Assembly (NCBI RefSeq): GCF_963921235.1
Contig: NC_086108.1
Coordinates: 58,406,001 to 58,470,000, forward strand
DNA from: Mobula hypostoma
Lineage: Eukaryota
Direction: 5' to 3'
Length of the DNA: 64,000 nt
Within the stretch, counting starts at the first letter, position 1, and each line of letters starts with the position of its first letter. Both the position numbers and the translations under genes were made by a program. Shown here one piece after another: positions 1 through 64,000 of this stretch. Under the pieces are notes generated by a model. That model ran no database searches. It had not been told where the DNA came from and saw only the letters and a program-made list of their open reading frames with translations.

Positions 1-330
1 GAGTCGAGTCTCACTGATGTAGAGGCCACCACACCAGATGCAATAGATGACCCCAAATCGCATGTAAAGCACCGCTTCACCTGGAAGGATTATTTTGGGC
101 TATGAATAATGCTGAGAGAGGTGGTGTAGAGGCAGATGCAGCACTTAGCAAAGTTGCAGTGAAGAGGGACATCAGTGAGGAGGGATGAGAAGATAAGGGA
201 GTTGCAGAGAAAGCCATCCCTTCAGAAAGCAGAGGTGAGGGGAGTAGAAGGGAAAGATTTGTGTGGTGCTGGAATCTCTTTGGGGGGTGGGGTGGGGGAG
301 GATCATTGTCAAAAGTTTTGCTGTCTGCCA
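1..330 (-). mobile_element. Penelope-like element fragment (GIY-YIG endonuclease region), decayed
   Basis: The minus strand reads SFQVKRCFTC..GVIYCIWC.GLYISETR, a degenerate Penelope GIY-YIG motif; frameshifted. Confidence 0.7.
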
Positions 331-356
331 CAATTTCCAGGATCTTCCAGTAATTT

Positions 357-895
357 GGACATGTCTGGCCAGGACCTCCTCTACTGCCATGAAATCAGAA
401 GCAGGTTGAAGGAGCAACACTTTATGTTCCATTTTGGTAGTCTCCAAGTTGATGGCATGAACACTGATTTCTCCCACCCCACCTTTGTTTTCCCTCATCA
501 AGGAGGTCATTGCATCCTTTCTCATCCTCCACCCTCACAACCTACCCATCACCCCTCTATGGTTCCCCACCCTCCTTCCCTTCACTACTGTCCTCTCCAA
601 TTAGATATCTTCAGCTCTTTGCCTCTTCAACCCATCACCTTCTAGCTTCCCACATCATTCCCTTCCATCCCTTTCCCCCACCACCTACATTCCCTCCTCA
701 TCTGAACTTGCCCATTTCTTGCAGTTTGTGTTCATTCCCCTACCTTTTTATTTTGGCTTCTGCTCCCTTCGCTTTCAATCCTGATGATGGGTCTCACCCT
801 GAAATGTCAACTGTATGGATGCTGATGACCTGCTGAATTCTTCGAGCATTTTGTGGGTATTGCTCAAGAATTCCAGCATCTACAGAATCTCGTGT
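357..895 (+). mobile_element. Penelope-like element 3' end with pLTR and degenerate hammerhead motif
   Basis: DMSGQDLLYCHEIRSRLKEQHFMFHFGSLQVDGMNTDFS (end of the GIY-YIG ORF), then a pyrimidine-rich 3' UTR, CTGATGA (781-787)...GAAA (801-804) TGTC and a TTCCAGCATCT-type tail. Inverted relative to 1-330, as is typical of Penelope insertions. Confidence 0.75.
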
Positions 896-1339
896 CAGCA
901 GCAACAGTCTGCTGTTCAGAGAATCTCAGAATCTGATTTGCCCAACATCTAAACTCAGCATTATTCAAAGACTGCAAGGCCTGATGTAAATTAATTTACA
1001 ATAGTGGGAGATAGAAGATGGAAATTTCCTTTGTGGCAGGCAAGTTTACTCAATGCATTAAAGCTTTATACTAGAATTGATCAAACTACACAAGTTAATG
1101 GTCCTATAATGTCAATTGCATAAAAAGCAACTTGGTTACAATGTTGTGGAGATTATATATCAACTGATTTTCTTCAACTATTTGTTTTTCTATAGCCCAA
1201 TATAAAGAATTTAACAGCTAATAACTATACAGAATGCCAAATTATCCATCTTTTGAACATTCACAGACAGAATGGGAGGGAGTAGTAATAATACATTATG
1301 TAGTAATCCAAACTCGCTTAAAAGGAAAAACATCCATAC

Positions 1340-1444
1340 TCATTTGTCGGTCGCCATAGCTGATGGCTTCTGCAAGAGGGCTCCATCCCTGAGCATTTTT
1401 CACCTTTACAAGCGCGTTGTGAGCTAAAAGTAAATGGGCACACT
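1340..1444 (-). CDS. ANKRD13C: ANKRD13C coding exon 3 (105 nt); gene continues beyond the window start
   Basis: ttttcattttcag|AG TGT GCC...CAA ATG A|gtatgg encodes (E)CAHLLLAHNALVKVKNAQGWSPLAEAISYGDRQM; phase 1 at both ends. Confidence 0.95.
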
Positions 1445-1755
1445 CTGAAAATGAAAAAAAAAGAAATGAGTCAAGCTACAATGATATTTTCCAGCTTCAC
1501 ATGAATGGCAAATATTCACTCGCACTATTCATTACTTTCAATTTAAAAGAATGGAACCACAGAAGTATTTCAGTTTAAATATATAAAAAGCGGTTCAATG
1601 CATCTAGCAATGTTTAAGTATATGCATGTCTTTCAGATTAAGGGTGCATAATACAGAGGAAACTAAAGTCTGTGTGGTGTGTTGATGTGACATGCGACAA
1701 AAGAAGACAACATTCAACAATTAGAAGAATGAAGAACTATATAAAAAGTAAATAA

Positions 1756-2484
1756 ATAGACAATAGGTGCAGGAGTAGGCCATTCAGCCCTTTGAGCCAG
1801 CACCGCCATTCACTGTGATCATGGCTGATCATCCATAATCAGTACCCCGTTCCTGCCTTCTCTCCATATCCCTTGACTCCACTATCTTTAAGAGCTCTAT
1901 CTAACCCTTTCTTGAAAGCATCCAGAGAATTGGCCTCCACTGCTTTCTGAGGCAGAGCATTCCACAGATCCACAACTCTCTGGGTGAAAAAGTTTTTCCT
2001 CAACTCTGTTCTAAATGGCCTACCCCTTATTCTTAAACTGTGGCCTCTGGTTCTGGACTCCCCCAACACCAGGAACATGTTTCCTGCCTCTGGCATGTCC
2101 AATCCCTTAATAATCTTATATGTTTCAATCAGATCCCCTCTCATCCTTCTAAATTCCAGTGTATACAAGCTCAGTCGCTCCAATCTTTCAACATATGACA
2201 GTACCGCCATCCCGGGAGTTAACCTCGTGAACCTACGCTGCGCTCCCTCAATAGCAAGAATGTTCTTCCTCAAATTTGGAGACCAGAACTGCACACAATA
2301 CTCCAGGTGTGGTTTCACCAGGGCAATTCACAATTGCAGAAGGACCTCTTTGCTCCTATACTCAACTCCCCTCATTATGAAGGCCAACATGCCATTAGCT
2401 TTCTTCACTGCCTGCTGTACCTGCATGCTTACTTTCAGTGACTGATGAACAAGGACACCTAGATCTCGTTGTACTTCCCCTTTT
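1756..2484 (-). mobile_element. CR1 LINE 3' fragment
   Basis: RT C-terminus (PHLEYCVQFWSP...RGDLIETYKI...RTRGHSL...RVVDLWNALP) plus CR1 3' UTR. Confidence 0.9.
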
Positions 2485-2929
2485 GGGAAAACTTGGAGAT
2501 TAGAGTACATACAAGGAATAAACTGTGGTTTAAAGTGTTTAAGGTGGCTTAAGGAGTTAAGTGTTGTTTCAGATGACTGATATTAATAGCCTGTTACATC
2601 CCTTTCAGAACTACTTGTATAACCTGGCATTTTTGTGGTGTGAACTGAAGTTTTAAAAGTGGAGGACGGTTGTGCCGTGGCATGTGTGGGCCAAATTAAG
2701 GTGACAGAGGCTCTAATTGTTTCCTAATACCGTACATGAAAATGTACATGACAAATAAAGCTAATCCTTCATTTGTTAACTCCCAACACAAGTTAACATA
2801 TTATCAATCAAATCGACAATTTCAATGAAACAAAACAGTAATGCTATAAGAAGGAGATAAGACAAAGTTTCAGTTCAAACTTCCAGGTTAACTTTCAGTT
2901 GGGATGAGATATGCAGACAAAACCTATCA

Positions 2930-4570
2930 TAAATGTCTTTGATGATTCATTGCCCAATGAACTTAGTGCCTTTTATGCACACTTTGAAAAGGAAAATATA
3001 CTACAACTATGCGAATCACTGAAGCACCTGGCAACCTTGTGATAAGAGTCTCTGAGGCATCATTTAAGAGGGTGAACTGTTGCAAGACATCAGGCCCCAA
3101 GGGTGCACCTGGCAGGACGGCTGGAATGTTCAAGGACATCTTCAGTCACTCACTGCTGCAGTCAGAGGTTCTCAGCTGCTTCAAAAGGGCATTAATCATA
3201 CTGGTACCCAAGAACAGCAGAGAGAGCTGCCTCAACGACGATTGTCCAGTAGCATTCACATCTACTTTGAGGGGTTGGTTATGGCCAGCATTAATTCCTG
3301 CCTGAGCAAAGACCTGAACCCTCTGCACCTTGCCTACCCTAACACCAGGTCTAAAGTGGATGCAATCTCACAGGCTCTCCATTTGGCCTTGGACCACCTG
3401 GACAATAAGAATAACCACATCAGGCTGCTGTTTAATAATTACAGCTCAGCACTAATTAACAAACTTCAAAACCTGTGCCTCCATACCCAGAACTGGATCC
3501 TTAACTTCCTCATCAGGAGATTGATCAGTGCGGATCGGAAATAACAAGTCCTCCTTGCTCATCATCAACAGGTGCAACTCAAGGGTGCATCCTTAGCCCA
3601 CTGCTCTTCTCTGTACACTCATGACTGTGTGGCTGAGCACAGCTCAAACTGCACCTATAAATTCACCAATGACATCAGTGTTGTGACAGAATTGGTGACG
3701 AGGCATACAGAAATGAGATAATTTGATTGGGAGAGTGCTGTCACAACAACAACCTTGCACTCAATGTCAATAAGACTAAGGAATTGATTGTGGACTTCAG
3801 GAAGGGGAAGTATAGAGAACATACATTAGTCCTCATTGAAGGGTCAGCAGTGTAAGGGGTGAGCTGCTTCAAGTTCCTGGGTGCCAACATCTCAGATGAT
3901 CAATTGTGGGCCAACTATATTGACACTATTACAAAGATACACCAATAGCTATATTTCATTAGGAGTTTGAGGAGATTTGGTATGTCCCTAAAGACGCTAG
4001 CAAATTTCTACAGATGTGCTGCAGAGAGCATGGGTGCAGCACCGTTCAATATTGAGGCACCAATGCACAGGACTGGAAAAAGCTGAAAAGGGTTTCAGTC
4101 TTAGCAGTTCCATCATGGGCACTAGCCTCCCACCATCGTGGACATTTTCAAAAGTGATGCCTCAAGGTGGCAGCATCAAGGAGAAGCATCACCATCTGAG
4201 ACATGGACTCTTTTCATTGCTACCAGAGTGAAGGCACAGGAGTGTCTGAAGACACAAACTCAACAGTTTAAGAACAGGTTCTTCCCTCCTGCTCAACACA
4301 CAGAAAATGCTGGAGGAATTCAGCAGGCCAGACAGCATCTATGGAAAAAAGTACAGTAGATGTTTCAGGCTGAATCCCTTCGGCAGGACTCTTCCCTTCT
4401 CCTACTTGATTTCTGAAGGGTCCATGAACACTGTTTCACTATTTTGCTCTTATTTCATACTCTATTTTTATATATTTTGTTGTAATTTATAGAAATTTGC
4501 ATATTGCACAGTACTGCTACTGCAAAACAAGTCTCACAACAAATCTAATAATAAACCCGATTCTGATTAT
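2930..4570 (+). mobile_element. Rex1/Babar-type LINE, 5'-truncated and decayed
   Basis: AYPNTRSKVDAISQALHLALDHLDNKNNHIRLLF motif, KTKELIVDFRK-type motif and AATAAACCCGATTCTGATT tail. Confidence 0.8.
4294..4389 (-). mobile_element. Single-arm Penelope pLTR-derived short element with degenerate hammerhead
   Basis: Minus strand GTCCTGCCGAAGGGATTCAGCCTGAAACATCTACT...TGTGTGTTG; flanked by tcttccctcctgct (4280-4293) and tcttcccttctcct (4390-4403), a 14-bp TSD with 2 mismatches. Confidence 0.7.
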
Positions 4571-5129
4571 TTGGTTTCTGTGCACATGGGTCAGCAAAAT
4601 CAATCAAGATTGCCACTCTTGCAAGAACTCCACTAAGTGACGACATCTTTGTAGTTGAGTGATCAGGAATTACTGGCCAATCTTTGGCTGTACCAATGGT
4701 GAGGCCTTCACATTTTGTCATCATTTGAAATTGATATCTGTAGGATATCCACTGTTAAATAAATGGCAAACATTAAGCTTTATTGAACGAGTGAATAAGT
4801 TTTTAAAGTAGCATACCAGGCCATAATCAGATCTTTGCAAATACCCCAACTCCAAAAAAAGACTTCTGAAGAAAATAATAGTACTTTATAAAGTTTGCAT
4901 TTAATCTGTGCAAGTCCCAATATTTAGTACTCTGTTTAAGACATTAGTCAAAAATTGTGCTTCTGAGATGCAAGAATTCTTCAGCACAACATTTAGCCAC
5001 CTTAATGCAAGACATTAAGGATACTCTTGAATGGACATACAAAAATAAGTTATGTTGGAAAGGGAAGGTCCACAAGGACAGAGAGTAGCTTTCTTCAATG
5101 TCAGCAGTAGGCATCACTGCTTTTCCACT

Positions 5130-5625
5130 GACTGTACTGGTCCCCACCTGGCACTCAGCTCTCACCTGTGGCTCCCCGTAGCTGTTTGCATGCAACAGCG
5201 GCCACACCCCGGGCAACGGCTTCGACAAGCCGGCTAAACCAGGTGAGGGTAGCTGACGGGTCTCAAACCCTCGGTGAGATAGAGAGTTGTCTATCCCAGC
5301 ATGTGAAGACAGACTCCGGCGGATTGAGCGGACGAGACCAATGGAAGGTCCAACGGTCAAGAAGGCGGTCTCTGCAAGCGTCGTGGAACGTGTAGAGCAG
5401 GACAAGACACAGAAGACGTCCTGGTCATCCACTGCGCCTAGTCCCATCTCCAGCCGTCTCGACTCTGTCTTGCCACTGGATCCAGATGGAAATTGGGAAG
5501 AGAGAGTGAGGCTGACGCTGCACAACTCTCCCTCACTTAAATCCAAGTCACGCGCTAGTCTCAACACCATCAATAATGGTGTCGAGGTCCTCATCGACGT
5601 ACGATGGACGAACAACAACAATAAC
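5130..5625 (+). mobile_element. RTE-type non-autonomous short element with (AAC)n tail and HDV-like 5' fold
   Basis: GC/CpG-rich ~500 bp island with two 3' stem-loops (ACACCAT..ATGGTGT and CATCG..CGATG) and an AACAACAAC tail (5611-5625). The 5' boundary is uncertain. Confidence 0.6.
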
Positions 5626-6497
5626 TAGTTAGAATAAATGTTGTTTTATTTTATGTCGTCTTATGTTCAACGCTTTTACAAGAGGGAGGAAGCAGGCCAG
5701 TCAAAAGGTTCTGGGGCTCCTTGAATGATCCGACTTTACACAAATTCTCCCATACATTTTACAAGCAACAAATAGCAAAAGTACATGAGGTGGTACAATG
5801 TGGGTTTACTATAGAAAATGGACATTTCTGAATTACGGAAGTCAGCTTACAGACATTTTTCAGGAACACAACCTTTATAGTCCAAATAAGGGCAGCTTTA
5901 TTAATACACATTTTCACAAACAAGCTTCTCTTCAAAGACACTCTAAACAATCTACATTTGCTGGAATATATACTGATATTTAAATTACGTAGCTCACAAA
6001 AATACCCAAGCTATCAATTTACGAATTGCTGACCTAAAAATTTAGTTTTAACCAGATTTTTCTATTTAACAACACCTGATCTCAATTAAGATTGTCACAA
6101 TTCGGATCTTAAGGTTACAAATTTTTAGAGTCTGAAGAATTTTTCCTTGTTCTACTTTTGCTACAATAAGAAATTTGAAAAAAAACATAACAGATGGTGA
6201 CACATTCAATCATTCTGTTCAAAAATTCCCTCCTAGTGTGTCATTAAATAATGTTTTGAATGACGTATTTGACCTTGTTAATACTTCACCAACCAGTTTA
6301 CTAGTAGCCATATCTGAACAAATTTTGGGAGGGGTAGTTCAAAAAGACAACTATGAAGCAACACTGCCACACAAAATAGAGGCAGCTGCCAGACCTGCTT
6401 TTGTACCAGAGATTACACAATGCTACACAAAATACCGTGAAATGAGAAGCTTGGGGAACAACAAATATTACTCAGAAACTCGCTATCACAGCCATTT

Positions 6498-6533
6498 AGT
6501 CCTGACGAAGGGTCTCGGCCTGAAACGTCGACT
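6498..6533 (+). ncRNA. Minimal type I hammerhead ribozyme (copy 1)
   Basis: Stem I AGTC/GACT, core CTGACGA (6502-6508), stem II AGG..CCT (or GGGT..GCCT), GAAA (6522-6525), palindromic ACGT stem III and GUC cleavage triplet (6527-6529). Confidence 0.75.
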
Positions 6534-6807
6534 GCGCCTCTTCCTATAGATGCTGCCTGGCCTGCTGCGTTCACCAGCAACTTTGATGTGTGTTGCTTGA
6601 ATTTCCAGCATCTGCAGAATTCCTGTTGTTTGCGTTTAAATTCACTACTGCGAAGCCTCTTCCGGTGATGCCTACACCGAAGAAGTTTAGATCCTCTCTT
6701 CGACGGGAGTTCAGTGAAACCATCTCTCACTGCTCCCCATCTGTGATTTCTTCGGCTCTTCAACTTTTCGACCAGACTTTGACTCAAACTCGCTATCACA
6801 GCCATTT

Positions 6808-6843
6808 AGTCCTGACGAAGGGTCTCGGCCTGAAACGTCGACT
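6808..6843 (+). ncRNA. Minimal type I hammerhead ribozyme (copy 2)
   Basis: Identical to 6498-6533; predicted cleavage after 6839. Confidence 0.75.
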
Positions 6844-7074
6844 GCGCCTCTTCCTATAGATGCTGCCTGGCCTGCTGCGTTCACCAGCAACTTTGATGTG
6901 TGTTGCTTGAATTTCCAGCATCTGCAGAATTCCTGTTGTTTTAGTCAGAAACTTATTGTTTGAAATTGGCCACAAAATATCCCATCAATTATATTGTCAA
7001 GATTATCAATGCAAACATTGTGAAGGGATGTGGGGGTAGGGCAAGCTAATAAATTATTCCTTAGGCTCTTAAGG

Positions 7075-7245
7075 GTTGCAGATAGTGTAGTGGTTAATGT
7101 AACGATTTACATCGCCAGCAACTGAAAGATCGGAGTTCAATTCGCATCGCTGTAAGGAGTTAGTACATTCTCCCATGACTGCATGGATTTCCTCAGGGTA
7201 CTCCAGTTCACAACCACATTCAAGAATAAGCTGCTGGGTATGCAA
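7075..7245 (+). mobile_element. tRNA-derived SINE (V-SINE/HE1-like) fragment
   Basis: A-box-like TAGTGTAGTGG, B-box-like GGAGTTCAATTC, then a V-domain-like GTACATTCTCCCATGACTGCATGGATTTCCTCAGGGTACTCCAGTT. Confidence 0.6.
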
Positions 7246-7599
7246 TTGACACAATCTATAGAAGCAATAATGTAACTAAAGCTTCAATTTTAGGGTGCTA
7301 TCCAAGGGGTGGGAATAAAAAGATATTGATTTGCTTATCTCAACAACGGATACAGAGGATTTTGCAGGTGCAGCGACAGTGTTACTCATCAATGCTTCTA
7401 AATCTCAAAAGCATACAGGAGGGTTGCAATCATTGTGCCTGGCTGGCCAGTTTTGTGCCCTTGTTTGAAAACTTGGCCTTCAAAATGTTTTTATCAGGTA
7501 GCCAAACACCATACTGGTTGATCAAAGGCAATGGAGAACATCATTTTTAATGTCAAGTTTTTGTTGAGAGGTGGTTCATGGTAATACACGTTGGCCTAA

Positions 7600-8215
7600 G
7601 TTCAAAGTAACTTATCAAAGTACATACATATCACCGGATACTGTACAATCCTGAGATTCATTTTCTGGTGGGCATTAACAGTAAATACAAAGAAACACAA
7701 TAGAATCAATGAAAGATCACATCCAACAAGCTGGACAATCGCCAATGTGCAAAAGACAACAAACTGCACAAAAAGAGAAAAAAAAATAAACAATTAATAT
7801 ATCAAGAACATGAGATGAAGAATCCTTCAAAGTGAGTTTTAGGAACAGTTCAGTAATGGGATAACTGAAGTTGAGTGAAGTTATCCCTCTGGTTCAAGAG
7901 CCTGATAGCTGAGGGTTAATAACTGCTCCTGAACCTGGTGTTGTGGGACCTACGGCTCCTAAACTTCATTCCTAATGGCAGTAACAAGAAGAGAACAGAG
8001 TTTGCATTTGGGGGTGGGTGGTCCTTGATGATGGGTGTTGCTTTCCTGCCACAGTGCTTCCTGTGATTGTGTTCACTGGTGGGAAAGACTTTACCCATGG
8101 TGGACTAGGCTGTACCCACTACTTTTTAAATAGGCTTTTCCGTTCAAAGGGATTGGTGTTTTCATACCACGTTGTGATGCAACCAGTCAATAGAAGTTTG
8201 TCAAGGTTTTAAATA
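7600..8215 (-). mobile_element. Rex1/Babar LINE 3' end
   Basis: Minus strand KATPIIKDH...SHNTRFRSSY and the AT-rich 3' UTR shared with 52160-52418/55301-55683. Confidence 0.7.
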
Positions 8216-9376
8216 GTGTGCCAAATCTTCATAGAGGTCCTTACCTCTAGAGTCTTGCTCTTTAGCTTCTGCTTGTTATGTGGGCAGGAGTCAGCCAGAT
8301 GATCAGACTTCTTGAAATGCAGTTCAAGGTCTTACCATAGACTTTAATATACAGGTAAGCAACATTCAGTAAACAAATTTCTGTGAGGCAGCCAAATCCA
8401 AGAAGGGCATTCATTCCACAATCCTACTTACTGGACGCAATCTCAAAATCAAAGGCCACCTACTAATTGTCTTGGAAGTGCCACCAGGCCTTGTCATTTT
8501 GTCTCTAGGTGTTCAAAGTCAGTCCAAAATTCAATTCAGTGAGCAATCTTGAGCATCGGAAGACAGTGGACGTGTTAATCTTCAGTGGAATGCACAGCAT
8601 TGTGGTTGCCACAAGTAGATATCTAAAATGATTACTATTATCACATCTTAAGACCTCATCTAAGTCCAGAGAAACAAGACTGAATTTATTCAAAGCTTCT
8701 CTTTATAAAATTTTTAGAACTTCAGAGTTGATGTGCTCCCAAGGTTTCTTTTTAAGTTTGGATCAAGTAGGTTGCTATAAAGTCAAAATTACTTGTACCA
8801 AAAAGGGTATGCCAAGTGCTACTTCCAAGGTACACCCATTCTACTTACCAAGAGTTCTCCTCTGTAATCCTGACCACAACTTACATATTGTCCAAAAAAG
8901 ATGTTAAGCAAGCACTTGATGTATTGAGTGCCATGATTAGCAAACAAGAAAGCCCACCCTGACACCTTTCACAACATTGCCTTTTATTAGGATTACCTGA
9001 AGAATTTACTGCCCAATTATCATCAACAGAGGTCCCAATACACTTGACCACTGTTGCACAATGATCAGAGATGCCTACTGTTTTACCCCTAGACAGGATT
9101 TTGGAAAATCTCATCATCTGGCTGCCTTCCTCCTACCTGCAAGCACCAGAGGCGAGGACAACAAAGAGGTGGTCACGGGAGGCACAGGATTGGTTTAAGT
9201 CAGTGGACAGGGCCATGTTCGAGGACTCATCGAAGATCTGAATGAGTACATAAATGCAATCACGGACTTTATAAAATCACTCATGGATGAGTGTGCCCCC
9301 CAAAAATCATTCAGTCTTCCCCAAAAGAAACCCTGGATGAATCAAGAGAGCCGCACACTGCTGAGAGCTAGATTGG

Positions 9377-9752
9377 TGTCAAGCACCTTTCAACTACATC
9401 TTATAAAAAAGAACAATGAACTCAGAGTGGATCAATCAAATGCACATTCATTTTACTTGCTGCAAGGGAAGATCACTGCACAAGAGCCGGTGGTAACTTC
9501 GAAAAATACAAAACAGCATTGGCACTCTTTTATAAAAAAGTGTTAGCTACCTGTGCCAGTTCAGGAATAGGGTGCATTCTGTTTGTCTGCTTAATTAATG
9601 TACTCGGCATTCGTCCAGTAACTGAATCCACTTGTCTTTCTGCAGTTTATCATATACTCAAGGTCCATCAGCATAATGTTGCACAGACACTATTAGCAAA
9701 CTACTCCGGTACAATGCAGGATTCATTTTGTTACTCCAAGGACAATTCCACA
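9377..9752. mobile_element. Putative solo LTR
   Basis: 376-bp insert with TGT...ACA ends and ttgg/tagg flanks; the host Rex sequence rejoins across it. Confidence 0.4.
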
Positions 9753-10096
9753 TAGGTGGTGTTCAGGTCGGGCAACCCAGAGAAGTACAAGAGGTCCAGA
9801 TACAGCCTCTGGAAAGTCATCTCTCGTGCAAAAAGACAATTCTGGAACAAACTTGAATCATAGAAGAATGCTCAACAGCAGTGGCAGGGCTTGAATGCTA
9901 TCACCTCATGCAACGTAAAATCAAGTGATATATGTGCCAACAAGATTTTGCTCCTAGGCAAGCTCAATGCTTCTTATGCTTGCTTTGACCAAAAGAACAC
10001 CGAAGGCACCTTCACAAACCACAGCCCACGGACGACCTTGTAATTTCAGTCTCCGAAGCTGATGAGAGAGTATTCTTCAAGAGGGAAAACCCACGG

Positions 10097-12129
10097 AAAC
10101 CATAGAAACCATAGAAACTACAGCACAGAAACAGGCCTTTTGGCCCTTCTTGGCTGTGCCGAACCATTTTCTGCCTAGTCCCACTGACCTGCACACGGAC
10201 CATATCCCTCCATACACCTCCCATCCATGCATCTGTCCAATTTATTCTTAAATGTTAAAAAAGAACCCGCATTTACCACCTCGTTTGGCAGCTCATTCCA
10301 TACTCCCACCACTCTCTGTGTGAAGAAGCCCACCCTAATGTTCCCTTTAAACTTCTCCCCCCTCACCCTAAACCCATGTCCTCTGGTTTTTTTTTCTCCC
10401 CTTGCCTCAGTGGAAAAAGCCTGCTTGCACTCACTCTATCTATACCCATCATAATTTTATATACCTCTATCAAATCTCCCCTCATTCTTCTACGCTCCAG
10501 GGAATAAAGCCCTAACCTATTCAACCTTTCTCTGTAACTGAGTTTCTCAAGTCCTGGCAACATCCTTGTAAACCTTCTCTGCACTCTTTCAACCTTATTT
10601 ATATCCTTCCTGTAATTTGGTGACCAAAACTGAACACAATACTCCAGATTCAGCCTCACCAATGCCTTATACAACCTCATTATAACATTTCAGCTCTTAG
10701 ACTCAATACTTTGATTAATAAAGGCCAATGTACCAAAAGCTCTCTTTACGACCCTATCTACCTGTGACGCCACTTTTAGGGAATTTTGTATCTGTATTCC
10801 CAGATCCCTCTGTTCCACTGCACTCCTCAGTGCCTTACCATTAACCCTGTATGTTCTACATTGGTTTGTCCTTCCAACATGCAATACCTCACACTTGTCA
10901 ATATTAAACTCCATCTGCCATTTTTCAGCCCATTTTTCCAGCTGGTCCAAGTCCCTCTGCAGGCTCTGAAAACCTTCCTCACTGTCTACTACACCTCCAA
11001 TCTTTGTATCATCAGCAAACTTGCTGATCCAGATCATTGATATAGATGACACATAACAATGGACCCAGCACTGATCCCTGTGGCACACCACTAGTCACAG
11101 GCCTCCACTCAGAGAAGCAATTCTCTACCACCACTCTCTGGCTTCTTCCATCGAGCCAATGTCTAATCCAATTTACCACCTCTCCATGTATACCTAGCGA
11201 CTGAATTTTCCTAACTAACCTCCCATGCGGGACCTTGTCAAAGGCGTTACTGAAGTCCATGTAGACAACATCCACTGCCTTCCCTTCATCCACTTTCCTG
11301 GTAACCTCCTTGAAAAACTCCAATAGATTGGTCAAATATGACCTACCACACACAAAGCCATGTTGACTCTCCCTAATAAGTCCCTGTCTATCCAAATGCT
11401 TGTAGATTCTGTCTCTTAGTACTCCCTCCAATAACTTACCTACTACCAACATTAAACTTACTGGCCCATAATTTCCCGGATTACTTTTCGATCCTTTTTT
11501 AAAAAACGGAACAACATGAGCCACTCTCCAATCCTCCGGCACCTCACCTGTAGACAGCGACATTTAAAATATTTCAGCCAGGGCCCCTGCAATTTCAACA
11601 CTAGTCTTCTTCAAGGTCCGAGGGAACACCCTGTCAGGTCCCGGGGATTTATCCACTTTAATTTTCCTCAAGACAGGAAGGACCTCCTCCTTTTCGATCT
11701 GTACAGTTTCCATGATCTCACTACTTGTTTCCCTTAATTCCATAGACTTCATGCCAGTTTCCTTAGTAAACACAGACGCAAAAAACCTATTTAAGATCTC
11801 CCCCATTTCCTTTGGTTCCACACATAGCCGACCACTCTGATCTTCAAGAGGACCAATTTTATCCCTTACAATCCTTTTGCTCTTAATATACCTGTAAAAG
11901 CTCTTTGGATTATCCTTCACTTTGACTGCCAAGGCAACCTCATGTCTTCTTTTAGCCCTCCTGATTTCTTTCTTAAGTATTTTCTTGCACTTCTTATACT
12001 CCTCAAGCACCTTATTTACTCTCTGCTTCCTATACACGTCATACAACTCTCTTCTTCTTTATCAGAGTTGCAATATCCCTTGAGAACCAAGGTTCCTTAT
12101 TCCTATTCACCTTGCCTTTAATCCTGACA
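10097..12129 (-). mobile_element. CR1 LINE, 5'-truncated ORF2 (RT)
   Basis: [34 protein letters not shown] and KFADDTK motifs; (CTATGGTTT)n tail. Confidence 0.92.
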
Positions 12130-13280
12130 GCATCTGACCTGGACGGTGTACATGGCTGATTACTTAACACCTGTGCTAATCAACTAGCTGGACTGTTCAC
12201 TGAGAACTTTAACCTCTTGCTTCAGTAGTCTAAGGTACCCACCTGCTTTAAGCAGGCTTCAATTATATTGGTGCCCAAGAAGAACATGGTAACCTGCTTC
12301 AATGACTATCATGCAGTAGCATTTAAATCCACTGCCTTGAGTAGTTTTCATGAAGCACAACAACTCATGCCCGAGGAGCGACTTAGATGCTCTCCAATTT
12401 GCCTACCATCACACCAGATCCACAGCAGATGCCATTTCACTGGCTCTTCATCAGCGCTGGTACACCTGGACAGTGATGATGCCCTTAAAACTAATTATTA
12501 AGCTCCAAGACCTAAGTGTCAATACCTCCTCTTCCATTCTTGGCTCCTGTTAGGATAGGCCCGTGTGTGCCAAAGATCGCTCTGATCTCATCATAAAGTT
12601 CACAGGTTTCTAAATCTCATGCTCTTTCCACCTACTTTCTTTAAAATAAAGGTCATGGGGTCTCTATTGGCCTTCAGATGCCTCAGAATGGCAAGGTTTT
12701 CTCCCTCAGAATACCCATTTGTGGTTAATTAGCTCATGGATTTTCATCAACAAGACTTAACATTTTCTGACTGATAAAATGTCAATTACACTGTAGTACA
12801 GTATACAGACACCCTGGACACAGTAGACAGTCATCTTTACAGGGTGCTAGATGGCTTCAACAATAACTTTCTTATGGTACAGCTATTTGAGGCCAGGGTG
12901 ATTGATATTACAGAGTAGGTTGGGTGCTGATCAGAATCTAATGGGAAAAATTACACAAAGCTCCAGAGGGATTTTCTGAGGGGATAGGGCTTACAATATA
13001 CAAAAAAAAGTATAAGGCACCAATAGTTTAACCAGAACCTCACTGCCATAGTAGAAATTTTGAATACTAGAAGGTATGCACTTAAGGCAAGAGGGAAAAG
13101 ATTAAAAAGTTTGGAAGGTACATTGTTTTTTTTTAAATAAACAAAGTGGTAGGTGCATGGAACAGGCAACCAGGACTACCCATAGTAGTCAATATGACAG
13201 TAGCAAGTTATGGAGCAGGCAAGCATAGTCATTCCAGAATATTTTCAACCAGTATATACTTATGTAATGAAGGAAATATT

Positions 13281-13430
13281 GAAATGAGATAGACATTGAA
13301 AATCAAAACAGCAGACACTGGAAATATAAAATTAAATAAATACTGAGTATTAATAAGGATTTCAGCTCAAAACCTCTTATTTTATATTCCTAGTGTCTGC
13401 TATTTCGATTTTCAATGTCTCCCTCATTCC
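13281..13430. repeat. 50-bp inverted repeat with 50-nt spacer
   Basis: 13281-13330 against the reverse complement of 13381-13430: 43/50 identical. Confidence 0.8.
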
Positions 13431-14442
13431 ATGCACCTACCCTCCATAAATGCTGCCTGACTTGAGTTCCTCCAGTATTTTGGGCATTGCTTAACATTTC
13501 CAGCATCGGCAGATCTAGTTTTTATTAGAGGCATCAAACATTTTAGAGATAAGCTACTCGGCACCAAATGTCCTGTTTCGCAAACTTAAACAAAGAACAA
13601 AGGGTCAAAAGTCAAAGGTTCATTTATTATCAAAGTACGCAACTCTGAAATTCTTCTTCTCCAGATAGCCATGAAACCAAGAAGAATGGCAGCGTGATCA
13701 TCAATCCCTCAAACCCCTCTTCCTGCACAAAAAAAAGAAAAATTGTACAGGCATATCAACCCCTAAATCCCCCTCCCTACACACAGAAAAATGAGAAAGA
13801 TCGGGTGAAAAACACTGAATACAAAAAAACCCACAAGACTGAGAAAAAAAAAGTCCACAGTCCAAGTCCACATCCAAAATGCAGAAAACCTGGGAAACAT
13901 TCTCCCTCTCTGTAACAGAGCAATTTTACCAGTGATAAAAAGGCAGTTTCCCTTCTCTGTATCAGAGTGAGCTCACCAGCAATAAAAAGGCAAGTAGCTG
14001 GCGTTTCAATCTCCCCCATCGCTTTAATTGGTGAACAAAGGAAGCTTTAATCAGCAAAATGGAGTCAAACACTGGCTCACAGTCTTCCTGCCACAAGGTT
14101 CCTGCATGATGTCTCTGCCTCCTGGAATCCACTCAGAGGCCACAGAGGACTGAAACACTCAAACGATTGCCAAATTGCAAATTCCAGGCTCCAGCAGTTC
14201 CAGAATCACATCGATGAAAAAAAAACATAAAAGACAAAGTAGTGAAATATATAGTTTCATAATCTATCCAGAAGATGTCAACTAAAGGAACATTGTCAGC
14301 AGCGAGATCCCAATGAGTTTTCTGGCCACCTAGCCTCACGAGAAATGGTCATGATCACATTTCATGGGCTGTCAATCAGCTGCCAGGTATAATCATTGTA
14401 TCTATAAAACTTACAAGATACGTTTTCTAATACTTGCCAGTT

Positions 14443-17230
14443 AGAACACAGAAACAGAAAACCTACAGCACAATACAGCCCTTCGCCCCACAAAGTTGTG
14501 CCAAACATGTCCCTGCCTTAGAAATTACTAGGCTTATCTATAGCCCTCTATTTTTCTAAGCTCCATGTACCTGTCCAAAAATCTCTTAAAAGACCCTATC
14601 GTATCCACCTCCACCACTGTTGCCGGCAGCCCATTCCACACACTCACCACTCTCTGCGTTAAAAAGAAAACTTACCCCTGACATCTCCTCTGTACCTACT
14701 CCCCAGCACCTTAAACCTGTGTCTTCTTGTGGCAACCATTTCAGCTCTGGGAAAAAGCCTCTGACTATCCACACGATCAATGCCTCTCATCATCTTATAG
14801 ACCTCTATCAAGTCACCTCTCATTCTCCATCACTCCAAGGAGAAAAGGCCGAGTTCACTCAACCTATTCTGATAAGGCATGCTCCCCAATCCAGGCAATA
14901 TCCTGGTAAATCACCTCTGCACCCTTTCTATGGTTTCCACATCCTTCCTGTAGTGAAGAGACCAGAACTGAGCACACTACTCCAAGTAGGCTCTGAGCAG
15001 GGTCCTATATAGCTGTAACATTACCTCTCGGCTCCTAAATTCAATTCCACGATTGATGAAGGCCAATACACTGTATGCCTTCTTAACCACAGAGTCAACC
15101 TGCACAGCTGCATTCGGTGTCCTATGGACTCGGACTCCAAGATCCCTCTGATCCTCCACACTGCCAAGAGTCTTACCATTAATACTATATTCTGCCATTA
15201 TATTTGACCTACCAAAATGAACCACTTCACTTATCTGGGTTGAACTCCATCTGCCACTTCTCAGCCCAGTTTTGTATCCTATCAATGTCCCACTGTAACC
15301 TCTGACAGCCCTCCACACTATCCATAACACCTCCAACCTTTGTGTCATCACCAAACTTACTAACCCATCCCTCCACTTCCTCATCCAGGTCATTTATAAA
15401 GATCATGAACGGTAAGGGTCCCAGAACAGATCCCTAAGACACTCCACTGGTGACCGACCTCCATGCAGAATATGACCCTTCCGTGGGCAAGCCAGTTCTG
15501 GATCCACAAAGCAATGTCCCCTTGGATCCCATGCCTCCTTACTTTCTCAATAAGCCTTGCATGGGGTACCTTATCAAATGTCTTGCTGAAATCCATATAC
15601 ACTACACCTACTGCTCTTACTTCATCAACATGTTTAGTCACACCCTCAAAAAAATTCAATCAGGCTCGTAAGGCATGACATGCCCTTGACAAGGCCATGC
15701 TGACTATTCCTAATCACATTATACCTCTCCAAATGTTCATAACTCCTGCTTCTCAGGATCTTCTCCATCAACTTAACAACCACTGAGGTAAGGCTCACTG
15801 GTCTACAATTTCCTGGGCTATCTCTACTCCCTTTCTTGAATAAAGGAAAAACACCTGCAACCCTCCAATCCTCCAGAACCTCTCCCATCCCCATTGATGA
15901 TGCAAAGATCATTGCCAGAGGCTCAGCAATCTCTTCCCTTGCCTCCCACAGTAGCCTGGGGTACATCTCATCCGGTCCCAGTGAGTTAACCAACTTGATG
16001 CTTTCCAAAAGCTCCAGCACATCCCCTTTCTTAATATCAACATGCTCAAGCTTTTCAGTCTGCTGCAAGTCATCACTACAATCACCAAGATCCTTTTCCA
16101 TAGTGAATACTGAAGTATTCATTAAGTACCTCTGCTATTTCCTCCAGTTCCATATATACTTTCCCACTGTCACACCTGATAGATCCTATTCTTTTACGTC
16201 TTATCCTCTTGCTCTTCACATAATTGTAGAATGCCTAGGGGTTTTCCTTAATTCTGCCCCCCAAGGCCTTCTCATGGCCCCTTCTGGCTCTCCTAATTTT
16301 CTTAAGCTCCTTCCTATTAGCCTTATAATCTTATAGATCTCTAACATTACCTAGCTCTCTGAACCTTTTGTAGGCTTTTCTTTTCTTGACTAGATTTATT
16401 ACAGCCTTTGTGCACCACAGTCCCTGTACCCTACCATAAATTCCGTCTCATTGGAACGTACCTATGCAGAACTCCACACAAATATCCCACGAACATTTGC
16501 CACATTTCTTCCGCACTTTTCCATGAGAACATCTGTTTCCAACTTAAGCTTCCCATTTCCTGCCTGATAGCTTCATAATTCCCCTTACTCCAGTTAAACA
16601 CTTTTCTAACTTGTCTGTTCCTATCTCTCTCCAATGCTATTGTAAAGGAGATAGAACTATGATCACCATCTCCAAAATACTCTCCCACTGAGAGATCTGA
16701 CACCTGACCAGATTCATTTCCCAATACCAAATCAAGTACAGCTCTCCTCTTGTAGGCTTATCTACATATTGTGTCAAGAAACCTTCCTGAACACACCTAA
16801 CAAACTCCACCCCATCTAAACCCCTTGCTCCAGGGAGATACCAATCAATATTTGGGAAATTAAAATCTCCCATTACAACAACTCTGTTATTATTACACCT
16901 TTCCAGGATCTGTTTCCCTATCTGCTCCTCGATATCCCTGTTACTCCTGGGCAGCCTATAAAAAGCACCCAGTAAAGTTATTGACCCCTTCCTATTCCTA
17001 ACCTCCACCCACAGAGACTCTGTAGACAATCCCTCCATGGCGTCCACCTTTTCTGCAGCTGTGACACTGTCTCTGATCCGCAGTGCCACGCCCTCACCTC
17101 TTTTGCTTCCCTCCCTGTCCTTTCTGAAACATCTAAAACCCAGCACTTGAAGTAACCATTCCTGTCCCTGAGCCATCTAAGTCTCTGCAACGGCCACCAC
17201 ATCATACCTCCACGTACTGATCCACGTTCT
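14443..17230 (-). mobile_element. CR1 LINE ORF2 (AP endonuclease + RT), frameshifted
   Basis: VVVMGDFNFPNIDW (endonuclease), YMDFSKTFDKVPH and other RT motifs spread across several frames. Confidence 0.92.
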
Positions 17231-18404
17231 TGCTCCTTCACTTGCCCTCACTCCTTTATAATGGCTATTTCCCCATCTTTCTATCCAGATGAAAGGGTTC
17301 AACCCTAAACATCAAATGTCCATGACCTTCCACGGACAATGCCTGACCTGCTGAGTTCCTCCACCAGTTTATTTTTTTGCTCCACATTAAAGCATTTGCA
17401 GTCTCGTATCTCTATGATAAGTTTTCTTTCTGGGAAAATTCTTCCCTGTAATATCCCTGAACTATGCTGTTCAAATAGTTATTGAGAGATAGAATAATTG
17501 CTTGTTTAATCTATGGCTCTACACCATGGCAAAGAAGTTCCAGTTGTCTGACTCTCAGCACTTGAAACCTTCAATCATTTTCTAGATTTGCCCAGCCCAT
17601 TTCATAAACATTTAAAAATCATATCGGAAAATGACACACACTATTGTGAAACAAAGCATTAAAATACCTGTATTGTAAAATCTTATGGCTGTCATAATTG
17701 AAAGACTTCATGATTACAAAAGATGTTACAATATAAAAGGTTAGCGATCCGTAAAGCATCAAATCTTCCTCTTACAAACTGTTAAAACTATGTTTCTGTC
17801 TGCAGTCCTAATTCATTTTTTCCAGACACTTACTCCAAGGATCATAAGTAGTTGGAATGGTGATGCCAAGATTCAAACAAATCACTAAGTTTACAATAAA
17901 GATCATATTATGCAAACCTAATTATAAGTATCTGTTACTACATTTCGAATCCAAACCATTATGAGAGGAATAAAAAGTTAGATTTAACTGAGCAATAAAG
18001 TCACTAGCCAATTCATCCTTATACTCAGTATTATGTGATGATTCCTGCTTTTGCAATTCTTTTTAATTGTCTTGACAAAAAACAACAACAATCCATCCTG
18101 CCTTAACCGGCATAAAGCATCACAAAATCTCACCAAACTCTTAAAGTGTGGAGCTGTTAGTTCATCAAACAAAAAAATGTAGTCAACAAATTCAGAAGAG
18201 CTGTGTCATCTTTTGAATTAATAGTCAAAAAATGTTTTTTGGAAAAAGTCAGTTAACAGCTTTAAAAAAAACAAATACACTTTACAGTAACTACTTTCAC
18301 TACTTAAATTACATGCGTGGTCAATTTTGAAAGCGCTCAACTTTGATAGCTAAATGAAGACTTAGAAGCTTTAAACAATTCAGAACCCAGTTGAAATATT
18401 AATG

Positions 18405-18850
18405 CTGCCAGATCTGGAGGACCCAAGTTACAAGGAAAGACTGAAAAAAGGTTGGGACTTCCTTGAAAAGTAAAAGATTGAGAGGAGATTTGATAAAGAT
18501 ATTCAAAATTATGAGGGGTATAGATAGGGTAAGTGAAAGCAGGCTTTTTCCACTGAGGTTGGGTGGGACTACAACTAGAAGTCATGGGTTAAAGGTGAAA
18601 GTGAAAAGTTTAAGGGGAACATGAGGGGAAACCTCTTCACTCAGAGGTCACTGAAAGTGTGGAACAAGCTGCTAGTGCAAGTTTGATTTCAACATTTAAG
18701 AGAAGCTTTGAATTGGTACATGGATGGTAGGAGTATGGAGGGCTATGGTCCAGGTGCAGGTAGAAGGGAGTAGGCAGTTTAAATGGCTCAGCATGGACAA
18801 TGGGCCGAAGGGCATGTTTCTATGCTGTACTTTTCTATAACTATGACTCT
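18405..18850 (+). mobile_element. CR1 LINE 3' end
   Basis: Decayed RGDLI..FKIMRGIDRV segment, GGGCCGAAGGGC hairpin and CTATAACTATGACT tail. Confidence 0.8.
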
Positions 18851-21027
18851 AAATGTACACAATAGATGTATATGTAAAAAGGACATGTTAACAAATGTAG
18901 AATATAGTGCTGACCTAGTTTAACTTGGTAGAGTACACCATTTCCAAAAAAATCATCAGAAGCCAAGTTGTAACCCACCTCAGGTAGCTGAGCTCTGACC
19001 CAGCTCAAAGAGAGAAGCAATGCAATCCTGTACTAACTGAGAAACTAATCTTTGGCATAATTACACGGAACAAAAACCAGGAAACTGCCGACAATCTGCT
19101 ACGAGAATGAAAGGAGCCTGGCATCCAGTGATGATAAACTATAGGGACTTCCAAATAGATAACGTGGGGAAGTGTGAAGTCATGCACTTTGATAAGAAAA
19201 GCAAAAGTCAGATTAATATTTAACTGGAGAGAAGTCTCTCCCCCTAATTTAGGGACAGTAACTGCACTGACCAAGGTGAGCAAGTTCGGAAAGACTGACT
19301 GGGTTTACAACATGTAGCATGTGAACCAACAGATGGGATAAAATCCTTGATCACACCCACAATTTACTGTAGCAAATATATCTATCCATGAAGTGTCCTC
19401 AAGGTGACAAAACCCTGTTTGCCACAAATGAATGTTGAATAAGGTGTTTTCCATTAGTCTTCACCAAGGAAGATTCAAATATGTGAAAGTGCATATATGA
19501 CTACATGAGCTAAACGATGAAAAACTGAGCTAAGCAATCTCAACCACAAGCACTACAACTACATTCATCCAGAAGTACTGAATAGCTGATCCCTCTTGGC
19601 TTCCTCCCAAGATCTCCACCATTACAGGAGCCAGAATCCAGCAATCCAATTGATTCCACATTATATCAAGAAATGGCTCAGATCACCAGATGCAGCAAAA
19701 ACTATGGAGCCATATAGCCATACAATATACCTGATGTGGTAATAAAAACTCTTTTTCTCCAGCGCCTCTAGGCAAGTTATTTCAGTACAAGGCACCTACC
19801 ACAGAACATGGAAAAATTACCAAAAATAGTCTGTCCACAAAAGCAGAAAATATCCAGCCCAAAGTACCAACCAATTAGTCTACTCTCAATAATAATATTG
19901 ACAGGAGATGCCATTGACAGTGCATGAAGCAGCAATTACTCACCAATAAGCTGCTTGCTGTTTTTTCGCAGAATTGTTTAGCTAGAAACCTCAATCAGCT
20001 TTACCCAAACACTAAGTGGGAGGGGGAGAGACACACACTGCGATATGTCGAAAACCATGTGAAACGCTAAGTCTTTAGGGTAACTGCAAGTCTGTGTCTT
20101 TGCTATTGCTTTGGTCACGCTTGAGTGCTCGGTGGCCGTGCCAATGTTTGCTTTTTTTTGCCAGTGGGGGGAGGGGGGATTGTTGCTCACTGCCGCTTAC
20201 GTGTGGGGGGGGGAGCTGGGGGGGTGGAGACATTGGGGTTCTAACATTTAATTGTCATTCATTCTTTGGGGCACACCTGTTTTTGTGGATGGTTGAGAAG
20301 AAAAAGCATTTCATGGTGTATATTTTATACATTTCTCTGACAATAAATTGTACCTTTGAAATGGTACCGCAGCATAAAAGCCAGGACCAGCAGGCTCCAG
20401 GACAGCTTCTTCCACCAGGCCATCAGACTGATTAACTCACACTGATTTGAGTGCATTTCTATGTTACATTGACTGTTCTATTTATTATAAATTACTATGA
20501 TTGCTCATTGCACATTTAGATGGAGACATAATGTAAAGTTCTTTACTCATGTATGTGAAGGATGTAAGAAATAAAGTCAATTCAATTATTGACAAACTTA
20601 AATTAGTGGTATCAAAATTGATGATTTCAACTGAATGCAATATAGGAAGCAACTGGATCAAGTGTTTCACAAGAGCCATTCTACTACATTAAAAAAAAAC
20701 TACATTTAAGTCAATTGATAAGAATTAAATCTTCTTAATTCTATGTATTAAAATTAACATAAAAGTAAATACAAAACATTGAAGGCTTATCTTATACTCA
20801 AAATTCTACAAATAATGGTTGCAGTTCATTCAAGTACAATGAAAATTGCAGAAATCCTACATTTTTTGCTAAAAATGTAATTATTCCATCAAGATCCAAT
20901 GTCTTGAAACTTGAAAAATGAGTCATCCAACAGCACATCAAATGTTGACACAATCCAGCCTTCACCTGAATGTTCAATAAAAAGTGCAACCTCATTGATA
21001 AAGAGATGCTGAAACAAAAGTACATAC

Positions 21028-21069
21028 CTTTGTGCCCTAACATCACAGCAAGGTGCAAGGGTGTGTTTC
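21028..21069 (-). CDS. ANKRD13C: ANKRD13C coding exon 2 (42 nt)
   Basis: tgtcttttcag|GA AAC ACA CCC TTG CAC CTT GCT GTG ATG TTA GGG CAC AAA G|gtatgt encodes (G)NTPLHLAVMLGHK(E), an ankyrin TPLH motif in frame with exons 1 and 3. Confidence 0.95.
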
Positions 21070-21184
21070 CTGAAAAGACAAGATGCAGAAACAGAGATAT
21101 AGAAAATTGTCAGCAACATACTAAGTTTATTGATGCTATTAGTAACTACTGAGTTAAAATACCTGATAATAACTAAACTATTTA

Positions 21185-22128
21185 TAGTGGATTCTGGTGA
21201 ATTATGGCATTGGTTAATCAAGATAACTGCTTATTTGGGACAACTCTTTTAAAAAAAAAATTAATTGAGAAAATAGCTGGGATTCCCTTCATTTATTTGG
21301 GACACTATGCCATTTAAATGGGGCAGGAGACTACTGCCGAACAGTTTCTAACTAGCATCAGTCACGTGCACTTGTGTGACCATTAGACACTACACCATAC
21401 TTCAAGAGAACAGTTTTTAAAATACTATCAGTTGCGTGTGTGTTCAAAAAGCACCGATTTCTGTTACTGATACTGGGTGAGAAATAAGCAGTAAGACAAT
21501 TCAGGCAACACACGTAAAAATTGCTGGTGAACACAGCAGGCGAGGCAGCATCTATAGGAAGAGGTACAGTTGACGTTTCGGACCGAGACCCTTCGTCAGG
21601 ACTAACAAAGGGTCTCGGCCCGAATTGTCGACTGTACCTCTTCCTATAGATGCTGCCTGGCCTGCTGCACTCACCAGCAATTTTTATTTGTGTTACTTGA
21701 AATTCCAGCATCTGTAGATTTCCTCGTGTTTGCGTTTTTAAAGACAATTCAGAACTGTTTTGTTCACTGTGGTTTCAAACATTCAGGTTAGAGATGTCAG
21801 AAACAGCCAGACCTGAAACTGAAACAATTTTAGTACTTCAAGTTACAAGCTATGAAGAATTTGAAGGTATTGACAATCAAAAAGAATGTAGCAGCATACA
21901 CTGAATGAATTCCTTCCTTGATAAATATTACACACTAACTCTTATAGTACAGCAGTAGTACTGGTAGTGTTGTAATTTGTTCTGCATTTCATTTAAATAC
22001 ACATTTTGTTACTCAATTTGCCTTTTTTTAAAATATACCTTTCCAGGAAACTTCAGCTAATTGGGGTAACTGCTTAATAGGGTCAAAATGTACTGGTCCG
22101 ATGTGTCCCAATTAACCAGAATCCACTG
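21185..22128. mobile_element. pogo/Tigger-like non-autonomous DNA transposon
   Basis: TA-flanked TIRs TAGTGGATTCTGGTGAATT / AATTAACCAGAATCCACTG; interrupted by 21505-21740. Confidence 0.7.
21505..21740. mobile_element. Palindromic Penelope pLTR-derived element with hammerhead motif
   Basis: Inverted ~90-100 bp arms plus pLTR tail; exact 12-bp TSD aagacaattcag (21493-21504 and 21741-21752). Minus-strand core CTGACGA at 21599-21593 and GAAA at 21579-21576. Confidence 0.85.
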
Positions 22129-22310
22129 TATTTTAATCTTACTTTATCTGAAACAGAACATTAATGAAGCAGAATGAAATAAATTAAAACTTTTGCACTT
22201 TTAAAACAGTATTTTTCAAAAGGTACATAAGCAGAATTCTTTTGGTTTACTGTATATAAGTAAGAATTTTACTATGACAATTGTAATAGCATATTAAAAG
22301 AAACATTAAC

Positions 22311-23672
22311 ATAGAAACATAGAAAATAGGTGCAGGAGTAGGCCATTCGGCCCTTCGAGCCTGCACCGCCATTCAGTATGATCATGGCTGATCATCTAAC
22401 TCAGAACCCTGTACCAGCCTTCCCTCCATACCTCCTGATCCCTTTAGCCACAAGGGCCATATCTAACTCCCTCTTAAATATAGCCAATGAACTGGCCTCA
22501 ACTGTTTCCTGTGGCAGAGAATTCCACAGATTCACCACTCTCTGTGTGAAGAAGTTTTTCCTAATCTCAGTCCTAAAAGGCTTCCCCTTTATCCTCAAAC
22601 TGTGACCCCTCGTTCTGGACTTCCCCAACATCGGGAACAATCTTCCTGCATCTAGCCTGTCCAATCCCTTTAGGATTTTATACGTTTCAATCAGATCCCC
22701 CCTCAATCTTCTAAATTCCAACGCGTATAAGCCTAGTTCATCCAGTCTTTCATCATATCAAAGTCCTGCCATCCCAGGCATCAATCTGGTGAACCTTCTT
22801 TGTACTCCCTCTATGGCAAGGATGTCTTTCCTCAGATTAGGGGACCAAAACTGCACACAATACTCCAGGTGTGGTCTCACCAAGGCCTTGTACAACTGCA
22901 GTAGTACCTCCCTGCTCCTGTACTCGAATCCTCTTGCTATGAATGCCAGCATACCATTCGCCTTTTTCACCGCCTGCTGTACCTGCATGCCCACTTTCAA
23001 TGGCTGGTGTATAATGACACCCAGGTCTCATTGCACCTCCCCTTTTCCTGATCGGCCACCATTCAGATAATAATCCGTTTTCCTGTTTTTGCCACCAAAG
23101 TGGATAACTTCACATTTATCCACATTAAATTGCATCTGCCATGAATTTGCCCACTCACCTAATCTATCCAAGTCACCCTGCATCCTCTTAGCATCCTCCT
23201 CACAGCTAACACTGCCGCCCAGCTTCGTGTCATCCACAAACTTGGAGATGCTGCATTTAATTCCCTCATCCAAGTCATTAATATATATTGTAAACAACTG
23301 GTACCCCACTAGTCACTGCCTGCCATTCTGAAAAGGTCCCGTTTATTCCCACTCTTTGCTTCCTGTCTGCTAACCAATTCTCTATCCACATCAATACCTT
23401 ACCCCCAATACCGTGTGCTTTAAGTTTTCACACTAATCTCCTGTGTGGGACCTTGTCAAAAGCCTTTTGAAAATCCAAATATACCACATCCACTGGTTCT
23501 CCCCTATCCACTCTACTAGTTACATCCTCAAAAAATTCTGAGATTCGTCAGACATGATTTTCCTTTCACAAATCCATGCTGACTTTGTCCGATGATTTCA
23601 CCGCTTTCCAAATGTGCTGTTATCACATCTTTGATAACTGACTCCAGCAGTTTCCCCACCACCAATGTTAGG
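22311..23672 (-). mobile_element. CR1 LINE 3' portion (young subfamily)
   Basis: RT motifs and (TTTCTATG)n tail; near-identical to 55937-57330. Confidence 0.92.
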
Positions 23673-23929
23673 CGATGTTAACTATAGAAAACAAGTGTAG
23701 AGCAATTAGTGAAGGAGAGGCAGTACACTGTTAGGGCCAAGACCCTAACAGTGAAGGAATGAGATAGCAGTTATACTATCAAAGCAATGTCAAGAAAATA
23801 TTCATTGGTAAATTACCACAGCATTCAGGCTCCACTGATTTACTGATTTGTCAGGAAAGAAAATGAGTGACTTGGATAGGATTTTGCACATAGCTGTACC
23901 TCATGGATCCAGGAGATGTTAAACAGAGA

Positions 23930-24955
23930 AGATAGAACAGTAGAGTACAGGAACAGGCTCTTTGGGCCACAATGTTGTGCCAAATCATTTAAATTAATAA
24001 TCAAATAGCCAACTAATCTTTTCTGCCTACACAATGCCCATATCCCTCCATTTTCCTCACATTCATGTGCCAATCTAAATGACTCTTAAAAGTCTCTAAT
24101 GTTTCTGCCTCTACCACCACCCCAGACACCCACCACTGTGTAAAACAACTTGTCCTTCACATCTCCTTTAAAATTACCCCCTTCTCACCTTCAATGCATG
24201 CCCTCTAGTATTAGACATTTCAACCCGAGGAAAAATGTTGTCATGTCTGCTCTATACATGCCTCTCATAACCTTATAATCCTCTATCAGATCTCCCCAAA
24301 GCTTCCGCTGCTCCAGAGAAAACAACCCAAGTTTGTCTAACCTCTCATAATAGAACATGCTCTCTAATCTAGGCTGCATCCTGGTAAACCTCTTCCGGAC
24401 CCTCTCCAACCTCCTTCCCATTGTGGGATGACCAGAACTGTATGCAATACTCCAGATGCAGCCTAACTACAGATTTATAAAGCTGCAATATATCATTCTG
24501 ACTTTTGAACTCAATCCCTCGACTAATAAAGGCAAGTATGCTGTATGCCTTCTTAACCATCCTATTAACCTGTGTAGCTACTTTGATGAAGCTATAAACT
24601 TGGACCCCAAGATCCCTCTGCTCATCAGCACTGTTAGGGTCTTATCCTTAACAGTGCACTGCCTCTCTGCATTTGACCTACAAAAGGTGCAACACTTCAC
24701 ATTTAGCTGGGTTATACACCATGTCATTTCTCCACCCACATCTGCAACTGATCTATATCCTGTTGTATTCTTTGCCTATCTTCTGCATTATTCACATCAC
24801 CATTAATCTTTGTATTATCTGCAAACTTTACTAACCCACCCATTTCCATTCAGGTCACTTTGTACAATCACAAACAGCAGAGGTTCCAGTACAGGTCCAT
24901 ACAGAATATCACTAATGACAAACCTCCAGCTACAGTAAGTCCCTTTGACCATGCC
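23930..24955 (-). mobile_element. CR1 LINE 3' fragment, decayed
   Basis: VKKAYSILAFISRGIEFKS...LHLEYCIQFWS. Confidence 0.85.
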
Positions 24956-26016
24956 CATGTTGTTAAGAAACCTTGACAAGTTACTGTAGGGCATTATGGT
25001 CGGTCAGCAAATCCAGTCAGTGACCTTGCCTGACTCGAGTTCAGCTTTGAACATTGTTAAGTAATACCCATTCAGGCCACTGCCAAATAATTCCAGCACT
25101 TCTATCTGCTTAGTAGATGGAATCATGAAATAGGTCACAAACAAAGAACACCCAATCTTTGTTTTGTTTTGTAGCCAAGGCATTTAGGTGGCAGATTCAA
25201 TTAAGTTGCTGTTTAATAGCGACCCGCAGCACGTCAATTCCAGGAACTTTGGCAATACCAACATTACATAAAAGAATGTCAGGATGAGGTGGAGTTGGTA
25301 ATTAAATGATAATTATGTTCATCCACCCACACTTAAATGATGTTTGTGTTGCAAATAATATTCAGACAAGCTGCATGTGTGCACAAGCTATTATCTGAAG
25401 AAAATACAAATAGCCCTCAAAAATGTAAAAAGCACACATTTACTATTCCTAAAGAATTGTGGAGCTGTGAAATGCTGAATGTTGATAAGACAACTGAAGA
25501 TTGACAGGTCTAGGACACCCTTGATGTACTGTACCAATCCCCTGCAGTGCAACATCAAGATCTGCTAATCCTCTTTTCTCTGGAATGTAATCTTTTTGCT
25601 CTTACTTTGACCAGGACTACAAGGGTGTCAGAAACAGAATGGTTCTAAAAGAAACCTAATAAATTCCTGCACAGGTGACTGCTGAATAATTACCACTTGA
25701 TAACAATATTGGCATTATCTTCCAACATTTTGCCAATGAAATTAATATAGATGGCAATAGTTGACAAAATTGGAAGTGTCCTGATGTTAGAACACAGGAC
25801 ATCTCAAGGCAATTTTTACTTTGCTAATTAATGTCAAAGTTGCAGGTTACTGGATTTGCCAAGCTAGAAATGCACCTAGTCCTTGATCAAGTCTTCACTG
25901 TTACAGCCAGAATATCAGTGAAGGTCACAGCCTTTGCTACATCCAGAATGCTGTCTGTTTGCAATATCAGTTTCTAAAAATCTGACTCTGTTTGTGGGGA
26001 TAACCAGGCCAAAATA

Positions 26017-26558
26017 CACTCAGTGGCCACTTTATTAGGCACAGGAATGCAACCTGGTGTGGTCTTCTGCTACTGTAGCCCAGCCCATCCACCTCAAACT
26101 TCAACTTGATGTGTGTTCTGAGACTGTCCTCTGCACACCACTGTTGTAGCACATGGTTATTTGAGTTACTGTCACCTTTGGTCAGCTTTAAGCAGTTTGG
26201 CCATTCTCCTCTGGCCTCACTCATTAAAAGGTGTTTTTACCCACAGAACTGTAATTCACTGGATTTTTTTTTTTGTTTTTCACACTATTCTCCCAATCTC
26301 TATAGAGATTGTTGTTTGTAAAAATCTCAGGAGATCAGCAATTTCTGAGAGTCAAACCATTGTCTGGCACCAAAGATCATTCCATAGTCAAAGTTACTTG
26401 ATCACATTTCTTCTCCACTCAATGTTTGGTCTAAGTGACAACTAAGCCTCTGGACGATGTCTGCATGCTTTTATGCATTTAATTGGTGCCACATGATTGG
26501 CTGATTAGATTTTGCATTAACAAGCAGGTGTACAGTACCAAATAAAGTGGCCAGAGTG
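26017..26558. mobile_element. Tc1/mariner-type MITE
   Basis: TA-flanked TIRs CACTCAGTGGCCACTTTATT / AATAAAGTGGCCAGAGTG. Confidence 0.8.
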
Positions 26559-26699
26559 TAGATTATCTATTGTTAATCAATCATTTTCAGTCAGTCACAT
26601 ACTTAACTTACTGAAGAAAGGTACATTCTTTTGTCCAAGTTCTCACTCTCTAATTGCTCCCATTCACTCACTGACAAGATACCCCTATTAAAAACTTTC

Positions 26700-26835
26700 A
26701 GCCACTGGTGTAGGAACTCGCAGTCAGGTGGCATCCGTTGAGGGAAAGGAACAGTCGATCATCGATACGCTTCAGCAAGTATAGCCTGACCCGCTAAGTT
26801 CCTCCAGCAGTTTGATTTTCACTCCAGATTCCAAC
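26700..26835. mobile_element. Old palindromic pLTR relic
   Basis: GGAACTCGCAGTCAGG is roughly inverted against CCTGACCCGCTAAGTTCC, followed by an ATTCCAACATTTGCAG tail. Confidence 0.45.
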
Positions 26836-27569
26836 ATTTGCAGTTTCTTGTTCACTCTGCTTTTAATCCTAGCAGCAACGACCACCCTTCCTACATCTAA
26901 ACAAGCTTTATTTTTGCTCTTCCCTGTCCCAAAACAGCATTTTTGACCAGGAACTCTAACTTTGTTACGATTCTCATAGATGCAACCCATCCTGCTGAGT
27001 ATTTTCAGTATTTATGTTTTTATTTTATATTTTATTAACCCAATTCGTTAAAGTCTGTTGAGAGTCTTCTTTACTGAAGTTCCTGATCTCCTATCATCAG
27101 GACTGCACTATTTTGAGTCTAACCACATTGTCCAGGGTGAAAGCCCATAGAAAATCTGGTCAAGAACAATGAATGGTTCGTGTTGTTCATTCATCACAGA
27201 CCACAATAATCCAAGCCTTTGTTTGTGCAACTATGCAAATCAGGACAATAAACTTGTTGTGTCAAGGTCCTAGAGAAAATGTTGAAGTAATTTACTGATA
27301 TTGGACTTCAGATGAAAGAGACTAAAGTGAGGCAAAAGATGATTATGGAAGAAGTTACTCCAGTGTTCAAAGTCAAGTAGGGGATTGACACAGTTAATAA
27401 GGAAAAACCAAAGTGCAAAGATTTGTAACCAGCACCTGGTGGTTACTTTTTAAGAAAAATGGTACAAAAATCAACAAAACATCAACCAGAGGTTGACATA
27501 ATTTACAAATTTGCACAAATTAATCATAACCAGTGGAAGGCTTCTGAAACAAGCCCAACTGACAAGTAT

Positions 27570-28530
27570 CATAAGAATATAAATAGGTGCAAGAGTACCC
27601 CATCTGGTTCATCGAGCTTGCCCTATCATTCAATAAGGTCAGGGATGATTTGGCCATTGATTCAGCTGCATCTACTCGCCCTTTCCCCATAATCCTTAAT
27701 TCCCCTACTACGCAAAAATTTGTCTTACTAAATCTTAAATATATTTAATGAAGTAGTCTCTATTGCTTCCCTGGACAGAGAATTCCACAGATTCACTGCT
27801 CCCTGGAAAAATCAGTTCCTCTTCATCTCTGTCCTAAATGTTTTCCCCTCAAATTTTGAGGCTATGTCCCTTAGTTTAGTCTCAACTACCAGTAGAAACA
27901 ACTTTCCCACCTTTACCTTATTTATCCCTTTCATACTTGTACATGTTTCTATAGGATCCCCACTCATATTTCTGAATTCCAGTAAATATATTACCACAAT
28001 CTCCCTTTACAGGCTAACACCTCATCTCTGGAATCAATCTGATGAACTTCTTCTGTACCATCTCCTAGCCAATATGTCTTCCCCCACCTCCAAGTAAGGA
28101 GCAAGGAGACGGGAACTGAATGCAGTACTCCAGGTGTGGCCTTATCAATACTCTGTACAACTCTGTTGCAGCATAACTTCCTACCCTTAAATTCAATCCA
28201 TCTATCAATGAAGACCAGCATTCCATTTCCCTTCTGTTGCACCTGCAAAGCAACCTATGGTAATTCATGCATAAGCACTTTCAAGTCCCCCTGCACAACA
28301 CGATGCAATCTTTCACAATTTAAATAATAATCTTATTGTTTCCTGTCTAATTAACCTGATCTATTTTCCCCTTCCAAAGTGGGTGACCTCATATTTACCA
28401 ACACTGTCAACACTTACCAGCTGCCAGACCCTCGTCTGTTCACAACCTATCTATGTCTCTGAAGACTCTCCATATCCTCTACACAATTTGCTCTTCCACT
28501 CAGTTTGTGTCATTAGCAAATTTAAAAACA
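27570..28530 (-). mobile_element. CR1 LINE 3' fragment, decayed
   Basis: LYRVLIRPHLEYCIQF and LEFRNMSGDPIET. Confidence 0.85.
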
Positions 28531-28934
28531 CTTGCCCTTTTCCAATCATTATGAAAATGTTTATAGTCGCCATGTAACTGCTAGTTGATTGAAGCGCCAA
28601 AATCCTGAATGCCTGTCATACTCTCCCTCAATTCTGAAAACTTTTTGTTAAGAGCTGTAGTTTTCAAAATATGGATACACAAGGCCTACTACTAAACAGA
28701 TTGTTCTTTTCCTTCTGAGAATATTCCCTTTTTATTAGCTGCTATTTTTGTCGTTTCTTTTAAACAGAGAAGTCCATAATCATTTAAGACTCTAGAAAGA
28801 TGTAAACATATCACTTTCAGAATTACCACTCAATTTAATTATAAAACACGCGAGCATATACATCCAACTGTAATTTGTGAACACTACCTCGAAGTTCTCC
28901 CAGAAGAGTTCAGTAGCACTATGACAAAACTCAC

Positions 28935-29223
28935 CGTGGAGATCTTTTTGAGTTATGTTGTGAGTCCTTATCGATGACGACAATTTACGGATATCGCCTT
29001 TAAAGACGCATTCGTGGACTGGAAAATCCTCGCCCCTGGCCGCTGCCGCCTCCGTGGTGGAAGCCGGGCTCTTGATCAGTTTGTGGTTCGCAAAGAGTTT
29101 AGCCCGATTTTTAGTCCTAGTCGCTTCGTCGTCTTGCTCAGCCTCAGTCTCCTCTTTGAAAAGCCTGTGATCCCTACGCACCGAGCGACCGTTGGAAATC
29201 CTTTCCGCCTTCTCTCCTGTCAT
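28935..29223 (-). CDS. ANKRD13C: ANKRD13C coding exon 1 (ankyrin repeat domain 13C)
   Basis: ATG at 29223 gives MTGEKAERISNGRSVRRDHRLFKEE...FPVHECVFKGDIRKLSSSIRTHNITQKDLH-G, matching the recalled vertebrate ANKRD13C N-terminus (MTGEK...PVHECVFKGD). Ends at donor G|GTGAGT; 289 nt, phase 1; lies in a CpG-rich region. Confidence 0.95.
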
Positions 29224-29730
29224 GACGACGAGGGAGATAGTAAAGGGCACGGTGGCAGTACTGCTGCCGTGAACCTCGCACACACTCGGAGGTTGACGAT
29301 AGCACTTTCAGTTGCTGTTGTTGCACCGCGATAGCCACACAACGACATGTAGAGCAACCAAACGCGGGGCTCGCAGGCTGCGGTAACATAGGAATAAAAC
29401 AGCGGCCTGAAGGGTGGGGAGAGGGCGGCACCAAAGACAGCCCCAGGGAAGGCAGCAAGGCTGAGCAATGTTTAGGGGAGGGGCGGGGAGATTTACAAAG
29501 CAACGGCAACCGATTGATAACAAATAATCACGGGCACATATAAAGCTGAAGGGTCGCTGATCGGCAGCGCCACCATCCCAGTTCAGAAACTCTCGACTCT
29601 GCTAGACGCCATTTTTCTCCCTCATTCCCTCTCTCTAATATCGCGATGCTCTGAGCAGTCTCCGCTTTTGTCGCGATCTTTCATAACTCCTGATTGTCGC
29701 GTTGCGCTGTCACCACGGCAACATGTTTTT
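28940..29730 (-). promoter_or_regulatory. CpG-rich promoter / 5' leader of ANKRD13C
   Basis: Clear local CpG enrichment against a CpG-poor background. GC box GGGGCGGGG near 29480, YY1-like CGCCATTTT at 29607-29615, RFX X-box-like GTCACCACGGCAAC at 29709-29722, and two TCGCGA cores near 29641 and 29671. The TSS cannot be fixed from sequence. Confidence 0.7.
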
Positions 29731-30029
29731 ACTGACTTACTGGACCCATTATTGCATTAAAAATACTTCGAGGCAAAACATATTAACCAGAATATATTAG
29801 TTAAAATGGCATCTTCAAGGCCTGGGAACAACACATTCCGATATGGGCGTTCAACTAAAATAAGTTCGTGACCTCTTGTGAAGGAATTTGCCATTTGCTG
29901 CTCACTTGCACCGAAATGTTCGTTTCCTTGTCGGTCGATGTTTCTGGTGCCTGATCTTAAAGGTGAATCTATAAACATGGTCGAGCTGTAGCTGTGTTTA
30001 TTTTTAATTGCGTGTTGTAAATATAAAAG

Positions 30030-30465
30030 CATACAAAACACAATACAGGCCCCTCGGCCCACAATGCTGTGCCGAACACGTACTTACTTTAGAAATTACC
30101 TAGGGTTACCCATAGCCCTCTATTTTTTCTAAACTCCATGTACCTATCCAAGAGTCTCTTAAAAGACCCCACTGTATCCGCCTCCACCACCGTCGCCGGC
30201 AGCCCATTCCACACACTCCCCACTCTGCGTAAAAAACTTAGCTCATGACGTCTCATCTGTACCTACTTCCGAGCACCTTAAACCCGTGCCCCCTTGTTTT
30301 CGCCATTTCAGCCCTGGGAAAAAGCCTCTGACTATCCACACAATCAATACCTCTCATCATCTTATAGACCTCTATCATGTCACCTCTCATCTTCCGTCGC
30401 TCCAAGGAGAAAAGGCCAAGTTCACACAACCTATTCTCATAAGGCATGCTCCCCAATTCAGGCAA
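30030..30465 (-). mobile_element. CR1 LINE 3' end
   Basis: LFSLERRKMRGDMIEVYKMMRGID; same subfamily as 14443-17230. Confidence 0.88.
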
Positions 30466-31149
30466 TATAAGGGTAGAACGACGCCCAGATCTTTATAAAA
30501 TGTAGAAAACCTCCTAGATAGCAGCATTTTGTATAATCATTAATACCACACTAAATCTACACGTTGTTTCGAAGATCATTACCCCGGTATCCCTGTGTAA
30601 ATAACCTCATAAAATCAAGTATTTACATAATTAAAATTATGCATTCAGTTAACTATTTGCATCAATTTAAGTTATAACTTCAACCAATTATAAATTTGCC
30701 AAATCGCTTTGTCTCGTCAGTTACTGAATCATTCATTGCAAGTTGCACTTAACATCTTTCAAGTTTCCATTCTAGTTATTTTTAACTCCAATGGATTACT
30801 ACTACAGATAGGCTTGAGCTACATCTTGTCTTACCATACTATTTTGTGATTGTTGCATCAGCAAATGGTCTTCAGAACATGGTATTTGGTGTACTAGAAC
30901 ACTACCATCTTGGTGTCATCTCTATAAATAAATAATACTTGTAAAGAAATTTAACATAAAGACTCAGTTTATCAATAACTACAATAATTATAATTGTATA
31001 TTTTATTGGTACCTTACAGGATACCATTAGCACAGTCCTAGCAGTCACTAATTTGTTTGCTTCCTATCATTCTCCAGCCTGTGTTTTCTCTTGCCTTGCA
31101 TCCTGACTCACTATAAAGATCAGACTTCTCCTTTCTTGCACTTTTTGAA

Positions 31150-32250
31150 ATGAGCAGGTCCTCTCCTTTGACCTTTCCTTTCTGGATTCCAGATTCCAGC
31201 CAATCTTTATGTGAACAAAATTCTCCCATCATATCTCCTCTAAACATCTCACTTTATACCCATGTCCACTTCTCACCAATTGAAAAAAAAATTCTTATTT
31301 TTACCTTATCTATTTGCACACCTCTGTTATATCATCCCTCAGCCTCCTCCACTCCATAGAAAACAAACCCAGACTATCCATTCTTTCCTTATGAAGCACC
31401 CCAATCCAGGCAAATTCTTGCTGCATCTCCTTTGCACCAACTCCAGTGAATCACATCCTTCCAGAACTGCACATAAAATCATGGAGTTGGACAATCCAGC
31501 ATTTTATGGTCCTGAGATGACATCCTTGCTCTTATATTATTTTCCATGGCAAACATCTCACATGCTTTCTTCAGCTCCCTTTTTGCCTATGCTTCCTTTT
31601 TCAGGGTTCAATGGGCTTGTGCCCTAAGGAGGCACTATTCAATAGCATTCCCTAGGGTCCTGTCATCTACTGTGTATGCCCAATCCCTATTTGTCCTTTT
31701 GAAATGCAACATGTGCATTTGCCAGGATTAAATTTTACCTGCTAATGCTCCATCAAGCTTTTTATTTCATTAGGCATTTTCGCCTGAAATCCTCATTATT
31801 GACAACAGGATAAATTTTTGTAACATTACAAACTTTTTAATCATACCTACTACATTCACATCCAAGTCATTCCAGCAATATACTTAGATATCTCTTGATA
31901 AAATTACTGAGATGGGATTGCTCAAAAAGTCATGCTGACCCCATAATCAATCCCTGCCTTTCCAAGTATAAATAAATCCTGCCCTTTAATATTTTTCCAA
32001 TAATTTTCTGATGTAAGACTCACTAGGTTGTCATTATCTAGCTTATACTTGCTGCCCTTCTTGAATAAAGCAACTACATTTGCTCTCCACTGGTCATCAG
32101 GTGCATCACCTGTGGCTAACAAAGATGCAAAAATCTCTTTTGGGGACCGGCAATCTCATCCCTTGCGTCCTGCTGTAGCCTGGGATACACTCCATGAGGC
32201 CCTGGAGATTTATCCTTTATTTCCTCCAAGACATCTAACACATTCCCTTT
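31150..32250 (-). mobile_element. Old CR1 fragments
   Basis: WRANVVALFKKGSK..NLVSLTS plus degenerate RT sequence. Confidence 0.6.
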
Positions 32251-32269
32251 CTTATTGCTCAGGTCACCT

Positions 32270-33280
32270 CAGTACTAATCAAAAGGCTTCAGGGCCTCAG
32301 TATCTCCTTTGCAACTAGATCCTTGATCCTTTTCAGAGACCACCGTCAGTGTGGTTCGATGAAAACATCTCCACCTCACTGACGATCAATACAGGTGCAT
32401 GTCAAGGCTGTGTGCTTAGGCTACTGCTTTACTCTCTCTACACTCATGACTGGCTAGACACAGATCAAATACCATTTTTAAATTTGCCAATGACATTGCC
32501 GTTGTTGGTTGAATCTCAGATAGTGATGAGGAGGTGTACTGATGTCAAGTAGATCAACTGGTTCAGTGGTGTTGCAAAAACAACCTCGCACTCAATGTCA
32601 GCAAGACCAAAGAACTGATTGTGGACTTCAGGAAGGGGAAGTTGGGAGAGTGCACACCAGTCCTCATTGAGGGATCAACAATGAAAAGGGTGAGCAGCTT
32701 CAAGTTCCTGGGGCATCAACATCTCATGGGATCTATATTGGGCCAAACATATTGATGTAATCATGAAGAAAGCACGCCAGTAGCAATACTTCATTAGAAA
32801 TTTGGGGAGACTTGGTATGAAACCAAACACTTGCAAATTTCTACAGACGTATGGTGGAAAGTATTCTGGCTGGTTGCATCATGCTTGATCTGGAGTTTCA
32901 AGAACACAGGATAGCAAGAAACTGCAGAGGATTGTAAACCCGGACTGCTCCATCATGGACAACATCGAAGACATCTTCAAATGGCGTTGCCTCAAGAAAG
33001 TGGCATCTGTCATTGAGGCCCTTCCAGGACATGCCTTCTTCTCATTGACATTGGGGAGAAGATAATCAGAGCCTGAAGAATCACCCTCAAAGTTTTAAGA
33101 AAATCTTCTTCCCTTCCGCCATCTGATTTCTGAATGGTCCATGAGCCCATGACCATTCTTGTTAGTTCAATAGTACCTGGCTATTTTTCTTTTAAACTAT
33201 TATTTATTTTTGTATCTTATATTTCTTACAGTACTGCTGCCACAAAACAAATTTCACAACATATGTCAGTGATAATAAAC
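32270..33280 (+). mobile_element. Rex1/Babar LINE 3' part
   Basis: INTGACQGCVLRLLLYSLYTHD and KTKELIVDFRK; GTGATAATAAAC tail. Confidence 0.8.
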
Positions 33281-33489
33281 TCTCCATATACCATTGTCTT
33301 TTTCAGTCTTGTATATACTGGACTCTTCTGTTGAACTCCTGCAATCATGTCCTCAACTTCAATCATCTTATTCTATAAAACCTAATGCAGCACCTTGTGC
33401 TGAGACTTTTGTGTTTTACCTTTCCTTTAGGTCCTTTCAAGTTGCTGTCCTAAAACTTAACATGATTTCACTTTCGTGTTAGTTTCACA

Positions 33490-33612
33490 TCAATCCCGAT
33501 GAAAGATCTTGGCCCAAAACATTGACTGTTCATTAGATGCTATCTGACATGCTGAATGCCTCCAGAATTTTGTGTTTTGTTGCTCAAGTTTTCCAACATC
33601 CGCACAATCTCT
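33490..33612 (+). mobile_element. Degenerate pLTR/hammerhead relic
   Basis: AATC CCGATGA AAGATCTTGGCCC AAAA CATT GACT followed by a GATGCT..CCTCCAG..TTCCAACATC tail homologous to 6498-6630. Confidence 0.55.
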
Positions 33613-36600
33613 AGCAAACTTACTTTCTCATGCTATTCAAACAGATTGCAGAATCATCCTATTCACTTCCCATCACTGATCTTTGTGAGTAAGCTCTTTG
33701 TGAATAAGCTCATTGCCAAATCCTATCAATTTTACCTTTTTACACAAGTTACTCATAACGAGCTGGCTTCCATCAGTCCCAGGTTCAGAATGTCTTTTCC
33801 ACTGGGGTATCTCAATCTGGACTACTTCTCTGAACAGCTCAGTGCTTTGCAGGTCCGTTTTGAAATCTCATGGTAATTTTTGTAGGTCTTTCTTTAATAA
33901 ATATACTCTTGCCTTGTATTTTGTTGAGGTTTCCAGAACTTTCTCCTCCTCCTTCCCTTCCTCCCATGGTCCACTCTCCTCTCCTATCATATTTTGTTTT
34001 CTTTAGCCCTTTACCCTTTCCTCCTATCACCTTCCAGCATTCCTTCCATCCCTTCTCCAGTGAACCCCTTTCCTCTTTCCTCTGCTCTCCACATCAGTCC
34101 TCCCCATTCATCCTCCACCTGTTCCCTCACCCACTACCACTCCAATGACTTCCTATTAGTGCTGCCCTGGGAAAGTTTGATCTCTATCAATTTCTGTGAT
34201 GCTTTCAGCTGGGAGCTAAAATGTCCATGTAGCATATCTGGTCATCAGTCATCAAGAATCCCCTTCCCACTTGATTTTATATATACAGAACCTTGGACAC
34301 AAGAACTAACAAGAAGTTCTAAAATAAGCTAATCGCATCTGGACTGAGAGTGACACTGATGCTACAAGAATACTACATACAGAGCCCAACTGTCAGCTGA
34401 TCACAACCAGGGTGTCAAGGAAAAAATGACTAATAAAGGTGTATTATGCTGAGAAAACCACAACATAGATTGTGAAATAAAGTAATAGGCTATACTGAGT
34501 ATGTGAAGGTGTTGATAAACTCAGAAAACTTCCCCTCAAAACAATTTTGCAAGAATTAATCACGGTCATGGGAAGCAACGAAGAGGAAAATAGTAGATTA
34601 GCATATCCAGACTAGTTGCGCCAACAATCATACCGATTGGGCAAGATGCTAGTACGTAAAGCTTACTGAAAGTATTCAAAATAGTGCTGTAATTTGTATA
34701 TAGTAGTATTAAGTAAAGGGTTCAAATCTAAAAGCAACAGATGAAGCAAAGAAGATTTACTTCAGAAATCTCTAGCCTGCATCCACAGGTTCATAAACTT
34801 AGTCCTGGGTGACTAATAATGCCAGTGTCAGAAAAGATGCAAACCTTTGGAATGGCTTGATTGGCAATGAAGGATTAAAGAAAGCTAACTTCAATAGTGT
34901 CCTCTTCTTGATGAAATTCTTGGAACATAATCTTGCCATAACTAATGAATCGTTGTGTCATTCTTGTAAAAATGTGAGGGACACTTACTAGATTATGTCA
35001 TCTTCAGAGCAATTGATACAAGTATTTCCACAGCCTGTAGCATGATAGCTAGTACTTATTGTCATGCTGATCATTGCTTAATTTAATGTTACTTCTACCA
35101 GGCCTAATCCCAAAACAACATTGGCAACATAAATACCGCAATAAGAAAATACATGTTCTCAAGATCCTTGTGAAGAAATCCGCTCATAGTGCCTGAAGTG
35201 CACATATTTAGGATTCACAGAGGGATTCCTGGTTTCTCTTCCAGCAAACACAAGATGAGGTTTGATGAGAAAGGTTATTAACTGTGGAATGAATAGATTT
35301 ATAAGCACTCTTGAAATCTCTTACTGCATGAGGTGAAGATGTTTCTTTTGGAATTTCACTATATCATGTTCTTCATATATTTCTCTTCTGTGTCTGCACC
35401 TAAGTTCTCATGATATTGTTACTCTTGAAAGCATTTCCACTTGTTCTATATACAGGATAAATGGTTGAATATGCTGATTCCTTTTTTGAGCTCTTTAACA
35501 TATTTAATATATCCACTACCAGCTACCATTACTGTTCTGGCTGGAGAATCCTGCTTTCCATTTTCTTCCCACTAGATATTATCAAGGAGTGACATCCTAA
35601 ACTTTATACTGTTGTATGTTTGTGTTGTGTTCATTATTGAGGGAGAGTGCAGAGCACACTAGGATGCCAGCATGCAGGACACTGAACTGAACTATATCGA
35701 TAACCTTGTTTGACCAGTATATGAACTGCTCCCATGTGGGAGAGGCTAACTGAGTGCCATAGGAATAACACTATTAACTACCACTACATTTCCCGTTCAT
35801 TTCCCAAAAAAAAAGTATGTATGCACATCTTGTCCTTAGAACTGCATTGAAATTATAGTCACTGAAATAAAGCAATTCTATGAACTTTATTCATGGTATT
35901 GAACTTCTGCTTCTTTCACAAACGTTAAAAATAATTGCCAACATTATAACTGTCTTTCTTTCTGGTTTTAATGATCTCTCACCCTCCTTCTTTTCCTCTT
36001 TTTTCACCAATTCCTTTTTTTTTAAAGAACAGCCTCATTTTGTGAAACGTTTTCAACATTAGAACTCTTTTTAAAAAATACTTAATCTAATGGAGGTCAG
36101 GGTAGACTACCTGAACACTCCAGCAAAGAGAGTGGATTATTCTGCCTCTTTAGTCACTTGCCCTAAACTATTAGTCTATGGAGTTGAGTATACTTCTGAG
36201 GTCGGATAGATAAACAACTGATCTAGTATAGGTTCCTGGAAGTGTTGGAGCAGGTGGAGATTCTTGAACAGGTGCATCCACCTCAGGTAAATAGACCTCG
36301 TCATAAGGATCAGGCCACTCTATTTCTTTCTCTACCTCTTATGGATTTTGAAGGCGCATGAGCGCACGTCTTTTCCGCCTGATTACATTTTGTGATGTTT
36401 TGATCACAAACAATCATGGCACTGTGATATCTCAATTTTTTAAATTTTGTCTAAGTCCATAAGTGAAGTTGGAGAAGGGAAGGAAGAACAGGTAGGCTTG
36501 TTCTCAGTCTCCGGCCCTTTGACAGCCCTGATGGACAGTAGCCATTCACAAGAGGTGTGAAGCAATAAGCCAACAGTTCTTTGTAGGGGTCTTTTGCCTT

Positions 36601-39084
36601 CAGTAGGAGACTCTTAACAGTTTGCACTGCTCTTCCCACTTCTCCATTTGCCCGTGGGTACTGCGGACTGCTTGTCTGGTGTTTGAACTCATAGTCCCTA
36701 GCAAAGGCTTTAAATTCTGAGCAGCTGAATTATGGATCATTGTCTGACACAAGTGTCTCTGGTATTCCATGTCGAGTGAATACAGGTGCTGTATAACTGC
36801 TGCTGAGGATGCAGAGGACAGCTTGGACACTTCAACATTCTGTGAGTTGTAATCCACAGTGAGAAGATAATTGTCTCTTTTCAGCTTAAATGTCTGTGCC
36901 TGCAATTTGCCATGGAAAGTCTGGGAATTCTGTGGGAGAGGGAGGTCCAGCATGATTTTTGTGCAGTTTTCTGCATGCTTCACGTTGCTATACATAATCC
37001 ACTAGCTGTGTGCTCAGACCACCACACCAATTGCCTTATTCTTAGGCAACATTTTTCAATGTCTTGATGTCCTTGGTGGATTTGACTGATGATTTTGGCA
37101 TGCATGGAAGCAGGAATGATGAGTCTGGAGCCCTTTAGCAGATAAACCATCAGGAATGGTGAATGTGTCTCTTTCAAGCCAGTAAGGTCCGAGTCTATGA
37201 GCTCTTTTTGGAACAGATGGCCATCCATGCTTACAGTATTGCATGACCTTGCTGCAGATTTGGTCCTTTTTCAACTCAGTACAAATTTTGTCCTGTTTCC
37301 TCTGTGTTGCAGGAAAGCTTTCACGTACCTGAGCTAAGTAGATTGGTATCTTCCATGAGGGTAGAGTCAGCTTCCATCCGCTTACTGTTGCATGGCATCC
37401 TCGACAGTGTGTCTGGTGCTGTGAAACATTTGCCGGGGATATGTTCAATGTCATAACAGTATTGCATAAGACTCATTCTGAATCTTTGCAGACGTGCAGG
37501 CAAGTCATCCAAGTGTTTCAAACTGAGGAGGCTGAGCGGTGGCTTGTGGTCTGTTTGAAGTAGGAATTTAGTGCTGATCAAGTAACAGCTGAAGCATTCA
37601 CAAGCCCACACGAGAGCCAGTGCCTCCTCTTCAATTTGGGTATAACACTGTTCAGTAGGAGACCATGCTCTTAATGTATATACCACTGATTTCCATACAC
37701 TACTGCAGTATTGCATGAGCACTCGCCCTAGGCCAAAGGAAGAAGCACCTGCTGAGACCTTGGTTGCTTTGTTCAGATCAAAGAATGCCAATGTTAGTGG
37801 AGAGATGAGCTCTGCTTTAAGTGATGAGAATGACTTCCCCTGTGGTGTGTCCCAGGCCCAAACATTTCTCTGAGAGAGGAAGTCACGTTGTGGCTCTGCC
37901 AAATCTGGAATGAACTTTCCCTGCTGATTTACCATACCAAGGAAACTGCAGATCTCTGATCCATTTGTAGGTTGTTCCATGTTCCGAACTCCTGCCAGTT
38001 TGTCTGAATTTGGTTTTACTCCGTCTGGGGCAGGTGGTGGCTGAAGAACTTCACTTCCAATTTGCAAATTTACGTTTTCTTTTGTTCAGGGAGATTCCCA
38101 ACTGTTTCAGTTTCTCCAAGGCAGCTTCCACTCTTTTGTCATGTTCCTCACTTGAGCCTCTGAAGATGAGTATATCATGAGACTATCCTTTCAGTCCCTC
38201 CAAAATTTGGTTCATCCTCATCTAAAGAGTTAAGGGACTGATGAGGTGCCAAAAGGGAGTCTCCTGAAGGTGTAACATCCATATGGTGTGATAAAGGTTG
38301 TGAGCTTCTGTAACTCAGGAGTTAAACGGATCTGCCAGAACCCCGAGTTTGTATCTAGTTTGGTGAAGAACTTTGCTCCACCCAGCATACCTAATGTGTG
38401 CTCAAGAGAGAGTAGAATAAACTTCACCTCCCTTGCTGCATTATTCAATGTTTTTAGATCAACACAGATCTTCGCTGTGCCATCTGGCTTGGGAACAGGA
38501 GCAATGCCCACACACCAGTCGGTAGATCCATTCACTGTAGTTATGATGTCAAACACCTCCATTCTCTTAAGTTCAGCTTTGACTTTGTCATCAATGGGAG
38601 TGGTGTACGCGTTGCTGTGATCAGAGTGTAGGGCATCACTCCTGGCCTCAGTTGGATAAAGTACTCTTCTTTCAGTACCTGCAGGCCTGTGAACAATTCT
38701 GGATACTTCTGCCATTGATGATTGTTTAGCAAATCCATCCATGTAATGAGGTTCAGATTCTCGATGGCATGTGGTGAGAAGAGATTCTGAACAACATAGA
38801 CATCCTCGTTTAACTGTTTCTTATTTTGATGGATGGGAGTAATAAACATTCCTTTCACACTCAGCTTATGTTTCCCTGCCCCCATGAGCGCTTTCTTTGT
38901 TGGGTTTAGTATAATGTCTGTTTTCTTTGCCAGTTTTGTGAACAAACATTCAGGGATGGCTGTGACATCTGTCCTAGTAACTTTGAGCATCACTGCCTCA
39001 TTTTGCATCTAAACCATAATACACCAGCCTTGTCTATTTGAATCTAGAGTCCCAAGTAAAGCTCTCTCTTCATCACAATTTGCA

Positions 39085-40605
39085 TATCACCACAATAGGT
39101 CAACGGCAGACGTGATCTCAATGGCTCTTCACACAGCCTTAGGCCACCTGGATAATACAAACACCTATGTCAGGATGCTGTTCATCAACTATAGCTCAGC
39201 ATTTAACACCATCATTCTCACAATTCTGATTGATAAGTTACAAAACCTGGGCCTCTGAAGCTCCCTCTGCAATTGGATCCTCGACTTCTCAACCGTAAGA
39301 CCACAATCTGTGCAGATTGGTGATATTATCTCCTCCTCACTGACGATCAACACTGATGCACCTCAGGGGTGTGTGCTTAGCCCACAGCTCTACTCTCCTT
39401 ATACAAATGATTGTTTGGCTAGGCATAGCTCAATTACCATTATTAATTTGCTGATGATATAACCATTATTGGTAGAATCTCAGAGGGAGATGAGAGGGCA
39501 TACAGGAGCGAGATATACCAACTAGTGGAGTGGTGTCACAGCAACAACCTGGCATTCAATGTCAGTAAAATGAACGAGCAGATTGTGGACTTCAGGAAGG
39601 GTAAGACAAAGGAACACATTCCAATCCTCACAGAAGGATTGGAAGTGGAGAGAGTGAGCAGTTTCAAGTTCCTGGGTGTAAAGATCTTTGAGGACCTAAC
39701 CTGGTCCCAACATATCGATGCAGCTATAAAGAAGGCAGGACAGTGACTATACCTCATTAGGAGTTTGAAGAGATTTGGTATGTCAACAAAAACACTCAAA
39801 AACTTCTATAGATGTACTGTGGAGAGCATTCTGACAGGCTGCATCACTGTCTGGTATGGGAGGGGGTTGCTACTGCACAGGACCGAAAGAAGCTGCAGAG
39901 GGTCGTAAATTTAGTCAGCGCCATCTTGGGTACTAGCCTACAAAGTACCCAGGACATCTTCAAGGAGCGGTGTCTCAGAAAGGCAACATCCATTATTAAG
40001 GACCCCAGCTCCCAGGGCATGCCCTTTTCTCATTGTTACCATGAGGAAGGATTTACCATGAAGGCATACATTCAGCGATTCAGGAACAGCTTCTTCCCCC
40101 CACCATCCGATTCCTAAATGGACATTGAACCTATGAACACTACATCACTTTTTAGTATATATATTATTTCTGTTTTTGCACAATTTTTAATCTATTCAAT
40201 ATACATACTGTATGCTGTAATTGATTTACTTATTTTTATTTATTTGTTTTCTTCTATATTATGTAATTAGATTAGATTAGATTAGATTCAACTTTATTGT
40301 CATTGTGCCGAGTACAGATACAAAGCCAATGAAATGCAGTTAGCATCTAACCAGAAATGCAAAGAATAGTGCTATTTACAAAATAACTGGGAATTAAAAG
40401 TAAGTGCTATGGCACGCAAATATAAAAGTACTGAGACAGTACAATATGGGTGCAATACTGCTTAGCGCTGTGATGTGAGGTTCAACAGGGTCACAGCCTC
40501 AGGGAAGAAGCTCTTCCTGTGCTTGCCTGTAATGCATTGAACTGCTGCTGCTATGTTAACAAATTTCACGACACATGCCAGTGATAATAAACCTGATTCT
40601 GATTC
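39085..40605 (+). mobile_element. Rex1/Babar LINE inserted between Gypsy gag and protease
   Basis: [30 protein letters not shown] motif and AATAAACCTGATTCTGATTC tail; itself interrupted at 40268-40527. Confidence 0.85.
40268..40527 (-). mobile_element. Short LINE 3' end with (TCTAA)n tail
   Basis: 6-bp TSD tgtaat (40262-40267 and 40528-40533); (ATTAG)n at the left end. Confidence 0.65.
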
Positions 40606-41810
40606 GTCTAAAACATGGTCTTCTTTGATCTCCTGAGAGTTGTTGTGAGTGACACTGATTTTTATAATGGCTAACTCTATTGCATTGGTCGCATTTCACT
40701 TTGTTTGTTGGACAGAGCTCTTTGACGTGGAATGGAAACTTGCCACATCTCCTGCAGTTGGACATTTTACCTTCTCTGTTTTGCTTATCTGTTTAATTTG
40801 GACTAAGCTCTGCTGTCACCTCTTTCTGTAGTCTTTCTGACTGCACCTTGTTTATACCCTCCTTTTTGTACAGCTTCTAGCTTTACCTCAGCATTATTTT
40901 TGTGCTTGAGTTCTGCCTGTTGCTGATGAACGTCCTCACTCTGTCTGACTATACTAATAGCTTTCTCTTTTGTGAGATTTGCCTGCAACTGAAGACTCAC
41001 TGACAATTTGGTGTCTAGTAACCTGGCAACAATCCTATTTCGAATGAGCTCATCTCTCAGATTTCCATAAACACAGTGATCTGACAAGGCATACAATGCT
41101 GTGATGAAGTCATTTACACTTTTTTCTGGCTCCAGTTTTCTGGAGCTGACCTTTTCATATTACATTTTACTTTCCTGTGAAATATTCTTTGAATGTGTCC
41201 TGCACTGTTTTGTACTTCTTTTTCTGAGCATGTCAGTCCCAATTCACTCATGATTTCATCTGCTTTGTCTCCCATGCAATATATCAGTGTGCTTACTTGA
41301 TGTTCTTCTGAAGCTTGTGTGAGATTGCTTTTAACCCTAAATCTCTCAAAGCATCCGAGCCATCTCTCAAAGTCCCCTGGTTTACAGAAATCAAATGTTT
41401 CTTGTTTTTTTTCCCCAGTAAATAGATGTAGGTACCGCAAGTATTTGCTCCATTTTCCTGTTTGTTTATTTATTAATTAATTTATTTGGACTACAAAAGT
41501 CTTAATTTCTCTCCCTGAGGGCTTGACTGAGTTCTCTGCTGTGACTGTGTTTCTGTGCACTCCCCCAGGCCAGTGTCCCACAGATTATTACATGTATCCA
41601 CTTTTGGGTGTAGATGGAAGGCATTGTCTCGCAACCCTGGCCCTTTCTCTACTCATAAATACAGTTAGCAAACTAGCATAGGCCGCTTAGATTGTTAAGT
41701 CGTTGGATATTTTTTATAGATATAAGTGAACAAGAACAGACTTACTATAAATTATTTCTTGTTGGTGATCTCATTTGGTCTGCAGCACCAAGTGATCGAC
41801 GATCAACCAT

Positions 41811-41821
41811 TTCTGACACCA
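41811..41821 (-). promoter_or_regulatory. Primer-binding site of the Gypsy element (tRNA-Leu-like)
   Basis: TGGTGTCAGAA directly after the 5' LTR, complementary to a tRNA 3' end ...TTCTGACACCA (tRNA-Leu(CAA), from memory). Confidence 0.7.
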
Positions 41822-42322
41822 TGTTGTATTTGTTATTGAAGGAGAGTGCAGAGCACACCAGGACTCCAGCATGTAGGAAACTCAACTGAACTTTACTGAT
41901 AACCTTGCTTGTTCAGTATGTGAGTGTGTGGTTAACTGAGTGGCACAGGAATAACACTATTAACTATCACTACAATTGTAGTTTCCTTTGTTTTACTGCT
42001 TGCATAAGAAAATAAACAGAGCTAGAGCTATAAACAAAACATCCCTTCTTGAAAGCAGTAACTCTCAGGTAAACAGTATTTTATGGTACCATGATGTATT
42101 GACGTCACATCATGTGATATACTCAGTTCTTAAATAGTTAAAAGCTTAAATAATTGTACGTTATTACCAGCAAGAAGATCCCTATCATCCCATGGTAGCA
42201 TAGTGGATAGCACGATGCTATTACAGCTTGGGGTGTCGAAGTTCAGAATTGAATTCCGAACTCTCTCCATTCTCCACACTCCATTCTTCAAAAAGGGAGA
42301 GAGGCAGAAGAAAGGAAACTAT

Positions 42323-44542
42323 AGAACATAGAGCATAGAATAGTACTGCACAGTACAGGCCCATCGGCCCACAATGTTGTGCCGAGCCTCAAACCCTGCC
42401 TCCCATATAAGCCCCCACCTTAAATTCCTCCATATACCTGTCTAGTAGTCTCTTAAACTTTGCTAGTGTATCTGCCTCCACCACTGACTCAGGCAGTGCA
42501 TTCCACGCACCACCCACTCTCTGAGTAAAAAACCTTCCTCTAATATCCCCCTTGAACTTCCCACCCCTTACCTTAAAGCCATGTCCTCTTGTATTGAGCA
42601 GTGGTGCTCTGGGGAAGAGGCGCTGGCTATCCACTCTATCTATTCCTCTTATTATCTTGTACACCTCTATCATGTCTCCTTTCATCCTCCTTCTCTCCAA
42701 AGAGTAAAGCCCTAGCTCCCTTAATCTCTAATCATAATGCATACTTTCTAAACCAGGCAGCATCCTGGTAAATCTCCTCTGTACCCTTTCCAATGCTTCC
42801 ACATACTTCCTATAGTGAGGTGACCAGAACTGGACACAGTACACCAAGTGTGCCCTAACCAGAGTTTTAGAGAGCTGCATCATTACATCGCGACTCTTAA
42901 ACTCTATCCCTCGACTTATGAAAGCTAACACCCCATAAGCTTTCTTAACTACCCTATCCACCTGTGAGGCAACTTTCAGGGATCTGTGGACATGTAACCC
43001 AGATCCCTCTGCTCCTCCACACTACCAAGTATCCTGCCATTTACTTTGTACTCTGCCTTGGAATTTGTCCTTCCAAAGTGTACCACCTCACACTTCTCCG
43101 GGTTGAACTCCATCTGCCACTTCTCAGCCCACTTCTATCAATGTCTCTCTGCAATCTTTGACAATCCTCTACACTATCTACAACACCACCAACCTTTGTG
43201 TCGTCTGCAAACTTGCCAACCCACCCTTCTACCCCTACATCCAGGTCGTTAATAAAAATCGCGAAAAGTAGAGGTCCCAGAACAGATCCTTGTGGGACAC
43301 CACTAGTCACAATCCTCCAATCTGAATGTACTCCCTCCACCACCACCCTCTGCCTTCTGCAGGCAAGCCAATTCTGAATCCACCTGGCCAAACTTCCCTG
43401 GATCCCATGCCTTCTAACTTTCTGAATAAGCCTACCATGTGGAACCTTGTCAAATGCCTTACTAAAATCCATATAGATCACATCCACTGCACTACCCTCA
43501 TCTATATGCCTGGTCACCTCCACAAAGAACTCTATCAGGCTTGTTAGACACGATCTGCCCTTCACAAAGCCATGCTGACTGTCCCTGATCAGACCATGAT
43601 TCTCTAAGTGCTCATAAATCCCATCTCTAAGAATCTTTTCCAACAGCTTTCCCACCACAGACGTAAGGCTCACTGGTCTATAATTACCCGGACTATCCCT
43701 ACTACCTTTTTTGAACAAGGGGACAACATTCGCCTCCCTCCAATCCCCCGGTACCATTCCCGTGGACAACGAGGGGACATAAAGATCCTAGCCAGAGGCT
43801 CAGCAATCTCTTCTCTCGCCTCGTGGAGCAGCCTGGGGAATATTCCATCAGGCCCCGGGGACTTACCTGTCCTAATGTATTTTAACAACTCCAACACATC
43901 CTCTCCCTTAATATCAACATGCACCAGAACATCAATCTCACTCATATTGTCCTCACCATCATCAGGTTCCCTCTCATTGGTGAATACCGAAGAGAAGTAT
44001 TCATTGAGGACCTCACTCACTTCCACAGCCTCCAGGCACATCTTCCCACCTTTATCTCTAATCGGTCCGACCCTCACTCCTGTCATCCTTTTCTTCTTCA
44101 CATAATTGAAGAATGCCTTGGGGTTTTCCTTTACCCTACTCACCAAGGCCTTCTCATGCCCCCTTCTTGCTCTTCTCAGCCCCTTCTTAAGCTCCCCTCC
44201 CTTCTTGCTTCCCTATATTCCTCAATAGTGCCATCTGATCCTTGCTTCCTAAACCTCATGTATGCTGCCTTCTTCCACCTGACTAGATTTTCCACCTCAC
44301 TTGTCAACCATGGTTCCTTCACCCTACCATTCTTTATCTTCCTCACTGGGACAAATTTATCCCTAACATCCTGCAAGAGATCTCTAAATATCGACCACAT
44401 GTCCATAGTATATTTCCCCTCAAAAACATCATCCCAATTCACACCCGCAAGTACTAGCCTTATAGCCTCATAATTTGCCTTTTCCCAATTAAAAATTTTC
44501 CTGTCCTCTCTGATTCTATCCTTTTCCATGATAATGCTAAAG
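42323..44542 (-). mobile_element. CR1 LINE (RT), nested inside a plus-strand CR1
   Basis: 242-aa RT ORF with [23 protein letters not shown] and FADDTK. Confidence 0.92.
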
Positions 44543-45872
44543 GGCCAGTTAGTTTAAACTCTGGTTGAGAAGATGTTGGAGTTGATTATTAAGGATGAGG
44601 TCTCAGGGTACTTGGAGGCAGATGATAAAATAGGCAGTAGTCAGCTTGGTTTCCTCAAGGGAAAAACCTGTGTGATAAATCTGTAAGAATTATTTGAAGA
44701 AATAACAAGCAGGATAGACAAGGAGAATTGATTGATGCTGTGTACTTGGATTTTCAGAAGGGTTTTGACAAGGTGCCACATGTGAGGCTGCTTAACAAGC
44801 TAGGAGCCCATGGTATTACAAGAAAGATTCTAGAATGGATAAAGCATTGGCTGATTGGCAGAAGGCAAAGAGTAGGAATAAAGAGAGTCTTTTCTGGTTG
44901 GTTGCCAGTGACTAGAGGTGTTCCACAGGGATCTGTGTCATAACCGATTCTTTTTACGTATATGTCAGTGATTGATGGCTTTGTTGCAAACTTGGCAGAC
45001 ATCATGAAGATAGGTGGAGGGGCAGGTAGAGAGGCTATAGAAGAACATAGATTAGGAGAATGGGTAAAGAAATAGAAGATGGAATACAGTCTTGTGATGT
45101 GTATAATCATGCACTTTGGTAGGAGAAATAAAAGGGTTAACTTTTCCAAATGGAGAGAAAATACAAAAAAAAAACTGAGGCACAAACGGACTTGGGAGTC
45201 CTTGTGCAAAATTCTATAAAGGTTATCTTGCAGGTTGAGTCTGTGGTGAGCAAGGCAAATGAGATATTAGCATTCCTTTCAAGAGGATTAGAGTATAAAA
45301 GCAAGGATATAATGTCGAGACTTTATAAAGCACTGGTGAGGCCTCACTTCGAGTATTATGAGCAGTTTTGGGCCCCTTATCTTAGAAACGTTGTGCTGAA
45401 ACTTGAGAGGGTTCAAAGGAGGTTCACAACAATGATTGCAGGATTGAATGGCTTGTCATATGAAGAGCATTTGATGGCTCTGGGCCTGTATTCACTAGAA
45501 TTCAGAAGAATGAGGGGTGACCTAATTGAAACCCTGTATGGTGAAAGGCCTTGATAGAGTGGATGTGGAGAGGATATTTTTTATGGTGGGAGCATCTAAG
45601 ACCAGAGGACACAACCTCAGAATAGAGCAGTATCGTTTTAGAACGGAGCTGAGGAGGATCTTCTTTAGCCAGACAGTGATGAATCTATGGAATTCTTTGC
45701 CACATGCAGCTGTGGAGGCCAAGTCTATGTATATTTAAGGCAGAGGTTGATAGATTCTTGATTGGTCAGAAATGAAGGGATACGTAAAGAAGGCAGGAGA
45801 TTGGGGCTGAGAGGAAAATTGGATCAGCCATGATGAAATGGCTCAATTCTGCTCCTATATCTTATGGTCTTA
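44543..45872 (+). mobile_element. CR1 LINE (continuation of the stub at ~42270-42322)
   Basis: [20 protein letters not shown] continuity across the nested element; YLDFQKGFDKVPH; TCTTATGG tail. Confidence 0.88.
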
Positions 45873-46089
45873 AGGTCCTCTGTAAGAATGTTTCAACATT
45901 TGTACATTCTTCCTTTGAGTGTGTTTCCACTGTCCAAAGAAATACTGGTTAGTAGATTAATTGGTCATTGTATATTGTCCTGTGATTAGACTAGGTTTAA
46001 ACAGGTGGGTTGCTGGGTGGTGCAGTTTGTTGGGCCATGCTGTATCTTCAAATAAGACAAATAAATAAACATATAAATCCTTAACCAAA

Positions 46090-47070
46090 CAGGTAACACA
46101 CCTTAATGAATAACCATCAAGTGGCTCTAGTATCTACTATCATGAAATGCTTTGAGAATTTGGTCATGGCAAACATCAACTTCAGCTTTCCAGACAACCT
46201 CAACCCACTGAAATTTGCCTATACTGGTCTATAGTGGATGCCATACCCTGGCCATACAGTCATCACTGGAGCATCTGGATAGTAAAGACACCTATGTCAG
46301 AGTATTGTTTATTGATTCCAGTTCTGCCTTTAATGCCATTATTCCAAGCAATCTCTTCACTGAACTCTGGAACATGGGAAATAATCCCTCCCTCTGCAAC
46401 TGAAACCTTAACTTTCTGATTACTAGATTGCATTCAGTAAGGATAGGCAGCATCAACTCCGTCACTATTATTCTAAACACTGGTGCTCCACAAGGTTATG
46501 TCTACAGCCTACTACTCTGTATGCTCATAATGTCATGGCCAGTTTCTGCTCTTACTGCATCCACAGGTTTGCATCTGAGGTCACTGTAATGGGCCACATC
46601 TCAGATAATGATGAATCAGTATACAGGAATGAGATAGAGAGTTTTGTGACATGGTGACATAACAACATTTTCCTCAATGTCAACAAGACAAAACAGTTGG
46701 TCACTGACTTCAGAAAGCGGAGGGAGGGGGTCGGTTTTCCCATCTACATCACTGGTGTTTAGGTAGATAGGGTTAAGAGCTTCAAGTTCGTATGTATGAA
46801 CATCACAAATAGTCTGTCCTGGTCAAACTGCAGTGATGTCACAGCAAAGAAGCTCACCAATGCCACTGCTTCCTCTGGAGGCTAAAGAAATTCGGCATGC
46901 CCTTACTGACACTTACCAATTTTAATTGATGCACCACAGAAATCATTCTCTCTGGATACATAACAGCTTGGTCTAGCAACTAAGAAACTGCAAAGAATTG
47001 TGGACACAGCTCAGCATATAACAGGAACGAGCCTCCCCTCTATGTACTCTGTCTATACTTCCCTCTGACT
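46090..47070 (+). mobile_element. Rex1/Babar LINE fragment
   Basis: [28 protein letters not shown]. Confidence 0.8.
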
Positions 47071-49079
47071 TAGTAAACCAGTGAGTGATGAATGGGTGTT
47101 GGTCAGAAGAGAGTGACAACAAGGAAGTAAAATATTAGTCTATATTAGGGTGTTTTCAGGAGGAGGAAATTGGAGGATAGAAAATAAGTAATGACACACC
47201 TTAGTGTATTCAAGTCTGCTAGGGCACCATTAAAAGGTGCTTTATCTATTCCGATCATGACAAATGATACTCACTTCCTTGAACACCATGGTTTAATTCC
47301 CCAGGCAAAGTTCCAAAAGTTGTACAGATATTGTTCATGCCAGCATGTTGCTAGTTAAATTTATGAGGTGAAACAAACAACCCAGTAAAAGTCATTATTG
47401 TATTGTAGTTCATAAATAATCAATTTTCAATCATATAGTACTGAAGTTCTAAATTTATCAATATTTCTATATTTGCAGATGACATAAACGGCAAAGAGAA
47501 TAGCATTTGCCATAAAGGAATTAAAAGATGGAAGAAAATATTTAACTGGATGACACAATGAGAGTGGAAATAGACAACCCAAATATCTTTGACCTTGCCA
47601 TGTGGTGAAGGAAATGTAAGCTGCTATTTTGTGAGACAGTGCCGCAACCTCTATTTTGTAAACTGTCTTGTGAATTGGTTTTGCTGAGGAATAACTGGAT
47701 CAAAGCAATTAAAAGTCAACCCAATCATCCCCCTAACTGATAATCTGCAGAATGAGAGAAATAAGAATTTGTTTGTAAGATGTTCTTTTGTAAGATAGAA
47801 TACACAGAATTATGAAAAGGACATTCTGTGTTTCTGACTTGAAGTAAGAAATTTGAAGTAAGAAGCTGATCTAGCTATACAAGACCAAACTAATCTGATT
47901 CCAAGATGACAAAAGACACAGGGGACAGACAAGTTGTTACTTGGGAGAAGGTCAATAAAATGACTAGAGCCAATGGAAAGCTGACACGTTTATCAGATAG
48001 CACAGAGCCAATAAAATTGAAGCACAACAGTTTAACCTGATAAAGAATGAGGGGCTTTGGACACAAAGCAGCACCAACTGAGAAAACTAATTCTTGCAAA
48101 GAAGACTCCCATGCCAGGGGCAGGAAGTAGAAGGATCAATTGTTTGGCCAATGGGAGATTCATTATTTCAGTGTCATAAATTGAAATGGTGGTCTGAGTG
48201 AGTATCGGTACTAAGGGAACAGTAGCATTCATGACAAATTACTTACATTGATATTTGTGTGGAGACAATAAAAGCTTTGAATTAATTACGATTTATGCAG
48301 TGAATTACTTAATTTAGATTAATTTGGTCAACAGATGGCGAGAAATTGCAGTAGGAGAATTGCAGCAGAGGTTCATAGAATGGATTGAAATGTGGCAAAT
48401 TACTTGTTATTGTGGAGAAATGTGAGGCTGTGCATTTTGGTTGGAAGAATGAAGAGCAACGACATTGAAAATAATATACTGTTCTAAAAAGGCTTCAGGA
48501 GTGAAGTGACCTGGGAGTGTGGATGTGCAGGTCATTAAAAGTGGCAAGACAGATTAAAAAACTAGTTAATGAGATAGGTTTTTATCAATAAAGACAGTGC
48601 AAATTCTAGAAAATCATACTGAAACATTGTTTTGGAATATTATGTTCAAATCTGGTTCTGTCATTATAGGGAGGATGTGAAGACATTAGAAGGAAATTAG
48701 AAAACATTACAGGCTTGGTTCCTAACATAAGGAACTACAATAACAGGAACCAATGAAAGAAACCGTAGCTAGATAAAAGATCTCCTTGTTCTTAAATGCC
48801 AACCCCTTTGCAATGAAGCTCCAAAAGTCATTTGCCTGCTTAACTACTTACTGGACCAGCCTGCTAACTTTTGTGAATCATACATTGGAACACTTAACCA
48901 CTCTGTAACCAAGTAATTTTACTAGGACATTTTAGGTGAAACCAATGGAACAGCTCTGTTCTTCCTCAATTCTAGTGCCATTTCTCCCAAACCATACATT
49001 GTATTTACCTCTTTAATCCAATTTAGCCTTTAGCAATTTGCATGTGACTCCGGTGATAATCCAGAGACATCACCCTTAA

Positions 49080-49970
49080 GACCATAAAACATAGGAGCAG
49101 AATTAGGCCATTCAGCCCAATGATTCTACTCCATCATTATATCATGGCTGACTTATTAATTCCCTCGACCCCATTCTTCTGCCTTCTCCCTGTAACATTT
49201 GACATCCTCACTAATCAAGAACCTATTAAGCTCCACTTTAAATTTACCCCATGACATGGATTCCTTAGCCATTTGTGGCAATGAGTTCCACAGATTCACC
49301 ACTGTCTGGGTTGAGGTTCTGCTTTTCAATGTTTCAATATCCCAGAGCAGAACCTCATTCCTAGCCTTAACCATGCTGTTGATGTCCACATGGACCATAA
49401 CAACTGAATCCTCCCTCTCCTACTCTGTCTTTCTTCAGTCCTAAACGTATGTCCTTTTCCATAGCACCAGGCAGGCAAGACAATCTATGGACTCTGTCAT
49501 CACTGCAAATAATAACATTTGTTCCCCTAACTATACCATCACATAAGAAACTACACTTCCCATTTCCCCTGCCCCACCCCACTTGAATGGCAGTTGGCAT
49601 GATGACACTAGGGACAGTTTGCACATCCTCCCGGCATTCCTCACCTTCATCCACTCAGGGAGCAAAGTCTACATGTCTGATGGAAAAGGGAAAGGGGCAA
49701 GGCTCCTCTGAAACCATCCTCCAGCTCCTCTGTTCTGCAGTCACATCATTATGTCTGTGAACATTTGTCAGTTTAAAGAAAGCAAATCTAAGGGATGTGA
49801 TTGCAATACTGCACCCAGATAATATTTCCTCTCCCACCCCCAACAGACCCAGTGTAAGGAGTTGAACTTCAGCTCATTAACCAACATTTGCTACAGATAT
49901 GGTCACTACTTCACATATTGGGGTCCACTTGTTCCCACATAATACAATATCAACACATAACCTGCTTAGT
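49080..49970 (-). mobile_element. Internally deleted CR1: ORF1 esterase-like fragment joined to the 3' end
   Basis: GIVRGTN..ICSDDRVHRLSCLPGA and VVMVHVDINSM (SGNH-like CR1 ORF1) fused to QTVVNLWNSLP and a CR1 tail. Confidence 0.6.
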
Positions 49971-50423
49971 CATCTGTTCTAATCAGTTTCTTTTCATTTT
50001 TTTCAAGTTCCTAGGTTATGAAAGAAAATGCCCAAGTTCCGTTGTCAAAAGCAGAAACTTGCTGACTATTATGGTCTCCAACAAAACCTGATCTCTTTGC
50101 TTCAATATTGCAGATTTCAACAATAAATAGACAGCAAAATTTGGAACATTCAGTGACAAACCATTTATTGTAGTATTTCCAATCTCAAGTTAATGTCTAA
50201 AAAAGGGGAAAAAACATATTATCAAATCATACCATTCAAGCTGAAGCATAATCCATGATTCACAATTGTCCATGAGCAAAGTACACTAGCTAATATAAGT
50301 ATTATATAATTAATGGAGGGAATGCCAGGCTTTAAACAATGATGAAAGTATGGTTTAGTGATATGGCATACGAATTGTCATATGAGTTCATGCATCTCAT
50401 GCATCTATAGGCCATGTACAGTA

Positions 50424-50831
50424 TAGTACTGTGCAAAAGTCTTAGACACCCTAGATTTTTTATACAGCTTCAGATGGTATGGCCTCCACAGTGCCCAGAT
50501 ATCAACATCATTGAGGCATCTAGGATTACCTGGAGAGGAAACAAGTGAGACAGCCAAAGTGAGCAGAACTGTGGCAAGTTCTCCAAGATGGTTGGAACAA
50601 CCTACCAGCCAATTTTCTTCTAAAAGTGCACAACATTGAACCTAAGACAATTGATGTGCTTTAAATGGCAAAGAGTGGTCACACCAAATATTGATTTGAT
50701 TTAGTTTTTTACTCTTTATTGTTCTTTATAGTAATTTTTTGATATTTTGAGATTTTTCATTTTATTATTTTTGAAAGCACCTTCGCTTTACAATTTTTTT
50801 TACGCGTGTCCAAAACTTTTGCACAGTACTG
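50424..50831 (+). mobile_element. Tc1 deletion derivative
   Basis: TA-flanked TIRs (C/T)AGTACTGTGCAAAAGT; internal MVWPPQCPDINIIE matches the Tc1 WPxQSPDLNPIE motif. Confidence 0.85.
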
Positions 50832-52419
50832 TATTTTGTGTAATAAAAGTTCATGGGCCTGAGGTGTGAAAGATGCAGTGTATGCTGTGGATTCTAGATT
50901 TTTACATCATGTTTAACCTACTGGGATTATTCATAATTAAGTAGAAGGTGTAGAGCTTTTTAAATCATTTTGTAACTTTACTCATTCATCGTGTCCCAAA
51001 TTTAAGTTGGTTAAGAGTTGTGTAGAAGTTGTCATTTGTTGCAAAATACTCAATCTGTGGACTGCTTCAAAAGCCACACCTTATGTGTGGTTGGGTCAGC
51101 TGAATTTCTATTGATGATAGTGATACTGAAGATGGGAACTTGGTTGGTAATACCATTGAATGTGGAAGAGGATATATTCTTATTCTTCCCAACTAATTCC
51201 TTGGTATGTTGATCACAAAACTCAAGTTTCCACTCATAGCTTTGTATTATATGGTAAACTGTGCAATCAGGTTAAATACATAACAGATTATGTTACATTC
51301 ACAACTGTTGTATAAAGAGATCATTCTCCACTTAGTAGTTAGCAATTCCAGCAGTTAAAGAGGATTGTTCAAAAAAATCTGAAGTGAATTAAAAAGAGAA
51401 AAAAAGAAATGAATACGCATGCAAATAAAAAGAGAAATGAAGACATGAATATGCATGCAAATAAGGAGCAGGAGTAGGTCACTGGCTTCTCAAATTCAAT
51501 CTGCCATTTATGATGATGGCTGATGTGACTGTGACTCTGATTCAATATTTCTGTTCACGCATGGTAATCTCACGCCCTTTTGTTTATCAGGTGCCCATCT
51601 TCCACTGTCTTAAAAATAACCAAAGACTGCTTCCACCGTGCTTTGAGGAAGTGAGTATCAAAACTCACACATCCTGTGAGTGAAAGAATGCCTCAATCCT
51701 TATATTTTTAAACAATGGCCCTAGTTCTTGACACTTCCACAAGAGGGTGTGTTCTCTCTACATCTACCTTGTTAAGAACTGTAGTATTTTACATAACAAT
51801 TTTTTGAATGACTTGTCCATAACTTATCCTTGCTCACTATCAAAATTACACTGCAGTCCAATTGTTTTTATTCATTTGGGAATTGCTAGTGAGGTTAGCT
51901 TCTATTGTCCTTGCCTACTCCTCATTACCCTTGAGAAGTTATGGTGAACTGTCATCTGCTGAAGCTGCCTTCAATTCTGTTGTATAGGGCATCCAAGATT
52001 TAGACCCTGAAACTGTGTTATATTTCTAAGTCAGGATGGTGTGTTTCTTGCTGGTGGTTTCCCATATGCCTCCTGCTCTTGCCCTGCTTGTAGTAGAGGT
52101 AAATGTCTGGACACTTAATTGCAGTGCGTAAGAAACAATGAATGTTTAGGGTGAACTTTCATAAGTTCAACGAAAATTTATCAAACTACATATATACATA
52201 TTTCTTGTACTACTTATACAATCCTGAGATTCATTTTCTTGTAGGCAATCACAGTAAAAACAAGAAACACAAAAGAATCATTGAAAGACTGCTCCCAACA
52301 GGGCGGACAAGAACCAATGTGCAAAAAAAAAACAACAAACTGCGCAAATACAAAAAGAAAGATTAAAAATAATACATAAATAAGCAATAAATATCAAAAA
52401 CATGAGGTGAAGAGTCCTT

Positions 52420-55300
52420 AGACCATAGACCATAAGACCATAAGATATAGGAGCAGAAGTCAGCAATTCAGCTCATTGAGTCTGCTCCACCATTCAATCA
52501 TGGACTGATCCGCTTCATCCAGTCATCCCCACTCCCCTGCTTCTCCCCATACCCTTTGATAATCTGGCTAATCAAGAACCCATCTATCTCTGCCTTAAAT
52601 ACACCCAATGACTTGGCCTCCACAGTGGCTCGTGGCAACAAATTCTACAGATTTACCACCCTCTGACTAAAGTAATTTCTCCACATCTCAGTTCTAAAAG
52701 GACGTCATTCAATCCTGAAGTTGTGCCCTATTGTCCTAGAATCCCTTACCATGGGAAGTAACCTTGCCATATCTAATCTGTTCAGGCCTTTTAACATTTG
52801 GAATGTTACTATGAGATCCCCCCTCATTCTCCTGAACTCCAGGGAATACAACCCAAGAGCTGCCAGATGTTCCTCATACAGTAACCCTTTCATTCCAGGA
52901 ATCATTCTCGTGAATATTCTCTGAACCCTCTCCAATGTCAGTATATCCTTTCTAAAATAAGGAGCCTAAAACTGCACACAATACTTTGTGTGGTCTCACG
53001 AGTACCTTATAGAGCCTGAACATCACATCCCTGCTCTTATGTTCTATACCTCTGAAATGAATGCCAACATTGCATTCATCATCTTCACAACCGACTCAAC
53101 CTGGATATGAACCTTTAGGGAATCTTGCACAATGACTCCCAAGTCCCTTTGCAATCTCTGCATTTTGAATTCTCTCTCCATCTAAACAATAGTCTGCCCA
53201 TTTATTTCTTCTACCAAAGTGCATGACCATACACTTTCCAACATTGTATTTCATTTGCCACTTCTTTGCCCATTCCCCTAAACTATCTAAGTCTTTCTGT
53301 TTCCTCAACACTACCCGCTCCTCCACCTATCTTTGTATCATCAGCAAATTTAGCCACAGATCCATTAATATCATAGTCCAAATCATCGACATAATCATAA
53401 GAAGCAACGGACCCAACACCAACCCCTTTGGAAATTCACTGGTAACTGGCAGCCAGCCAGAATAGGATCCCTTTTTTCCCCACTCTCTGTTTTCTGCCGA
53501 CCAGTCAATGCTCCACTCATGCTAGTAACATCCCCATAATTCCATGGGCTCTTGTCTTGTTAGCAGCCACATGTGCGGCACCTTGTCAAAGGCTTTCTGA
53601 AAATCCATGTACAGCACGTCTACTACATCTCCTTTGTTTACCCTGCTTGTAATTTCCTCAAAGAATTGCAGTAGGTTTGTCAGGCAGGATTTTCCTCTCA
53701 GGAAAAAATGCTGACTTTGGCCTATCTTGTCATGTGCCTCCAGGTATTCCGTAATCTCATCCCTAACAATCGATTGCAACAACTTCCCAACCACTGATGT
53801 CAGGCTAACAGGCCTAAAGTTTCCTTTCTGCTGCCTCCCACCCTTCTTACACAGGGGAGTAATATTTGCAGTCATCCGGTACAACGCCAGAATCTATCGA
53901 TTCTTTAAAAATCATCGTTAATGTCTCTGCAATCTCTCCAGCTACTTCCTTCAGAGCCCAAGGGTGCAATCTATCAGATCCAGGAGATTTATCCACCATC
54001 AGACCATTAAGCTTCGTGAGCACCTTCTCAGTCGTAATTTTCACTGCACATACTTCACTTCCCTGACACTCTTGAACGTCCGGTATACTGCAGACGTCTT
54101 CCACTATGAAGACTGATGCAAAATACGCATTCAGTTCCTCTACGATCGCTGCGTCTCTCATTACAATATCTCCAGCGTTATTTTGTATTAGTCCTATATC
54201 TACCCTTGACTCTCTTTTACCCTTTATATACTTAAAAAAGCCTTTAGTATCTTCTTTGACATTAGTCACCAGCTTCCTCTCATAATTCATCTTTGCCTTC
54301 CGAATGACCTTCTTCATTTCCTTCTGCAAGTTTTTAAAAGCTCCCCAATCCTCTATCTTCCCACTAGCTCTGGCTTCCTTGTATGCCCTCTCTTTTGATT
54401 TTACTTTGGCTCTGACTTCACTTGTCAGCCACTGTAGTGTCCTTCTTCCCTTTGAAAATTTCTTCTTATTTGGAATATATCAGTCTTGCGCTTCCCTCAT
54501 TTTTTGCAGAAACTCCAGCCATTGCTGCTCTGCTGTCTTTCCTGCAAATGTCCCTTTCCAGTCAACTTCGGCCAGTTCCCCTCTCATGCCATTGTAATTT
54601 GCTTTATTCCACTGAAATACCGACACACTGGATTTTATTTTTTACCTCTCAAATTTTAATGTGAACTTGATCATATTGTGATCACTGTTCCCTAAGGGTT
54701 TCTTAACCTTAAGCTGTCTTATCACCTCTGGATCATTGCACAACACCCAATCGATCCCCTAGAGCAATGATCCCCAATCACTGGGCCACGGACCGGTACA
54801 GGGCCGCAAAGATGTGCTACCGGGCCACGAGGAAATGATATGATTTGGTGATATAAAACGATATGAGTCAGCTGCACCTTTCCTTATTCACTGTCAGGCA
54901 CTATTGAACTTGAACACCTCCACCCCCCCCCCCAACGTCGGCCGGTCTGCAGGAATATCGTGAATATCAAACCGGTCCGCGGTGCAAAAAAGTTGGGGCC
55001 CCCTGCCCTAGAAGGCTCAACAACAAGCTGTTCTAAAAGGCCATTCATTATACATTCTACAAGTTCTCTCTCTTGAGGTCCAGTACTGACCTGGTTTTCC
55101 CAATCCACTTTCATGTTAAAATCCCCAACAATTATCATGACATTGCCTTTCTGACACGCCTTTTCAATCTCCTGCTGTAATTTGAAATTCACATCCCAGC
55201 TGCTGTTTGGAGGCCTGTACTGCCATTAGGGTCCCTTTATCCTTGCCATTTCTTAACTCAACCCATAGAGACTCTACACCTTCCAATCCTATGTCACCTC
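52420..55300 (-). mobile_element. CR1 LINE ORF2 (endonuclease + RT), decayed
   Basis: MIIVGDFNMKVDW, KSPGSD and [13 protein letters not shown]; (TCTTATGG)n tail. Confidence 0.92.
54765..55005. mobile_element. hAT (Charlie-like) MITE
   Basis: TIRs CAATGATCCCCAA / TTGGGGCCCCCTG; 8-bp TSD ccctagag (54757-54764) / ccctagaa (55006-55013). Confidence 0.8.
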
Positions 55301-55683
55301 TTGAAGGTGAGTTTATAGGTTGCAGGAAGAGTTCAGTGCTAGGGCAAGTGAAGTTATTCCCTCTGGTTCAAGAGCCTGATGGTTGAGGAGTAATAACTCT
55401 TGCAGAACCTGGTGGCACAGGTCTGGAGGCTCCTATAGCAGCAGAGAGAAGAAAGCATGGCCAGGATGCTGGGGTGGGGGGGGGGGTGGGCTGATGATTT
55501 CATTGATGGATGCTGTTTTCCTGTGAAAGCACTACCTGTAGATGTGCTCAGTGGTAGGGAGAGCTCAACCTGTAATGGACCAGACCATTTCCACCACTTT
55601 TTATGGACTTTTACATTCGAGGGCATTAGTGTTTCCATGCCAGGCCATGATGCAACCAGTTAATATACTCTCCACCATGCACA

Positions 55684-58600
55684 CTGGGAATAAAGGGAGC
55701 CTGCCCTGGTTGGCTGCTGGTGACTAGTGGTGTTATACAGAGGACTGTGTTGGGACTGCATTATGTATCAATGATTTGAATGATGGAATTGATGGCTTTG
55801 TTGCAAAGTTTGCAGACGATATGAAGATAGGTGGAGGGCCAGGTAGTATTGAGGAAATAAAGAGGCTGCAGAAAGACTTAGATAGGGCAAAGAAATGGCA
55901 GATGGAATACAGGGTTGGGAAGTATATGGTCATGCATAGAAACATAGAAACATAGAAAATAGGTGCAGGAGTAGCCATTCGGCCCTTTGAGCCTGCACCA
56001 CCATTCAGTATGATCATGGCTGATCATCCAACTCAGAACCCTGTACCTGCCTTCTCTCCATACCCCCGATCCCTTTAGCCACAGGGGTCATATCTAACTC
56101 CCTCTTAAATATAGCCAATGATCTGACCTCAACTGTTTCCTGTGGCAGAGAATTCCACAGATTCACCACTCTCTGCATGAAGAAGTTTTTCCTCATCTCG
56201 GTCCTAAAAGGCTTCCCCTTTATCCTCAAACTGTGACCCCTCGTTCTGGACTTCCCCAACATCGGGAACAATCTTCCTACATCTAACCTGTCCAATCCCT
56301 TTAGCATTTTATACGTTTCAATAAGATCCCCTCTCAATCTTCTAAATTCCAGAGAGTATAAGCCTAGTTGATCCAGTCTTTCATCACATGAAAGTCCTGC
56401 CATCCCAGGAATCAATCTGGTGAACCTTCTTTGTACTCCCTCTATGGCAAGAATGTCTTTCCTCAGATTAGGGGACCAAAACTGCACACAATACTCCAGG
56501 TGTGGTCTCACCAAGGCCTTGTACAACTGCAGTAGTACCTCCCTGCTCCTGTACTCGAATCCTTTTGCTATAAATGCCAGCATACCATTCGACTTTTTCA
56601 CCGCCTGCTGTACCTGCATGCCCACTTTCATTGACTGGTGTATAATGACACCCAGGTCTCGTTGCACCTCCCCTTTTCCTAATTGGCCACCATTCAGATA
56701 ATAATCTGTTTTCCTGTTCTTGCCACCAAAGTGGATAACTTCACATTTATCCACATTAAATTGCATCTGCCATGAATTTGCCCACTCACCTAATCTATCC
56801 AAGTCACCCTGCATCCTCTTAGCATCCTCCTCACAGCTAACACTGCCGCCCAGCTTTGTGTCATCCGCATACTTGGAGATGCTGCATTTAATTCCCTCGT
56901 CTAAGTCATTAATATATATTGTAAACAACTGGGGTCCCAGCACTGAGCCTTGCGGTACCCCACTAGTCACTGCCTGCCATTCTGAAAAGGTCCCGTTTAT
57001 TCCCACTCTTTGCTTCCTGTCTGCCAACCAATTCTCTGTCCACATCAATACCATACCCCCAATATTGTGTGCTTTAAGTTTGCGCACTAATCTCCTGCGT
57101 GGGACCTTGTCAAAAGCCTTTTGAAAATCCAAATATACCACATCCACTGGCTCTCCCCTATCCACTCTACTAGTTACATCCTCAAAAAAATTCTATGAGG
57201 TTCGTCAGACATGATTTTCCTTTCACAAATCCATGCTGACTTTGTCTGATGATTTCACCACTTTCCAAATGTTCTGTTATCACATCTTTGATAACTGACT
57301 CTAGCATTTTCCCCACCACCGATGTCAGGCTTACCGGTCTATAATTCCCCGGTTTCTCTCTTCCTCCTTTTTTAAAAAGCGGGGGTACATTAGCCACCCT
57401 CCAATCCTCAGGAGCTAATCCAGGATCTAAAGAGTTTTGAAAAATTATCACTAATGCATCCACTATTTCTTGGGCTACTTCCTTAAGCACTCTGGGATGC
57501 TGACCATCTGGCCCTGGGGATTTATCTGCCTTTAATCCCTTCAATTTACCTAACACCACTTCCCTACTAACATCTATTTCCCTCAGTTCTTACATCTCAC
57601 TAGACCCTCGGTCCCCTAGTATTTCTGGAAGATTATTTATGTCCTCCTTAGTGAAGACAGAACCAAAGTAGTTATTCAATTGGTCTGCCATGTCCTTGTT
57701 CCCCATGATCAATTCACCTGTTTCTGACTGTAAGAGACCTACATTTGTCTTAACCAATCTTTTTCTTTTCACATATCTATAAAAGCTTTTACAGTCTGTT
57801 TTTATGTTCCCTGCCAGCTTTCTCTCATAATCTTTTTTCCCTTTCCTAATCAAGTCCTTTGTCCTCCTCTTCTGGACTCTGAATTTCTCCCAGTCCTCAG
57901 GTGTGCCGCTTTTTCGGGCTAATTTGTATGTTTCTTCTTTGGAATTGATACTATCCCTAATTTCCCTTGTCAGCCACGGGTGCACTACCTTCCCTGGTTT
58001 ATTCTTTTGCCAAACTGGGATGGACAATTGTTGTAGTTCATCCGTGCACTTTGGTAGAAGAAAATTAAATGGCTAACTCTTCCTAAAAGGAGAGGAAATG
58101 AGGCACAAAGGGACTTGGGAGTCCTTGTGCAGCATTCCCTAAAGGTTAATTTGCAGGTTGAGTCTGTGGTGGGGAAGGCAAATGCGATATTAGCATTCAT
58201 TTCAAGAGGACTAGAATATAAAAGCAAGGATGTAATGTTGAGACTTTATAAAGCACTGGTGAGGCCTCACTAGCGGTATCGTGAGCAGTTTTGGGCCCCT
58301 TATCTTAGAAAGGATGTGCTGAAATTGGAGAGGGTTCAAAGGAGTTTCAAAAAAACGATTCCAGAATTGAATGGCTTGTCACATGAAAAGCGTTTGATGG
58401 CTCTGGACCTGTATTCTCTAGAATTCAGAGGAATGAGGGGTGACCTAATTGAAACTATTGAATGGTGAAAGGCCTTGATAAATTAGATGTGGAGAGGATG
58501 TTTCCTATGATGGGAGAGTCTAAGACCAGAAGACATAGCCTCTGTATAGAGGTGTGTCCTTTTAGAACAGAGATGAAGAGGAATTTCTTTAGCCAGAAAG

Positions 58601-58810
58601 TGGTGAATCTGTGCCACAGGCAGCCGTGGAGGCCATGTCTTTATATATATTTAAGGCAAAGGTTGATAGATTGTTGATTGGACAGTGCATGAAGGGATAT
58701 AGGGAGAAGGCAGGAGATTGGGGCTGAGAGGAAAAGTGGATCAGCAATGATGAAATGGCAGAGCAGACTCGATGGGCCAAATAACCTAATTCTGCTCATA
58801 TATCTTATGG
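55684..58810 (+). mobile_element. CR1 LINE 3' part, split by a nested CR1
   Basis: ...TATATGGTCATGCA|CTTTGGTAGAAG continuity across 55937-58042. Confidence 0.85.
55937..58042 (-). mobile_element. Young CR1 LINE, 5'-truncated, 383-aa open RT segment
   Basis: [22 protein letters not shown] and YADD; (TTTCTATG)n tail; catgca/cgtgca flanks. Confidence 0.95.
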
Positions 58811-59013
58811 TCTATAGAAGTTTGTCAAAGTTTTAGATGTCATGCTGAATCGTTGCAAACTTCAAAGAAAGTCAAGGTGCTGCCATGCTTACTTCGTAAT
58901 AGCACTTACATGCTGGAGCCGGGACAGATCCTCTGAAATGATAACATAAAGGAATTTAAAGTTGCTGACCCTCTCTACCTTTGATTCCTCCAGTGAGGAC
59001 TTGCTCATGGACC

Positions 59014-59252
59014 AACACACATCAAAGTTGCTGGTGAACGCAGCAGGCCAAGCAGCATCTATAGGAAGAGGCGCAGTCGACGTTTCAGGCCGAGACCCTT
59101 CGTCAGGACCCTAGTTACGTTAGTCCTGACGAAGGGTCTCGGCCTGAAACGTCGACTGCGCCTCTTCCTATAGATGCTGCTTGGCCTGCTGCGTTCACCA
59201 GCAACTTTGATGTGTGTTGCTTGAATTTCCAGCATCTGCAGAATTCCTGTTG
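59014..59252. mobile_element. Perfect palindromic Penelope pLTR-derived element with two divergent hammerheads
   Basis: 97-bp perfect inverted arms (59013-59109 and 59123-59219) with a 13-nt spacer and pLTR tail; 14-bp TSD cttgctcatggacc (59000-59013 and 59253-59266). Confidence 0.9.
59122..59157 (+). ncRNA. Minimal hammerhead ribozyme (mirror copy on the minus strand at ~59075-59109)
   Basis: AGTC CTGACGA (59126-59132) AGGGTCTCGGCCT GAAA (59146-59149) C GTC GACT, identical to the copies at 6498 and 6808. Confidence 0.75.
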
Positions 59253-61319
59253 CTTGCTCATGGACCTCTGGTTTCCTCCTCCTGAAGTCAATAATCATCT
59301 CCTTCGTTTCCTTGGACACCACGCTGACAGATTTTCGATCTTCTTTCTATATGCTGATTCATCACCATCTTTGATTTGGGCAACAACAGCGGTGTTACCA
59401 GCAAACTTAAGTATGGCTTTGGAGCTGTGCTTAGCCTCACAGTCATAAGTATAACATGAGTAGAGCAGGGGGCTAAGCACATAGCCTTATGGTGCTTCTG
59501 TAGTGATGGTGATTGTGGAGGAGAGGCTGTTGCCAATCTGAACTGACTGGAGTCTGCAAGTGAGAAAATCAAGGATCCAGTTGCACGGGAGGTATTGAGG
59601 CTAAGAACTTGGAGTTTATTGATTAGGTTTGAGGGGATGATAGTATTGAGTGTCAAACTGTTGTCAATGAATAGTATGCTGGTGTATGTACCTTTGCTGT
59701 TCAGATGTTCCACGATTGAGTGAAGAGCTAATGAAATGGCATCTGCTGTTGAACTGTTGTTCTGATTGGCAAATTGGAGTGAATCCAAGTCACTTCTCAG
59801 GCAGGAGTAGGTAAGTTTTATCAAAGCAGATGTAAGTGCTACTGGACAATAGTCATTGAGGCAGATTACTATGTTCTACTTAGGCACCAGTATAATTGAA
59901 GCCTGCATGAAGCAAGTGGGTACCTCAGACTGCCAAAGCTAGAAATTAAAGATATCAGTGAACACTCCAGCCAACTTATAAGCACAGGTCTTTAGTACTC
60001 GACCAGAAACCCATCTGGGCTGGATGCTTACTGTGGGTTCATCATCCTGAATGGTATTCTCACGTCAGCCTCACAGGGTCTTCTGAAGCTGTGGGAGTTC
60101 ATGAAAGTGCCTCCATGTTTTGATGGTCAAAGTGAACATAAAAAGACATTGAGCTTACCTAGGAGCGAAGCCTTGTTGTCTGTCACCTGTCACTTGGTTT
60201 CACTTTGTAGGAGGTGATAGCAGTTAAGCCCTACCATAGCTGTTGGGCATCCTTCAGTGATCAAGTTTGGTCCAGAATTGCCGTTTCACACGTGAGATGA
60301 CTTTCCAGAGATTGTACTTGGACCTCTTGTATTTGACTTGGTTGCCAACCCGAATGCCACTGGTCTGGCCGTCAGCATATTGCAGATTTCATGGTTTATC
60401 CAGGGCTTCAGGTTAGGGAAGACACTGAATAATTCTGTGGGGCACACTCATCTATGACTTTCTCACTATAGAAATACTTTGTTTCCAATCCCAGTCTTTT
60501 TACTCTGTTACCAGTTTATATAGATGTTCTCGTGTCAAGGTGGCATTGCTACTCTTCACATGGTTCTAACTTTAGTCTCTGTCCACACACTGCCGTTTCA
60601 GGCAGTATCAGACCAAAAACAATTGGGTATCATTACCATAATGGACACTAGAGGTCAGTGCTGTCATTATTTTCCCTTTTCCTGATTCTACTTAGCTATT
60701 GTATGCTCCATTAAATATGTTTTTATTGTCTTTTACAACTAGGATACCTGCTTACCTTCTGCACAGTTATTGACATACTGGCAAGGTGATAAAGGTGATA
60801 GATCTTCCATGAATGAAAATTTGTTCTCACATCACTTGATGGAGATGAGATTTTTAATTATTGTGAGGTCATAAATATCAGAGTATGAAAACTGACCTGT
60901 AGGCCCACTGAGTTCGCACTAACTATCAAACACCCATTATAGTAATCTTATTCTAACCTCAATGTTATTGTCTCTGCAAGAACTAGCTTAATGACAATGC
61001 TACCTTGTTTGTGCCCAGCAGACTTCAATACAGATCAAGGTTTATCCAAAAGGACTGCTTACCACAGGAGAACAGAACATAGAAGAACTTACAGTCATAA
61101 TGGCATCAACAAACAATGATTCCTCGGGTGACATCTCCCAGATAGCCAACCTCTTCAATTATTTGACTTTATTTATGTCTTCTGCTTGTGCTTTTTGTCC
61201 TGATCATGTTAGGGAAACTGTTGGAGCCTGTGAAAGTGCAGTTCGGAATTCAATTGAATGATGTCAAGTAGTCAATCTCTGAAAAGCATTGATAAATGCT
61301 GAGTTCACCCATCTTGTAA

Positions 61320-61440
61320 AAAAACTGCCCAGAAGAAGGCAATGGCAAACCACAGCTGTAGAAAAAATTTGCCAAGAACAATCATGGTTGTGGAAAGACC
61401 ACAATCACCCACATCATATGACAGCACATATGAATGAATT
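61320..61440 (+). mobile_element. RTE-type 3' tail fragment
   Basis: GAAGGCAATGGCAAACCAC...TTTGCCAAGAA, resembling RTE/BovB-type SINE tails; TGAA repeat at the end. Confidence 0.5.
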
Positions 61441-61699
61441 AAGCTGAAGGAATCCTTAGGAGACAGTGATCATATTATCATAGAATTAACCCTGCAATTT
61501 GAGAGAGAGAAGCTAATGTCAGATGTATCAATATTACAGTGGAGTAAAAGGAATTACAAAGGAATGAGAGAGGAGCTGGCTGAAGTTGAATGGAAAGTGG
61601 CACTAGCAGGGATGATGGCAGAGCAGCAATGGCTGGAGTTTCTGGGGGCAATTTGGAAGATGCAGGATAGATACATCCCAAAGAAGAAGAAGAAGTATC

Positions 61700-62505
61700 C
61701 TTTCTTTCTTTTTAAATGTTTTCATTAATTTTCAAAATTATAAACAAAAGAACAATATTGATATAAAGAGATTGGAGCAATCTTGTTATTAATGAACATA
61801 TGCAAAAAAAAAAGATTTCAAATAACATAGGTATAGTAGACTTCCAAACTCATGATAAAATTAATTATTAAAAAGAAAAAAATATATATACAAAGAAACC
61901 GCTCCCCCGCAAAAAAAAAGGAAAAAAAACTAAATACTAAAGCCAAAAAAAGCAAACGAAACAAAACAGGGCTAGAGCAATATCTTAAATCGAACATGTT
62001 CAATAATGTCGTCAACTCCGCTCCTCTATTCCTATGTTTTAAGCTAATAAAGAAGATTCGGAAAGGTCAAATTACATCATATGAAAATGTTGCATAAAAG
62101 CTTTCCAAGTTTCTTCAAATTTAACTGAAGGGTCAGAAATATCACTTCTAATTTTTTCTAAATTTAAACTCAATATAGTTTGGGAAAGCCATTGGAATGT
62201 AGTAGGAGGATTGGTCTCCTTCCAGTTCAATAAAATAGATCTTCTGGCCATTAAAATAACAAAAGCTATCATCCGACAGGCTGAAGATGACAAAGATCTA
62301 TGTTCTACCACTGGCAATCCAAAAATTGCTGTAATAGGATGGGGTTGTAAATCCAAGCAAAGAACTGTTGAGATAACATAAAAAATCTTTCCAATATTTT
62401 TCCAAAAGAGGACAGGACCAAAACATATGAGTTAAAGAAGCTTCCTCAGAGTGACTTCTGTCACAAATAGGGTTTGTATGGGAATAAAAACAGGCTAATT
62501 TATCT
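61700..62505 (-). mobile_element. L1-clade LINE 3' end
   Basis: Minus strand ICDRSHSEEASLTHMFWSCPLL (degenerate zinc motif) and AIFGLP...MARRSILLNWK..PPT..QW, followed by a T-rich UTR and A-rich tail. Confidence 0.75.
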
Positions 62506-62579
62506 TTTTTTTTTAATTAGTACTTCTTCTATATGTGCTAAACATACATTAATACAATTTAAAGTAGTGCACAGAGCCC

Positions 62580-63300
62580 ATATGTCTAAATGGATTTCAG
62601 ACGACCTTTGACAAGGTGCTAAACGTGAGGCTGCTTAGCAAGATAGAGCCCATGGTATGATAGGAAAGATACTAGCATGGATAGAGCATTGGCTGATTGG
62701 CATGAGTGGGAATAAAGGGAGACATTCTGATAGGCTGCCGGTGACTACTGGTGTTCTCCGGTGGTCGGTGTTGTGACTGCTTTTTTTTTTACATTGTATG
62801 TCAATGATTTGTATGATGGAAATGAGTGCCAGTTTTCAGATTATATGAAGGTAGGTGGAGGGACACGTAGTGTTGAGGAAGCAGGGAGGCTGCAGAAGGA
62901 CTTAGACAGATTAGGAGAATGGGCAAAGAAGTGACAGATGGAATACAGTGTCAGGAGATTAACTTTGGTATAAGGAAAAATGTGTAGTCCATTTTCTAGG
63001 TGGGGAGAAAATTTAAAAGTCCATGTGCAAAGGGACTTGGGAGTGCCCGTGCAGAATTCACTAAAGGTTAACTTTCAGGTTGAGTTGGTGATGAAGAAGG
63101 CAAATGCAATGTTAGCATTCATTTTGGGACTCCGAGAATATAAAAACAAGGATTTAATGCTGAATTTTTATATACCATAATCATATCCCCTCTTGACCTT
63201 CTCCACTCTTGGGAAAACAGACTTAGCCTCTCCAATCTCTCCTCATAACTGAATTGCTCTATCCCGGGCAACATCCTGGTAATTTTCCTCTGCCCCCATT
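62580..63300 (+). mobile_element. CR1 fragments (last ~130 bp inverted)
   Basis: MDFRRPLTRC and VQRDLGVPVQNSLKVNFQV on the plus strand; minus-strand RMLPGIEQFSYEERLERL. Confidence 0.75.
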
Positions 63301-64000
63301 TTGGAGCTATCAATCACTGGCCCTCATGCCTCAAGCTGCCACAGCCCTCTGACCCCAGGACTCACCAACTTGTGGAGACTTGCCAACCTGTTTGGGTGGT
63401 GGGGGAGGGTTTGTCACTAGCCCATGTTAATAGGGCCTGCTGAACATGGTCATTATTCATGGACATCACTGGTCGTCTTCCTCAGCACCTGCCAACCGGA
63501 CCCCTGGGATTGCTGGCCTTCAAACATAAAGTGCTCCAACATGGGCTCTGACTACCAGCTCCTTCTGCAACTCTTCATTAAACTCCCCTCATCTGTATCC
63601 CTAAACCCCAAAATGAGCTCTACCATCCCTATGAACCTAACCAAAAAATTAAGTTTGAGGCACAACCTTGATGAACATCACATTTTGGTGCCATCTTGAC
63701 CAGAAGGAAATGAGAATACAAGGTTTTGGTCTGAATAATGATTTTCTTTTCTTTTATGAAGCCAAATCTGTATAATCCTTTATTCAGTCTACTATGGTCT
63801 TGAGATATTGGTAGTATGGTGGACTAACTTAAAATGAAAGTGCTGTGCTATCTGCTTGGGAAGGAACAAGTACCTTTACATTATACATGCCAAACGTTAT
63901 AAGGGAATGATATTCCTATTCAAGAGTTCGCAATTTGTGAATAAATTTGTAAGTCAATTTCAATATACATGACTTGTATGAAATCACAGAATATACAGAA

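Follow-up and report, generated by a model that had tools for sequence, protein, structure and literature searches.

Introduction

Canonical EN+ Penelope-like elements (PLEs) of the Neptune/Nematis type carry minimal hammerhead ribozymes in their pLTRs (accessible parts of PMC4209133 and PMC8557442), and in the accessible part of PMC8557442 this type is defined by a CX2-5CxxC linker before the endonuclease. As far as the available text of PMC4209133 goes, a G-C pair closing stem II is highly conserved in minimal hammerheads, these ribozymes cleave poorly in vitro, and the intron of the D. virilis Penelope ends at the 5' end of hammerhead helix I; circular templates for PLEs appear there, in 2014, as a proposal only. 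One of nine Xenopus minimal hammerhead dimers was cut. For the Poseidon element PAc, the available sections of PMC11167929 describe hammerhead cleavage as dispensable for insertion in vitro and report neither a circular template nor template jumping.

Penelope pLTRs are the presumed source of non-LTR retrozymes, whose birth is put down to local tandem amplification in the available part of bioRxiv 10.64898/2026.07.22.740005; the preprint also lists the retrozyme families of one cartilaginous fish, which could include units related to the one described here. Pseudogenes derived from circular RNAs come from mammalian host-gene circles in the part of PMC4897178 available to us, where it is also said that junctions of this sort can be imitated by RT acting on structured RNA with open ends. 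A literature search through titles and the starts of abstracts, with subscription journals mostly outside its range, returned no back-spliced PLE circles and no retrocopies of them. Retrozyme-like mini-elements made from PLEs are a known kind; the new aspect here is a splice-like junction.

The insertion studied here lies in a 64,000-nucleotide stretch of the Mobula hypostoma genome (further referred to as the window) and is a real, young, non-propagating mini-Penelope retrocopy. A sequence-only reading had interpreted it as a mini-retrozyme. From that interpretation the Penelope origin, the minimal dimer-type hammerhead, the join of ORF to pLTR and the mobilisation in trans stand, and the propagating family and the hammerhead-made circle find no support. 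Judging from the DNA, we see an even chance that the insert is a back-spliced 310-nt Penelope RNA circle copied about 1.5 times round by the RT of its parent.

Results

Architecture of the insertion

The insert occupies positions 6481-6940 (460 bases, 1.48 units) and consists of parent segments P296-310, P1-310 and P1-135 in this order. In this numbering P1 is window position 6496, the first base of the 310-nt unit, and negative numbers denote the parent 3' UTR just upstream. The parts of the insertion described in this section are all on the plus strand. The left TSD of 13 bp (6468..6480) pairs with the right one (6941..6953) with one mismatch, exactly as first described; in one contig of run X1 (spanning 6300-6522, depth 2.9) position 6471 is G, which would make the TSD perfect and may be an error. 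The last 5 nt of the left TSD are also identical to parent P291-295 (5' microhomology). Comparison with the parent gives a 5'-truncated part-unit, P296-310 (6481..6495); the first junction of P310 to P1 (6495..6496), blunt and with zero added bases; the complete unit P1-P310, a putative back-spliced exon (6496..6805); and a 3' part-unit, P1-135 (6806..6940). The second junction (6805..6806), identified by pattern match, is the same as the first. Thus the P310/P1 junction occurs twice inside the insert, at 6495/6496 and 6805/6806.

The two 156-bp direct repeats at spacing 310 (6476-6631 and 6786-6941) are indeed 100% identical, the first 5 nt of the left one being target DNA that is alike through microhomology. 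A 63-aa ORF (6668..6859) starts with the first 46 codons of the 1016-aa parent RT/GIY-YIG ORF and continues through the junction for 17 pLTR codons, in agreement with its earlier description as a Penelope ORF start fused to the pLTR. The spacer had been called unique; in fact it has 1823 first-look candidates genome-wide, and all 40 that were scored are 100% identical. The element was also thought to be internally deleted, which is probably wrong: nothing beyond the 5' end of a parent transcript is required to make the unit.

Since a precursor with one junction would lack P136-295, unequal crossing-over cannot have built the second junction of the window, and this argues for back-splicing. As the insert has no internal repeat (5' end P296, 3' end P135), RT must have met the junction twice, in line with the suggestion that the RNA template carried it more than once. 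The two identical junctions did not come from later DNA duplication, and a circular or repeatedly copied RNA template is therefore indicated. From the sequence, two blunt identical jumps would be possible, a covalent junction within the template being the simpler account.

The window contains further copies of the element. Two pLTR fold-back pairs are 98-99% (59013-59257) and 86-90% (21498-21737) identical to the unit, and older solo pLTR copies lie at 779-888, at 4294-4390 and near 42396. The stretch at approximately 7070-7220 we take, by eye, to resemble a decayed tRNA-derived SINE.

The parental element

A genome-wide search, as the sequence-only reading had suggested, found the full-length parent: the unit corresponds to P1-P310 of an active Penelope-like element that is young, present in many copies and equipped with an intact RT/GIY-YIG ORF of 1016 aa, and differs by one base from parents L005, L011 and L058. 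In all 18 copies fetched with 10 kb a second pLTR lies about 3513 nt downstream, and the ORF is intact in 8 of these 18. The parent thus has the partial-tandem pLTR layout with a hammerhead seen in EN+ PLEs. Pfam matched RVT_1 in the parent protein with E 5.6e-05, below its curated cut-off, and gave no GIY-YIG match; a PDB sequence search with the ORF yielded 0 matches. By pattern, the motifs DKG, YIDD, CX4CxxC and GIY-YIG are present, and the CX2-5CxxC linker ahead of the endonuclease has its motif at residue 883. By this layout the parent is an EN+ PLE, with motifs arranged as given for Neptune/Nematis elements.

The 3' ends of mini-insertions of the family form two clusters, near P100 and P136, and the window insert ends within one of them, at a presumed RT start site. 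This end and the 13-bp TSD bear out the claim of mobilisation in trans by the parent RT. The two clusters resemble the two internal RT initiation sites of PAc, an element that, in the available sections of PMC11167929, differs in belonging to another clade and in starting its ORF within the hammerhead.

The 5' ends of pLTR copies peak genome-wide at P3 (3193 matches), which is the probable transcription start, with a second start near P-2. The sequence around P3 resembles an initiator consensus. P1 is the 5' boundary in 801 matches (5 of the 30 inspected are point mutants), which rules it out as a rare start. Five parents are internally deleted (L082, L099, L102, L106 and L014), with the ORF start (P335-884) joined to 3' parts.

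A second locus with the same junction

Searched genome-wide, the P310/P1 pattern has six matches, two in the window and four at 157.8 Mb of C2 (G000). The C2 locus (L037, G000:C2:157816473-157817738) is a 4.08-unit array of the 310-nt unit with its own 13-bp TSD. Its unit differs from that of the window at four sites, fixed in every unit of the array. Parent L083, in which P310 is followed by GT, contains a C2 unit without a single difference. A diagnostic 46-mer carrying two of the four C2 alleles has 250 exact matches. The window and C2 match different parent subfamilies, and hence the junction most simply arose twice, independently; the recurrence of the same blunt junction from a second subfamily favours back-splicing.

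Both loci could instead descend from a genomic tandem array of a propagating mini-retrozyme, lost since or absent from the assembly. The presence of one junction on two contigs, each time as a multimer with its own TSD, is in keeping with this, and the assembly may be incomplete. We consider it highly improbable: the loci match different subfamilies at the four diagnostic sites, so common descent would need recombination with parent RNA, and the genome-wide pattern search, which allowed up to one mismatch, found no third copy. Relaxed patterns gave 3 and 7 extra matches, all in unrelated DNA except for the ambiguous fold-back L045 (C58), which was rejected as a third copy because 3 of its 7 matching bases belong to the inverted arm, and was left out of all counts. 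Detectable daughters of the window copy are absent genome-wide. The propagating family proposed earlier is thus reduced to one other locus with the junction, whose copy fits another parent subfamily, and the 460-base insertion is apparently an infrequent by-product and not a ribozyme element that spreads.

The number of independent junctions at C2 may be smaller than four. Site 34, the cut-site base, alternates T,C,T,C along the array, and therefore the four junctions may be two that were doubled later, which counts against back-splicing. The alternation agrees with a duplication of 620 nt, with a dimeric template or with two events of CpG decay. The C-to-U change at the cut site was also considered as an error of RT at a ligation scar, which is inseparable from CpG decay (4 TG and 5 CA among 100 element copies examined with the first CpG intact). 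The array has overlapping ends, and unequal crossing-over after insertion could have grown it. Also against back-splicing, of the 28 C2-subfamily copies that can be read 22 have no GT, so the source of C2 need not have had it.

Splice-like signals at the junction

In the parents P1 is preceded by a pyrimidine-rich UTR (80% C+T over 290 nt, three AGs) that ends in CAG, and P310 is directly followed by GT. These signals, which are predicted, not annotated, favour back-splicing. The join is blunt, without microhomology or added bases, and identical in all six copies. By a crude score the CAG before P1 ties for top among the 114 AGs of the element. P1 occupies the 5' end of hammerhead helix I, as does the D. 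virilis intron end, and in the position of the acceptor the element is like described EN+ PLEs. The differences are that the acceptor here would pair with a downstream donor inside the ORF, not with an upstream one, and that the window copy holds only P1-P310, head-to-tail.

Back-splicing would proceed as follows. In a read-through parent transcript the GT after P310 would serve as donor and the AG before P1 as acceptor of a back-splice. The resulting circle would still contain the site where RT starts (about P136), together with the ORF-start region, to which the protein probably binds. The RT would start near P136, cross the junction twice and stop at P296, and the cDNA end would join the target through the 5 nt of microhomology, with the 13-bp target duplication.

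As a donor the P310 site is weak, coming 21st among 135 GTs by a matrix of approximate human frequencies, which counts against back-splicing. Of five further donor tests one was positive: P408, listed in advance, was then found joined to P1 in insertion L134. This insertion carries A at P311 and so lacks the GT donor at P310, and the joining of a pre-listed donor to P1 in such an allele speaks for back-splicing. On the other side stand the four negative tests, the stronger donors P92, P169, P486 and P2896/P2915 not being found joined to P1 by genome pattern search, and the 3 nt of microhomology (CAG) that the P408/P1 junction also has. L134 itself (G000:C1:112.45 Mb) is a fold-back insertion with the junction in both arms; the idea that its arms represent two parent haplotypes was rejected, since their differences are not parent alleles. 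In contigs of runs guessed to be RNA, compared with the window and with a parent, the P310/P1 joint is absent among the matches listed, which for the parent are 15 of 92; this comparison covers contigs only.

Census of mini-insertions

Mini-insertions were collected with twelve gapped exact-match patterns, which cover most of P160-P510 and see only junctions near P1. After merging the apparent segmental duplicates L133 and L170, the census holds at least 60 distinct insertions. The pLTR-side breaks peak at P3 (20 of 60). Extra bases are present at 18 of the 60 junctions, some of them being alleles or further deletions, microhomology at 27, and 15 are blunt. An extra G in L110 and L119 was considered as a cap-derived base and rejected, as a parent allele has G at P292.

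To judge from such features, most minis look like template jumps of RT from the RNA 5' end. The P310/P1 junction might have arisen in the same way, by run-off at a 5' end at P1 of linear RNA and two jumps to P310, the GT and AG being coincidental. The P3 peak, extra bases and microhomology support this, as do the 18 of 58 insertions that begin within P-6..P9, the fairly common use of P1 as a 5' boundary, which also counts against back-splicing, and insertion L167, whose junction is compatible with P1 and lacks GT. A further point in favour is a two-junction array (L150, G000:C40:114.42 Mb) with the same ends (P276, P3) and six added bases at one junction only; it may be read as the footprint of repeated RT jumping on linear RNA. 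It is the only other clear array without overlapping ends, and its two junctions differ. We nevertheless regard jumping as an unlikely origin of the P310/P1 junction. It would need an identical blunt junction in two subfamilies, with zero added bases in six of six copies; in the census P310 is never paired with the commoner starts P3 or P-2; and jump-type breaks are sparse beyond P303 (1 of 57), GT/AG insertions accounting for three of the four breaks there.

The distribution of GT also speaks against jumping and favours back-splicing. Four insertions are able to start at P1, and in three of these the ORF-side break is followed by GT, as against 1 of the 56 others (Fisher's test on insertions, p = 5e-4; p = 5e-3 when the two P310 loci count as one). 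A junction is present more than once in 3 of 3 GT/AG insertions and in 10 of the remaining 57 (p = 0.008). The tests are in part post hoc, P310 having prompted the idea.

Non-splice junctions also recur and form arrays (10 of 57), which counts against back-splicing. The blunt junction P303/P3 is found at three loci (L116, L117 and L121) in slightly different alleles, L118 being one base off, and marks a small mini-family that propagates or else an RNA 3' end used by preference; junction P246/P-4 is common to two separate insertions. Nascent tandem minis with units of about 135-280 nt and 2-5 junctions (L165, L171, L123, L129, L131, L144, L147 and L136) mostly have 1-3 nt of microhomology. L165 carries five identical non-splice junctions, and long arrays were accordingly rejected as a mark of the splice class. 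Most arrays, that at C2 included, have overlapping ends, and later unequal crossing-over could account for their growth.

Hammerhead motifs

Each repeat holds a minimal type I hammerhead, at 6498..6533 and 6808..6843, with predicted cuts after 6529 and 6839. The core and the loopless ACGU palindrome are as originally recognised, stem I measures 4 bp and stem II 3 bp, and the predicted cut sites come out at the positions first given. The core boxes, a helix I of 4-5 bp, the palindromic 15.2-16.2 and the extra base before helix II characteristic of minimal type I are all present. Position 11.1 is U in 254 of 268 element copies examined, so the pair closing stem II (10.1-11.1) is G-U and not G-C. 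Rfam at gathering scores gave 0 matches within the window. For the tandem RNA, pairing probabilities of stems I/II are predicted at 0.26-0.28 in copy 1 and 0.05-0.08 in copy 2.

The hammerhead route of the sequence-only reading, if fed by forward splicing, would give a circle of identical sequence. A transcript containing two pLTRs would be spliced forward from P310 to the downstream P1, cut by the dimeric hammerhead, ligated as a 310-nt circle and copied by rolling circle. Circles of this kind are proposed for PLEs in the accessible part of PMC4209133, and in the deleted copies L099 and L106 the ORF start and the acceptor are no more than about 150 nt apart. Truncation at the cut site P35 is somewhat more frequent than at P36 (about 55 vs about 20 copies, scaled from 18/30 and 10/30 inspected), an excess that is modest and confounded, as about 5 of the 18 are fold-backs with stem I microhomology and the flank composition differs. 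Against this route, no single-junction retrocopy of a linear spliced RNA was found, both loci being multimers, and neither was forward splicing from the strongest donor. In the densest interval of the census no mini-element junction starts at P35 (0 against 21). Reciprocal stem III pairing is predicted to be near zero in the tandem RNA by a folding program that takes nested folds only. The poor cleavage of minimal hammerheads in vitro, the single active dimer from Xenopus and the dispensability of cleavage for PAc insertion weigh in the same direction. We therefore consider forward splicing with hammerhead cutting quite improbable.

The earlier proposal that the hammerhead makes the circle is not upheld either, as the junction that can be seen is at GT/AG, 34 nt upstream of where the ribozyme would cut, and in that interval of the census 0 junctions start at the cut site. 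A circle cut and religated there would be seamless and leave no trace in DNA, and may have formed all the same. Within the reading of the insert as a back-spliced circle, and with the same even chance, the hammerheads would be passengers inherited from the pLTR, which the back-splice route does not need.

Discussion

The window insertion shares with non-LTR retrozymes, as characterized in the accessible parts of PMC7229834 and bioRxiv 10.64898/2026.07.22.740005, the short tandem unit (in the range of 150-450 bp), a type I hammerhead in each unit, a long TSD and derivation from a PLE. With the structural rule of two units with complete motifs in the available part of the latter it agrees only loosely, having 1.48 units and two motifs. 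It differs from retrozymes in that its hammerhead is minimal instead of canonical, splice signals flank the junction, and there are two independently arisen loci in place of a self-propagating multi-copy family. The predicted 310-nt circle, unlike those of retrozymes, is not highly self-paired (z -1.26, with 14 of 100 shuffles equally stable; linear z -1.83). The insertion works like a retrozyme precursor and stands outside the retrozymes on propagation and fold. The likeness to circRNA-derived pseudogenes, in the part of PMC4897178 available to us, is that both are retrocopies that lack a poly(A) tail and have acceptor and donor joined in non-colinear order; here the source is instead a retroelement's own RNA with an RT start site, and the junction is crossed repeatedly.

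More generally, we tentatively suggest a mode of birth of non-LTR retrozymes to which ribozyme cutting would be unnecessary. A conserved PLE splice acceptor at the foot of the hammerhead would allow back-splicing into small circles, which RT would copy by rolling circle into arrays, and RT jumping end to end from the transcription start would add to these. Should the splice reading fail, the insertion is one of the ordinary, rare by-products that a very abundant element leaves. The GT/AG anatomy, set against the jump-type minis, makes the two routes of retrozyme birth testable, and bears on whether minimal hammerheads act in vivo. If the suggestion is true, this genome holds about 60 such births of retrozymes, readable junction by junction.
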